The notes below the pieces were generated by a model, which ran no database searches, was not told the DNA's origin, and saw nothing but the letters and a program-made list of their open reading frames with translations. A program made the position numbers and the translations under genes. Shown here piece after piece: positions 1 to 38,337 of a stretch of 38,337 nucleotides of DNA. The stretch is from a virus. The stretch's first letter is position 1. Each line of letters starts with the position of its first letter. The DNA lies in IMG/VR virus record IMGVR_UViG_3300037467_000331, positions 1 to 38,337 of that record. One strand, written 5' to 3'.

Positions 1-127
1 TTCATACCTCCCCCTTGAGCGCTTGCTCTAACTCTTTTATGCAAATTTCCATCATGTCAGCACTAGCTAGAAAAGTAGAATCTTGAAACTTTTGTCCACG
101 TTTGCGAATTACATCTGCTTGCTCTTG
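1..127. repeat. Left copy of the 127-bp terminal direct repeat (circular-assembly overlap)
   Basis: ttcatacctcccccttgagcgcttgctc...ctgcttgctcttg is identical base for base to 38211-38337. The repeat runs through a coding gene junction. Confidence 0.95.
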
Positions 128-775
128 CAGCTCATCTAATACTTCTCGGATAGAATCCACCCGCTTTTGCAGATCCACATTTTCCTTAGCCAATTGCGCT
201 TTAAAACCACACTCTCGTTCATGTGCTTCTGCAAATGTGTCTATGTCTTCATAAGCCTGTTTAAGCCTATTTTGTAGCTCTTCAATTAGTTCATTTTGTT
301 TGATTGCTTGGTTGTAGTAGCTTGTATTTCCGTTAGCCAATCTCTGGTTTTCGGCTTGCAGCTCCACCACTTTCGCTTGCTGGTGCTGCCATGCCTTTTG
401 CCAAATTGCCCAATCCTTCCCGCGTAGGCTGTCTGGTGAATAGCGATATCCAAATTGAGATTCATACCAATCCCAATTTTTCTTCATATCGTCATAGTTA
501 CATTCATATTTTTCACATTCAAAACGTTCAAAAGCTTCTGAACAACTATCCATTTTTACCTCACACCCTTTGTCAAAGCTGTGTCCTGCTGCGATTTCTT
601 CTGGCTCAGCGTGTCTAAATCTATTCTTTTCAACCCAATGCTCACCGTCATTTAAAACCAAGCCCCAATTGTCAATAAATCCTGTAATCTTTTTAACGGC
701 TAAGTATCTAGCTTCTAACCCTTCATCAGTACAAACCACCAAATCATTTACTTGAAATTCTTTAAACTCACTCAT
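2..775 (-). CDS. Hypothetical early protein with a Trp/Cys-rich N-part and a C-terminal coiled coil (257 aa)
   Basis: Track ORF 2..847 trimmed to the ATG at 775 (MSEFKEF), which is preceded by AAGGAG. The C-terminus is heptad-rich (VVELQAENQRL...LDELQEQ). Its TGA overlaps the ATG of the next gene across the circular junction. Confidence 0.6.
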   Translation of the reverse strand: MSEFKEFQVNDLVVCTDEGLEARYLAVKKITGFIDNWGLVLNDGEHWVEKNRFRHAEPEEIAAGHSFDKGCEVKMDSCSEAFERFECEKYECNYDDMKKNWDWYESQFGYRYSPDSLRGKDWAIWQKAWQHQQAKVVELQAENQRLANGNTSYYNQAIKQNELIEELQNRLKQAYEDIDTFAEAHERECGFKAQLAKENVDLQKRVDSIREVLDELQEQADVIRKRGQKFQDSTFLASADMMEICIKELEQALKGEV

Positions 776-908
776 GACTGGCTCCTTTTGACTGGCAAGT
801 ATAGACACACTGCTTAAGGACGAAGATCCTGTATGCATCAGAACCAATCACCGCAACTGCCACAAATACTAGGGCTGCAAATAAACATATTGTTTTTGTT
901 TTACTCAT
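768..908 (-). CDS. Small membrane or secreted protein (46 aa)
   Basis: Internal ATG at 908 (MSKTKTICLFAALVFVAVAVIGSD) with GGAGAAGG upstream and a hydrophobic N-terminal segment. Short overlaps with both neighbours. Confidence 0.4.
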   Translation of the reverse strand: MSKTKTICLFAALVFVAVAVIGSDAYRIFVLKQCVYTCQSKGASHE

Positions 909-1281
909 TCCCTTCTCCGTAGATCGATTCGTAATCTTTGATAGCAAGCTCAACTTTATATGTGTAGATAGAGCCAATGCCGCTATCCACAGGAAACGAA
1001 ATTAGTAAGAATCCATTGAATAGCGCCATTTTTACTTTGCGTTTTGCTGCTTTAAGGCCACCAAATGAGTTAACCAAATCCACCGACTCCACGAGGCGTT
1101 TTAGGCCTGAAAGGTCAATATCAGATTCATCTAGTTCTATTACGTCATCTTTATGAAAGAATATTTTTAGATCCGTATCAAAATGAGTTGGCTTCTCAAC
1201 ATGAATGTATTTCTCACGTTGTTCCAAGATGTCTCTCGCCCGTTCTAAACCGTGGTCTTTGATAAATTGGGTTGGTTTCAT
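901..1281 (-). CDS. Hypothetical protein (126 aa)
   Basis: Track ORF 901..1530 trimmed to MKPTQFIK at 1281. AGGAGG lies upstream and ATGA overlaps the stop of the preceding gene. The longer version would overlap the methylase-like gene by 250 nt. Confidence 0.55.
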   Translation of the reverse strand: MKPTQFIKDHGLERARDILEQREKYIHVEKPTHFDTDLKIFFHKDDVIELDESDIDLSGLKRLVESVDLVNSFGGLKAAKRKVKMALFNGFLLISFPVDSGIGSIYTYKVELAIKDYESIYGEGNE

Positions 1282-1907
1282 ACAGCCTCCTGCATAGTTA
1301 AATGGCGAACATCTCCGCCCCACTGCAAAGCCATAGCTTCTGCAATACCTAGATAAGTTCTTGACCGCTCTTTCCAGCGATCTGGTGAAGGCGGTAAGTA
1401 ATGAAGGCGTTCTCGTTGATTCTTTGGCAACAACATCATTTCTTCTTTGACATTGTTTGTTGCCTGGAGTGGTTCCAATCCTTCCAGCCACAAACATGTT
1501 GCTTTCTGTTCCATGTGACCAAACATCCACGGCTGAACAACCTGGCTTTGCTGTATGCCACCAATTAAAGTCTTTGCATATTTGTGCATGATTGGGTTCT
1601 CAACTGCACGCATAGGAATGTGCTTTGCATTCAAGAAAAGCTTGAAGAACTCAGCAGCATCGAAAAGCTTTGGCCAACGACTAGGATCTTTATGCAAGTG
1701 GCACACCCCAGCATTTGTTAGGTAAGTGCATTCCGGATGAGCAATCAATAAATCCCATCCCTCATTAAGAACATCTCTAACATCACCTTGGTAATGTTTA
1801 CCTGGTGCTTCAGTAGGCAAAAGATCACAAGACATTGCATCATGGCCCAATGCTGAGAATGCATCTCTAACACGTCCTGAATATTCACAAGCTACGAGTA
1901 CTCTCAT
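1278..1907 (-). CDS. Short C5-cytosine DNA methyltransferase-like protein (209 aa)
   Basis: Motifs seen: MRVLVACEYSG (motif I-like), IAHPECTYL (motif IV with Cys), AVENP (ENV-like) and QPWMFGH. No recognisable target-recognition domain. ATGA-coupled at both ends. Confidence 0.55.
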   Translation of the reverse strand: MRVLVACEYSGRVRDAFSALGHDAMSCDLLPTEAPGKHYQGDVRDVLNEGWDLLIAHPECTYLTNAGVCHLHKDPSRWPKLFDAAEFFKLFLNAKHIPMRAVENPIMHKYAKTLIGGIQQSQVVQPWMFGHMEQKATCLWLEGLEPLQATNNVKEEMMLLPKNQRERLHYLPPSPDRWKERSRTYLGIAEAMALQWGGDVRHLTMQEAV

Positions 1908-2185
1908 CCCTTCACCCCGTCACGTTTGGTCATGCTCAGCTCTTGTTCTACTAACGTTGCGTAGCCTGCAATGTCGTGCCAGTTATCGATGTAATTAGGA
2001 TCGCCATTTACGATGCGAGCCATCTTATTGCAGATCATGTCTAGGGCGAGGATTTGGCTTGTATTTAGCTCGCCATATGTCTGTGCTTCCTGAATAACCG
2101 CCTGCAATGCATAAGTAGTGGCTGCAACGCATTTAAATTTTCCATAACGCTCGCCACGTTGCTCTAATGTGTTTTGAATGCTCAT
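1904..2185 (-). CDS. Conserved small phage protein (93 aa), possibly DUF6378-like
   Basis: The ERGERYG...LDMICNKMARIVNG...DNWHDIAGYATL pattern is recalled from a phage family of unknown function. ATGA-coupled. Confidence 0.45.
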   Translation of the reverse strand: MSIQNTLEQRGERYGKFKCVAATTYALQAVIQEAQTYGELNTSQILALDMICNKMARIVNGDPNYIDNWHDIAGYATLVEQELSMTKRDGVKG

Positions 2186-2607
2186 GCCACTAACTCCCTA
2201 ATCACCATGATCTCTTTCCCTTTCATGAGTCGCTTGTATAAGCTCAACGTGCATTTGCGAGTATTTCTTGCAAGACTGATAAGCGAAGGAGATACATTTG
2301 CTACTTTGGCTAATTGCTGCTGTCTTCCATGTGCTTTTGAAATCCAATCAATCAAGCCATCTAAACAATCTTTGTTTATGAATGTATGTTTAAGAGACGG
2401 ATCGACTTCCAGTTCAAACAGCTCATCGGTAAGTAATTCCATTTCCATTTGCATCTTTAGAAATCTGATGATTTCTGTTTTAAGTTGGTGCTCAGTACCA
2501 TCCACAAATGAATCACGCACAGCCTTAACAACACACATTTCGTAAGACGGGCGATTCTTTAACATTGCAATCTTGTTCAAGTTGTTTCTTACTTCAGTTA
2601 GAGTCAT
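2182..2607 (-). CDS. Hypothetical protein with a C-terminal helix-turn-helix (141 aa)
   Basis: RQQQLAKVANVSPSLISLARN resembles an HTH. ATGA overlaps on both sides. Confidence 0.5.
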   Translation of the reverse strand: MTLTEVRNNLNKIAMLKNRPSYEMCVVKAVRDSFVDGTEHQLKTEIIRFLKMQMEMELLTDELFELEVDPSLKHTFINKDCLDGLIDWISKAHGRQQQLAKVANVSPSLISLARNTRKCTLSLYKRLMKGKEIMVIRELVA

Positions 2608-2900
2608 GCTGCACCACCTAATAGCTCGTTCACCTTCTCTGTTGGATATAAGCGCGTTCCCATTGGGTCTTTCTTCTCATGGCGCTTGATATAACCTGCG
2701 TCAATCAGCTCTTTGATGTACCGCTGAACTGATCTACGGCTCATATCTGGCAATGCATGTTTTTGAACTTCTCTTGTAGTCGCTACTGGAGTTGTTCTTA
2801 CAACTTGAATCACCTTTGCAAAACGTTCGAATATGGCTATGTGACTTTTGAACTCTTCTTCACACCAATCCACAGTTTGATTATCTAGAGGATGTTTCAT
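2604..2900 (-). CDS. Winged-helix DNA-binding protein (98 aa)
   Basis: TTREVQKHALPDMSRRSVQRYIKELIDAGYIKR looks like a MarR/DeoR-type wHTH. ATGA overlap with the dnaB stop. Confidence 0.5.
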   Translation of the reverse strand: MKHPLDNQTVDWCEEEFKSHIAIFERFAKVIQVVRTTPVATTREVQKHALPDMSRRSVQRYIKELIDAGYIKRHEKKDPMGTRLYPTEKVNELLGGAA

Positions 2901-4216
2901 GCCGCACCTCTCTCTTCTTCTCGGATGCTTACAAAACGGCAGATATCTAGGCGATCCATTACACGCACAACGCCTTTCTTGCCATGACGGTTTTTAGCAA
3001 CGATTAATTCGGTTACACCTGACGGCAGATCATCCTCTCCAATGATTGGATTAGCCAAAATGATTTGATCTGCGTCCTGCTCAATCTGGCCTGATTCTTT
3101 TAGGTCTGACGCTTTAGGTCGTTTGCCTTTCTCTGACTCTCGGTTAAGCTGAGCCAATGCAATAACTGGGCAATCAAACTCTTTAGCCAGTGCTTTCAAG
3201 TCACGACTGATCGAACTTACTTCCTGGTAACGATCTTTCTTGCTTGGGTCGCGTACCAGCTGAAGGTAATCAATAACGATGCACCCGAGTTTCTTGTACT
3301 TGCGTTTAGCCTTACGTGCGTAAGAGTGAATCTCAGAGATTGTCGGCTTTTGCTTGTCTTCGGTATGGATTGGCAAAGCACTGAAACGTCTTTGCGCATC
3401 CGCAAATTGAGCTAACATCCCATCAAACAATTCAGCGTTATGAATATTGTCATATGGAATTTTGGTTAAAGCTGAGATACAACGGTTTGTGAATGTCTCC
3501 ACATCCATTTCGGCCGATACAACCAAAACAGGCTCGTTGTATTGCACTGCCGTTTGAATCACCAACATCTGAGCTAGAGTCGACTTACCAGAACCAGGCC
3601 GACCACCGACAATGCAAAAGTGACCTTTTTGAATTAAACCAACCAGGTTGTCCAATTGCACTAAATTAAACTTTACGCCCGTGTATTGCTTGTTAGCTTT
3701 AGCTTCTGCCTTTTGAATCAAACGATCTGTAGCTCGATTCATAGCTTCTTCAAATGTGAAGCTAGTCTTCTCAACATCGTTTGATGTTTTCTTGCCATCC
3801 AGAATGCTTTCAGCTGCAATGTGAACATCAGGAATTGTTAAATCTTTCGCAATCTCTGAAATGCTTTGACCGATGTTTTCAACTTCACGGTGAGCTTTGA
3901 ACTTGTTTAGCTCAGCAACGTAAGATTCCAGGTTATAAAAACTTGAAGGTGCTTCGCTGCTCATTTGAAGCAAGTAATCAGTACCGCCCATCAAATGGAT
4001 TACATTTTTTTGTTTAAGCTGTTGCTCAACCATTACGAAATCATATGGTTTGTTTTCGTTGGCAAGATCAGCAATAGCTTCAAAGATTTGCTTATGTCGC
4101 TCTGGAAAGAAGCACTCAACATCGAGATCATTGCTCACCACATCAAACGAGTTAGCAACTGTCATCAATGCTGTAAGTACAGCTTGTTCCATAGGGATGT
4201 TATGAATATTCGACAT
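2897..4216 (-). CDS. dnaB: Replicative DNA helicase DnaB
   Basis: N-terminal DnaB domain (PMEQAVLTALM). Walker A GGRPGSGKST, IVIDYLQL, and the RecA-like C-domain with LAQLNRE. The ATG at 4216 (TAATG overlap) is preferred over the track's TTG at 4222. Confidence 0.9.
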   Translation of the reverse strand: MSNIHNIPMEQAVLTALMTVANSFDVVSNDLDVECFFPERHKQIFEAIADLANENKPYDFVMVEQQLKQKNVIHLMGGTDYLLQMSSEAPSSFYNLESYVAELNKFKAHREVENIGQSISEIAKDLTIPDVHIAAESILDGKKTSNDVEKTSFTFEEAMNRATDRLIQKAEAKANKQYTGVKFNLVQLDNLVGLIQKGHFCIVGGRPGSGKSTLAQMLVIQTAVQYNEPVLVVSAEMDVETFTNRCISALTKIPYDNIHNAELFDGMLAQFADAQRRFSALPIHTEDKQKPTISEIHSYARKAKRKYKKLGCIVIDYLQLVRDPSKKDRYQEVSSISRDLKALAKEFDCPVIALAQLNRESEKGKRPKASDLKESGQIEQDADQIILANPIIGEDDLPSGVTELIVAKNRHGKKGVVRVMDRLDICRFVSIREEERGAA

Positions 4217-5007
4217 TACCAATCCCCCATATCGGCTTCATAGCTTCCAGAAACAGGAGTTATATTTTGGTCAGCTTTAGGGAACATGTTGATAAAGCGA
4301 TCTAGCTTTTCTGGTTCACGGCAAATTAACTCAATGTCGGTATAACCGTTTTGAAGATGGTAATCAGACTTAGAGCAATTTGTGATCGCAAGCTTGATAT
4401 CTTCAATTGAATAACCTTCACCAAGTCTTACCTGGATCTTTTTAGCTCGTTTATCAGAAAGCAATGTTTTCTCATTCTTGCCAAAAGTGGTTTTCCAGAA
4501 CTCGAAAATTTCACATATATCTTTCTTAATATTTTCTTTCTTATTTGTTTCTTTCTTAGTAGCGCCATTTTCGGGGGTAGTCTCCCCTCCATTTTGGTGG
4601 GTACTCCCCGTACCATTTTCGGGGGTAGTCTCCATACCATTATTGGTACTACCATCCATTTTGGTATGTAGTTCAAACTCAGGATGAATGATAGAAAATT
4701 TATTAGTTTCACCAGTTGAGCGAACTACTAAAACTAAACCTAACTGCTCAAGTTGACGAACTGAGTCAGTAAGTGTTTTTAATTTCTTGATTCCTGTTTT
4801 GTCTTGAAGGAATGTAGAAGTGATAGACCAGTTAGTTCGACAAAACCCGTCAGTAAAACGGTTAATCACTACATAGCATTTCAAGGCGCTACCAGTCATT
4901 TCAGACACATAGCCCTTATCCACCAGATAATTTGGTGTTCTAGTGTATTTATCTTCCACTGGTGTGGCCTGCTTGAGAAATTGATCCAGGTTAAAAGCTG
5001 TATTCAT
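4216..5007 (-). CDS. Replication initiator, lambda O-like (N-terminal wHTH plus conserved phage C-terminal domain)
   Basis: N-terminus TRTPNYLVDK...RFTDGF matches the phage replication protein O type. The C-terminus ICEIFEFWKTTFGK...RLGEGYSIEDIKLAI resembles the Phg_2220_C type. The repetitive linker ETTPENG is encoded by iterons. It sits directly upstream of dnaB. Confidence 0.7.
   Translation of the reverse strand: MNTAFNLDQFLKQATPVEDKYTRTPNYLVDKGYVSEMTGSALKCYVVINRFTDGFCRTNWSITSTFLQDKTGIKKLKTLTDSVRQLEQLGLVLVVRSTGETNKFSIIHPEFELHTKMDGSTNNGMETTPENGTGSTHQNGGETTPENGATKKETNKKENIKKDICEIFEFWKTTFGKNEKTLLSDKRAKKIQVRLGEGYSIEDIKLAITNCSKSDYHLQNGYTDIELICREPEKLDRFINMFPKADQNITPVSGSYEADMGDW
4565..4672. repeat. 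Iteron array (candidate phage origin) inside the initiator gene
   Basis: ccattttcgggggtagtctcc occurs at 4565-4585 and again exactly at 4613-4633. Related copies lie at 4589-4607, 4637-4653 and 4656-4672. Spacing is 24 bp for the first four, and an AT-rich tract at 4500-4560 is adjacent. Confidence 0.65.
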
Positions 5008-5165
5008 CAAACACCCCACAATGCATAGTTACCGAGGTCAGCTTTGGTTTTTGCCACAGCCGCCGCAGTGATGAGTGAAGGATGAAGTGCATAAGCCTCA
5101 ACCGCTTTTTGAAACAAACTAATCTTCCGATTTAGTTCAATGTCTGCTAATATTTGATAGTTCAT
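5007..5165 (-). CDS. Unannotated small ORF (52 aa) between the cII-position gene and the initiator
   Basis: ATG at 5165 with GGAG 7 nt upstream (MNYQILADIELNRK...). Its TGA overlaps the initiator ATG (TGATG). Below the ORF-track size cutoff. Confidence 0.4.
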   Translation of the reverse strand: MNYQILADIELNRKISLFQKAVEAYALHPSLITAAAVAKTKADLGNYALWGV

Positions 5166-5189
5166 TTGGTTCGCTCCGATTGAACATTG

Positions 5190-5220
5190 AGCCTGATTTA
5201 CGAGATCAGGCTTTTTATTT
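5190..5220 (+). terminator. Plus-strand intrinsic terminator antisense to the early-right operon (oop-like)
   Basis: Stem agcctgat/atcaggct with a 7-nt loop, followed by tttttattt on the plus strand only. The T-run overlaps the stop codon (5215-5217) of the cII-position gene. Confidence 0.5.
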
Positions 5221-5481
5221 GTCTAAATCCCCGTTAATCCCTTCCGATCCCTCAGCGATAAATACCTCTGTACTTAAGTCCCGCATTAAAGCCCCTATTC
5301 CCAAGCGCTCCATATTTCGAGCCTCTATACTGAGAACATGCCACTCACCCGCTATTTCTTTTTCAAGTAGCCAAGCGAGATATTGGGCTAGGTCTTTACC
5401 TTTAATATTTGAAAGCACTTTTGCACGTTCATGGTTTTCGGGAGATAAACGCACATGCGTAGATTTTTTTTCAAGGCTCAT
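5215..5481 (-). CDS. Putative regulatory protein at the cII position (88 aa), possibly ribbon-helix-helix
   Basis: AAGGAAAG RBS. The N-terminus KKSTHVRLSPENHERAKVLS looks like an RHH strand-helix. It lies immediately after cro. Confidence 0.45.
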   Translation of the reverse strand: MSLEKKSTHVRLSPENHERAKVLSNIKGKDLAQYLAWLLEKEIAGEWHVLSIEARNMERLGIGALMRDLSTEVFIAEGSEGINGDLDK

Positions 5482-5491
5482 AAAACTTTCC

Positions 5492-5722
5492 TTATGCCGC
5501 TAAATGTTTTGGATTTGCTTTATCGAGTAACCATTCTTGAGTCACTTTCCCGTTGCTGTGATCTGCAAGTATTTGTGCATAGTGGGTTTCACCTGTGTAA
5601 TCAGTACGTGGCAAAACACCTTTCTCTGCCATCTTTCTTACAGCTACGTAGGAGATCCCAAGTAAAGATGCTGCGTTGGTTCGCCCACCAACAGCATCAA
5701 TGGCTTGTTGAATAGGATTCAT
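5492..5722 (-). CDS. cro: Cro-like HTH repressor (76 aa)
   Basis: HTH RTNAASLLGISYVAVRKMAEKG. Divergent from the cI-type repressor across a 124-bp operator region. Confidence 0.7.
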   Translation of the reverse strand: MNPIQQAIDAVGGRTNAASLLGISYVAVRKMAEKGVLPRTDYTGETHYAQILADHSNGKVTQEWLLDKANPKHLAA

Positions 5723-5724
5723 AT

Positions 5725-5839
5725 ATTAAACCTTATTTAAACCAATTTCATATTTTTATTAAACCATGAGTTAAAATTAATTTCAACCTATGGTTGCTTC
5801 ACAAACACATTTTTTTAAACGAAAATTTAACCAAAGGTT
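5725..5839. promoter_or_regulatory. OR-like operator cluster between cro and cI
   Basis: TTAAACC heptamers at 5726-5732, 5737-5743 and 5759-5765. Palindromes AACCTATGGTT (5785-5795) and AACCAAAGGTT (5829-5839). Confidence 0.55.
5758..5786 (-). promoter_or_regulatory. Candidate PR promoter for cro
   Basis: The minus strand reads TTGAAA-17 nt-TTTAAT with TG at the extended -10 position (TGGTTTAAT). It is overlapped by the AACCTATGGTT palindrome and a GGTTTAA half-site. Confidence 0.5.
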
Positions 5840-5846
5840 ACAAGTA

Positions 5847-6593
5847 ATGATTGCAATGAGCACAATGGTTGAAAGAATTCAGGATGCCCTGAAAGCAAAG
5901 AAGTTATCTTGGTCTAAAGCTGCTACTTCAATTGGCTTATCTGCTCAAGCTCCAGCAAAGTGGAAAAAGGGCCAGATAAGTAAAGAAACCCTCGATAAGC
6001 TTGCCGCATTACTTGAGGTTGATGCTGGGTGGCTTCTAAACGGGAAAAACCCTGCAAAGATCGATAATTTCAATATGCAAGAGTTCATGGCTAAGCATGG
6101 GCTTACTAAAAAAGAAGATGCATCATTTGATACAGACGACATCATGGATGTGGATGTAGTTGAGTATGAAGTGGCTAACGGTTATGTATGGATAGATGTC
6201 GTGGAAGCTAGTTTTTCATGTGGTACTGGGGAATCAATAGAATTCCATTTTGATGTAATTAATGGGAAATATCCCTTCCCACCTTCATTCTTTCAAAGAA
6301 AAGCAGTTGACCCCAAATGCCTAAAACTTATTAAGGCTAAGGGTGACAGCATGGAAGAGTATATTTTTCATGATGATTTAGTGGGGATTGATATATCACA
6401 AACAGAAATCATTGATGGGGAGATTTATGCTGTTTACTTTGAAGGTGAAGGAATGATTAAAAAGATCTTTAAAGAGGAAGGCGGTACCTTAATACTCCAT
6501 AGTCTTAATGATAAATATCGTGATCGTAAAGTCACTGAACAGAATGGACTCAACTTTAAAGTTATGGGGCGCCAGGTGTGGCGTGCAGGGTAG
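5847..6593 (+). CDS. cI: cI-type prophage repressor, HTH plus S24 (LexA-like) autopeptidase
   Basis: N-terminal HTH (LSWSKAATSIGLSAQAPAKWKKG). C-terminal S24 motifs KGDSMEE (Ser) and GMIKKI (Lys). Candidate cleavage site SC-GTG. The start is ambiguous among the ATGs at 5847, 5856 and 5865; the track start at 5790 lies inside the operator region. Confidence 0.85.
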   Translation: MIAMSTMVERIQDALKAKKLSWSKAATSIGLSAQAPAKWKKGQISKETLDKLAALLEVDAGWLLNGKNPAKIDNFNMQEFMAKHGLTKKEDASFDTDDIMDVDVVEYEVANGYVWIDVVEASFSCGTGESIEFHFDVINGKYPFPPSFFQRKAVDPKCLKLIKAKGDSMEEYIFHDDLVGIDISQTEIIDGEIYAVYFEGEGMIKKIFKEEGGTLILHSLNDKYRDRKVTEQNGLNFKVMGRQVWRAG

Positions 6594-6602
6594 GAGAATA
6601 AA

Positions 6603-6776
6603 ATGCTACAGGAAACACGGGAAAGAATAGCTCTACTCATTACAGAAAAAAGAATGTTGGAGAAGTCTGAAAATGATTTTATGTATGACTACAGTGACGC
6701 AACTAATTGGTTAATAACATTCAGTATTGCAATGGATCAAGTAAAAAAAGCGGAAGAAGCATTAAACTTAGAGTAG
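6603..6776 (+). CDS. Unannotated small ORF (57 aa) co-transcribed with the repressor
   Basis: AGGAG lies 6 nt upstream of the ATG at 6603 (MLQETRERIALLITEKRMLEK...). It ends at the TAG at 6774-6776, just before the terminator at 6795. Confidence 0.45.
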   Translation: MLQETRERIALLITEKRMLEKSENDFMYDYSDATNWLITFSIAMDQVKKAEEALNLE

Positions 6777-6794
6777 CCTCGAACTTGAACATTT

Positions 6795-6822
6795 AAACCC
6801 GCACCATGCGGGTTTTATTTTG
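6795..6822 (+). terminator. Intrinsic terminator of the repressor operon
   Basis: aaacccgca-cca-tgcgggttt followed by tattttg. Confidence 0.75.
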
Positions 6823-6835
6823 TTTATCAGAAATA

Positions 6836-6920
6836 TTTAAACCAGTTTAAACCTATTTAATAAAAATATTACCAAAGGTTTAAATTTATACTTGCTTTTG
6901 TTTTATACCTTTGGTTTAAT
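6836..6920 (+). promoter_or_regulatory. OL/PL-like region: operators plus candidate early-left promoter
   Basis: TTTAAACC at 6836-6843 and 6846-6853. TACCAAAGGTTTAAA at 6870-6884 and TACCTTTGGTTTAAT at 6906-6920. Promoter TTGCTT (6892-6897)-17 nt-TTTAAT (6915-6920), with the same TGGTTTAAT nonamer as PR. Confidence 0.5.
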
Positions 6921-6992
6921 AATTCTCACTAGATAACAAAAAAGTCCCAGACATCTGACCGACGGGACTTTTACTCAATGAGTGAGAAGATT

Positions 6993-7370
6993 ATGAATAT
7001 AAAAGCGAACATAGTCAAATCAATGGGATTTGTAGGAGTAGTAAGTGCTTTAACTGCTGCTTATGCATTTACCCCTTCTAAAGCTGAGCCAGTAACTATT
7101 GTTGCTCCTTTCAAAGTTGAATCGATTGATCCTGAAAGTGAACAAGCTGTTTTGCAAACTGCAAATGAAGCTTACACGTTAGAAGTTGATTTTGATGCTC
7201 AATATTATGTGGATGGCAACGGCTATCAAACTTACCGAGATGTTGAAATCAACGAGATTAAAGACATCCGTGTTTATAACGAAGATGGCGAGATCTTGGC
7301 TTACGTTGATCGTTTAGACGTAGTTGAGATTAAAGATCTTATCGAATCAGGAATTAGAGAGCGCATTTAA
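6993..7370 (+). CDS. Secreted/periplasmic hypothetical protein (125 aa), first gene of the early-left operon
   Basis: The ATG at 6993 is preceded by GAGAAG. Signal-peptide-like N-terminus MNIKANIVKSMGFVGVVSALTAAYAFTPSKAEP. Confidence 0.5.
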   Translation: MNIKANIVKSMGFVGVVSALTAAYAFTPSKAEPVTIVAPFKVESIDPESEQAVLQTANEAYTLEVDFDAQYYVDGNGYQTYRDVEINEIKDIRVYNEDGEILAYVDRLDVVEIKDLIESGIRERI

Positions 7371-7377
7371 GCGCTCC

Positions 7378-7656
7378 ATGGTGATCAATATGAATGCACA
7401 TCCTGAAATTATCGAACTATCAAGACTTAAAAGTCTTATTAAAGATTCAGTGCAAGCCCTACTCCCTTTATCAAGTGAAGAAGACACAGTGGTGACTGAT
7501 GGCGGCAACTGGATTCACCTGCGTTATGTGGGCCGAGGAACTGAGCAAATTCAATTAGATATTGGCGATCAGTTTTCTATAAAGACAAAGATTTCTTACT
7601 TGCGTGACACATTAAATCGCTTAGCAGAAATTAAGAAAGAGTTGAGAGGTGGGTGA
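7378..7656 (+). CDS. Hypothetical protein (92 aa)
   Basis: Track ORF trimmed to the first ATG after the upstream stop. Start uncertain (7378 or 7390). Confidence 0.45.
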   Translation: MVINMNAHPEIIELSRLKSLIKDSVQALLPLSSEEDTVVTDGGNWIHLRYVGRGTEQIQLDIGDQFSIKTKISYLRDTLNRLAEIKKELRGG

Positions 7657-7994
7657 TGGCTACAAACTATTGGGAGACTGTCACAGAAACCATTCTTGGT
7701 GATGTTGGTTTTTTGATTGAAAAAGATCAACTTCAAGAACTGGCAAAACAGTTTGAAAGTGCTGCATCAATGGAATCTGAATCAACGGGCGAAATGTACA
7801 TAAGCCATAACCCTGAAGCAATAGAACTTGCAAAGCTTAAAGCTGAACAAGCCAAGCATGAGAAATGGTTTCACTCAACTATGCCATGTAAGCCCTGCTA
7901 TCAAACAGGTGTTACACAAGACAGATATGGCAGAGATACAACCTGCGCTCATTGCTCAGGTAAAGGCCGAGTAAATCGTGGTTATTGGGATTAA
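7656..7994 (+). CDS. Hypothetical protein with a C-terminal DnaJ-type zinc finger (112 aa)
   Basis: CKPCYQTG...CAHCSGKGRV gives two CxxCxGxG-like knuckles. TGATG overlap and a GAGAGGTGGG RBS. Confidence 0.5.
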   Translation: MATNYWETVTETILGDVGFLIEKDQLQELAKQFESAASMESESTGEMYISHNPEAIELAKLKAEQAKHEKWFHSTMPCKPCYQTGVTQDRYGRDTTCAHCSGKGRVNRGYWD

Positions 7995-8010
7995 GAATTA
8001 GGAAAAGATT

Positions 8011-8739
8011 ATGAATGCGCCAGTAAGTACACAAGCTCCAATGGTTCAAGATCAGAATAATCAACTCTTTGGACTTGTAGAGCGAGTTTTAAATAGCCCA
8101 ACGCCAGACATGGCAATTATTGAAAAGATGTTAGACATGCAAGAGCGTGTCTTAGCCAAACAAGCTGAAATGGCATTTAACCGTGACTTTGCAATGATGG
8201 CTCAAGAGATTCCGGTTATTGCCGAAACATCTAATGGTCACAATATTACTTATGCAGCATTAGAGACAATTGATGCAGTAGTTCGCCCTATTCTTTCTAA
8301 ATATGGGTTTGCTACTTCATTCCGAGTTGAGCATCCAGAGCCAACAAAGGTAAAGGTTACATGCGTCTTGATGCATAAAGATGGGCACCGTGAAAGTACA
8401 AGCATGGAGTTAAATGCTGATACTTCTGGATCTAAGAATGCTGTTCAGGCTCTCGGTTCAAGTGTGTCTTATGGTAAGCGCTATACCCTATGTGCAATGT
8501 TAAATATCACAACAGCAAAAGAAGATGACAACGGCTTTGCAGCTAAACCATTTTGCCCTATGACTGGTGAACAAATCCAAATGCTCACTGGATTGCATGA
8601 TCGTCTTGACCAGTTCCAACAACAACAATTCTTTGAGCAATTTGGATCTATAGAGAACATTAATAAATCTCTATTTACCAAGGCCCAGTCGGCCCTGAAT
8701 AAGTTGATCAGACAAGGAAATGGCAATGCTAATACTTGA
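8011..8739 (+). CDS. erf: ERF-family single-strand annealing recombinase
   Basis: YAALETIDAVVRPIL...HKDGH...SKNAVQALGSSVSYGKRYTLCAMLNI...EDDNG parallels the conserved core of P22 Erf. Confidence 0.75.
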   Translation: MNAPVSTQAPMVQDQNNQLFGLVERVLNSPTPDMAIIEKMLDMQERVLAKQAEMAFNRDFAMMAQEIPVIAETSNGHNITYAALETIDAVVRPILSKYGFATSFRVEHPEPTKVKVTCVLMHKDGHRESTSMELNADTSGSKNAVQALGSSVSYGKRYTLCAMLNITTAKEDDNGFAAKPFCPMTGEQIQMLTGLHDRLDQFQQQQFFEQFGSIENINKSLFTKAQSALNKLIRQGNGNANT

Positions 8740-9337
8740 TTGTGAGCAAGGTTCGCCTGAGTGGTTGCAAGCGCGAGCAGGCTTAATTACATGCTCGGAA
8801 CTTGAAGCAGTTTTCTCTAAAGGTACTGGTAAAAATCCATTTGGTAAAGGTGCAATCACTTACATGTATGAGCTTATTGGTGAGCAAATCACTGGTGAGC
8901 CAAAGGAAAGTTATTCAGGTTTTCATACAGAACGTGGGCATGTTCATGAGCCAATGGCAATTGAACTTTATGAAATGCAGACAGGTTATGAAGTTGGTAA
9001 ATGCGGATTCATTATTGGTGAGAAGTTCGGCTATAGCCCTGACGGCTTAGTTGGCGCAAATGGTTTGACAGAAGTTAAGTCAAAGTTACCGAAGCTACAG
9101 GCGCAAATTCTTTATGAAGGGATTTTGCCTACAGAACATTATTACCAATGTATGGGCGGTATTTCAGCAGCAGAACGCGAGTGGATTGACTTCATAAGCT
9201 ACTGCCCATCAATGCCTATATTTATTAAACGTCTTTATCGCGATGAAAAGGTAATTAAAGAAATTGATAACCGTGTTGATCAGTTCCTTGAAGAACTAGA
9301 CAAACGTAAGCAAGTGATATTGGGAGCAGCAGCATGA
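8726..9337 (+). CDS. YqaJ/lambda-Exo-like recombination exonuclease (PD-(D/E)xK)
   Basis: QGSPEWLQARAGLITCSELEAV is the YqaJ N-motif, followed by SPDGL...EVKSK. Start at 8720 or 8726. It follows erf, which is the usual pairing. Confidence 0.8.
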   Translation: MLILDCEQGSPEWLQARAGLITCSELEAVFSKGTGKNPFGKGAITYMYELIGEQITGEPKESYSGFHTERGHVHEPMAIELYEMQTGYEVGKCGFIIGEKFGYSPDGLVGANGLTEVKSKLPKLQAQILYEGILPTEHYYQCMGGISAAEREWIDFISYCPSMPIFIKRLYRDEKVIKEIDNRVDQFLEELDKRKQVILGAAA

Positions 9338-9597
9338 GAACAATAGATTTAAACGAAATTAGTGGTACACCTGACCAAATTGCTGAAGGTCTTTTTAAGC
9401 AAATTATTGGCCCTATGGTTGATGAAATGAATGGCGAAGATAAAGACTCAGCTAAGGTATTCACCTTCTCTGTGATGTGGCTTGGTATGGCTTTATATGC
9501 AGCACAATTCGAACAACATAATGCCAAAAAGACTATTCAATTCTCTGTTGATCAGTTTATGGCAACACTCGACAAATTTAATAAAAGACCAAGCTAA
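9334..9597 (+). CDS. Hypothetical protein (87 aa)
   Basis: ATGA overlap with the exonuclease stop. GGAGCAGCAGC RBS. Confidence 0.5.
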   Translation: MRTIDLNEISGTPDQIAEGLFKQIIGPMVDEMNGEDKDSAKVFTFSVMWLGMALYAAQFEQHNAKKTIQFSVDQFMATLDKFNKRPS

Positions 9598-9608
9598 GGA
9601 GCAGCAGC

Positions 9609-9890
9609 ATGAAACTAAAAGAGCTTCGCGCCTTAATCAAAGATAAAAAAGCGGAAATTGATGTGCTTCAAAATCAATTTGATTCAAGACGTAAATCAGG
9701 TGGCAACCCATCTCTAATTTATTATGAGATTCAAAGCCTGTCTTGCAGAATTAATGACAAGTCAGTTGAGCTTTATGAACTTGAGAAGCAATACACAAGT
9801 CAACAGTTCAAATATGCATATCTTATAGGTATCCCAATGGTAATAGTCTTAGCACTTTTAACAGAATTATATAAATGGGTGGCAGCATGA
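9609..9890 (+). CDS. Hypothetical tail-anchored membrane protein (93 aa)
   Basis: AAGGAGCAGCAGC RBS. Coiled-coil N-part and a C-terminal hydrophobic helix, YLIGIPMVIVLALLTELY. Confidence 0.5.
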   Translation: MKLKELRALIKDKKAEIDVLQNQFDSRRKSGGNPSLIYYEIQSLSCRINDKSVELYELEKQYTSQQFKYAYLIGIPMVIVLALLTELYKWVAA

Positions 9891-10207
9891 CATTGAATGA
9901 AAGAGAGGCTTTTAAGTCCTACCTTAAAACGAAAGGTATCGTGAAAATTGATTGGAATTGTTTAGGTGTAATCACAGATGTAGTTCGAGAAGCTGGCTGT
10001 ACTCTTGGATATAACGATCTTGAATTGATGCAGGAAGTTTGGGAAGCAAAAGCTCAGGCGGTGCCAGAACACATCAATGAAATTCAATCTTGGATTGCTG
10101 TTCAATCAACACAAGCAATGGAATTAGACGGTGAAGAGTTTGTAGTTGGTGCAAATGAACTTGCAGAGTTTATTGAGCAGTTAGTTAAAAGCGAATCGGG
10201 AGCATAG
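9887..10207 (+). CDS. Hypothetical protein (106 aa)
   Basis: The ATG at 9887 overlaps the upstream TGA (ATGA). Confidence 0.5.
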   Translation: MTLNEREAFKSYLKTKGIVKIDWNCLGVITDVVREAGCTLGYNDLELMQEVWEAKAQAVPEHINEIQSWIAVQSTQAMELDGEEFVVGANELAEFIEQLVKSESGA

Positions 10208-10209
10208 GG

Positions 10210-10692
10210 ATGAATGCACAAATTTTAGATCCATGCTGCGGCTCTCGTATGTTCTGGTTTGATCGTCACAATCCAAATGTAGTGTTTGGCGATATTCGAA
10301 AAGAAGAACACACCTTATGTGATGGTCGCTCTTTAGTGATTGAGCCAGATGTGATGATGGACTTTCGTGACATGCCTTTTAAGGATGGCCAATTTACTTT
10401 AGTTGTATTTGACCCTCCTCATCTGGTGAAGGCAGGTAAACAAAGTTGGTTAGCTCTGAAGTATGGAAAGTTGCAAGATGATTGGCGCGAAGATATTCGG
10501 AAGGGTTTTGCAGAGTGCTTCCGTGTGTTGGCCAAAGGTGGTGTTTTAATTTTCAAATGGAATGAAACACAGATCAAAGTTAGTGAGCTTCTAGCACTGA
10601 CAGATCAAAAACCATTGTTTGGCCACATTACTGGCAAACGGGCGAATACGCATTGGATTACTTTTATGAAAGTTGAGGGAGCTGAGGGATGA
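10210..10692 (+). CDS. Small SAM-dependent DNA methyltransferase, DPPH type (probable N6-adenine or N4-cytosine)
   Basis: ILDPCCGSRMFW (SAM-binding motif I), VVFDPPH (catalytic motif IV) and GGVLIFKW. No cognate nuclease nearby. Confidence 0.7.
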   Translation: MNAQILDPCCGSRMFWFDRHNPNVVFGDIRKEEHTLCDGRSLVIEPDVMMDFRDMPFKDGQFTLVVFDPPHLVKAGKQSWLALKYGKLQDDWREDIRKGFAECFRVLAKGGVLIFKWNETQIKVSELLALTDQKPLFGHITGKRANTHWITFMKVEGAEG

Positions 10693-11090
10693 GTAGATTA
10701 CACACATTAGTCGACAAAGCTTTTAAAGATGGTGGTCTCGATTTGCGCACATTGATGGAATCATTTGATGTGCGTTTTGGAAACCTTAGTCTTGATGATA
10801 TTCGTTTTATTGAATCGGAATGCCGAGAGGTTCGCCAAAAGTTTGAAGATGCGGAAAAGGTCGACTGCTACAAAACCAGAGAACTGTTTTGGCTTGGCTT
10901 TGATGATACCGCTTACTTCTCATTAGATGAAGTTGATTTAGTGAAAAAGCTCGCAAATGAAATGATCTTGAAGGGTAATTTCGCTTTTGAAATTAAAAAG
11001 ATTCGAATCTCTAAAGCTGTTTTAGAAGGTCATATTAAAGATCGCAAACAGTGGGAGAAAGATGACAAAGCGGAAAGTAAGGAGGGGTGA
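10689..11090 (+). CDS. Hypothetical protein (133 aa)
   Basis: ATGA-coupled ORF. No recognisable motif. Confidence 0.5.
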   Translation: MSRLHTLVDKAFKDGGLDLRTLMESFDVRFGNLSLDDIRFIESECREVRQKFEDAEKVDCYKTRELFWLGFDDTAYFSLDEVDLVKKLANEMILKGNFAFEIKKIRISKAVLEGHIKDRKQWEKDDKAESKEG

Positions 11091-11300
11091 ATGTCTAAAT
11101 ATCTCACATCAAAAGAAGTCTGTGAAAGATTTGGAATTACCAAGCAGACTTTAAACCGTTGGGAGAAAGGCACTCAATATGGGGAGCCTTTTCCAGCTCC
11201 GGCATTGCCTTCGATTGGTGGCGGCATGAAACGCTACCTATCAAAGGAGGTGAATCGCTGGGAACGCATTTGTATTGATCGATTCAAAACGGCTGTGTAA
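11091..11300 (+). CDS. xis: Excisionase / AlpA-type HTH protein
   Basis: LTSKEVCERFGITKQTLNRWEK is a MerR/AlpA-like HTH. It is 69 aa and lies directly next to the integrase. Confidence 0.6.
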   Translation: MSKYLTSKEVCERFGITKQTLNRWEKGTQYGEPFPAPALPSIGGGMKRYLSKEVNRWERICIDRFKTAV

Positions 11301-11309
11301 TCAGCCGTT
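11288..11309. other. Hairpin spanning the convergent xis and int stop codons
   Basis: aacggctg-tgtaat-cagccgtt with no flanking T-run. Confidence 0.4.
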
Positions 11310-12528
11310 AATCTTCTATTATTCCATTCTTAATTTTGTCTAATCTATCAATCCACTTTTCATAGATTTCTGCTTGTTCCTTCACGTAGTCATAAAGGTC
11401 ATAAACTTCTTGGATCTGCGGCATACTGTGACCAATCATCATTTCGGCTACATCTCTACGCTCAGTGAATCGACTGAAATTAGTACGTGCTGTACGTCTT
11501 AGGTCATGCATAGACCAATGAGTCATATCTTCTTTTTTGAATCGCTTAACCCAGCCAATTACACTTGCAGATAAGGCAGTTGATGCTGAGCTACTCATGG
11601 CTTCATCTTTTTCGCCATTATTGAATAAGTACTTCCCTTTGCTTAACTCCATTGCCTCTAATATAAGATCTTCCATTTTTGGCAATATTGGGCGAATTAG
11701 TGTCTTATCATTTTTATAGCCTGTCTTATGGTTTTCAGGTGGAACTAACCAGACTTTCTTTTTTAAATCGAAATGTTTTTTCTCAGCTAAACGTAGCTCA
11801 CCTTTACGACATCCATAAATAAGGCAAAGTTGAATAAAGATTTTATTCTTCTCAGTTAATCTGGACCATTTAAGACATTCAAATAAGACTACTAATTCTT
11901 CATCAGTTAATACCCGTTTAGAAGGTATATAAGTAATGTTTAAATCTTCCTTAGGAAAAATATCGGCAAGTACATTAGTTAATACTAGTTTTCTTTTTGC
12001 TGCCCATTTCAACATTTGTTTTATGTTTGATAAAAGTACCTTGGCTGTGCCGGGCTGTTTAGCTGCTAGATTCTCAAATAACTCAAGCCAATGCTCAATA
12101 TCAATGCGCTCAATTGGATATTTACCTAATTGAGGAGATATATGATTCAAATAAGCGCTTTTAACTTGATCATGAAGTTTCTTATTAGGTTTGCAAAATG
12201 ATTCATACCATTTGTCAAATAGCTGATCTAATGTGAGCGGGTCAATATGTTTATTTCGCTCTACCAGAACTTCAACTTTAGGGTTTTTACCTTGCTCAAG
12301 CAATGCCCGCAATCTATTAGCTTCTGCACGGGCATCTTTCAAACTGATATTAGGATATGAGCCTAAATCTAGACGATGCGGCTTACCATTGAAACGGTAG
12401 CGAAGTTGGAAGACAATTTTACCTTTTGCTGATATCCTTGCACTCATTGAGTCTCGGTCAGCAACTTCTTCTACTTTGTCCCGAACCTTGCCATTATTAG
12501 CTTTTAGCCAAGCTTCTGATAGAGCCAT
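11308..12528 (-). CDS. int: Tyrosine integrase, P4-like (N-terminal arm-binding DUF4102-type domain)
   Basis: N-terminus LSEAWLKANNGK...ISAKGKIVFQLRYRFNGKPHRLDLGSYP. Catalytic region GCRKGELR, HDLRRTARTN, GHS and VYDLYDY. Confidence 0.92.
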   Translation of the reverse strand: MALSEAWLKANNGKVRDKVEEVADRDSMSARISAKGKIVFQLRYRFNGKPHRLDLGSYPNISLKDARAEANRLRALLEQGKNPKVEVLVERNKHIDPLTLDQLFDKWYESFCKPNKKLHDQVKSAYLNHISPQLGKYPIERIDIEHWLELFENLAAKQPGTAKVLLSNIKQMLKWAAKRKLVLTNVLADIFPKEDLNITYIPSKRVLTDEELVVLFECLKWSRLTEKNKIFIQLCLIYGCRKGELRLAEKKHFDLKKKVWLVPPENHKTGYKNDKTLIRPILPKMEDLILEAMELSKGKYLFNNGEKDEAMSSSASTALSASVIGWVKRFKKEDMTHWSMHDLRRTARTNFSRFTERRDVAEMMIGHSMPQIQEVYDLYDYVKEQAEIYEKWIDRLDKIKNGIIED

Positions 12529-12544
12529 TATTAAAACTCGCTAG

Positions 12545-12830
12545 AATATGTACACAAAGAGCATCAACAAAAGAATGTGTACACGAATATGTACGCAAAC
12601 CACGTTTGTTGAGGTTTGTCATTATGTTCTAGTTAGTTATAGATAAACAATATAATGGTGCATATTTTATGGTTTTAAGTATTCAGTATGTTCTAGTTTG
12701 ATATAATACTTTCAATAGACTGATATTTGTGCTAAGAATACCTGAGTTATCTATATTTACTATTATTAATCATTAACTTATATACTAGTTTAATAGCTAA
12801 TTTTTATTGTATGTACACCATTCTGTACAC
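12545..12830. repeat. attP-like region with arm-type direct repeats
   Basis: TGTAC(A/G)C occurs in the same orientation at 12549-12555, 12578-12584, 12590-12596, 12812-12818 and 12824-12830. The 12-mer tatgttctagtt occurs at 12623-12634 and 12687-12698. The tract between is very AT-rich. Confidence 0.55.
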
Positions 12831-12955
12831 ATAAAGAAAATTAGCTATTTTTTTTGCTTTCAAGTTGTCATAACAATAAGAACATTTTCCGACCAAATGC
12901 AATCCCTACCACGACACAACTTGACTCATCCATGTTTATCCACAGGTTTTTAAAT

Positions 12956-13010
12956 TTGAATTTATTCAGGCTCAGCTCTACCATTTATTTTGAATTTGTA
13001 ACGTTTTCAA
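12956..13010 (+). promoter_or_regulatory. Candidate umuC promoter and palindromic operator
   Basis: TTGAAT (12956-12961)-17 nt-TACCAT (12979-12984). The palindrome TTGAAtttgtaacgttTTCAA at 12990-13010 ends 8 nt before the ATG. Confidence 0.45.
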
Positions 13011-13017
13011 GATAACC

Positions 13018-14310
13018 ATGAGAGAGCGAATTTTTGCATTAGTCGATGTGAATAACTGTTATGTCAGTTGTGAGAGATTCTTTCAGCCTGAACTTATCGA
13101 TAAGCCAGTAATTGTGCTTAGTAATAATGACGGCTGTGCAGTCGCTCGATCAAATGAGGCCAAAGAGCTTGGCATACGGATGGGTGCCCCACTCTTCCAA
13201 ATTCGAGACATTGTAGAAAGACATAATGTGATTGTGCTCTCAAGTAACTACACTGTCTATGCGGAAATGAGCAAGCGGTTCATGAGTATCTTGCGAAACT
13301 ATGTCACTGAGCATGAACAAGAGGTTTATTCTATTGATGAGTGTTTTCTAGATCTGACTGCCTATTTAAATAATTATGACCTAACTACCTATTGCCATGG
13401 CATGAAGGAAAGGATTTGGAAATGGATAGGCCTTCCAGTATGTATTGGAATTGGCAGATCAAAGACCGAAGCAAAGATGGCTAACCACATAGCAAAGAAA
13501 AACAAACCCTTTGATGGTGTGTGTAATCTAGTTGCAATGGATCCTTGCAATAAAGAATCATACTTATCATCTATAGATGTGTCTGAAGTCTGGGGAGTTG
13601 GCAGACAGCATACTAAAAAGCTAAATACTATGGGAATAAAGACAGTTTTAGACCTTGCCAGCGCATGCCCAGAACATATACAGCAACAGTTTTCAGTAGT
13701 CATGAAGCGAACGGTGTATGAACTGCAAGGCATATCATGCATAGAGATTGAGCATACACCACCAAGCAAAAAACAGATCATTTCATCTAAGTCATTTGGA
13801 CAGAAAGTTACTGAGCTCATAGACCTTCAAGAAGCTGTTTCGCTATACATGCAAAATGCTGTGGTGAGGTTAAGAAAAGATAGACTATTGTGCGGCTGCA
13901 TTATTGTTTTTGCTCAGTCAAACCCATTTGATAAAAACAGACCTTTCTTTAATAGGTCACTTTCTCTACCAGTTGCGGTGCCGACTGACAATGTCTTAAA
14001 GATGGTACAAATAGCCACTTTTCTAATAAGACACCTATATGCACGGGGAATTGAATATAAGAAGTGTGGAGTTATTTTGACAGGTTTAGAGCCTAAAGAC
14101 ACCTTTAACTATGATCTGTTGACAGACTGGAGCAAGGTCGAGAAGGATGAGAATTTGATGACAACTTTAGAACAAGTTGTCGATAAGTTTGGAAAACATA
14201 AAATCGCTGTGGGTAGTTGTAGATTACCAAATAGAGGCTGGTCAATGACCAGAGATAAGCTAACCCAAAATTACTTTAGCTGGGAAGGCTTACCTAAGAT
14301 TAATAACTAA
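13018..14310 (+). CDS. umuC: Y-family translesion DNA polymerase, UmuC-like (Pol V catalytic subunit), orphan
   Basis: FALVDVNNCYVSCERFF, PVIVLSNNDGCAVARSNEAK, YSIDECFLDL and the VWGVGR HhH region, over a full-length 430 aa. No umuD-size ORF is adjacent. Confidence 0.9.
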   Translation: MRERIFALVDVNNCYVSCERFFQPELIDKPVIVLSNNDGCAVARSNEAKELGIRMGAPLFQIRDIVERHNVIVLSSNYTVYAEMSKRFMSILRNYVTEHEQEVYSIDECFLDLTAYLNNYDLTTYCHGMKERIWKWIGLPVCIGIGRSKTEAKMANHIAKKNKPFDGVCNLVAMDPCNKESYLSSIDVSEVWGVGRQHTKKLNTMGIKTVLDLASACPEHIQQQFSVVMKRTVYELQGISCIEIEHTPPSKKQIISSKSFGQKVTELIDLQEAVSLYMQNAVVRLRKDRLLCGCIIVFAQSNPFDKNRPFFNRSLSLPVAVPTDNVLKMVQIATFLIRHLYARGIEYKKCGVILTGLEPKDTFNYDLLTDWSKVEKDENLMTTLEQVVDKFGKHKIAVGSCRLPNRGWSMTRDKLTQNYFSWEGLPKINN

Positions 14311-14311
14311 T

Positions 14312-14431
14312 CTACAAAGCCTTAACGCAAATACCCACTTTAACCGACGTGTTAATAGTGTGAGCTGTGCAACTTGAGAAAAGCAGACACAGCATTGTGA
14401 TGATCGATGCAACTTTAGTACGTTTACACAT
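14312..14431 (-). CDS. Unannotated 39-aa putative lipoprotein directly after the endolysin
   Basis: The ATG lies 5 nt after the endolysin stop. MCKRTKVASIITMLCLLFSSC has a positively charged n-region, a hydrophobic core and a lipobox-like FSSC. The mature part is only 18 aa. Confidence 0.35.
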   Translation of the reverse strand: MCKRTKVASIITMLCLLFSSCTAHTINTSVKVGICVKAL

Positions 14432-14436
14432 ATAAG

Positions 14437-14991
14437 TTACTTCTTTAAAAATAGTGCTCGTTCCGCTTCACGACGACGGACTAGACCAGGTAAAACTTTA
14501 CCTCCTGCCTTTTTCCATGCAAGAAATTGATCAGCAGCACCTTGGTAATCACCTTTGTTAAGCAACTTTAATAAAGTAGAACCTTTAAAAGCACCTGAAC
14601 CAATGTTATAGGTCAATGAAACCAAAGCATCAAATTGATTCTGAGTTAAAGGCACAGTGACGGATTCATTCACAGTCTTTTCAAATTTAGCTAGGTCATG
14701 TTTAAAGTAAGATTTTGCTTGCTCTAATGTGCAAGTGTCGCCTTCCTTAACTTTTACGCCATTTGGATAAACTGTGGTGCCTATACCTATGGTCCATATC
14801 CCAACACCATCGTCGTAAGCTTTCGTTCTAGTGTCTTCAAAGCTAGTGATTAAATTAATACCAATTTCACTTGTGGTTTTCCCGCCTGGTGCAAGTTTGT
14901 CGACAACTTTGTTTAGATCGTCCACTTGTGCTTGTGTGAGTTTTCCGCCAGCAATTACTCGGGCAGCGTCAAAGAAGTTTTTAACTGTCAT
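14437..14991 (-). CDS. Endolysin, GH24 (T4-lysozyme-type) muramidase
   Basis: Catalytic region LITSFEDTRTKAYDDGVGIWTIGIG plus NQFDALVSLTYNIG. There is an N-terminal extension of about 45 aa. Confidence 0.9.
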   Translation of the reverse strand: MTVKNFFDAARVIAGGKLTQAQVDDLNKVVDKLAPGGKTTSEIGINLITSFEDTRTKAYDDGVGIWTIGIGTTVYPNGVKVKEGDTCTLEQAKSYFKHDLAKFEKTVNESVTVPLTQNQFDALVSLTYNIGSGAFKGSTLLKLLNKGDYQGAADQFLAWKKAGGKVLPGLVRRREAERALFLKK

Positions 14992-15181
14992 TTGTTTCTA
15001 CCTTACTTCTATCGTGGCCAAAGTAAGAGTTGACGATTGCACCTGTCCAACCAACTACCGCACCAAGTAAAATATTTACTAAATCTTTATTTTCTTTTGG
15101 AATATCGAAAAAGAATAAAAAGACTAAAATCAACAAAGCCAAGGCAAGTACGGCTATAGTAATAATCTGCTTACTCTCCAT
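14981..15181 (-). CDS. Holin-like or antiholin-like membrane protein with 2 TMDs (66 aa; alternative 71-aa start at 15196)
   Basis: Two hydrophobic helices (IITIAVLALALLILVFLFFF and ILLGAVVGWTGAIV) and a charged C-terminus. Two in-frame ATGs lie 5 codons apart; GGAGGGG precedes the second. Confidence 0.5.
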   Translation of the reverse strand: MESKQIITIAVLALALLILVFLFFFDIPKENKDLVNILLGAVVGWTGAIVNSYFGHDRSKVETNDS

Positions 15182-15422
15182 CGCACACCCCTCCATAACC
15201 CTTCATTCTTGCCTTGTGTTCTAGTTCTTCACGACGATTGCGTCGAAATTGAAAGTAAAAATTCACCAAGAAACCAAGAATTGTAATTATTAAACCGATG
15301 GCGGTAGCTGCGCTGACCTGAAACACCCAGCCAAATACAGTTACACCGCCCCCCGCATACATTGATTTAGTGGCTACTGTGGACGCTGCCACCTCAACCA
15401 TATTTGCTGCCTTATCAGACAT
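15171..15422 (-). CDS. Holin (83 aa, 2 TMDs, basic C-terminus)
   Basis: GGGVTVFGWVFQV and AIGLIITILGFLVNFYF, then RRNRREELEHKAR. First gene of the lysis cassette after a terminator. Confidence 0.55.
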   Translation of the reverse strand: MSDKAANMVEVAASTVATKSMYAGGGVTVFGWVFQVSAATAIGLIITILGFLVNFYFQFRRNRREELEHKARMKGYGGVCDGE

Positions 15423-15445
15423 GCCGTTCCCCTAACTTATTGGCA

Positions 15446-15480
15446 ATAAAAAAGCCCTAAGCTATTTAAAGCTAGGGCTT
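15446..15480 (-). terminator. Intrinsic terminator between the tailspike and the lysis cassette
   Basis: aagcccta/tagggctt stem followed by a T-run on the minus strand. Confidence 0.6.
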
Positions 15481-15499
15481 ATAAAGATTGATTGTGTGA

Positions 15500-18400
15500 T
15501 TAGCTAAGCTTGATTGTTGCTTGTGCATAGCCATTCACAACAGAACAGAGCAAACCACCGTCACTGACTATTTCGCTGTACAATGTAAAGTTAGTATTGC
15601 CATCTTGTACTGTTGCTGTTTTACCGTTAAACATGCTTGGCAAAGGCAATTTAAGCATTGATGCATTTTGATGTATATCCAATACGACATAGACCGCACC
15701 GTTATCTTCATACCAAGTGAACACCGTTGATTCTGGCAAAAGGTTCGGATTGAACAAAGAGCGGTAAGTAATCGTGTTCACAACAGTATTTAGATTAGTC
15801 ACTAAAGCTTTCGGATACATCTTACGGGTTGGTCCGTTAAAAAATCCTGCATCTGTGGTATTTTCACGAATACTTGGCTGTGTTGCACCACGACTTAAGC
15901 TATAGCCGACTACATGGCCAAACTCTTTAGTTGCACCGTTTTTGACAATCTGGGCCATTCGGTCAGGTGGATTTGTTGCATCTAACCAGTTTGCCTTGAG
16001 CATGCTAATAACATCAGTTACAGACGTAACATCTACAACATTACTCAAGTTGTATGTATTTGAACCCACAGTGACAGGATTCATTTTAGGCACATAGTAA
16101 AGCAGTGTTTTACCAGTGTAGTTGAGCGGTAGAGCTTGAGTTAAACCGGCGAAGTTAAAATTAATATTCGATTTCTTCTGAAATTGAGTATTAATAGTTA
16201 AAGCGCCATTCTGCACATACTTATAGCTAACTTGTACATTCACATCATAGTCAATTGCCGGAACATTCAGCTCTTGTTCTGTTGTAGTACCTACATGAGC
16301 TTGCAGATAACTAATAATCGCAGGCACATTCATAATATTGTATGTGTCAATAAACTCGACACTTTCGACATCATAAAAGCCTGAAGCCGTAATTGTCTTA
16401 TAGCCGTCAACAACAATCTTTTTAACGTGATTGTTAATCGCGGTATATAACTGAGTAATTGCATCACTAGCAACCGCAATACTTGATGTATTAGTAGCGC
16501 CACTAACATGGGTTAAAGTATTACCAGTCAATAAGGTATTGTTGTACACCCACTGTGCAGACGTACCAGTATTATCAGAAACAATCCACAGTTTATTCGC
16601 GTCAACAATGCGAACTAAAGTATATTCGCGTGTGCCGTTGGACCACTTCGAGCCTACGTCAATATAGCCTTTTCCATGACTTGTCTGTGTGATTTCATGA
16701 ACAATGAAAGCACCGTGGTTTGCTCCAATGTATGTACCGTTGTAGTTCATCGGCGCAGCATCATCACCATGGTTTACAACCAAAGTTCCCGCATTATATG
16801 CAGTAACTAAGTTTTCTTTAGCGGTAGACTTGGGAATGGTTTTAATCTGATATGGGTTAATTACATTGTTATTCCACTTAGTAGTCGTTCCATATTGCAC
16901 AAGTTGGACCATATCAACAGTGTCACTGAAAGGCGTTCTGATATATGCGTACGTACCATCAATATAGAGTGTGAATGTATTGCCCGCTGTAACAACTGTT
17001 GTGCCGCCTCCACTGTCAGGTGTGTCAATCAATGCCGATGGTTTTAACCAAAGCATTTCTTGGCCGTTTGGATCATAAGCAGCATAATCAGTGCGTTTAA
17101 AACCTAACTCAAGCTGCATACCATTTACTAAGTTATTAAAATCAGTAGTCGTATGAGCCGCATAAACAATCATCATTGAGATGAAAGCAATAGTAGAGTT
17201 ATCGGGGATTGTGAAAGTTACTGTTTTGTCACTATCTGCGTATGTAATGCCGGTTGGTGGATTTGGGTTAACTACTTCACCAGCTGAACCCTGTGCAGCA
17301 TCCATACCCAAAAACACACCATTTTTATCATATGTATAAATGATTCGTTTGAATGCAAATGATGTACTTAAAGGCATCCAAAAAGTATATGTGCCTCCAG
17401 CCTGCACTGCCTGTTTTCCGAATGCGATACCATTTGCAAACGTTACCGTTGCACCAGTCTGGAAGCTAATTAATTTGGCATCTTCTGCTAATGCTTTGTT
17501 AAATTGATTTTTCCCAATAGTTTTAATAAAAGATGCCAATAACAAGTTTTCATTCCTCGTATCTCGTGGCGAAATAAACTCTGCGTTCGCTCCATCTGCA
17601 ATGAATGGGCTGTGAACGTACATTTCACGTGTGCTGGTGGTGAGCATGTTCACGATTAAGCGAATCTTTGTGGCTCCAGCTGTCACGCTTGGTACATTGA
17701 CTTTATATGTCTGCTTGGTGACTGCTGCTGTTACGCCTGTTGCTGCGTAATGTGAAGAAATAAGAGAGCCAGCATCATTACGCTGTTCAATTCCGACAAC
17801 ACCGTTTGAACCGCTTGTTAAACCCTCAACAGTGATGGAACCAGAGAAATCTCGTAGAAACTGAGATGCTGGAAATTCCCAGTAAACGGTAATTGGCGAA
17901 CCAGTTGATGCACTGACGAGCTTTAATTGCTTTAGTCCGTTCCGATATGGATATGTAGCTGTACCAACAAGAACTGTTGGAGCAGTTATAAAAGTGACTT
18001 GTTTAAAGTCTAGTTTGTTTGGGTTTTGCGGCCGGTTTGATTCAACAGTTCGACGTTCTTCTAAAGATGCATTTAGATAGTTAAGTCCAGTAAAAACCCA
18101 AGATGTGCCATTCCAACGGCAAATATCACCGTTATCAAGCATTGCATTTTGACCTACTGGCTTATCAGTAATTAAATCTAGAGCTGCTTTGTTTGCAGCA
18201 CCAATCATATTGCCAGCGTTTGCTACTGCTGCATCTACTGTTCCTTGGATAGATCCAATTGCCGCATCTACTAATGTCTGGGTTTCTTCTTGTAGTTCGT
18301 TGAATTCGGTTTGTATGGTTTGACTTAATGCGTCAAAGTCACTTTGAACTACAGCCTGTTCGACCAACAAATTATCTTCTATCAGGACCCCATCACGACT

Positions 18401-18619
18401 ATATACTTGAATCCGATAGTCTCCTTGTAGATAGATTTTCGCTCTTCCCGTCTCATCCAAGACCACTTCAGGCAGGTTTGGAATTGTTGCCAAGGTGTCT
18501 TGATATGTGACTTTTGGAATCAGTGAATTTGGTTCAAAGGTTTTTACAACACCACCAGCCAAGACTTTATTGCAACGGTCAGTGAATCGTGTGTATTGAG
18601 ATGTCAAAGCTGTCGCCAT
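15500..18619 (-). CDS. Large tailspike/tail fibre, receptor-binding protein (1039 aa)
   Basis: Size and position at the end of the virion module. The N-terminal ~90 aa are homologous to the N-terminus of the neighbouring 290-aa fibre. The remainder is beta-rich and Thr/Asn/Gly/Val-rich. Confidence 0.7.
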   Translation of the reverse strand: MATALTSQYTRFTDRCNKVLAGGVVKTFEPNSLIPKVTYQDTLATIPNLPEVVLDETGRAKIYLQGDYRIQVYSRDGVLIEDNLLVEQAVVQSDFDALSQTIQTEFNELQEETQTLVDAAIGSIQGTVDAAVANAGNMIGAANKAALDLITDKPVGQNAMLDNGDICRWNGTSWVFTGLNYLNASLEERRTVESNRPQNPNKLDFKQVTFITAPTVLVGTATYPYRNGLKQLKLVSASTGSPITVYWEFPASQFLRDFSGSITVEGLTSGSNGVVGIEQRNDAGSLISSHYAATGVTAAVTKQTYKVNVPSVTAGATKIRLIVNMLTTSTREMYVHSPFIADGANAEFISPRDTRNENLLLASFIKTIGKNQFNKALAEDAKLISFQTGATVTFANGIAFGKQAVQAGGTYTFWMPLSTSFAFKRIIYTYDKNGVFLGMDAAQGSAGEVVNPNPPTGITYADSDKTVTFTIPDNSTIAFISMMIVYAAHTTTDFNNLVNGMQLELGFKRTDYAAYDPNGQEMLWLKPSALIDTPDSGGGTTVVTAGNTFTLYIDGTYAYIRTPFSDTVDMVQLVQYGTTTKWNNNVINPYQIKTIPKSTAKENLVTAYNAGTLVVNHGDDAAPMNYNGTYIGANHGAFIVHEITQTSHGKGYIDVGSKWSNGTREYTLVRIVDANKLWIVSDNTGTSAQWVYNNTLLTGNTLTHVSGATNTSSIAVASDAITQLYTAINNHVKKIVVDGYKTITASGFYDVESVEFIDTYNIMNVPAIISYLQAHVGTTTEQELNVPAIDYDVNVQVSYKYVQNGALTINTQFQKKSNINFNFAGLTQALPLNYTGKTLLYYVPKMNPVTVGSNTYNLSNVVDVTSVTDVISMLKANWLDATNPPDRMAQIVKNGATKEFGHVVGYSLSRGATQPSIRENTTDAGFFNGPTRKMYPKALVTNLNTVVNTITYRSLFNPNLLPESTVFTWYEDNGAVYVVLDIHQNASMLKLPLPSMFNGKTATVQDGNTNFTLYSEIVSDGGLLCSVVNGYAQATIKLS

Positions 18620-18632
18620 GTTTTTACACCCA

Positions 18633-18656
18633 TAAAAAAACCACCTTTCGGTGGTT
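18633..18656 (-). terminator. Intrinsic terminator between the two fibre genes
   Basis: aaccacc-tttc-ggtggtt with a 7-nt T-run on the minus strand. Confidence 0.7.
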
Positions 18657-18657
18657 G

Positions 18658-19530
18658 TTAAATAACTAAGAAATCTGTTCTGTCTGGGTCAAACCGCCCT
18701 AGCGTGTTATCACCACCAAAGGTGCAGACAATTCGGAACTTTGTGGTTGTTTGAGTGAAGGAATAATCGATACTTGCGCTTTGTGCTGCGGAGCCGCCAT
18801 TGTTGGAAGCAGTTAAAAAAACTCGATAATTTGCATCTGGCATTGCTGTATCTAATTCAACTTCAAAGTTGCCTAAACCAATACGGGTAACTGCCTTAAA
18901 GTTCCCACCTGTACCAATTTTTGTTGCTGTTCCTGAGAATGAACCCATAGCACGCGCAGCGAATATAGGAGCGGTTCCTGCTGCTAAATCAGCTTTCTTT
19001 AACTTAGTGTCTTGAAGTGCTTTTACAGCTTTTGATGTTGCTAAAGTATTTGTGTCATCAAGATCAAGGGCATCACTCTTTTTGATATAGAGAGGATCAA
19101 TCTTGTCGTTTTCATCCAAAGGAACTAGACCACCAGCAACACCTTTTTGTGACTGAATCTCTTGCTCTACAATAGTGTTAAGCGACTCTTTGACTTGGTT
19201 TAATTCATCTAAGCCATCTTGTACTTGTTGAATGAACTCATCTAATTCAGTACTGGTGACATAACGGGAAAGTTTGTTGGTGTCTGCAATCAAAACATTA
19301 TCAGCTGACAAGACGCGCACCCGATAAGCCCCATCATTTAAATAGATATTGGCTCGCCCAGCCTCGTCCAGAATCACAGGGTTTGTATTTACAGATGTAC
19401 CATCAGGATCAGCATAAGTAGCTTTTGGTGTAGTAGTTCCAGACTCATAGGTCCAAACCTTTCCACCAGCCACAGGCTTTCCATAGTCATCAACAAATTG
19501 TGCTGTGACATTGGTTATTAATGGGTACAT
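18658..19530 (-). CDS. Short tail fibre / second receptor-binding protein (290 aa)
   Basis: Trimmed to MYPLITNV (GAGGT RBS). Its N-terminal anchor domain is shared with the 1039-aa protein. It has a central coiled-coil stretch and a small C-terminal beta domain. Confidence 0.6.
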   Translation of the reverse strand: MYPLITNVTAQFVDDYGKPVAGGKVWTYESGTTTPKATYADPDGTSVNTNPVILDEAGRANIYLNDGAYRVRVLSADNVLIADTNKLSRYVTSTELDEFIQQVQDGLDELNQVKESLNTIVEQEIQSQKGVAGGLVPLDENDKIDPLYIKKSDALDLDDTNTLATSKAVKALQDTKLKKADLAAGTAPIFAARAMGSFSGTATKIGTGGNFKAVTRIGLGNFEVELDTAMPDANYRVFLTASNNGGSAAQSASIDYSFTQTTTKFRIVCTFGGDNTLGRFDPDRTDFLVI

Positions 19531-19542
19531 AAAGACCTCAAA

Positions 19543-19568
19543 TAAAAAAACCGCCACTAAGGGCGGTT
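19543..19568 (-). terminator. Intrinsic terminator upstream of the short fibre gene
   Basis: aaccgcc-actaag-ggcggtt plus a T-run on the minus strand. Confidence 0.7.
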
Positions 19569-19584
19569 AGAAATTGACTAAGTT

Positions 19585-21837
19585 TTACTGTCTTGTAGAG
19601 CCTGCCCCACCAAGTAAACCAGCTTGAACCAAACGATCTATAAGGTTTTGCTGCTGCGGTGTAGGCGGTGTTGCTGGAATTGGTGCACCAGATATGTCAG
19701 GCTGAAGGGCTTTATTTACAGATCTTGTGCTTCCATAGTTGGCAACAGGGTCAACTACATAGTCTTTTAAATATGGCAAATTAAGCACAGATTTAACTTT
19801 AGAATTCCCGAAGAAATCCATTAACCGGTTCATAGTTGCTGACGCAGTATTGGAATTGTTTACATATGAATGGGCAGGCTGAGTCACTAAGTATTCACCA
19901 GCTTTACTAATGTTCTTAATGTTCTTCAGTTCAGATGGCTCAAACAACACTGATAGTCTTCTGTCACCAATTCCATCTAATGCTCTCTTCATACCCGCAG
20001 GGCTAAATTGACCATTTTGATTAATCGCTTTCCCAGCAATAAACTCTAGAGCCTGTTGCTTGATATCTGCTACTGATTGGGGGTTTACGTTATTAAGTAG
20101 ATCAATTGTTTTTTCTAACTCATTAACATTGCCATTTAGAATGTGCTTATTAAATAATTTGTCAGGCTCAACCCCCTTTCTAATGTCTTGGAGTAGTGGC
20201 ATGCCCTCAATCTGGTTCATGTTGAATTGGTTTGCTTGTCTTGCGAATTGGTAAGCTGTAGCTGCATCATTACCACCTGAAGTCAACAAACCCTGCATTG
20301 CTTCTGCTTGCCGCCCATTCAAAGCATCTCGTACCAACCCAATTGAATAAGTTGAGCTTGTAGGCTGGCCCATTTGTAATGAAGCTTTATATTCACGGTT
20401 AAGAATCTTAATTAATTCTTCTGATTTGCCCAAAGTGAACTTATCAGGATTCTCAGCAACATCTTTTATGATCTTCTGAACACTTGAAGGAAGGCTTGAG
20501 GCAGCATAGTTTTGTTCAAGTGCAGTGAATGCATCATTTGCAAAACCACGCCCATCTATCACAACATCATTGCCTGCTGCTTTTTTAGCAGCGTCATAAG
20601 CAGCGCCAATAAATTGCTTGTTTTGATCAAGTTGCGAATCCAGAGAGCCAACCACACCTTGCATGGCGCCAAATTGATCCGCTGATTTACCTCCAGTACG
20701 AGAAGTAGCTACATTAAGCAAATTTGCTAATTGCTTATTATCTTCTATGAACTTCTCTCGCAGAGGTGCACCAACATTTTGAATCTTCGCTAATTCAGCT
20801 TCTTTTTGCCATTGTTGAGCATTGCCACTAACTTGAGCTTTAGTTCCCTTAATGCCCACTTGATCAAGTACAGCTTTACGAGCTACAGCTTCAGGATTGA
20901 GGTTTCGACCAGACTTCAAAGCATCTCTAGCTTCTTTGCGTAACCCGTTAGCCACATCATCAGTCAAATCACCAAGTGACATACCTTGTTGACGTAAAGC
21001 ATCATCAAGATTCTTATCAATGGCTTGCGCTGTTTGTTGTGCTGCTTTAGATCCAGAGTTTTTAACAGCATTAACTGCTTTAGATACACCCTGTCCAATC
21101 TTTTCGCCAATGGCTCCGCCAGCTGCGCCACCTACTGCACCAAAAGCGGTATTTTCTAGACGTTGCTTTGAATCTTCCGCAAATCCAGCACCGCCAATAG
21201 CCGCACCCACTGCCGCGTTCTGTGCTGCAACACCCGCACCAGCTTTTGAAAGTATGCCTGCACCTTGGTAGCCACGACCCAATGCACCTAATGGCGCAGT
21301 TGCTGCAACTTGCCCACCTAAGCGACCCCAATCGTAACCCTGATTGTTAGTTTCTCGACGAGCTTGATGGTAGTCTTGAATATCTTTGCGTTGATTGGTA
21401 AATCGATTATAAGAGTTGGTATCGAAATTGGTTCCCAGTGCTGCATTCAACCCTTGTCCAAGCTTATCACCAGCATATGCAAAACCTTGCACAACACCAG
21501 CGCCTAAGTCTGATGCCCCAAGTAATGCAGACTCCCATAATTGTGTAGGTCCAGCTGCTTTAGCTTGTTTTTGCATTGCTTGTTTTTGTGCTGCTTGCCA
21601 GTCAAAAGGTTGACGCGTAGCTGATACTTGAATCGGTTGTTGAACGCCTAGATTCTTTTGAAGGTTGAGTCCTAAGTTTTGAGCAATTTGAACATCTGAA
21701 AAGCCTTCATTTTTCGCCATTGAAATACGTTTACCAAATCCAGCATTAGATGCTAGGCTTGAGTAGATCTGTTCATCAGAAAAACCTTCTTTTCTTGCTG
21801 TTGCAATTCGAGCGGAGATATCGTTTTGACTTGCCAT
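19585..21837 (-). CDS. Large internal virion / DNA-ejection protein (750 aa)
   Basis: Ala/Gly/Gln-rich with tandem EGFSDxQI repeats at the N-terminus. Its position after the transglycosylase resembles the P22 gp20/gp16 slot. Confidence 0.5.
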   Translation of the reverse strand: MASQNDISARIATARKEGFSDEQIYSSLASNAGFGKRISMAKNEGFSDVQIAQNLGLNLQKNLGVQQPIQVSATRQPFDWQAAQKQAMQKQAKAAGPTQLWESALLGASDLGAGVVQGFAYAGDKLGQGLNAALGTNFDTNSYNRFTNQRKDIQDYHQARRETNNQGYDWGRLGGQVAATAPLGALGRGYQGAGILSKAGAGVAAQNAAVGAAIGGAGFAEDSKQRLENTAFGAVGGAAGGAIGEKIGQGVSKAVNAVKNSGSKAAQQTAQAIDKNLDDALRQQGMSLGDLTDDVANGLRKEARDALKSGRNLNPEAVARKAVLDQVGIKGTKAQVSGNAQQWQKEAELAKIQNVGAPLREKFIEDNKQLANLLNVATSRTGGKSADQFGAMQGVVGSLDSQLDQNKQFIGAAYDAAKKAAGNDVVIDGRGFANDAFTALEQNYAASSLPSSVQKIIKDVAENPDKFTLGKSEELIKILNREYKASLQMGQPTSSTYSIGLVRDALNGRQAEAMQGLLTSGGNDAATAYQFARQANQFNMNQIEGMPLLQDIRKGVEPDKLFNKHILNGNVNELEKTIDLLNNVNPQSVADIKQQALEFIAGKAINQNGQFSPAGMKRALDGIGDRRLSVLFEPSELKNIKNISKAGEYLVTQPAHSYVNNSNTASATMNRLMDFFGNSKVKSVLNLPYLKDYVVDPVANYGSTRSVNKALQPDISGAPIPATPPTPQQQNLIDRLVQAGLLGGAGSTRQ

Positions 21838-22455
21838 TTACCCACCTATCCCTACTGTTTTTAAATCCACAAAATCTGGTTGAAAATCCGCTTTCGCGCC
21901 AATGCCTACACTTGCAAGATCAATCATTTGTGGTTTGAAGTTTGGTGCTATTCCAACTTTCTTTAGATCAACGTATTCAGGTTCATAAGTATTTGCTTTT
22001 GAACCAAGTTGCTTATTCACAAAATCCCATGAGCGCTTATTTTGTGCATAATTTGATGAAGGTAGAGACGCCCAAGTACCGCCTGACTTTTTAATTGCAG
22101 TGCCAAAATCACCTTTAAGAACATAAGGAAGCGCGCCATTCTGAGCTAACAGTGCTAGTGCGCCAATATCTTGAGATTGTGGTGAGAAGTCACTAAGACC
22201 TAGTTGGTTTGCCAATCCATCCCATGTTCCTTTTAAAAATTGATAGCGTCCTGCTGCTGTTGTGTAGTTCTTTTTGCCATCGGTTTGCGTGAATGCTTTT
22301 CTAATGTTTGGATGGCTTGATAAATCATCAAACCGCTGATTGCCGAATAAGGTGTTATAGCCATGATCTGCACCTTCTGCACTAGCAATCAAATCAAGCA
22401 TACGTCTAGCATTAGGGTTGTTAAGTAGCTGCATATATTTTTGTGCTGATGCCAT
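21838..22455 (-). CDS. Virion-associated lytic transglycosylase, lambda R-like (GH104)
   Basis: Close motif-by-motif resemblance to lambda R: IASAEG (catalytic Glu), SSHP, AAGRYQFL, LGLSDFSPQSQD, GALP and TWASLPSS. It adds a C-terminal threefold VDLKxVGI repeat. Confidence 0.8.
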   Translation of the reverse strand: MASAQKYMQLLNNPNARRMLDLIASAEGADHGYNTLFGNQRFDDLSSHPNIRKAFTQTDGKKNYTTAAGRYQFLKGTWDGLANQLGLSDFSPQSQDIGALALLAQNGALPYVLKGDFGTAIKKSGGTWASLPSSNYAQNKRSWDFVNKQLGSKANTYEPEYVDLKKVGIAPNFKPQMIDLASVGIGAKADFQPDFVDLKTVGIGG

Positions 22456-22471
22456 ATCTTTTCCTCAGGCA

Positions 22472-22502
22472 ATAAAAAAGCACCCTAAGGTGCTTTTTTT
22501 TC
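22472..22502 (-). terminator. Bidirectional intrinsic terminator
   Basis: aagcacc-ctaa-ggtgctt flanked by an A-run and an 8-nt T-run. It overlaps the stop of the 70-aa gene. Confidence 0.7.
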
Positions 22503-22697
22503 TAGTTCGTGTATCCTCTCTAGAAGGTGATTCCTTGCTTCTAACTCGCTCTTAAAAGCATCATCAATATCCTCGAAACGTTTTTTAAATACATCCAAAT
22601 TATATTGATTGGTTTTTGTTAGATCATCTACTTTAGCCTTAAGATTCATAAGGCCAACAATAAGCAACACACATATTATTAAAAGCGCAGTAACCAT
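22485..22697 (-). CDS. Small membrane-anchored coiled-coil protein (70 aa)
   Basis: N-terminal TMD (MVTALLIICVLLIVGLM) followed by a charged helix. GGGGGT RBS. Confidence 0.45.
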   Translation of the reverse strand: MVTALLIICVLLIVGLMNLKAKVDDLTKTNQYNLDVFKKRFEDIDDAFKSELEARNHLLERIHELEKKAP

Positions 22698-22735
22698 TCT
22701 TAAACCCCCACCGTGATGAGGGATTTATAGCACAA

Positions 22736-24061
22736 TTATTTGCCAAACAGAATATTGTTCAATTTGGCTTGGTTTTGTGGATGAGTATTTGTAGGCGCCT
22801 CATTTCTGTAAGGTACAGTTGTAGGTCTTTGCGCGTTCATTTCAGCATACTTGTTATTCAAACTTCGAATCGTTTCTAAAGCAGCCTGACGAACTTGCAA
22901 AGGAACTGTTGGATCATCCAATTGACCTGCCATTTGCTTGTACATTGCCACATCTTTATCAGATTGAGGGCCTGACATTTTTGGCATTAAAGCGACCAAT
23001 TGCCCACCTAAAGTGCCTAGTTTACCTGTTGCAACATCACCAGAAGTGGCAATACCTACTCCACGAGCTAACAGATCAATACCTCGACCTGCATAACTTG
23101 CTGTAGCTTGAGGTAAGATTCCTTGAATCTCATCAAGTACTGCATTAACTCGGCTAATACGTTGTCGTTCTTCATTTTGTGCTGCTGCGGCAGTATTTGA
23201 TCCTGCACCTTTCGGCTGTGCTTGAATAGGGGTACCTCTTTCATCAGAAATTCGCACACCCTTTCCGCCTGGATAAATAGCATACAAATAACCGTCATTT
23301 CCCATTTCAGTACCAATGGGCTTATTCTTAGCTAACCACTCATTTAACTGTTGCGTTTGACTGAATTGCTGAGCATCTTGAATACGGTTTTTATCAGCTG
23401 TAGCAGCAGTAATATCCTGTCCACGCATAGTGGCATCAGTCGTCCGAATATTATTTGAAATGGATGTCGCATTATCAGCAGCATTGTTTTTAGTTTGACT
23501 TAAATAAGGTGCCAAATCCTTATTTAACAAACCACTACCAGTTGCATACTGTTTGATTTCATCTGGACTCATGGCACTCACAATTTTAAAGTTATGAGCA
23601 TAGTCATCGGGAGAAATTGCACCAGTTCGCTGAAGAGAATCAAGAGCAAGTAAGATTGGACCTTTGTCACCTGTTAATGCTGCTTGCTGGTATGCGCCTT
23701 GAATTGCTCCAAATTTCTTTTGTGAGGTGTCGAAAGTTGTGTTGCCAGCATTAGCAGTCCGCTCATTGGCTTGGGCACTTGTATTGGCAATTTCAGCTAA
23801 TGCTTTCTGTTGATCTAAAAAGTTTTTTTGTTGAGCGGCCTGCTGAGCTTGAATTTGTGGAACAACCAAACGCGCCAATGGCGATTGTTGTCCAAGGGTT
23901 AACATCTTGGAAACATCACCCTGTGACTCATTATAGATGCGGTTTAGCTCTTGGTCTGACTTTTGCTGGCGCCATAACTGAGATAATTTATCTCCATCAG
24001 CAAGCATCTGAATTGCATCTACTCCGCGAGCTTGCAATGGGATAGACGGATCGATAGCCAT
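22736..24061 (-). CDS. Internal virion / ejection protein (441 aa)
   Basis: Gln/Ala-rich and low in complexity. Linked to the upstream gene by a TAATG overlap within the virion operon. Confidence 0.45.
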   Translation of the reverse strand: MAIDPSIPLQARGVDAIQMLADGDKLSQLWRQQKSDQELNRIYNESQGDVSKMLTLGQQSPLARLVVPQIQAQQAAQQKNFLDQQKALAEIANTSAQANERTANAGNTTFDTSQKKFGAIQGAYQQAALTGDKGPILLALDSLQRTGAISPDDYAHNFKIVSAMSPDEIKQYATGSGLLNKDLAPYLSQTKNNAADNATSISNNIRTTDATMRGQDITAATADKNRIQDAQQFSQTQQLNEWLAKNKPIGTEMGNDGYLYAIYPGGKGVRISDERGTPIQAQPKGAGSNTAAAAQNEERQRISRVNAVLDEIQGILPQATASYAGRGIDLLARGVGIATSGDVATGKLGTLGGQLVALMPKMSGPQSDKDVAMYKQMAGQLDDPTVPLQVRQAALETIRSLNNKYAEMNAQRPTTVPYRNEAPTNTHPQNQAKLNNILFGK

Positions 24062-24714
24062 TAGGTTACTCCTGCCTTCCTGTTATTCATATAAGCTGAG
24101 CCAAGTGTTCCAAGCTGCTGTGCTGCATTCGCCCATGCATTACCACTTGCAATTGTTCCTGCGGCTGAAGCATTTGCACCAGCCATGGTATTGTTTGCAA
24201 TAGCCTGACCAGTTTGAAGACCAGCATTACCAGTTTGAGCTGCGGCATTTTGACCAACACCAACCAAATTGGCTAAACGGTTATATCTGTTGGTTTGATC
24301 TGCATTAAAGCGGTTATAAGCGTTTGAATACTCTTGACTTGCAAAGTCCTGTCCATAGTTGTTTAGAGCTTTAAGAGTAGCTCCACTCAACAAACCACCT
24401 TGAGAAGCCGCACCTGATTGAATTGAATTTAGGCCTTCATTCAGTCTGAATTTGTATGATGGATCGTTGTAAATGTCCTGACCATTGAATGTTTGGTTGA
24501 AATAACCATTCTCACCCATCTGGCCCATTAATTGATTTAGTGCAGTACTTCCCGCCTCTCGATATGGATCTAAGTCCTTGCGAGTCTGGTCATACATGTC
24601 CTTTTGAACTTGTGTAGCTGCATCCGCACTTTTTGCTTGTTTTCTTGCTGCGCTACTTGATGCGGCAGATGATAATGCTGCCCCACCAATAGCAGCTGCT
24701 GCTGCCCATGGCAT
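24061..24714 (-). CDS. Internal virion / ejection protein (217 aa)
   Basis: Ala/Ser/Gly-rich N-terminal hydrophobic segment and an Asn/Gln/Gly-rich body. Call based on position. Confidence 0.45.
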   Translation of the reverse strand: MPWAAAAAIGGAALSSAASSSAARKQAKSADAATQVQKDMYDQTRKDLDPYREAGSTALNQLMGQMGENGYFNQTFNGQDIYNDPSYKFRLNEGLNSIQSGAASQGGLLSGATLKALNNYGQDFASQEYSNAYNRFNADQTNRYNRLANLVGVGQNAAAQTGNAGLQTGQAIANNTMAGANASAAGTIASGNAWANAAQQLGTLGSAYMNNRKAGVT

Positions 24715-24716
24715 AA

Positions 24717-25103
24717 TTAAACCTCCAACAAGTGGTGCTCTTCACTTACATCTACCTCACCAGAACGTGAAATGTTGTGAATGCAGTAAATAATCGTGTC
24801 TGGCTCAAGACTCATGAATGTATGCTTAACATTTGCAGGAATCTTAATTCCTACAGGAGCAACATAATCACCAGTGAAAACTCCATCTTGCCAAACACGT
24901 ACTGAGCCATGAGCAAGCATTGACATGTGTTCATATGAATGTGAATGCTGAGGAATAAACATCCCTTCATGCTTGATATGCATCTGTTTGGTGAAGATGT
25001 CATCTGCTATATAAATTTCAGAGTTTTCTTCAGGCGCATCACCTTCAGCAACCGGCACAAATTCAATTTGATCTAAATCGTAAACGTCTTTTAAATTAAG
25101 CAT
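24717..25103 (-). CDS. Single-domain cupin protein (128 aa)
   Basis: Cupin motif 1 GMFIPQHSHSYEHMSMLAHG and motif 2 GIKIPANVKHTF. It overlaps the upstream gene by 13 nt. Confidence 0.65.
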   Translation of the reverse strand: MLNLKDVYDLDQIEFVPVAEGDAPEENSEIYIADDIFTKQMHIKHEGMFIPQHSHSYEHMSMLAHGSVRVWQDGVFTGDYVAPVGIKIPANVKHTFMSLEPDTIIYCIHNISRSGEVDVSEEHHLLEV

Positions 25104-25684
25104 TTTGCTTTTTCTCTCTGTGTCCGGATGCAGACAATTAATGTGATTCTGTCTTGATTGCTATTGTTCTCAACCCAATGATTTTTATGGTTGTCAAAAA
25201 GCCAACACTCGCCAACTTTCGGATTAAGGGCTTCAGTAATTCCTTCATGGTCACAGCAGAAATTTGCCCCTTCTTCACTTTGTAGGCTGATGTAATACTT
25301 ATCAAAGTAATCAACATGCCAACTTGAATCAGTGTGAGGTGCGATGCCATGATTTGGAGGGATTCGGGTTATCAAAACCCCACCCAACATTTCACCCTCA
25401 ACCATTGCCATTAATTTAAAAAGAATCGGCTTGATTGAAGGTAGTGCATCAAATGCGGGGTACCAAACTGGTAAATGCGGATCATTAAAACCAGTTAAAT
25501 CTCCAGCATCTAAATATGGCTTTACGTCGTTGTAGCGCACCCAAATATCTGACATTTGTGAGTGAGGTGTGTTTTCGGCAGTTCTGCGTAAATTATTTGC
25601 ATCCCACAACTGTGGATTCGCTTCCAATTCTTGCATTAAAGATGAAACATCAATTCCATCAGCAATTTTTTTAAAATGTCTCAT
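25091..25684 (-). CDS. Aspartyl/asparaginyl beta-hydroxylase-family 2OG/Fe(II) oxygenase-like protein (197 aa)
   Basis: RIPPNHGIAPHTD...YYISL...GECWLFDNHKNHWVENNSNQDRITLIV follows the Asp_Arg_Hydrox pattern (PH.D...FD...H.v.N.s..R..L.v). Confidence 0.65.
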   Translation of the reverse strand: MRHFKKIADGIDVSSLMQELEANPQLWDANNLRRTAENTPHSQMSDIWVRYNDVKPYLDAGDLTGFNDPHLPVWYPAFDALPSIKPILFKLMAMVEGEMLGGVLITRIPPNHGIAPHTDSSWHVDYFDKYYISLQSEEGANFCCDHEGITEALNPKVGECWLFDNHKNHWVENNSNQDRITLIVCIRTQREKAKCLI

Positions 25685-25806
25685 GGAGTGGTTGCCTCAT
25701 TCAGTTTTACTAAAAGCTTTGTTACTTCATCAAAGTAGATGCGCCAAGGGAGTGTCATCTTCCCGTTTTCATACATCGGATGATCATAAGGAGGGGTTAG
25801 ATTCAT
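25681..25806 (-). CDS. Unannotated 41-codon micro-ORF coupled between the hub gene and the oxygenase gene
   Basis: MNLTPPYDHPMYENGKMTLPWRIYFDEVTKLLVKLNEATTP. Its ATG overlaps the upstream TGA (ATGA) and its TGA overlaps the downstream ATG (ATGA). AAGGTGA lies upstream. Confidence 0.4.
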   Translation of the reverse strand: MNLTPPYDHPMYENGKMTLPWRIYFDEVTKLLVKLNEATTP

Positions 25807-27209
25807 TGGCTCACCTTTGCCTTCGCGCCAAGTACTACAAGCCTTGATGCATCTGTAAACCTCAAACGAAAAACACGATTAAATGACTGGCCAAGGCGTT
25901 TGAAGATTAATCTCTTGTCATATTCACCAATTCCGCCTAAATCCATCTGACGGGAATAGGACCAAGTTCGACCCCTGTTGTCCGACCAATCCAAAATGAT
26001 TTGAGGTTTTATGTTTGTTTCTTGCCCAACTTGAGCCGAGACCTCTAGATGATGGAATATCCATCGATCAGTACTTGGATTGACTACAGGAGTAATACGC
26101 TCACGGACAATAGTTTCACCATCATCTGTATTACTAGATTGAGTTAGTTGATAGATTTTGCCGTTCTGACGGTCGCCAACTAATTGTTGTCCACTAAAAA
26201 AACAATGAACAAACGCTCGATGATGCTCATGAAGATATGTTTTTGGATTGTAGTAACTACGCTCATGCCACATTTGAGTAGTTGAGTCATAACACCATGT
26301 CTTCTTAGCACTAGGGAATGTCATTAACAGGAATGCGTGTCCATTTTCCTGATAAGCAAATCCATATGCATCCGATATGCTGTTATAAGTAGCTATATCA
26401 CTCTCGATTGCATGATTGGATATTCTTAATGTTGAATACCCTTCTGTCATAACAATCTGACCCTGTCCATGCTCAGTTCGACTTACCCAAGCCAAACTGC
26501 TACCAAATCGACAAACAGACGCAGGAGCAATACATCCAGTTGGAATAACAGCACCGCCCATGCGTTGGAATGGAAGGTCTTTGTTATTGGTTGAACCCCA
26601 AATTTCAGTAGTTCTTTCCCCAATTAGCCAAAGCTGACCATTGTTCTCTATAGTCCTTACAAGATTGTCAGACTTAGCCTCAGCAGTGGCATAACTCAAT
26701 GCAGTTGTTTTAGTTGAGAGTAAATCAGACCATTGGATACGACCAGATTGGGGAACTGTCCAAATAAAACGTGAATCAAGTACCGTTACATCTGATGCCC
26801 CAAAGAAATCGCCAAGTTCTAATTTAGTGAGAACACTAGTTTTGAGGTCAAAACTGTATGTATTGTTACTTACAATCATTACTTGAACAGAGTTATCAGC
26901 AAAGTAGACACGACCAATGCCAGTGATGTCACCAAGCTCTTTAACTGTATTATCAGACTTGATTGAAAGTAATTTTTGTCCAGCTACAACTAAAAACTGG
27001 TCACTCATCGCATACATGCCACGAATATAACTATCAAACTCAAATTTCTTAATTAAACCTGAGGTTGGGAGCAATGCGGCAACTTGTGGCGCATTCCCAC
27101 TTTCAACCACTTGAGGGTAAAGATTTAATGTGCGCTGGCAATCAACAGACCAGTCTTTTAGATGATATGATTGCCCAACAATAGGTATATCAATGATAGT
27201 ACTCGCCAT
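25803..27209 (-). CDS. Tail hub / packaged-DNA stabilisation protein (P22 gp10-like, 468 aa)
   Basis: Trimmed to MASTIIDIPIVGQSYH. Size and position match P22 gp10 (472 aa). The N-terminal pattern is recalled from the phage stabilisation protein family. Confidence 0.6.
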   Translation of the reverse strand: MASTIIDIPIVGQSYHLKDWSVDCQRTLNLYPQVVESGNAPQVAALLPTSGLIKKFEFDSYIRGMYAMSDQFLVVAGQKLLSIKSDNTVKELGDITGIGRVYFADNSVQVMIVSNNTYSFDLKTSVLTKLELGDFFGASDVTVLDSRFIWTVPQSGRIQWSDLLSTKTTALSYATAEAKSDNLVRTIENNGQLWLIGERTTEIWGSTNNKDLPFQRMGGAVIPTGCIAPASVCRFGSSLAWVSRTEHGQGQIVMTEGYSTLRISNHAIESDIATYNSISDAYGFAYQENGHAFLLMTFPSAKKTWCYDSTTQMWHERSYYNPKTYLHEHHRAFVHCFFSGQQLVGDRQNGKIYQLTQSSNTDDGETIVRERITPVVNPSTDRWIFHHLEVSAQVGQETNIKPQIILDWSDNRGRTWSYSRQMDLGGIGEYDKRLIFKRLGQSFNRVFRLRFTDASRLVVLGAKAKVSQ

Positions 27210-27888
27210 AACATCTAACTCCGACAGGTAAATCATTGCTTGAATATGCTGGAACTGAATTACTTGATTTAAGCATTTCAATTGCATTGTCTTGGTTCTG
27301 AACTAAGCGCATTGAAGGCTCTGCACCAAACATTGGAGCGATTTCTAGGGCTAGGGTAAGCTCTAGCGGTCGTTTATAATTTGGGGGGAATTGAAGCTCG
27401 TCTTTTGGCTTTAATTTGTGAGGTAACGAATAGGTTTTAAGAATTAGAGTTTTAGCTGTTTCTAAAACATGAAACTCCCAATTTGGATAGTCTTTGCGAT
27501 ACCACACAGGCACATAATGACGATTAGAAGTATTGTTCAAATCTCGAATGATTTTAATCTCGCAATCATCCAACCAAGCAGTATCAGAAATCATGGATAT
27601 CTCTGACTCAATGTCTGGCAATGAAGTCACAACCTCATCACAGCATGTCACTTGATAATTGCAGCACTTATCATCAACCACGCCAATGTAGTAAATTCCT
27701 GCGCCTTTTGTTAATTCAAGAGTTAAGAGATTAGATTTATAAACATACAACTTACTTGTTGCCCATTGTGCAAGAAGCCCCTCAAGAGCTTCTATTACAT
27801 CCATTAATTCATCACCTGAAGCACTTTCACCACTAGCCAAGATTCCGAGGTGCTTCATTGCATTTTCTGCGATTTTGCTTACGTTCAT
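27190..27888 (-). CDS. Head-to-tail adaptor-type virion protein (232 aa)
   Basis: Trimmed to MNVSKIAENAMKHLGILASGE (GAGGAAG RBS). It lies between the coat region and the hub gene. Confidence 0.45.
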   Translation of the reverse strand: MNVSKIAENAMKHLGILASGESASGDELMDVIEALEGLLAQWATSKLYVYKSNLLTLELTKGAGIYYIGVVDDKCCNYQVTCCDEVVTSLPDIESEISMISDTAWLDDCEIKIIRDLNNTSNRHYVPVWYRKDYPNWEFHVLETAKTLILKTYSLPHKLKPKDELQFPPNYKRPLELTLALEIAPMFGAEPSMRLVQNQDNAIEMLKSSNSVPAYSSNDLPVGVRCYGEYYH

Positions 27889-27935
27889 TTCTTCCTCTGG
27901 TCCATGCTTCAAGAATTAGTGCTTGAATTAATCGC

Positions 27936-28547
27936 TCATTCGTTGTTAGTAGTGCCATATTCACTATCAAGCACCAATTTAACTAATGTGTCTTTGCCAT
28001 CACGTGAGCCGTATTTAATGACTTTTTCATCAAGTACTGCCTTCAACTCGTTGGCATCCATTGCGGAATACTTAAGTTGAGCATTCTCTTTTTTAAGTTG
28101 TTCACGCTCTTGATATACAGCGTCATATACTTCTTGAGGCACGCCACTTGCTGATGGTGCTGCTGCAATCTCTTCTTTAAGGCGATTGACTTCACCTTCG
28201 AGATTAACAATCACTTCTGCATGCTGGCCTTCAAGCGAGGTGATTTGTCCTTGTGCTTTTTCAAGCTCAAGGGATTTTTCACCTAACTGCTCTTCGGTTT
28301 GTGTTAGCTTTTCAGCGATCGCATCAAATTGCGCAAGGGGCACATATGCGCTTAAATCAATTTCTTCAGGTTCATTTGAAGTTTTTACATCTTCAGGGCC
28401 TTCTTCGGGCTCGGCTTCAACAAGATCCAAATAATCTACATAACCAGTGCTACGAAGATGTGCTTCATGTTCTTCACCGTCTGCAATGACATGCTCATGC
28501 ACCTGCTTGTCACCACGGTATAGCGCTTTAGGGTATTCATCTGACAT
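27936..28547 (-). CDS. Acidic coiled-coil protein with a C-terminal HeH/SAP-like motif (203 aa)
   Basis: Acidic N-half and a central coiled coil. The C-terminus MDANELKAVLDEKVIKYGSRDGKDTLVKLVL resembles an HeH/SAP fold. It follows the coat gene. Confidence 0.5.
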   Translation of the reverse strand: MSDEYPKALYRGDKQVHEHVIADGEEHEAHLRSTGYVDYLDLVEAEPEEGPEDVKTSNEPEEIDLSAYVPLAQFDAIAEKLTQTEEQLGEKSLELEKAQGQITSLEGQHAEVIVNLEGEVNRLKEEIAAAPSASGVPQEVYDAVYQEREQLKKENAQLKYSAMDANELKAVLDEKVIKYGSRDGKDTLVKLVLDSEYGTTNNE

Positions 28548-28557
28548 TTCAGTCCTC

Positions 28558-28598
28558 CAAAATGACGACGCCCGCTAGATGCGGGCATTTGTCGTCAT
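28558..28598 (-). terminator. Hairpin/attenuator immediately after the coat gene
   Basis: Nested stems atgacgac/gtcgtcat and gcccgc/gcgggc, followed by only four T on the minus strand. Confidence 0.5.
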
Positions 28599-28604
28599 GT
28601 TTAA

Positions 28605-29834
28605 TTATTCAGTTATACGACAAGCAAAGTCACGAACGCGGGTGAAGCCCCACATAATGTCAATACGTGTTTGAGTCGATAAATCATTGAAATTACCAGC
28701 AGATTGAACTGTGTAACGTAGACCATTTGCAGAATATGAATAACCAAATTCTTTTGGCGTCACTACTTTTGCTGGCACAAATGCGGCTGTAAATGCAGAC
28801 TCTTGGAACAAGATGTTCTGCACATATCCTTGACTTGCGGCACCAAAGAAATTAACTGCAACCCCATTGGCAGGGCTAGCATTAACTGTTTTGTTTGGCA
28901 TTGTAGGGGTAATACTTGGGAAAATACTTACTTGAGCAGTAGCACCTGTTGCAGTCACATCACTTACAATTACAAATTGCTGTAAGTCTTTCTGCAAATC
29001 GCCTGTTAATGCATGAGTTTTATAAACCCCAGCAATTGTAAATACTTGCCCTGCATTGAAAGTGTCACCACTTGCGAGCCCACCAAATACTAAGGTATCA
29101 CCAGTTTGGTTCGCACCTGAAATTGTTACACCTGCAACTTTGTTGCCGTTGTAAATAGTAGGTAAGTTAATAACCTCATCCCAGTTCGCGCCAGATGCTC
29201 GGCCTAAGTTACTTTCACGATACTGGTCACTAACTTGTTTAGATGGATTAAATAGAGCCTTACTTGTATCAATTAATTCCATGTTTAAGTCAGTCGAAAT
29301 CAATCCTGATCGATTCCCTTCAGGCGCTAATGCCTTCTGAAGTTTAGCGCGAGCCTGATTTAGTGTTTTGATTGTGCTAGGTACTGTTCCGGGAGTACCA
29401 ACAAGATAAGGTGTTGCAATTACTGCTGCCTTAATCAATCGAGCTTCAATGCTTGACCCAAGCGTTTGGATTTGTGGTTTAAAAACTCGCTCAACATAAT
29501 CGCGTCTACGTGGGTCTGTTGCATCCAATTTAAAAACGTTTTCGATGTGGCTTGCTTCAAATGCGGCATGCACATGGTTATCAATTTTTAATGAGACTTT
29601 GCGTTCTTTCCATGCATCGATAGTCCCGCCACCAGCTAGAACATTGCCATCGTAAATACGACTTACACCAGGAATGCTGATTGAAACCTCATCACCCACT
29701 GCATAACCATTTACCTTTTTATCAAACTCTTCCTCACGAGAGCGATTAATCCCCATTAAAAATGGGCAACTTTCTTTTAAAATTGGTGCTGCCTCTTGAG
29801 CAAACACTTTTGCAATATTGATTTCGTTAGCCAT
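28605..29834 (-). CDS. Major capsid (coat) protein
   Basis: 409 aa, directly after the scaffold gene, with a strong AAGGTGA RBS. Its size and position match the P22 coat protein. Confidence 0.8.
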   Translation of the reverse strand: MANEINIAKVFAQEAAPILKESCPFLMGINRSREEEFDKKVNGYAVGDEVSISIPGVSRIYDGNVLAGGGTIDAWKERKVSLKIDNHVHAAFEASHIENVFKLDATDPRRRDYVERVFKPQIQTLGSSIEARLIKAAVIATPYLVGTPGTVPSTIKTLNQARAKLQKALAPEGNRSGLISTDLNMELIDTSKALFNPSKQVSDQYRESNLGRASGANWDEVINLPTIYNGNKVAGVTISGANQTGDTLVFGGLASGDTFNAGQVFTIAGVYKTHALTGDLQKDLQQFVIVSDVTATGATAQVSIFPSITPTMPNKTVNASPANGVAVNFFGAASQGYVQNILFQESAFTAAFVPAKVVTPKEFGYSYSANGLRYTVQSAGNFNDLSTQTRIDIMWGFTRVRDFACRITE

Positions 29835-29845
29835 GCTAATTCACC

Positions 29846-30664
29846 TTATTTTCTACGTAATGATTCAAGATATGCTGTCGCTTCTACATCGTTCATATTG
29901 GCAATTGACCTAGAAGTTGACGATGTTGCTTGGACAGGTTTTATTGGTGGTGGAGCTTTTGAAACTGCGGGTGCGCTTGGTTTATTAAATTGGCGATCAA
30001 TTTCTTGACCAATTTTGCGAGCTGCTTGTACTTGGCTCATTTGCGAAAGGTCTAACCACAACTCATCGTTCTCAATAAGTTTTGCAGCAAGTACCAGAGT
30101 GTCTTTTGCACTCAAGCCAAATTCATTTAAATCTAGAGGTAAAGGAGGCAAAGTTTCGAGCTTCTGATTCAATGCACTTGCATCGTATCCTTCGCCCTCC
30201 AACTCAGCCATTGCGACCTCAAATTCAACTTGTCGTTGGTTTTTGGTCTCCTCTGCTTTAGATTTGCTTTGCTTTTCACTGATGCGACGCTCAGCTTCAC
30301 TAATTCGCCACTCATCTAGCTTTTCTTCATATGCGTCATGGGCTTTAGTCCATTCTTCATATGATTCGAAGTCTTCGATTAGGGGTTTAGTTGGCTTAGC
30401 ATTTGCTTCAGGTGCATTTTTTCGAGCTTCAGCAGCTTCTTTGAACTTACGTAGCTCTGCGTTTTCACGCGCTAATTGCTCGATACGTTCACGTGCACGA
30501 TTCCGTTTAGGTTCAGGATCTGTTTTAGGCTGCTCTTCTTCTGAGCCTTCGCCTTGTTCAGGTTCCTGAGTTCCAGTTTCTGGCTGATCAACCTCTTGAC
30601 TTTCTGCACCTGTATTTTCCGTTGCGGTGGTTTCAACGACGTCTTGAGTATCTGTATCAGACAT
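29846..30664 (-). CDS. Scaffolding protein
   Basis: Highly acidic N-terminus and a long charged helical body (EQLARENAELRKFKEAAEARK). It lies between the portal and coat genes. Confidence 0.7.
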   Translation of the reverse strand: MSDTDTQDVVETTATENTGAESQEVDQPETGTQEPEQGEGSEEEQPKTDPEPKRNRARERIEQLARENAELRKFKEAAEARKNAPEANAKPTKPLIEDFESYEEWTKAHDAYEEKLDEWRISEAERRISEKQSKSKAEETKNQRQVEFEVAMAELEGEGYDASALNQKLETLPPLPLDLNEFGLSAKDTLVLAAKLIENDELWLDLSQMSQVQAARKIGQEIDRQFNKPSAPAVSKAPPPIKPVQATSSTSRSIANMNDVEATAYLESLRRK

Positions 30665-32921
30665 TGCTCTCTCCATTATCTAGCGGAGGCAATAATTGCT
30701 GCTCCGTAACCAAAGGTGCGCTATCCCCAAGTAGGTCAGACTCAGGAGCGAAATTTTCTTGAACCGGTGTTTCAGGCATTAAAAAACCCTGCTGTTCGGC
30801 AGGGTTCTGTATGCTTTGCGCTTGCTCAGGTGGTGGTTCAGGCACACCTTGCTGCGAATAATCGTAATTCATTTGATTTGGCTGATAATCTTGAACTGAT
30901 TCGCCTTTAGTCATCCAATCTGGAGGGATTGAGTTAACATTTAGGCGGGCCTCAAGCAAAGAAATCGTACCTTTCAGTTCTTCAACATCCGCACGGCTTG
31001 CTGCTTGAATTTCAGCAACACGAATGTCTTTTTCAGCCTTAATTTGCTCTTTAAGAAGCTCGACATTCCGATCTTCAACTTTGTCGCTAACTTCTTTCTG
31101 AAGTTTCTCAAGTTCACCAGTAAGTTGCTGTACAAGTTGATCAAGCTGTGTAATTTGTGCTTTAGCTTGTTCAGGATTGATTTGACCTTCTTCAAGTAAC
31201 TGCGGCGGCATGAGTTTCTTCATGCGTTCTGCAATTTGCTTAGAGTTAAGTAAAGGTGAATCTTTAATAACGAGGTCACCAGCAGCTTGCATAATGTTTG
31301 GTGCAAACTGAGCTAATTGCATCATCAACTGGAATGACTGCTCGCGTTGAGTATTGAAGCTTGGGCCTGTGTCCATACGAACATCATAGCGACCGACTGA
31401 CATGTCATTCAAAACACCATTAATGGCTTTTGCTTGCTCATCTTCGTTTTGTGGTTGAGCATTTAGCTTAGCCATTTCTGATTCACCATCAGCACCAATA
31501 ATACGACGAACCATAGGCGTGTCGTAATAGACTGGATATAGGCCTAATAAAATACGACCACAGTGACGGATCGACTTATTGTCATTGTCTTGGAAATGGA
31601 ACTGTGAAGTTTCACCTTGACGTTGAAGCAAGCCAATTGCTCTACCAGACTGTTGATTTACATCTTGCCCCATCTGTGGCGCATGCATATTCAAAGTGTC
31701 TGCAATGAGCATTTTGGCTGATTCTGACGCATTTAAAATACCAACTGGCACTTGCGCAGAACCAATCTTGGCAGGAAGTGCACGCGGCTTGCCATTTTCA
31801 TCTAGAGATTTATAGCGAAGATGTTTATATGCTGAAGGATTATCCCACTCAGGCAGACCTTGCGTAGCGTGCTCATCCACCACAAGTAATTCATCTTGGT
31901 TCTTCTGAAGGATATTCGCCTCAGTAGACTTCCAGTAGTTGAATAGACGTTGAGGATCTTTAGCGAAGTGCACAAGTGAGAAGATATGACGCTTATCACC
32001 AATCCAGATTACTTCACCATACACAGGTACAATCGGAATGTACTTGCCAGGGAACACGCCAGTCTCGAGAACTTTACAGCCTGACAATTTCGCCCATTTA
32101 ATTTCAGTGCGAGTGGTATCACGCTCATTAAGGGAAAACTCTTTCAGCTCTGTTTCACTAAAGCTTTGCAGTAATACAGACTTAAATTCAGCAGTACCAT
32201 CTTCAAGCAAAAGTAATTTATCTTTAACTTCTTCCTTGTAGAAGTACTCGGCAATAAGAACAGTATTTTCTGTCTCATTGAACCAGTTTTCCACCCCATC
32301 CATTTCGAAATCAGATACAGCATCTTTACCATATTGGCTTTCTACTGCATCTTTATCTACCCACTCACAAACAAGGGCTTTGCTCATGTCTGAGCCATCC
32401 ATCTCACGCGATAACGGATCGATCAATACTGCTTCAGGGTTATGAACTGCCTTAAACTTTGGTTCTTGAGTAAAGCTTTTCTCATGAATGTAGTCGGAAG
32501 TAATACGAATAAAACCAACTGCACTATAAACAGCATTTTCAACTGCTGTGTCATTCACATCTTCAAAATTACTAGCTTCTTCAGTATCTTTAATGAGACC
32601 AGCTAAAACCTTAGCCATGTCTTCATCTGCACCATTATCGACTGGCACAACTTGAATCTGTGGTCGGTTCTGCTTATGCGTATTTACTTGTTGGCGGCAG
32701 TATGTATGTACAAGATTAAATTCTAAAGATGGTTTGCCTTGTAATTCACGCTCTTTCAAGGCTTTTGAATCCCATTGAGCGCCTTTTACAGTCACAAACT
32801 CTTTATCTTCTCGACCTTGGCAATAAATTTCATTCCAATAGTCTTGAGCATCGTCACGGAACTTCTTTGCTTGAGCGAGAATATCACTATTGTCTTTATC
32901 GACTTTTTCGTCTTTATCCAT
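30657..32921 (-). CDS. Portal protein with a long C-terminal coiled-coil/low-complexity extension (754 aa)
   Basis: It follows terL with a 1-nt gap, and its size is close to the P22 portal (725 aa). The C-terminal ~170 aa are helical and then Pro/Gln-rich. Confidence 0.85.
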   Translation of the reverse strand: MDKDEKVDKDNSDILAQAKKFRDDAQDYWNEIYCQGREDKEFVTVKGAQWDSKALKERELQGKPSLEFNLVHTYCRQQVNTHKQNRPQIQVVPVDNGADEDMAKVLAGLIKDTEEASNFEDVNDTAVENAVYSAVGFIRITSDYIHEKSFTQEPKFKAVHNPEAVLIDPLSREMDGSDMSKALVCEWVDKDAVESQYGKDAVSDFEMDGVENWFNETENTVLIAEYFYKEEVKDKLLLLEDGTAEFKSVLLQSFSETELKEFSLNERDTTRTEIKWAKLSGCKVLETGVFPGKYIPIVPVYGEVIWIGDKRHIFSLVHFAKDPQRLFNYWKSTEANILQKNQDELLVVDEHATQGLPEWDNPSAYKHLRYKSLDENGKPRALPAKIGSAQVPVGILNASESAKMLIADTLNMHAPQMGQDVNQQSGRAIGLLQRQGETSQFHFQDNDNKSIRHCGRILLGLYPVYYDTPMVRRIIGADGESEMAKLNAQPQNEDEQAKAINGVLNDMSVGRYDVRMDTGPSFNTQREQSFQLMMQLAQFAPNIMQAAGDLVIKDSPLLNSKQIAERMKKLMPPQLLEEGQINPEQAKAQITQLDQLVQQLTGELEKLQKEVSDKVEDRNVELLKEQIKAEKDIRVAEIQAASRADVEELKGTISLLEARLNVNSIPPDWMTKGESVQDYQPNQMNYDYSQQGVPEPPPEQAQSIQNPAEQQGFLMPETPVQENFAPESDLLGDSAPLVTEQQLLPPLDNGESNV

Positions 32922-32922
32922 T

Positions 32923-34464
32923 TTATCCCATCCAAGATGAAGCTGTTTTCGGTGGAGGTGGTGTTGAATTGGCAACTTGTCCTATTTTTTCTCGTACTTG
33001 CGCGAACTGGCGGAATGCATCCGCTGATTCAGAGTTCCCATCAGACTTGACCGGCTCGCTTGTATAAGTTTGAGCATGAGCATTGAATTTTCGTGTGTAG
33101 TTTTCTAAATGACGTAACCCATCTTTACAACGATCTTTGTCAAACCACACATCATTCATTAAGGCATCACGAGTCTTGTTAATACCATGAAGCAACTCAG
33201 AAACCCTTGGAACAATCACCACATCTTGAAGTCCTAAATTTTTAAGCATTTGCTGCGGAGATAGGTTCTGACTTTCGCCTTGACGGGCATGAGCACCATC
33301 ATGTGGCAAGTAGTGTTTGCCCCATAAGTAGCCTTTACTTTGCATAATCTTCACAAAGTATTCATATGGCTCACCCCAACCTTCTTCAAAATCAATGAAT
33401 AGGTCTTGCATACCAACACGTTGATGGAACCAAATAGCCGTACCATCTGAGTTACCAATATCCCAAAAGGTATTTACTGGAACATCAGTACGAATTGGTA
33501 GAGAGCAAATACGTTGTTCACGACGAACTTTGATAAATTGCTCTGTGTACCAACAGCCTTCTTTAGACTTCTTAAACGCCTCTTCTGGTGTTGATGGGTA
33601 TTCTTGCCACATCAATTCAGATGAGCCTTGAAAGTCATTATCTCGAGTTGCGATATACCAATTGCGTTGTTGCAATCCGATCTTTACATCGCACTCTTGC
33701 TCGATTCGCTCGAAATACTCATGTTCTTTTGAAGTGATATAAATATCTGCGTCTAAACTATATTCGTCAGCACCAAACCAAGGATAAAAGTGGAATTTAT
33801 AGTCTTTTTTACTTAGCTCCAAACCTGCCTCTTTCTTTTTGCGGGCAGTTTCAGACATCTTATAAAATGCGCCTTCATCCCCTTCTGCGGTAGACTCAAT
33901 TACTACAATCCCATTAGGTGCTACTGCTGGAATAGAACCAGTTAAAACTTCCTTTGCTTTATCTGGATATTTAGCACAGATCTTACCGAATTCCGACACA
34001 TGCAAATACTGCAACGTCCCAGAACGCATTGACGTACCAACAGTGATTGAACTGTTGTTGTGAGCAAACAGTAATTCACTTGCACTATCTCTCTCTAAAG
34101 GAAATTTAGCCTTAATTTCGGGTGGCAAGTTGTCATAAGCAAACTTTACTTTGTCTCGAAATAGCTTATCTGCTGAATACTTATCTTGTGCAATCATTCC
34201 AGCACGAGTATCACCTTTACCAAACAGACAACAATCCAAATAATAGATTGCAATCATTGTTGTAAACCCCAATTGACGGGCTTTTAAGATGATATTGCGG
34301 TACCAAAGATTATTAATAAAATCTAATTGATGTTCATTTGGAATGAATGGCGCTTTAAGCCCCTCATCTTCATCATCACCTTTGATAAGAATTTGATATA
34401 AAAACCCACTTGTCAGGCGCCACCACGGATCAGACAAGTTTTTCTCTAGCTCGTCTGCTTCCAT
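32923..34464 (-). CDS. terL: Terminase large subunit
   Basis: ATPase N-domain (ILKARQLGFTT, Walker-A-like) and a nuclease C-domain with acidic motifs. 513 aa, downstream of terS. Confidence 0.88.
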   Translation of the reverse strand: MEADELEKNLSDPWWRLTSGFLYQILIKGDDEDEGLKAPFIPNEHQLDFINNLWYRNIILKARQLGFTTMIAIYYLDCCLFGKGDTRAGMIAQDKYSADKLFRDKVKFAYDNLPPEIKAKFPLERDSASELLFAHNNSSITVGTSMRSGTLQYLHVSEFGKICAKYPDKAKEVLTGSIPAVAPNGIVVIESTAEGDEGAFYKMSETARKKKEAGLELSKKDYKFHFYPWFGADEYSLDADIYITSKEHEYFERIEQECDVKIGLQQRNWYIATRDNDFQGSSELMWQEYPSTPEEAFKKSKEGCWYTEQFIKVRREQRICSLPIRTDVPVNTFWDIGNSDGTAIWFHQRVGMQDLFIDFEEGWGEPYEYFVKIMQSKGYLWGKHYLPHDGAHARQGESQNLSPQQMLKNLGLQDVVIVPRVSELLHGINKTRDALMNDVWFDKDRCKDGLRHLENYTRKFNAHAQTYTSEPVKSDGNSESADAFRQFAQVREKIGQVANSTPPPPKTASSWMG

Positions 34465-34468
34465 ATAT

Positions 34469-35026
34469 TTACCCTTTTGGTTTTAAAGTGTTCCCGCTTG
34501 CACGTTGAAGTAATTCTTTAAGAGGGTCAGAAACATCGTGTTCAATCTTCTCTTTAAACGCCCCAACAGCAATATGCTTGCCTAATAGCTCAAGGTTTTT
34601 AACTTTGTCAGGCCATTTGATTTTCTTTAGCCAGCCGCTTTGTTCACGGTCTTCGCCATAGCCTTCAAACTCTTCGTTGTTTTCAATGTTTGAGACAAAC
34701 TGACGCCAAACTTTTGGCCAATCGCTAATAGGTTTTAGACAGAAGTTATCATTCATGATGTCCAATACATCCATCTGGTCAATTTCAACCAGACGACGCA
34801 AGACATAATCTGCATCAACATCAACACGGTTCAAGCGCTGTCCATTAAGGTAAGCAATGCGCTCTTCTACTTCCTCACGTTGCAGTACATCCCAAGCATG
34901 TTGACGTGTTTTAAACCCTACTGTTTTGCCTGCCTCTTGGGCACTTAACGTTTTTAAATATTCGTGGCAGAACTCTTCATGGCGTAAATTCTTTAAGGGT
35001 TCTGCGCCTTTGATTTGTTCTTCCAT
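34469..35026 (-). CDS. terS: Terminase small subunit
   Basis: RHEEFCHEYLKTLSAQEAGKTVGF is the Terminase_2-type N-terminal HTH. It lies immediately upstream of terL. Confidence 0.75.
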   Translation of the reverse strand: MEEQIKGAEPLKNLRHEEFCHEYLKTLSAQEAGKTVGFKTRQHAWDVLQREEVEERIAYLNGQRLNRVDVDADYVLRRLVEIDQMDVLDIMNDNFCLKPISDWPKVWRQFVSNIENNEEFEGYGEDREQSGWLKKIKWPDKVKNLELLGKHIAVGAFKEKIEHDVSDPLKELLQRASGNTLKPKG

Positions 35027-35041
35027 TTATTTACCTCATTT

Positions 35042-35063
35042 AAAAACCCGCTTATTGCGGGTT
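35042..35063 (-). terminator. Intrinsic terminator just upstream of terS
   Basis: aacccgc-ttatt-gcgggtt followed by ttttaaa on the minus strand. The stop codon of the 65-aa gene sits in the loop. Confidence 0.6.
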
Positions 35064-35249
35064 CTGTTTTCCTACGTTTTCTTTCATAAGCTCCAGAGCT
35101 TTACTTTGTTCTTCACGGCTCTGGAAGCCAAAGTCATGTCTATGGCCACCCTTTGTGTAGACAACCAAGTTGTACATCCCTTCCAAATTGCAGGAGAATG
35201 CTTCAATACTTGAATACAATATATGCATATCACGATGAGCAAAGAACAT
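35052..35249 (-). CDS. Hypothetical protein (65 aa)
   Basis: AAGAGGA RBS. No recognisable motif. Confidence 0.45.
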   Translation of the reverse strand: MFFAHRDMHILYSSIEAFSCNLEGMYNLVVYTKGGHRHDFGFQSREEQSKALELMKENVGKQNPQ

Positions 35250-35303
35250 TATTTTTTCCTCTTATAATGTTTAAAGAAAAAACAATATATCTTAGATGTT
35301 TAA

Positions 35304-35786
35304 CTATTCCAACGCATATTTAAGGTCATCAGGCGTTTCCAAATAACACCCTTGTTTCAAACAAAATGCATGTATGTCGTTTAGGTATTCAGTGAATTGA
35401 GCTGTACTTGCATCTGTCGTGCTCATAAGCTCACATAGTCCATCTGCCACTTGCTGATAGGCTGGATGATTCTGCTTCTTTAGCACCTTTACCGCATCGA
35501 ATGTATTTCTATACTGTCCAACATCATCGCGGTAGTAGATGACAGCAAGAAGCTTTCTCTTAAAGAACAAATGCTCTGAATCTTTATCAGTGCCTTGATG
35601 TTTAGCCCATTGGGTTAAGTACATCCAATAGAGTCTATTTTGTGCCTTTGTGCGGTCTTTCTCTTGAGGTGCTATTAAGACAACTAAAGGCTTCCCTTCA
35701 ACTGCTGCATGTGAATGGTTTTTGTTTAGATAATTCGTCACATATGTGATGTCGCAATGGTTCTTAATAGTGAATCTTGATTCCAT
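35304..35786 (-). CDS. ninB: NinB/Orf-family recombination mediator
   Basis: RTKAQNRLYWMYLTQWA parallels lambda NinB RSLDQNRKLWACLGDVS. STTDASTAQFTEYLNDIHAFC parallels STSRMRVGEFAELLELIQAF. The ATG at 35786 has a GAGGT RBS. Confidence 0.65.
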   Translation of the reverse strand: MESRFTIKNHCDITYVTNYLNKNHSHAAVEGKPLVVLIAPQEKDRTKAQNRLYWMYLTQWAKHQGTDKDSEHLFFKRKLLAVIYYRDDVGQYRNTFDAVKVLKKQNHPAYQQVADGLCELMSTTDASTAQFTEYLNDIHAFCLKQGCYLETPDDLKYALE

Positions 35787-35829
35787 TTTGACCTCAGCTT
35801 CGTACGATAAAGTTTTCAAACACTTAGCA

Positions 35830-35855
35830 ATAAAAAACCGTCTTAATTGACGGTT
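35830..35855 (-). terminator. Intrinsic terminator upstream of ninB
   Basis: aaccgtc-ttaatt-gacggtt followed by ttttttatt on the minus strand. Confidence 0.65.
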
Positions 35856-36067
35856 GGATGAAGCACTTCCTTAAACTTAGTGTGAAGCACCTTTATCTGG
35901 TCTTCTGTTAAGTCTTTCTTGTGATAAAGCATTATATCATTGCCACCTTCATGCCAAGGTAGATAATGACAAACATCATATTCATTCAAGACTTCAAGCG
36001 TTAGTGAATCTAGTTTAGTGAAAATGAAATCACCTTCAACCAACTTTGCTAAGTATTTAATTTCCAC
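35843..36067 (-). CDS. Hypothetical protein (74 aa, GTG start)
   Basis: The only long frame here. The start codon is GTG with a weak AGGT upstream. Confidence 0.4.
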   Translation of the reverse strand: MEIKYLAKLVEGDFIFTKLDSLTLEVLNEYDVCHYLPWHEGGNDIMLYHKKDLTEDQIKVLHTKFKEVLHPTVN

Positions 36068-36105
36068 AAGTGACCTACATATATGGTTGGATAATAACCA
36101 TTATA

Positions 36106-36381
36106 TCAAAACGGCTCTTCTGGATGTTGGTGCAACATTCGCTCAGTCTTCTCCAACCACCCATCAAACAAAGCTTCTGATTCTTGTCTTGTACCTAGTT
36201 TGAATTGGTCGAATGCAGCATGACAAATTGCACATAATGGTATCGTGTAGGCATCTGAACTTTTGATACCTCTACCTTTGCCGTGCTTCGAACTATTTGA
36301 ATGTGCAGCCTGTGAAGGATTCTGCCCGCATCTAACACAAGGCAACAACCGAATAGCCTTCAATCGCTTTGCATCACGCAT
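36106..36381 (-). CDS. Zinc-binding HNH-like protein, Ref/DUF968-type (91 aa)
   Basis: CVRCGQNPSQAAH...GKGRGIKSSDAYTIPLCAICH, that is CxxC...H...CxxCH as in the P1 Ref/DUF968 family. Assignment is from memory. Confidence 0.45.
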   Translation of the reverse strand: MRDAKRLKAIRLLPCVRCGQNPSQAAHSNSSKHGKGRGIKSSDAYTIPLCAICHAAFDQFKLGTRQESEALFDGWLEKTERMLHQHPEEPF

Positions 36382-36544
36382 GTAGATTGCTTCTAATGTT
36401 TTTCACTTGGTCTTTGTGTCGCTTAATCTTCGCGTCAATATCAAGCATTTCTTTTGCTGTCATCAAACCACGTGAAAGGTTCTGTAGCTTTTCAATTTCA
36501 TTGCACAAAGCATTTAAATTCTTCTTCGCTTCGATTGTGTCCAT
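36374..36544 (-). CDS. Unannotated small coiled-coil ORF (56 aa)
   Basis: The ATG at 36544 follows GGGGTGAG. MDTIEAKKNLNALCNEIEKLQNL... It overlaps the next ATG by 8 nt. Confidence 0.4.
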   Translation of the reverse strand: MDTIEAKKNLNALCNEIEKLQNLSRGLMTAKEMLDIDAKIKRHKDQVKNIRSNLHA

Positions 36545-36551
36545 ACTCACC

Positions 36552-36584
36552 CCAAAAAAAAGAAAACCCCGTCAACTGACAGGG
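36552..36584 (-). terminator. Strong intrinsic terminator after the zinc-ribbon ORF
   Basis: A 7-bp stem ccctgtc/gacgggg (one G-U pair) with loop agtt, followed by ttttcttttttttg on the minus strand. Confidence 0.75.
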
Positions 36585-36698
36585 CTACAAAGATTTAACC
36601 TTTCCACACTTTCTGCATTCTTTGATTGGGTCTCTGTTGTAATCCAATTCATGTTCCCAACAATGCCAACAGAATACTTGCTTGATGATTCGGAGCAT
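36585..36698 (-). CDS. Small zinc-ribbon protein (37 aa)
   Basis: Track ORF trimmed to MLRIIKQVFCWHCWEH...ECRKCGKV (CxxC...CxxC). GGAGG lies 5 nt upstream. Confidence 0.45.
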   Translation of the reverse strand: MLRIIKQVFCWHCWEHELDYNRDPIKECRKCGKVKSL

Positions 36699-36736
36699 GT
36701 GACCTCCAAAATGCAAAGGAAACGTAGCGAAAGCTT

Positions 36737-36943
36737 TTAGAACAGCTCGATACGATTCAACAAAATTACATAGTACTCTGTCATTGCTGAAAATTGAGCT
36801 TGGAGAAGCCCCCAATTCTGATCATCAATAAACTTAGGCTGCCCTTTATCTAAGAACTCTTTGAGCTTGTGAAGACGATCAGCTAACTGCTCTTTTTCTT
36901 CTACAACTCGCTGCTCATGTGGTTGCAATTCTTTATCTGACAT
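36737..36943 (-). CDS. Hypothetical helical protein (68 aa), first gene after the leader terminator
   Basis: Trimmed to MSDKELQPHEQRVVEEKEQL with a purine-rich RBS. The longer track version would span the promoter and terminator. Confidence 0.5.
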   Translation of the reverse strand: MSDKELQPHEQRVVEEKEQLADRLHKLKEFLDKGQPKFIDDQNWGLLQAQFSAMTEYYVILLNRIELF

Positions 36944-36965
36944 TCTTCTTCTCACTTTTCGATAG

Positions 36966-36998
36966 GCAACAAAAAAGCCCATCGAATGATGAGCTTTT
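36966..36998 (-). terminator. tR'-like intrinsic terminator about 60 nt downstream of the late promoter
   Basis: gcucauc-auuc-gaugggc (one G-U pair) followed by ttttttgtt on the minus strand. Confidence 0.65.
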
Positions 36999-37031
36999 GA
37001 AATAAGGCAGTGAACCACATACACTACGGTC

Positions 37032-37071
37032 ACTATAACATGAATATATCAAAGTACACCCTGACTTTCAA
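37032..37071 (-). promoter_or_regulatory. pR'-like late promoter with an extended -10 and a downstream -10-like repeat
   Basis: The minus strand reads TTGAAA-17 nt-TATATT, with TGa immediately upstream of the -10 (TGATATATT). A second -10-like hexamer TATAGT follows 5 nt later. The -35 overlaps the Q stop codon. Confidence 0.6.
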
Positions 37072-37529
37072 GCTCCTATTATGCGACTTTTGAATTGATA
37101 TTTTGTGGCAAGACGAACCATGCCTAACATTTTGTCGCGAGCTACTGAGAACTCAGAAACTCCAAGCTTCTTAGCAATTGCTTCCTCTGACTTGAACTCG
37201 ACATAAAACATTATGACAACCCTCATCCATTGTTTAGTTTTGGTTGTTTCATTTTGCATTAAATGAGTAAGCATATCTGCTACTGCATCAGCATGTGCAT
37301 CATTGATTTTGCATAGTGGCGCTACACGTTGACGACGATCAACTACAACACCATTAGCTGTATCAATCAAATGACCTAAGACACTTGATTCTCCTAAACT
37401 GAAATAATGATCATCTAACAGCAACCAAGATCCATATTGCTCCAAGTGCCACTCAATAGGCTTCTCATGCCAGTTAATAGCTACTGAGAAATGTTTTCTA
37501 TTCAATTGTGTATTCACTGCCGCATTCAT
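37068..37529 (-). CDS. Q-type late-gene antiterminator (153 aa)
   Basis: The architecture matches the phage-21/DLP12 QuuD-type Q. LEQYGSWLL parallels LERWGAWAA. KINDAHADAVADML...VIMFYVEFKSEEAIAKKLGVSEFSVARDKMLGMVRL parallels DDDAMIICGCM...VDYYVVGMTFMSLAGK...IGKRLQKAEGIIEGML. Confidence 0.55.
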   Translation of the reverse strand: MNAAVNTQLNRKHFSVAINWHEKPIEWHLEQYGSWLLLDDHYFSLGESSVLGHLIDTANGVVVDRRQRVAPLCKINDAHADAVADMLTHLMQNETTKTKQWMRVVIMFYVEFKSEEAIAKKLGVSEFSVARDKMLGMVRLATKYQFKSRIIGA

Positions 37530-37538
37530 ACCGTCACC

Positions 37539-37964
37539 CTATATCATCAAATACTTTTTAATTTCATCTATTGCCTCATCTGCCCCGAAACAGACTTTGC
37601 ACATGTAACCTTGCTCTTCTAATCGCTGAATCATGAGTCTTTGACTTGGTTGGAGCTTTCCTTTCTTAGCCTTCAACTCAATCCACAATCCATGCACTTG
37701 ACCATTTGGCACAATAAGCTGAAGGTCTGGAACACCAGCCTTCACACCCATCTTCTTAAACTTTGATGCTTCAATAATGTTTCTAGATCCACCATTGGGA
37801 ATATGAAATAAGTAATCACTCAAACGACCTGAACCAAACTTCACATGATGTGCCCAGCTCATGAGCGTCATCTGTTCTTGATCTTCTGTAGGCACTCGAT
37901 TAAATCGCTTAGAACGAGCTGCCTTCTGTGACTGGATTTTTTGAGCCTCTTTGAATGTGGTCAT
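37539..37964 (-). CDS. VRR-NUC domain nuclease (PD-(D/E)xK)
   Basis: EDQEQMTLMSWA...FHIPNGGSRN...GVKAGVPDLQLIVP...LWIELKAKKGKLQPSQ is the VRR-NUC signature. Confidence 0.8.
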   Translation of the reverse strand: MTTFKEAQKIQSQKAARSKRFNRVPTEDQEQMTLMSWAHHVKFGSGRLSDYLFHIPNGGSRNIIEASKFKKMGVKAGVPDLQLIVPNGQVHGLWIELKAKKGKLQPSQRLMIQRLEEQGYMCKVCFGADEAIDEIKKYLMI

Positions 37965-38215
37965 GGCAGCACCTCAAAGTATTTACTGAATGTTTTATCG
38001 TTATGTGCAACATGAACAAGAGTTAGTGGTGAATCTGTCTTATACAAATAATCCCCTATATCTATGCCTTGATTCCCAACAAACCCAGACAATACAAAGT
38101 CTTCACCTTGCATATATACTTTGGAATCAGTTCCTTTTAGAAAATCGTCTAGTTCTTCAGTAATTCCCTCAAACTGTATCGATTCATACTCTTGTGGGAT
38201 TGTTCTTAGCTTCAT
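37961..38215 (-). CDS. Hypothetical protein (84 aa) starting inside the terminal repeat
   Basis: Trimmed to MKLRTIPQEYES. The GGGGGAGG RBS and ATGA overlap with the stop of the gene at 2-775 are visible only once the ends are joined. Confidence 0.5.
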   Translation of the reverse strand: MKLRTIPQEYESIQFEGITEELDDFLKGTDSKVYMQGEDFVLSGFVGNQGIDIGDYLYKTDSPLTLVHVAHNDKTFSKYFEVLP

Positions 38216-38337
38216 ACCTCCCCCTTGAGCGCTTGCTCTAACTCTTTTATGCAAATTTCCATCATGTCAGCACTAGCTAGAAAAGTAGAATCTTGAAACT
38301 TTTGTCCACGTTTGCGAATTACATCTGCTTGCTCTTG
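38211..38337. repeat. Right copy of the 127-bp terminal direct repeat
   Basis: Exact copy of 1-127. Confidence 0.95.

Follow-up and report, generated by a model that had tools for sequence, protein, structure and literature searches.

The 38,337-nt viral DNA analyzed here (the window) very probably carries a lone, functional umuC gene that is controlled by the host regulator UmuDAb and that serves a temperate Acinetobacter phage as a lysogenic-conversion (moron) cassette. Lone umuC genes behind a UmuDAb operator are already known from A. baumannii prophages and have been studied there experimentally, and the window provides a new example rather than a new kind of system. What is new here, as judged from alignments, is a promoter cassette of about 130 bp that is common to phage-borne umuC and umuDC loci. 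The positions of the features are listed in Table 1.

Table 1. Features of the umuC locus and of the phage genes discussed in the text (window coordinates).
Feature	Position	Strand	Remark
CI-like repressor	5790-6593	+	Pfam HTH_3 and Peptidase_S24
Tyrosine integrase	11308-12528	-	Pfam Arm-DNA-bind_3, Phage_int_M, Phage_integrase
attP-like AT-rich region	12529-12886	.	arm-type repeats; between integrase and umuC cassette
Left edge of umu promoter cassette	12887-12900	+	TTCCGACCAAATGC; related loci diverge upstream
DdaA-like motif	12912-12926	+	CGACA-N5-TGACT; 9/10 to CGWCA-N5-TGWCG
Invariant TTATCCACA	12936-12944	+	identical to DnaA-box consensus
EppR-like motif	12951-12966	+	TAAATTTGAATTTATT; overlaps candidate -35
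Candidate -35	12956-12961	+	TTGAAT; 17 nt before TACCAT
Candidate -10	12979-12984	+	TACCAT; conserved in related loci; below consensus-scan threshold
UmuDAb-type operator (Acinetobacter SOS box)	12990-13011	+	TTGAA-TTT-GTAAC-GTT-TTCAAG
umuC, lone Y-family polymerase (pol V catalytic subunit)	13018-14310	+	430 aa, ATG start
Phage lysozyme	14437-14991	-	Pfam Phage_lysozyme, E 3.5e-50; convergent with umuC
Holin	15171-15422	-	lysis genes

The operator consists of TTGAA (12990-12994), TTTGTAACGTT and TTCAA (13006-13010), followed by a G at 13011, with the core GTAAC at 12998-13002 and a 3-nt spacer on each side (TTT and GTT). The earlier note had described the palindrome at 12990-13010 as lying 8 nt before the ATG; its perfect arms were found again, and the gap is 7 nt (13011-13017). 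The form that it had given for the UmuDAb operator is correct, in agreement with the published EMSA probe, TCGTCAACTTGAAAATGTAACTTTTTCAAGTTACATT (PMC11332147). The window site, TTGAATTTGTAACGTTTTCAAG, equals this probe in its arms (TTGAA/TTCAAG), in its GTAAC core and in its 3+3 spacing; the arms at 12990-12994 and 13006-13011 agree with those of the probe AACTTGAAAATGTAACTTTTTCAAGTT. The same arms, core and spacing are found in the A1S_2015 site contained in primer P2015EMSAR. Across the UmuDAb regulon, the arms of the sites are the same and the core reads GTnAC; this core is reported to weigh most in binding (PMC11332147). By its sequence, the segment is a match to an experimentally defined UmuDAb operator, located in a candidate umuC promoter. 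Wherever a lone umuC was detected (in Ab105-2phi, in 6 Acinetobacter genomes and in 17 IMG/VR contigs), the box stands 3-7 nt ahead of the ATG; 17/17 unique lone-umuC promoters have it, at a distance of 7 nt or of 3-6 nt. A search of IMG/VR with the exact box pattern gave 119 matches, 50 of them directly before umuC or umuD.

Upstream of the box, the hexamer pair proposed in the earlier note is present. TTGAAT-17-TACCAT agrees with the sigma-70 consensus at only 8 of 12 positions, so it was not listed by the consensus scan; the proposed promoter is supported by its conservation in related loci. In the lone-umuC loci the spacing between the -10 and the box is constant, and the hexamer reads TACCAT, TAACAT or TATCAT. 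The operator starts 5 nt after this candidate -10. No clear Shine-Dalgarno sequence was seen before the umuC ATG by sequence inspection, and a start further upstream is excluded by an in-frame TGA at 12991-12993.

The 133 nt upstream of umuC are 71-95% identical among related loci even where synonymous sites in the gene are saturated. The order of the elements is a sharp left edge, the DdaA-like site, TTATCCACA, the EppR-like site over the -35, the -10 and the UmuDAb box. Upstream of the left edge the loci are unrelated to one another, and what precedes the cassette is intergenic DNA or the end of a gene, either an SRAP-like one or an integrase. On these comparisons, the cassette is sharply bounded and moves as one block. 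Several features expected of a moron were found: a candidate promoter of its own, a location on the strand opposite to the neighboring operon, a position at a module boundary and varied genomic contexts.

The closest tested counterpart is A1S_2015, the lone umuC of cryptic prophage CP9 of A. baumannii ATCC 17978, where the order is tail fibre, holin, lysozyme and umuC (PMC3978071). This gene is induced by mitomycin in a recA- and umuDAb-dependent manner (PMC3978071). Operator binding by UmuDAb and such damage-dependent derepression are established for A1S_2015 and for the other genes of the regulon (PMC11332147, PMC3978071). The proposal that the window umuC belongs to the host SOS-like regulon is supported by the operator match, but such wiring is not new, given A1S_2015. 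In both phages, a lone umuC lies at the prophage end adjoining lysozyme and holin, the gene length is equal and a UmuDAb box immediately precedes the start codon. The promoter cassettes are homologous from TTCCGACC to the ATG, and the P2015 primers cover the region homologous to the window cassette, from the TTCCGAC left-edge block, inside which the forward EMSA primer ends, through the box and start codon. The two differ in the protein (59% amino acid identity), in the box spacers, in the core, which reads GTTAC on the coding strand of A1S_2015, and in the gap between box and start, which is 6 nt in A1S_2015 (1 nt with the other ATG) and 7 nt in the window. An SRAP-like gene stands before the cassette in CP9-type loci, whereas attP-like DNA and a divergent integrase occupy this place in the window.

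Three further elements were mapped in the cassette. The EppR-like motif is identical at 15 of 16 positions to site 2 of the eppR promoter, the boundaries of this site being those that we inferred from native versus randomized competitor oligonucleotides (PMC12242105, Table 2) and not those of the published logo. With two or fewer mismatches allowed, the window contains no other match, against 0.13 expected by chance, and TTTTAAATTTGAA is nearly invariant across 21 loci. The motif TTATCCACA stands 40-45 nt before the box and is invariant in 21/21 aligned loci and in 17/17 unique lone-umuC promoters, while its flanks vary; it is present as a single copy in the window, which is not above chance within the window alone. 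Finally, the WYL protein DdaA recognizes the palindrome CGWCA-N5-TGWCG (PMC12392091). The site found here, CGACA-CAACT-TGACT, has T where the final conserved G is expected, and within the window such a match does not exceed chance; a DdaA-like site with at most one mismatch occurs at a fixed distance in 16 of the 17 unique lone-umuC promoters, and some lone-umuC loci have perfect right halves (TGTCG or TGACG). For the DdaA-like site and TTATCCACA, the one line of evidence is conservation across loci.

A less probable reading of these elements is that the phage umu promoter is a four-input cassette (UmuDAb box, EppR-like site, TTATCCACA and DdaA-like half-palindrome) rather than a simple UmuDAb target. 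We did not find TTATCCACA in the UmuDAb, EppR or DdaA literature as searched, and an input through it is undescribed there. If DnaA or another factor binds this motif, expression of the phage-supplied pol V would respond to replication status in addition to damage sensed by RecA. It is unlikely that control is exerted mainly by EppR at the -35, by an upstream DdaA-type activator or by a TTATCCACA-binding factor, with UmuDAb in a minor role. The overlap of the EppR-like site with the -35 and the conservation of the two upstream elements are consistent with such control, as are the reports that EppR represses A1S_2015 and binds its promoter fragment and that some UmuD homologues are regulated by DdaA. 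However, induction of A1S_2015 needs umuDAb (PMC3978071), the UmuDAb box is, together with TTATCCACA, the best-conserved element of the cassette, and the DdaA-like site of the window is the imperfect one described above.

The product of umuC is a full-length Y-family polymerase, as the earlier note had stated, and fits the usual UmuC length of about 420-430 aa. Its Pfam domains IMS (PF00817, E 3.3e-37), IMS_HHH, the little-finger IMS_C (PF11799, E 4.2e-17) and the C-terminal extension DUF4113 (PF13438, E 4.3e-06) form the UmuC architecture. In an alignment with Dpo4, D10, Y15 and D107/E108 correspond to D7, Y12 and D105/E106; by this alignment the catalytic Asp and Asp-Glu and the steric-gate Tyr are intact, and a substitution of the acidic residues, which had been a concern, is not seen. 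The gene is under strong purifying selection, with a dN/dS of 0.02-0.04 against relatives at 89-97% amino acid identity whose synonymous sites differ by 44-69%.

These results bear on whether umuC is an inactive passenger, expressed but yielding no working pol V, which we regard as quite improbable. The precedent is UmuC2008, another lone UmuC of ATCC 17978 and a member of the same regulon, which is inactive with all three UmuD' proteins tested (PMC13062779), and the window protein shows just 59-68% identity to its relatives that have been studied or are encoded in genomes. The low dN/dS despite large synonymous divergence and the intact active site and steric gate argue against a passenger. 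So does the length of 1290 nt, which is that of the A1S_2015-type gene in locus L098, whereas the C-terminus of UmuC2008 is 9-10 residues longer (PMC13062779). The relatives are all from Acinetobacter/Moraxellaceae, except for one MAG labelled Bacteroidales (L005). In a neighbor-joining tree of UmuC proteins, which was built without support values, lone genes seem to be spread over several clades; three loci were lost to the motif filter, and the tree does not allow a firm conclusion on repeated loss of umuD.

The gene lies between the integrase side and the lysis module, and its direction opposite to the late operon was borne out, the lysis and late genes being on the minus strand and convergent with umuC. 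No terminator was found between umuC and lysozyme; a terminator-like site at 14238-14252 (minus strand) was rejected as within the number expected by chance. The AT-rich stretch that follows the integrase contains GAATATGTACAC three times at 12544-12599, with inverted copies at 12812-12831, and TATGTTCTAGTT three times at 12623-12795, making an attP adjoining umuC, as noted earlier, plausible. A tRNA-based attP was considered and discarded, as neither a tRNA nor a tmRNA gene is present. At the nucleotide level, sequenced phages match only in short mosaic stretches; the matches are to Acinetobacter phages and account for no more than 4% of the 24 kb queried.

The absence of a umuD partner also held: tblastn searches of the window with UmuD from E. 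coli and with two UmuDs from Acinetobacter revealed no umuD-like ORF (E > 0.3 for all three queries, best E 0.36). Among the part of the window ORFs scanned against Pfam, the only S24 protein is the phage's own CI-like repressor, in line with the earlier note. This repressor also gave the only S24-domain similarity to UmuD by tblastn, and a marginal one (27% identity over 69 aa, E 0.38), and the suggestion that the cleaved repressor serves as the UmuC partner found no support.

The presence of this HTH and S24 repressor, of the same self-cleaving S24 family as UmuDAb (PMC11332147), raises the alternative that the palindrome is a CI operator, placing umuC under phage immunity and not under the host damage regulon. 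We consider this very unlikely: neither the cI/cro region nor any other part of the window has a further box-like site at three or fewer mismatches, the box also precedes umuC or umuDC in phages and genomes with unrelated flanks, and it equals an experimentally bound UmuDAb site (PMC11332147). It is also very improbable that the palindrome arose by chance or acts in the 5' leader as an RNA hairpin instead of a protein operator, for, although the arms can pair in RNA (minimum free energy -8 kcal/mol), the fold is no better than that of shuffled sequences (z = -1.26; 25/200 shuffles as good), the unpaired GTAAC core is conserved although a hairpin does not require it, and TTGAA-N3-GTAAC-N3-TTCAA has a single exact match in the 38 kb, all other sites having at least 2 mismatches.

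For a host-controlled moron, the mechanism can be outlined by analogy: binding, damage induction and partner choice are transferred to the window umuC from its homologues in the literature. The host lies outside the window, and the presence in it of UmuDAb, DdrR and EppR is assumed because the relatives of the phage are from Acinetobacter. The cassette would consist of umuC and its own promoter of about 130 bp, with the attP/integrase region on one side and the end of the lysis module on the other. In the lysogen, host UmuDAb, helped by DdrR, most likely occupies TTGAA-N3-GTAAC-N3-TTCAAG, which, located just after the -10, would cover the likely transcription start, and EppR, as a second host repressor, most likely sits over the -35. 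DNA damage would then trigger RecA-stimulated self-cleavage of UmuDAb, freeing the promoter and allowing UmuC to be made, and UmuC would combine with host UmuD' dimers into an extra pol V variant.

Which accessory subunit serves such a UmuC had been posed as an open question, but for UmuC2015 it was largely answered in 2026. UmuC2015 is biochemically active and mutagenic with UmuD'0636 and with UmuD'1389, the latter being cleaved UmuDAb, and is mutagenic in vivo with UmuD'1174 (PMC13062779, Ojha et al. 2026). The likeliest partner of the window UmuC would be the cleaved C-terminal part of UmuDAb, the alternative being UmuD' from a host umuDC operon; its identity to the A1S_2015-type protein is only 59%, and therefore partner choice may differ. 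On this reading, the phage would need no umuD because the host regulator doubles as the missing subunit. This fits a model in which the catalytic subunit alone suffices for the phage, with host UmuDAb acting as repressor and, once cleaved, as accessory subunit.

In Acinetobacter, error-prone polymerases of prophages add to damage-induced mutagenesis and thereby favor the emergence of antibiotic resistance. The window places a lone-umuC cassette with a host operator in a phage lineage with little nucleotide similarity to sequenced phages, and provides a well-delimited promoter of 130 bp whose conserved blocks, including the undescribed TTATCCACA, are open to mutation.

Similar arrangements are found in other phages. 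In Ab105-2phi, ORF93 (lesion bypass DNA polymerase V) is likewise a lone umuC that lies at the end of the genome and converges on the lysis genes, and its 21-nt box, its -10 and the sequence between them are identical to those of the window (CTCAGCTCTACCATTTATTTTGAATTTGTAACGTTTTCAAG); its umuC, in contrast, is 60% identical in amino acids and about 71% in nucleotides, and elsewhere the two phages show no nucleotide relationship. Acinetobacter umuDC operons of phages and chromosomes (e.g., umuD-rumB, A1S_1174-1173, in CP5) share the promoter cassette and the UmuDAb box, and many of them also converge on a phage lysozyme gene. The UmuC proteins that they encode have 60-68% identity to that of the window, but these operons have their own umuD between box and umuC, a place that umuC itself takes in the window.

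UmuC homologues were also found in phages of Morganella, Escherichia, Klebsiella, Salmonella and Cronobacter. Like the window cassette, the LexA-controlled umuDC, rumAB and mucAB operons of enterobacterial phages, ICEs and plasmids are mobile error-prone polymerases wired to the host damage response. They differ in that a UmuD-like protein is annotated at the match as well in some of the enterobacterial records, and in that these systems would use the LexA box (CTGT-N8-ACAG, PMC11332147), whereas the UmuDAb box has a central core.

The umuC gene lies between the integrase gene and the end of the lysis module, convergent with the late genes, and this layout agrees with the earlier description of a gene standing alone between attP-like DNA and the lysis genes and read opposite to the late genes. 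The ATG at 13018 is its start codon because an in-frame TGA at 12991-12993 precludes any earlier one. The product is full-length with its motifs intact, as had been claimed: it carries the Pfam domains IMS (E 3.3e-37), IMS_C, IMS_HHH, and the UmuC-type C-terminal DUF4113, and alignment with Dpo4 structures identified D10 as the catalytic Asp, Y15 as the steric-gate Tyr, and D107/E108 as the Asp-Glu pair, the acidic residues being unsubstituted. Compared with five IMG/VR relatives (89-97% amino acid identity), dN/dS was 0.02-0.04 and synonymous sites were 44-69% different; umuC is under very strong purifying selection. Because dN/dS is so low at such large synonymous divergence, these comparisons argue for a working gene and not a remnant. 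The same values and the intact catalytic residues speak against umuC being an inactive passenger, a reading we do not favour.

Features of the umuC region and of the surrounding phage genome
Feature	Position	Strand	Details
Cro-like gene	5492-5722	-	
CI-like repressor	5790-6593	+	HTH plus S24
Excisionase-like HTH	11091-11300	+	
Tyrosine integrase	11308-12528	-	
attP-like AT-rich stretch	12529-12886		repeated GAATATGTACAC and TATGTTCTAGTT motifs
Direct GAATATGTACAC copies	12544-12599		three
TATGTTCTAGTT copies	12623-12795		three
26-nt inverted repeat	12792-12849		
Inverted GAATATGTACAC pair	12812-12831		
Cassette left edge	12887-12900		TTCCGACCAAATGC
DdaA-like element	12912-12926		CGACA-N5-TGACT (CGACA-CAACT-TGACT)
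Invariant element	12936-12944		TTATCCACA
Conserved block	12948-12960		TTTTAAATTTGAA
EppR-like motif	12951-12966		TAAATTTGAATTTATT; 15/16 match to EppR site 2; overlies -35
Candidate -10	12979-12984		TACCAT
Predicted UmuDAb box	12990-13010		TTGAA(12990-12994)-TTT-GTAAC-GTT-TTCAA(13006-13010)G; ends 7 nt before ATG
umuC ORF	13018-14310	+	430 aa, starts MRERIFALVDVNNCYVSCE
Lysozyme	14437-14991	-	
Holin	15171-15422	-	
Long run of ORFs after holin		-	first, a 1039-aa ORF, taken as tail fibre

The predicted UmuDAb box equals the published UmuDAb EMSA probe, TCGTCAACTTGAAAATGTAACTTTTTCAAGTTACATT, in arms, core, and spacing (PMC11332147). The arms and the GTnAC core are common to all UmuDAb regulon sites; for binding, the core weighs more than either arm, and the core plus one arm is needed (PMC11332147). 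The window holds exactly one box, every other site being at least two mismatches away. With this agreement and a single site, the match is, by sequence, far beyond chance, and the operator form that the earlier note had given for its palindrome proved correct in the comparison with the published site. We do not favour the box as an operator of the phage CI, nor the palindrome as an RNA hairpin, the fold being unremarkable (z = -1.26).

Among the best 80 genomic relatives, umuC was mostly preceded by umuD. In a minority, which includes phage Ab105-2phi, A. halotolerans, A. proteolyticus, and A. bereziniae, umuC stands alone and the box ends 3-7 nt short of its ATG. Scanning IMG/VR for the exact box pattern gave at least 119 loci, and among the matches listed the box was immediately followed by a lone umuC in 17 cases and by umuD or umuD-umuC in 33. 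Most of the others listed contain G+C in their spacers and turn up repeatedly with identical sequence; these look like coincidences inside conserved genes. Alignment revealed a cassette of ~130 bp common to 21 diverse promoters. Upstream of its left edge the loci are unrelated (SRAP-like gene end, integrase gene end, or intergenic DNA), and because even close relatives differ completely there, the sharp edge suggests a recombination or insertion boundary. SRAP-like gene ends precede it in the IMG/VR loci L087, L088, L099, and L158, and integrase ends in L002, L098, L124, L160, and L196; the UmuC of L124 is 97% identical to that of the window, yet its integrase gene reads towards umuC. Over the 133 nt before the ATG, identity to the window stays at 71-95% even at loci with saturated umuC synonymous sites. 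This conservation supports the promoter proposed earlier, TTGAAT-17-TACCAT, though it is weak by consensus and missing from the list of a promoter scan. In a rough NJ tree of the window umuC and loci L002-L081, without support values and with some loci missing, lone umuC genes were split among three or more groups with umuD-linked genes in between, a hint that loss of umuD, or a swap of the cassette, took place repeatedly.

Invariant in 17/17 unique lone-umuC promoters and in 37/72 umuD-linked ones is TTATCCACA, a sequence identical to the DnaA-box consensus. It sits 40-45 nt before the UmuDAb box while its flanks vary, and occurs at the same position in L001, L002, L012, L014, L016, L065, L066, L098, L124, L158, and others. 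It was not found in the top-ranked literature, the UmuDAb, EppR, and DdaA papers included. For EppR, comparison of native and randomized competitor oligos gave the boundaries of two 16-nt sites, site 2 being TAAATTTGAATTTAAT (PMC12242105); the EppR-like motif is the sole window match at two mismatches or fewer (0.13 expected). The WYL activator DdaA has the motif CGWCA-N5-TGWCG (PMC12392091), and certain UmuD homologues are under its regulation (Song et al.). The DdaA-like element agrees with this motif at 9/10 positions, which within the window alone is not above chance; it stands at a fixed distance in 16/17 unique lone-umuC promoters, its right half perfect in some. Control of umuC mainly by factors other than UmuDAb is not favoured. 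On comparative evidence, what may be new is the cassette as delimited by its sharp edge, together with the conserved TTATCCACA and DdaA-like elements.

The window resembles the genome of a temperate phage. The GAATATGTACAC and TATGTTCTAGTT repeats are of the kind seen at integrase arm sites, so the region is described as attP-like; no tRNA gene is present in 12529-12886. When UmuD of E. coli and two UmuDs of Acinetobacter were run against the window by tblastn, no UmuD-like ORF was found, as the earlier note had held, the best S24-domain similarity being to the phage's own repressor (E 0.38). The rest of the phage has only small mosaic stretches in common with known Acinetobacter phages. When the structural and late DNA (14400-38337) was compared with 50,697 phage records, hardly any nucleotide similarity emerged: the top matches, all Acinetobacter phages, covered at most 4%. 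The backbone is therefore new at the DNA level although the umuC cassette is familiar.

Across 185,579 species genomes, UmuC relatives were at most 68% identical and nearly all belonged to Acinetobacter or Moraxellaceae, and 17 Acinetobacter phage records contain homologues. In the published A. baumannii phage Ab105-2phi, a lone umuC stands at the genome end, and its box, -10, and spacer are the same as in the window. Prophage CP9 of A. baumannii ATCC 17978 comprises tail fibre (2017), holin, lysozyme (2016), a hypothetical gene, umuC (A1S_2015), and A1S_2014 (SRAP); A1S_2015 is induced by mitomycin, requiring recA and umuDAb, and was found in DNase-resistant particles after induction (Hare et al. 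2014). Its promoter EMSA primers, P2015EMSAF (...GAAGAATTTCCGAC) and P2015EMSAR (ACCATTTTGAAATCGTAACAAATTCAAG), cover the stretch homologous to the window cassette, from the TTCCGAC block at its left edge as far as the box and the start codon; this promoter type also occurs in L098 and L158. UmuC2015, the A1S_2015 product, was mutagenic with UmuD'0636, UmuD'1174, and UmuD'1389 (cleaved UmuDAb), the last pairing giving the highest MMS-induced mutagenesis; active mutasomes were UmuC2015 with UmuD'0636 or UmuD'1389, and UmuC2008, from the other lone gene, was inactive (Ojha et al. 2026).

The window umuC system is a further example of this described kind. In a lysogen, host UmuDAb with DdrR would occupy the box immediately downstream of the -10, with EppR over the -35; damage-activated RecA would set off UmuDAb cleavage, umuC transcription would follow, and UmuC would pair with a host UmuD', for which the cleavage product of UmuDAb is a plausible candidate. 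The sequence-level steps are established here, and the operator match supports the proposal that umuC was placed under the host SOS-like regulon; UmuDAb and EppR binding, damage induction, and UmuD' partnering we infer from the homologues. Partner choice in particular could differ because these homologues are only 59-61% identical to the window UmuC.

An identical 22-nt box, TTGAATTTGTAACGTTTTCAAG, occurs away from any umuC or umuD in the IMG/VR contigs L113 (181-202), L136 (1919-1939), L138 (40-60), and L173 (5546-5567), and may be a remnant or mark another regulon member. In L136, L138, and L173 its distance to a divergent, tyrosine-recombinase-like ORF of ~200 aa is 184 nt. Finally, a perfect UmuDAb-type box in another IMG/VR contig (L146, 6219-6239) directly precedes the ATG of a 78-aa ORF (MDSFMRLHYLKKDQ...).

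Follow-up and report, generated by a model that had tools for sequence, protein, structure and literature searches.

Why should a short-tailed phage carry genes for two putative redox enzymes among the genes for its tail hub and its ejection proteins? The window analysed here, the whole 38,337 nucleotides of IMG/VR virus record IMGVR_UViG_3300037467_000331, belongs to a temperate P22-like phage, and on its minus strand the hub gene is followed by a 41-codon ORF, a 197-aa 2-oxoglutarate (2OG)/Fe(II) oxygenase gene, a 128-aa cupin gene and the ejection-protein genes (Table 1). This cassette had been noticed in a preliminary description made from the letters of the window, and the ORF coordinates given there and the embedding of the ORFs in the operon all hold.

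Table 1. Features of the hub-to-ejection region, in window positions
Feature	Position	Strand	Basis
Tail hub (P22 gp10-like, 'head closure Hc3')	25803..27209	minus	phrog_578, E 2.6e-141; likely ATG 27209, 468 aa
41-aa micro-gene, needle (gp26) position, directly after hub	25681..25806	minus	ATGA overlaps at both ends; homology to post-hub genes
2OG/Fe(II) oxygenase, Asp_Arg_Hydrox family, 197 aa	25091..25684	minus	Pfam PF05118
Monocupin with four-His site, 128 aa	24717..25103	minus	Alignments, AF2 model, Foldseek
First ejection/internal virion protein (IVP-B; T7 gp14/P22 gp7 type), 217 aa	24061..24714	minus	phrog_598 'DNA ejection', E 4e-50
Second ejection protein (P22 gp20 position), 441 aa	22736..24061	minus	phrog_33352, E 2e-140
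Swapped cassette: oxygenase, cupin and first ~80 IVP-B codons	24474..25690		blastn against prophage locus L076

The enzyme genes lie within a translationally coupled run

Translational coupling extends throughout the run from the hub to the ejection proteins. The hub itself resembles P22 gp10 (E 3e-8, phmmer). Its mechanical ORF spans 25803-27287; because the PHROG match starts only at residue 30 and the hubs of relatives, which carry Pfam Phage_stabilise, are 468 aa long, the true start is probably at 27209 rather than at 27287. At the other end of the run, close homologues of the window IVP-B give weak Pfam matches to P22_gp7 and T7_gp14, and the N-terminal M-x-W-Ala/Gly-rich segment of the protein aligns with T7 gp14 and P22 gp7. 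The second ejection protein is syntenic in related loci (L006, L008, L010, L024 and L076). Among the window ORFs, phmmer detected no homologue of P22 gp26 or of P22 gp14, in agreement with the earlier remark that no gp26-like needle gene can be recognised.

A moron with its own promoter, its own terminator and a deviant composition was ruled out at this locus. Promoter-like sites were not in excess (16 observed against 21 expected) and none flanked the enzyme cassette, no minus-strand terminator was found between 22500 and 28500, and the GC content was flat (0.38-0.43) across the region including the cassette. Moreover, the start/stop codon overlaps around the enzyme genes are kept in relatives. 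A megablast search of phage records with this region yielded no match. The promoter, terminator and GC scans bear out the initial view that the enzyme genes are not an independent moron; the accompanying claim that the enzymes are made stoichiometrically with virion proteins is not implied by translational coupling.

The 197-aa protein is a predicted 2OG/Fe(II) oxygenase

The 197-aa product matched PF05118 (Asp_Arg_Hydrox) with 42 bits against a gathering cut-off of 22.6 (E 1.1e-10), and the domain was present in 119 of 120 oxygenase homologues among the matches listed. The predicted metal ligands H117, D119 and H169, together with R179, the predicted 2OG-binding residue, were invariant in alignments of 25 and 30 sequences that included rows at 27-42% identity; the triad and the Arg were also invariant over more than 100 diverse sequences. 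The AF2 model (pLDDT 92.6) has the double-stranded beta-helix (DSBH) fold, and its Foldseek matches included L-proline cis-4-hydroxylase, AspH and PHD2 (4p7w and 6n1f among the entries; E 1e-9 to 1e-7). The assignment to the Asp/Arg hydroxylase family proposed in the preliminary description is thus confirmed by the Pfam score, the ligands and the fold.

With PF05118 enzymes such as human AspH, LpxO and bacterial L-proline cis-4-hydroxylase the phage protein has in common the DSBH fold, the HxD...H triad and the 2OG-binding Arg, but it is a minimal single domain of 190 aa that lacks both the TPR domain found in AspH and the membrane anchor found in LpxO. Attention had been drawn at the outset to LpxO, the lipid A hydroxylase of this family. 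The shared family stands, but membership in LpxO was rejected, as the equivalog model (NCBIfam NF033391) scored 13.5 bits, far short of its cut-off of 500 (E 0.027), with the match confined to residues 129-186. No precedent for the PF05118 family in a phage ejection module was found in the literature searched.

The 128-aa protein is a predicted four-His monocupin

Both cupin metal motifs, QHSHSYEH and PANVKH, are present in the 128-aa product as originally described, and the 13-nt overlap with the oxygenase gene was likewise confirmed; the fold is now supported by AF2 and the ligands by alignment. The predicted metal site consists of H53-x-H55-x3-H59 and H94, of which H53, H59 and H94 were invariant across the relatives and H55 was at least 90% conserved; C107 and H109 were invariant as well. 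The score against Pfam Cupin_2 was 16.1 bits, below the gathering threshold of 27.2, which the fusion relatives P0309, P0353 and P0340 pass. The AF2 model (pLDDT 89.1) matched small monocupins in Foldseek, namely KdgF, the cellulose oxidative enzyme, the TM1459 Mn cupin and 9bwi (E 2.5e-5 to 1e-4), with similarities at the general-fold level (TM about 0.5-0.6). Sequence searches of the PDB returned weak matches only, the best profile match of the cupin being the cellulose oxidative enzyme (E 0.0018). The protein shares with TM1459, KdgF and the cellulose oxidative enzyme a single barrel of about 110-130 aa, and its H-x-H-x3-H...H spacing matches the His set of TM1459 (H52, H54 and H58 in PDB mutant titles); unlike them, the phage side has C107/H109 and a pairing or fusion with a 2OG oxygenase, at 13-20% identity.

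Homologues of the cupin filled 638 clusters (50% identity) at E<=1e-10, and a tblastn search of 50,697 phage records with the four-His cupin gave no match. As homologues of either enzyme number in the hundreds and keep the ligands invariant, neither ORF is a chance ORF. In L024, a relative at 98% identity, oxygenase and cupin overlap as ATGA; in the window the oxygenase TGA is changed to TGC and three codons are added. On these sequences the 13-nt overlap is the derived state and the ATGA overlap the usual one. With invariant ligands and confident models that match 2OG oxygenases and metal cupins, both members of the pair look active.

Oxygenase and cupin form a conserved pair in the IVP-A slot

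The pairing of oxygenase and cupin is conserved: of the 95 oxygenase genes that could be evaluated, 79 were followed by a cupin gene, and an oxygenase preceded 85 of the 97 four-His cupins. All four His were kept in 85 of the 88 oxygenase-adjacent cupins, the remaining three being gapped at those positions. Two divergent oxygenase-cupin fusions (P0309 and P0353) join the two enzymes in a single polypeptide, and P0353 lies in the same slot as the window pair. Cupin-GNAT fusions (P0269, P0289 and P0333) also occupy this slot before IVP-B, and Pseudomonas phage PfAn1 and Limnohabitans phage DC33 show the order oxygenase, GNAT, IVP-B.

The slot, downstream of the tail tube or hub and upstream of IVP-B, was found in the window and about 70 non-redundant loci. 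In P22-type contigs the pair, or the oxygenase alone, stood directly upstream of an IVP-B homologue; in a non-P22-type phage the same slot was followed by a protein with a Pfam match to T7_gp14 and then by an SLT protein. The position remained constant where the oxygenases share 27-60% identity and the capsid and tail modules differ, and many uncultured short-tailed phages carry the pair in the same place. Prophages of Burkholderia/Paraburkholderia (P0023 and P0034) are among the carriers of the pair. Owing to its strict pattern seeds, a scan of genome contigs recovered no more than six prophage loci. Very divergent podoviruses have kept the arrangement of the enzyme genes. The literature search found no publication on the oxygenase-cupin pair and nothing relevant on PfAn1 or on phiAp1 gp43 proteomics.

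Hardies et al. (2016; PMC4819975) described an IVP-A slot that holds a small non-structural gene for IVP assembly, acetyltransferase-like in T7, P22 and epsilon15 and drawn from alternative families in other groups; T7 gp13 and P22 gp14 are small factors needed for assembly of the internal or ejection proteins and were reported to be non-structural (PMC4819975). The earlier placement of the cassette between the hub and the ejection genes is correct, but the slot corresponds to that of T7 gp13/P22 gp14 and not to that of the plug or needle genes. Like T7 gp13 (Pfam Phage_T7_Gp13) and P22 gp14 (DUF2824), the window pair follows the hub (plus needle) genes and precedes IVP-B, and consists of small cytoplasmic-looking proteins with enzyme-type folds. 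The T7 and P22 factors are single proteins reported as GNAT-like, whereas the window has two proteins, DSBH and cupin, both with complete redox-metal sites. An hhalign probability of 0.1 was obtained for the cupin profile against P22 gp14 and T7 gp13, and single-sequence hhalign showed no homology of the slot GNAT domains to gp13/gp14 (probability ~0.1), so the slot analogy has genomic position and the HHpred finding in the literature as its basis.

Lone remote homologues of the cupin fill the slot in cultured podoviruses, for example Vibrio phage 234P9 gp12 and Ralstonia phiAp1 gp43, which is flanked by tail tubular B and internal virion protein A. These two proteins and a 173-aa protein of an Acinetobacter baumannii prophage aligned with the window cupin at hhalign probabilities of 92-93% (E 3e-7 to 7e-7). 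Such slot cupins (phrog_12032) share with the window cupin the slot before IVP-B and structural matches in BFVD, where the window cupin hit the proteins that Ralstonia phage Firinga and Sphaerotilus phage R1 encode in this slot. Unlike the window cupin, they retain only half of the four-His site, with K or A in place of H53 and K or R in place of H94 (a gap at H94 in the L076 alignment), and they never stood beside an oxygenase in our sample. The 'short tail fiber' label of phrog_12032 looks like an annotation artefact. As cupins with such a degenerate site are tolerated in the slot, the cupin may have had a non-catalytic role in its ancestral state.

A link between PF05118-type hydroxylases and phage-tail-derived proteins is also seen in bacterial operons of a predicted beta-hydroxylase and a tail-collar protein, where the tail-derived proteins were proposed as hydroxylase substrates (Iyer, Abhiman, de Souza and Aravind 2010; PMC2938197). 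Those operons are cellular and contain sulfotransferases and PhyH-family enzymes, whereas in the phage loci it is an ejection protein, not a collar protein, that is conserved beside the hydroxylase, and the window phage has no collar domain. Two of our loci (L034 and L035) carry a Collar-domain fibre gene two genes upstream of the oxygenase.

Cassette swap between the window and a close relative

Comparison with L076, the A. baumannii prophage locus, by blastn gave 89.7% identity over 25691-28097, no similarity over the swapped cassette and 74% identity from 24473 downward. The swap is clean and starts just after the micro-ORF; its counterpart in L076 is the 173-aa cupin-like gene, with a degenerate metal site. 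An alignment of 11 IVP-B sequences showed no evident residue specific to the bearers of the oxygenase. The pair is dispensable for this virion design, as the close A. baumannii relative, P22 and T7 are all without it.

The micro-ORF is a reduced post-hub gene

The preliminary description had reported a 41-codon ORF with ATGA overlaps at both ends, and the coordinates confirmed it: one ATGA joins the hub stop to the start codon of the ORF, a second ATGA joins the TGA of the ORF to the oxygenase ATG, and a Shine-Dalgarno-like GGTGAG lies upstream. The ORF was open, without interruption, in six contigs with a dN/dS of 0.05-0.32; it is not a chance ORF because of this ratio, which identifies it, at the level of sequence, as a real gene under purifying selection. 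The conservation in relatives that had been anticipated was thus observed.

HMM and jackhmmer searches with the micro-ORF matched N-terminal segments of post-hub gene products, which range from 83 to about 240 aa (E 1.3e-6 for L008:5296-5682 with the HMM), and 19 of the 24 jackhmmer matches began -3 to +51 nt from the hub stop. The shared N-terminal motif, (K/R)LEPP..EP...G..(S/T)..W..(F/Y)F, also occurs on Collar-domain and lectin-domain fibres. Because it is homologous to the N-terminus of the post-hub gene of its relatives, the micro-ORF is, on this sequence evidence, a variable post-hub fibre or needle gene shrunk to a stand-alone N-terminal motif. The protein probably docks in or plugs the hub, and it may act as a minimal tail plug. 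The P22 gp26 tail needle is alike in being encoded right after the hub and, by analogy, in docking its N-terminus in the hub; it differs in length (233 aa against 41 aa) and N-terminal motif family, and no similarity was detected between the two (E 11 within the post-hub set). Where the hub abuts the oxygenase, a plug motif was absent from the hub C-terminus. Frameshifting that would fuse the micro-ORF to the oxygenase and so mount the enzyme on the hub was rejected, as there is no slippery site and the frame relation of the two genes is -1 in the window against +1 in L009 and L010.

It had further been suggested that the micro-ORF and the two enzymes travel together and that the peptide is a RiPP-like precursor tailored by both. 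Adjacency and translational coupling of the three genes in the window would fit, but we regard this suggestion as very improbable, as the distribution contradicts it: the micro-ORF is confined to the closest lineage plus the A. baumannii prophage that lacks both enzymes, it occurs enzyme-free in L076 and L077, more than 90% of enzyme pairs lack it, its junction with the oxygenase varies from a 4-nt overlap in the window to a 1-nt gap in L009 and L010, and its homology to the N-terminus of tail-fibre-type genes argues against a tailoring substrate. A RiPP-type cluster was therefore rejected, the precursor not being co-inherited with the enzymes.

A possible role in the maturation of ejection proteins

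The position of two apparently intact enzymes beside the ejection genes hints at enzymatic tailoring of the ejection proteins. We tentatively propose, at somewhat less than an even chance, that oxygenase and cupin form a two-enzyme module for ejection-protein maturation or assembly in the IVP-A position. Both enzymes would be late cytoplasmic products, synthesised alongside the ejection proteins. With Fe(II), 2-oxoglutarate and O2, the oxygenase would hydroxylate a side chain in an ejection protein or in a neighbouring tail protein. The four-His cupin would then either catalyse another metal-dependent reaction on this substrate or bind what the reaction yields. Such modification or chaperoning would be needed for the loading or function of the ejection proteins, and the enzymes would not be major virion components.

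A broader version of this proposal, which we consider rather doubtful, holds that the site before the ejection genes is a general slot for tailoring enzymes, in which GNAT-like gp13/gp14, four-His cupins and 2OG oxygenases would all be active and would covalently modify ejection proteins (by acetylation, hydroxylation or further oxidation) for capsid loading or for the trans-envelope channel.

Alternatively, the pair could serve host-directed auxiliary metabolism, modifying a small molecule or lipid of the host in late infection or in the lysogen, for instance through hydroxylation of a free amino acid or an envelope precursor, with the slot being only a recombination-permissive module junction. 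L-proline cis-4-hydroxylase, the best structural match of the oxygenase model, acts on free proline, so that the fold would suit a small-molecule substrate just as well; the model is equally close to free-proline and nucleoside-pathway hydroxylases. The patchy distribution and the clean swap against the close relative would also fit, and the authors of the DC33 report list the oxygenase gene as an AMG (PMC12195039). We consider this reading unlikely, since a passenger of this kind is hard to reconcile with the persistence of the slot: the position holds across divergent oxygenases and differing virion modules, no promoter, terminator or GC signature marks the genes, the pair is fused or linked to the slot GNAT protein, and lytic T7-like phages retain a degenerate cupin at this position.

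The enzymes could also be packaged and ejected as low-copy internal virion proteins that, on entry, oxidise LPS, capsule or peptidoglycan in the envelope of the host, a reading to which we likewise give little probability. The genes lie inside the ejection-protein block and are coupled to it, the downstream ejection proteins carry muralytic domains, and further pointers are the weak LpxO match, the LpxO membership of the family and the cellulose oxidative enzyme, a top Foldseek match of the cupin as well as its best profile match. Against this reading, the cupin likenesses are those of a general fold, the LpxO equivalog clearly failed, no signal peptide or hydrophobic anchor was seen on reading the sequences by eye, and action in the periplasm would require Fe(II), 2OG and O2 there, which raises a problem of 2OG supply. 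In addition, the syntenic T7 protein was reported to be non-structural (PMC4819975).

Still less probable, in our view, is that the enzyme folds have been exapted as non-catalytic scaffolds for loading the ejection proteins, their His and Asp residues binding only a structural metal. Such chaperones would explain why the slot accepts cupins with half of the site lost and a GNAT-like T7/P22 protein for which catalytic activity was never shown (PMC4819975). The complete 2-His-1-carboxylate triad and 2OG-binding Arg of the oxygenases speak against it, as do the four His that oxygenase-adjacent cupins keep wherever the alignment covers them; this is the pattern that selection for catalysis would produce.

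Implications

The loading and deployment of ejection proteins in podoviruses are poorly understood, and although T7 gp13 and P22 gp14 are required for infectivity, to our knowledge their roles have never been explained mechanistically. Hundreds of phages fill this slot with a pair whose active sites are intact and which is sometimes fused, and this leads to the testable hypothesis that the slot encodes protein-tailoring chemistry. Two annotation habits are corrected as well, namely the naming of the slot cupin as a 'short tail fiber' and of the oxygenase as an auxiliary metabolic gene. The 41-aa gene indicates that a needle-slot gene can shrink to its N-terminal motif, and it offers a minimal system for closure of the hub channel. 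If the slot is indeed a general site for tailoring enzymes, the infectious particles of oxygenase-bearing phages would depend on O2 and 2-oxoglutarate.

Organization of the late operon

The late genes run contiguously on the minus strand, from the terminases through to the fibre and spike genes, and the 41-aa micro-ORF, the oxygenase and the cupin lie between the hub gene and IVP-B, the first ejection-protein gene. The mechanically called hub ORF is too long at its 5′ end, reaching about 100 nt into the adaptor gene; the PHROG match and 468-aa relatives make a start at 27209 likely. The window spans an entire 38,337-bp JGI contig (P0121). An integrase gene is present and the phage is temperate. 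Its host is probably Acinetobacter; the GC content of the window is ~0.41, and the adaptor-hub-micro-ORF segment shares 89.7% DNA identity with an A. baumannii prophage. The 430-aa protein adjoining the integrase is possibly a Y-family/UmuC-like cargo gene. Further downstream, a 70-aa ORF with an N-terminal membrane-like segment separates the second ejection-protein gene from the lysozyme-like gene; a terminator-like hairpin follows this ORF inside the ejection operon.

Features of the window and of compared loci (L-numbers)
Feature	Position	Strand	Remarks
Small terminase, large terminase, portal, scaffold, coat, 203-aa protein, adaptor		minus	operon start, in this order
Hub	25803-27287	minus	after adaptor; mechanical ORF; phrog_578, E 2.6e-141
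Micro-ORF, 41 aa	25681-25806	minus	after hub
Oxygenase, 197 aa	25091-25684	minus	after micro-ORF
Cupin, 128 aa	24717-25103	minus	after oxygenase
IVP-B, 217 aa, "DNA ejection"	24061-24714	minus	after cupin; phrog_598, E 4e-50
441-aa protein, lysozyme-like protein, 750-aa protein, fibre/spike genes		minus	operon end
70-aa ORF	22485-22697	minus	83-aa gene at the matching position in the A. baumannii prophage, L076:12648-12899
Perfect 11-bp hairpin	22474-22499		flanking A and T runs; after 70-aa ORF
430-aa protein and adjoining integrase	13018-14310; 11308-12528	plus; minus	phrog_1268 'DNA polymerase', E 1e-174
Oxygenase-cupin fusion P0353	L160:8001-8927		68-kb viral contig
Giant ORF, >4,600 aa	L160:11642-16927		two genes downstream of P0353
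phrog_12032 proteins	L076:10119-10640; L079:4974-5426; L078:5878-6393		Ralstonia, Vibrio, Acinetobacter phages
phrog_20100 genes, ~110 aa	L008:5675-6004; L005:7669-8001; L002:7660-8004		function unknown

The preliminary description was borne out for the ATGA overlaps at either end of the micro-ORF and for the 13-nt overlap of the oxygenase and cupin genes. In a close relative with 98% identity (L024), the oxygenase stop is the TGA within ATGA, while in the window this TGA has become TGC, adding three codons; the 13-nt overlap is derived. As had also been proposed, the enzyme cassette is not a moron: promoter-like sites were not in excess (16, against 21 in shuffled sequence) and none flanks the cassette, no terminator-like site was found on the minus strand between the one after the coat gene (28588-28568) and the hairpin following the 70-aa ORF, and GC is flat (0.38-0.43).

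Oxygenase and cupin resemble active enzymes

The oxygenase had been noted for an Asp/Asn beta-hydroxylase 2OG/Fe(II) pattern, and its place in that family was confirmed by a match to Pfam Asp_Arg_Hydrox of 42 bits (gathering threshold 22.6). More than 1,140 relatives were found among 90%-identity clusters, with PF05118 in nearly all of the 120 matches listed. H117, D119, H169 and R179 are invariant, even in alignment rows at 27-42% identity, and are predicted to form the 2-His-1-carboxylate triad and the 2OG-binding arginine. The AF2 model (pLDDT 92.6) matched 2OG oxygenases, among them L-proline cis-4-hydroxylase (E 1e-9), a nucleoside-antibiotic beta-hydroxylase, AspH and PHD2. The protein is not LpxO, named earlier as belonging to the same family: it scored 13.5 bits on the LpxO model, whose cut-off is 500.

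The cupin matched Pfam Cupin_2 below threshold. Its model (pLDDT 89.1) has a monocupin fold similar to those of KdgF, the TM1459 Mn cupin and a cellulose oxidative enzyme, and the His set named in mutant entries for TM1459 has the same spacing as that of the window cupin. No variation was seen at H53, H59, H94, C107 or H109, and at least 90% of sequences keep H55, in agreement with the metal motifs first noticed. A full search of 1.84 billion representatives with the cupin HMM returned 638 clusters at E<=1e-10, and BFVD structure matches include proteins of Ralstonia Firinga and Sphaerotilus R1. Tandem bicupin forms of the slot cupin also occur (P0380, 241 aa; P0389, 219 aa; representative search). 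Both genes are real and their products look active, with two modelled enzyme folds and invariant predicted catalytic metal sites; each protein adds a new member to a superfamily already known.

The two enzymes are paired in the IVP-A slot

Viral contigs were scanned with peptide patterns drawn from the two families, yielding 67 loci from the oxygenase seed and 72 from the cupin seed, which were de-duplicated and their ORFs classified by HMMs. The cupin directly follows 79 of the 95 evaluable oxygenase genes, and the oxygenase lies immediately upstream of 85 of the 97 four-His cupins; owing to the pattern-based retrieval, these counts describe the association of the genes with each other and their neighbours, not their frequency among podoviruses. 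For the other oxygenase genes, the next gene is IVP-B (8), a GNAT gene that precedes IVP-B (2), or something else (6). Wherever IVP-B was recognisable it came after the pair, including in Paraburkholderia P22-type prophages and in a 62.9-kb contig whose capsid type differs, where a T7_gp14 Pfam match is followed by an SLT protein.

The position directly upstream of IVP-B is the IVP-A slot of Hardies et al. (2016), a small non-structural gene required for internal virion protein assembly, exemplified by gp13 of T7 and the homologous genes of P22 (gene 14) and epsilon15; the protein reportedly matches acetyltransferases by HHpred, and the phiRIO-1 group has an unrelated replacement family (PMC4819975). 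The P22 and T7 slot proteins matched DUF2824 and Phage_T7_Gp13, respectively. By this definition the window enzymes occupy the gp13/gp14 slot, and not the plug/needle slot to which they had been assigned.

Fusions and degenerate cupins were found in the same setting. P0309 and P0353 are natural fusions in which Asp_Arg_Hydrox precedes Cupin_2 within one polypeptide, and P0269, P0289 and P0333 are cupin-GNAT fusions (both from the representative search); P0269 scored 37 bits against Acetyltransf_1 (cut-off 20.7). P0353 and P0333 are in the IVP-A slot: one follows a gene of hub size (488 aa), two small genes separate the other from the hub, and each precedes an IVP-B-sized gene. The giant ORF near P0353 carries SLT, InPase, LPD1 and helicase domains and is of the polyvalent ejected-protein type. 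Among cultured phages, only PfAn1 and DC33 have the oxygenase, and in both it is followed by GNAT and then by IVP-B.

The A. baumannii prophage encodes a 173-aa protein with remote homology to the window cupin (hhalign probability 92%, E 6.5e-7); this protein has lost H53 and H94, and its own homologues occur in 68 phage records. In Ralstonia phiAp1, gp43 (hhalign probability 93%) has tail tubular B on one side and "internal virion protein A" on the other, and a Vibrio phage gene tagged "short tail fiber protein" directly precedes "DNA ejection". Such phrog_12032 proteins directly upstream of the DNA-ejection gene have a cupin fold with two of the four metal His lost, and their annotation as tail fibres is probably an artefact. 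Within our sample, degenerate cupins always lack an adjacent oxygenase, and the four His are kept in 85 of 88 oxygenase-adjacent cupins, which is every one whose alignment covers the four positions. Across divergent podoviruses, the IVP-A slot holds the oxygenase and cupin as a tight pair and sometimes as a fusion; in varying combinations, GNAT proteins and degenerate cupins replace them or are fused to them.

The micro-ORF belongs with the hub

The micro-ORF is open in six contigs of two sub-lineages ~45% identical to each other, with dN/dS of 0.05-0.32, a Shine-Dalgarno-like site and conserved coupling to its neighbours, and is by these signs a real gene. Its peptide profile matched the N-terminus of the gene directly after the hub elsewhere (L008, E 1.3e-6). 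A jackhmmer search converged on 24 proteins of 39 to ~240 aa sharing (K/R)LEPP..EP...G..(S/T)..W..(F/Y)F, and 19 of the 24 start -3 to +51 nt from the hub stop codon. Some post-hub genes with weaker single-pass HMM matches are recognisable tail fibres (Collar, ConA-like lectin or PHROG tail-fibre families), and in some relatives the post-hub position is empty. No similarity to P22 gp26 was detectable. On this comparison the micro-ORF is a needle-slot gene cut down to its N-terminal motif, and may act as a minimal plug. Many relatives carry a conserved phrog_20100 gene after the post-hub fibre gene and ahead of the oxygenase; the window has none.

The sole database relative of the peptide (92% identical) is in the A. 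baumannii prophage, in the order hub, micro-ORF, 173-aa protein, IVP-B, without an oxygenase. Blastn identity to this prophage is 89.7% up to 25691, nearly the micro-ORF end; no similarity was found over 24474-25690 (oxygenase, cupin and first 80 IVP-B codons), and identity is 74% beyond. The gene order and sharp boundary indicate that the micro-ORF moves together with the hub rather than the enzymes, contrary to the co-travelling trio envisaged before, and a RiPP-like system of peptide and two tailoring enzymes is essentially excluded. The first ~80 IVP-B codons (24474-24714), swapped along with the cassette, could be a part co-adapting with the slot occupant, or else reflect ordinary divergence.

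Possible function of the pair

We tentatively propose that the pair acts on, or helps to assemble, the ejection proteins, where the oxygenase might hydroxylate a protein side chain and both enzymes might be non-structural like T7 gp13. This proposal is weakened by the lack of a substrate signature in the IVP-B alignment, by the dispensability of the pair in close relatives, by the free-amino-acid hydroxylases among the structural neighbours of the oxygenase, and by the gp13/gp14 homology to GNAT, which was not reproduced here. Alternatively, the enzymes could be ejected and modify the envelope, as their place beside the ejection genes would allow, or serve host-directed auxiliary metabolism, the DC33 oxygenase being listed as an AMG (PMC12195039); they could also be non-catalytic chaperones, against which their invariant predicted metal sites would speak. 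Related, and not identical, to the ejection-protein proposal is the prediction of Iyer et al. (2010) that beta-hydroxylases in cellular operons modify tail-collar proteins (PMC2938197). The IVP-A slot and its acceptance of alternative families were already published (PMC4819975); our literature search found no paper that places an oxygenase or a cupin there, and none on the oxygenase-cupin pair. The window adds to this slot an alternative occupant consisting of two enzymes.
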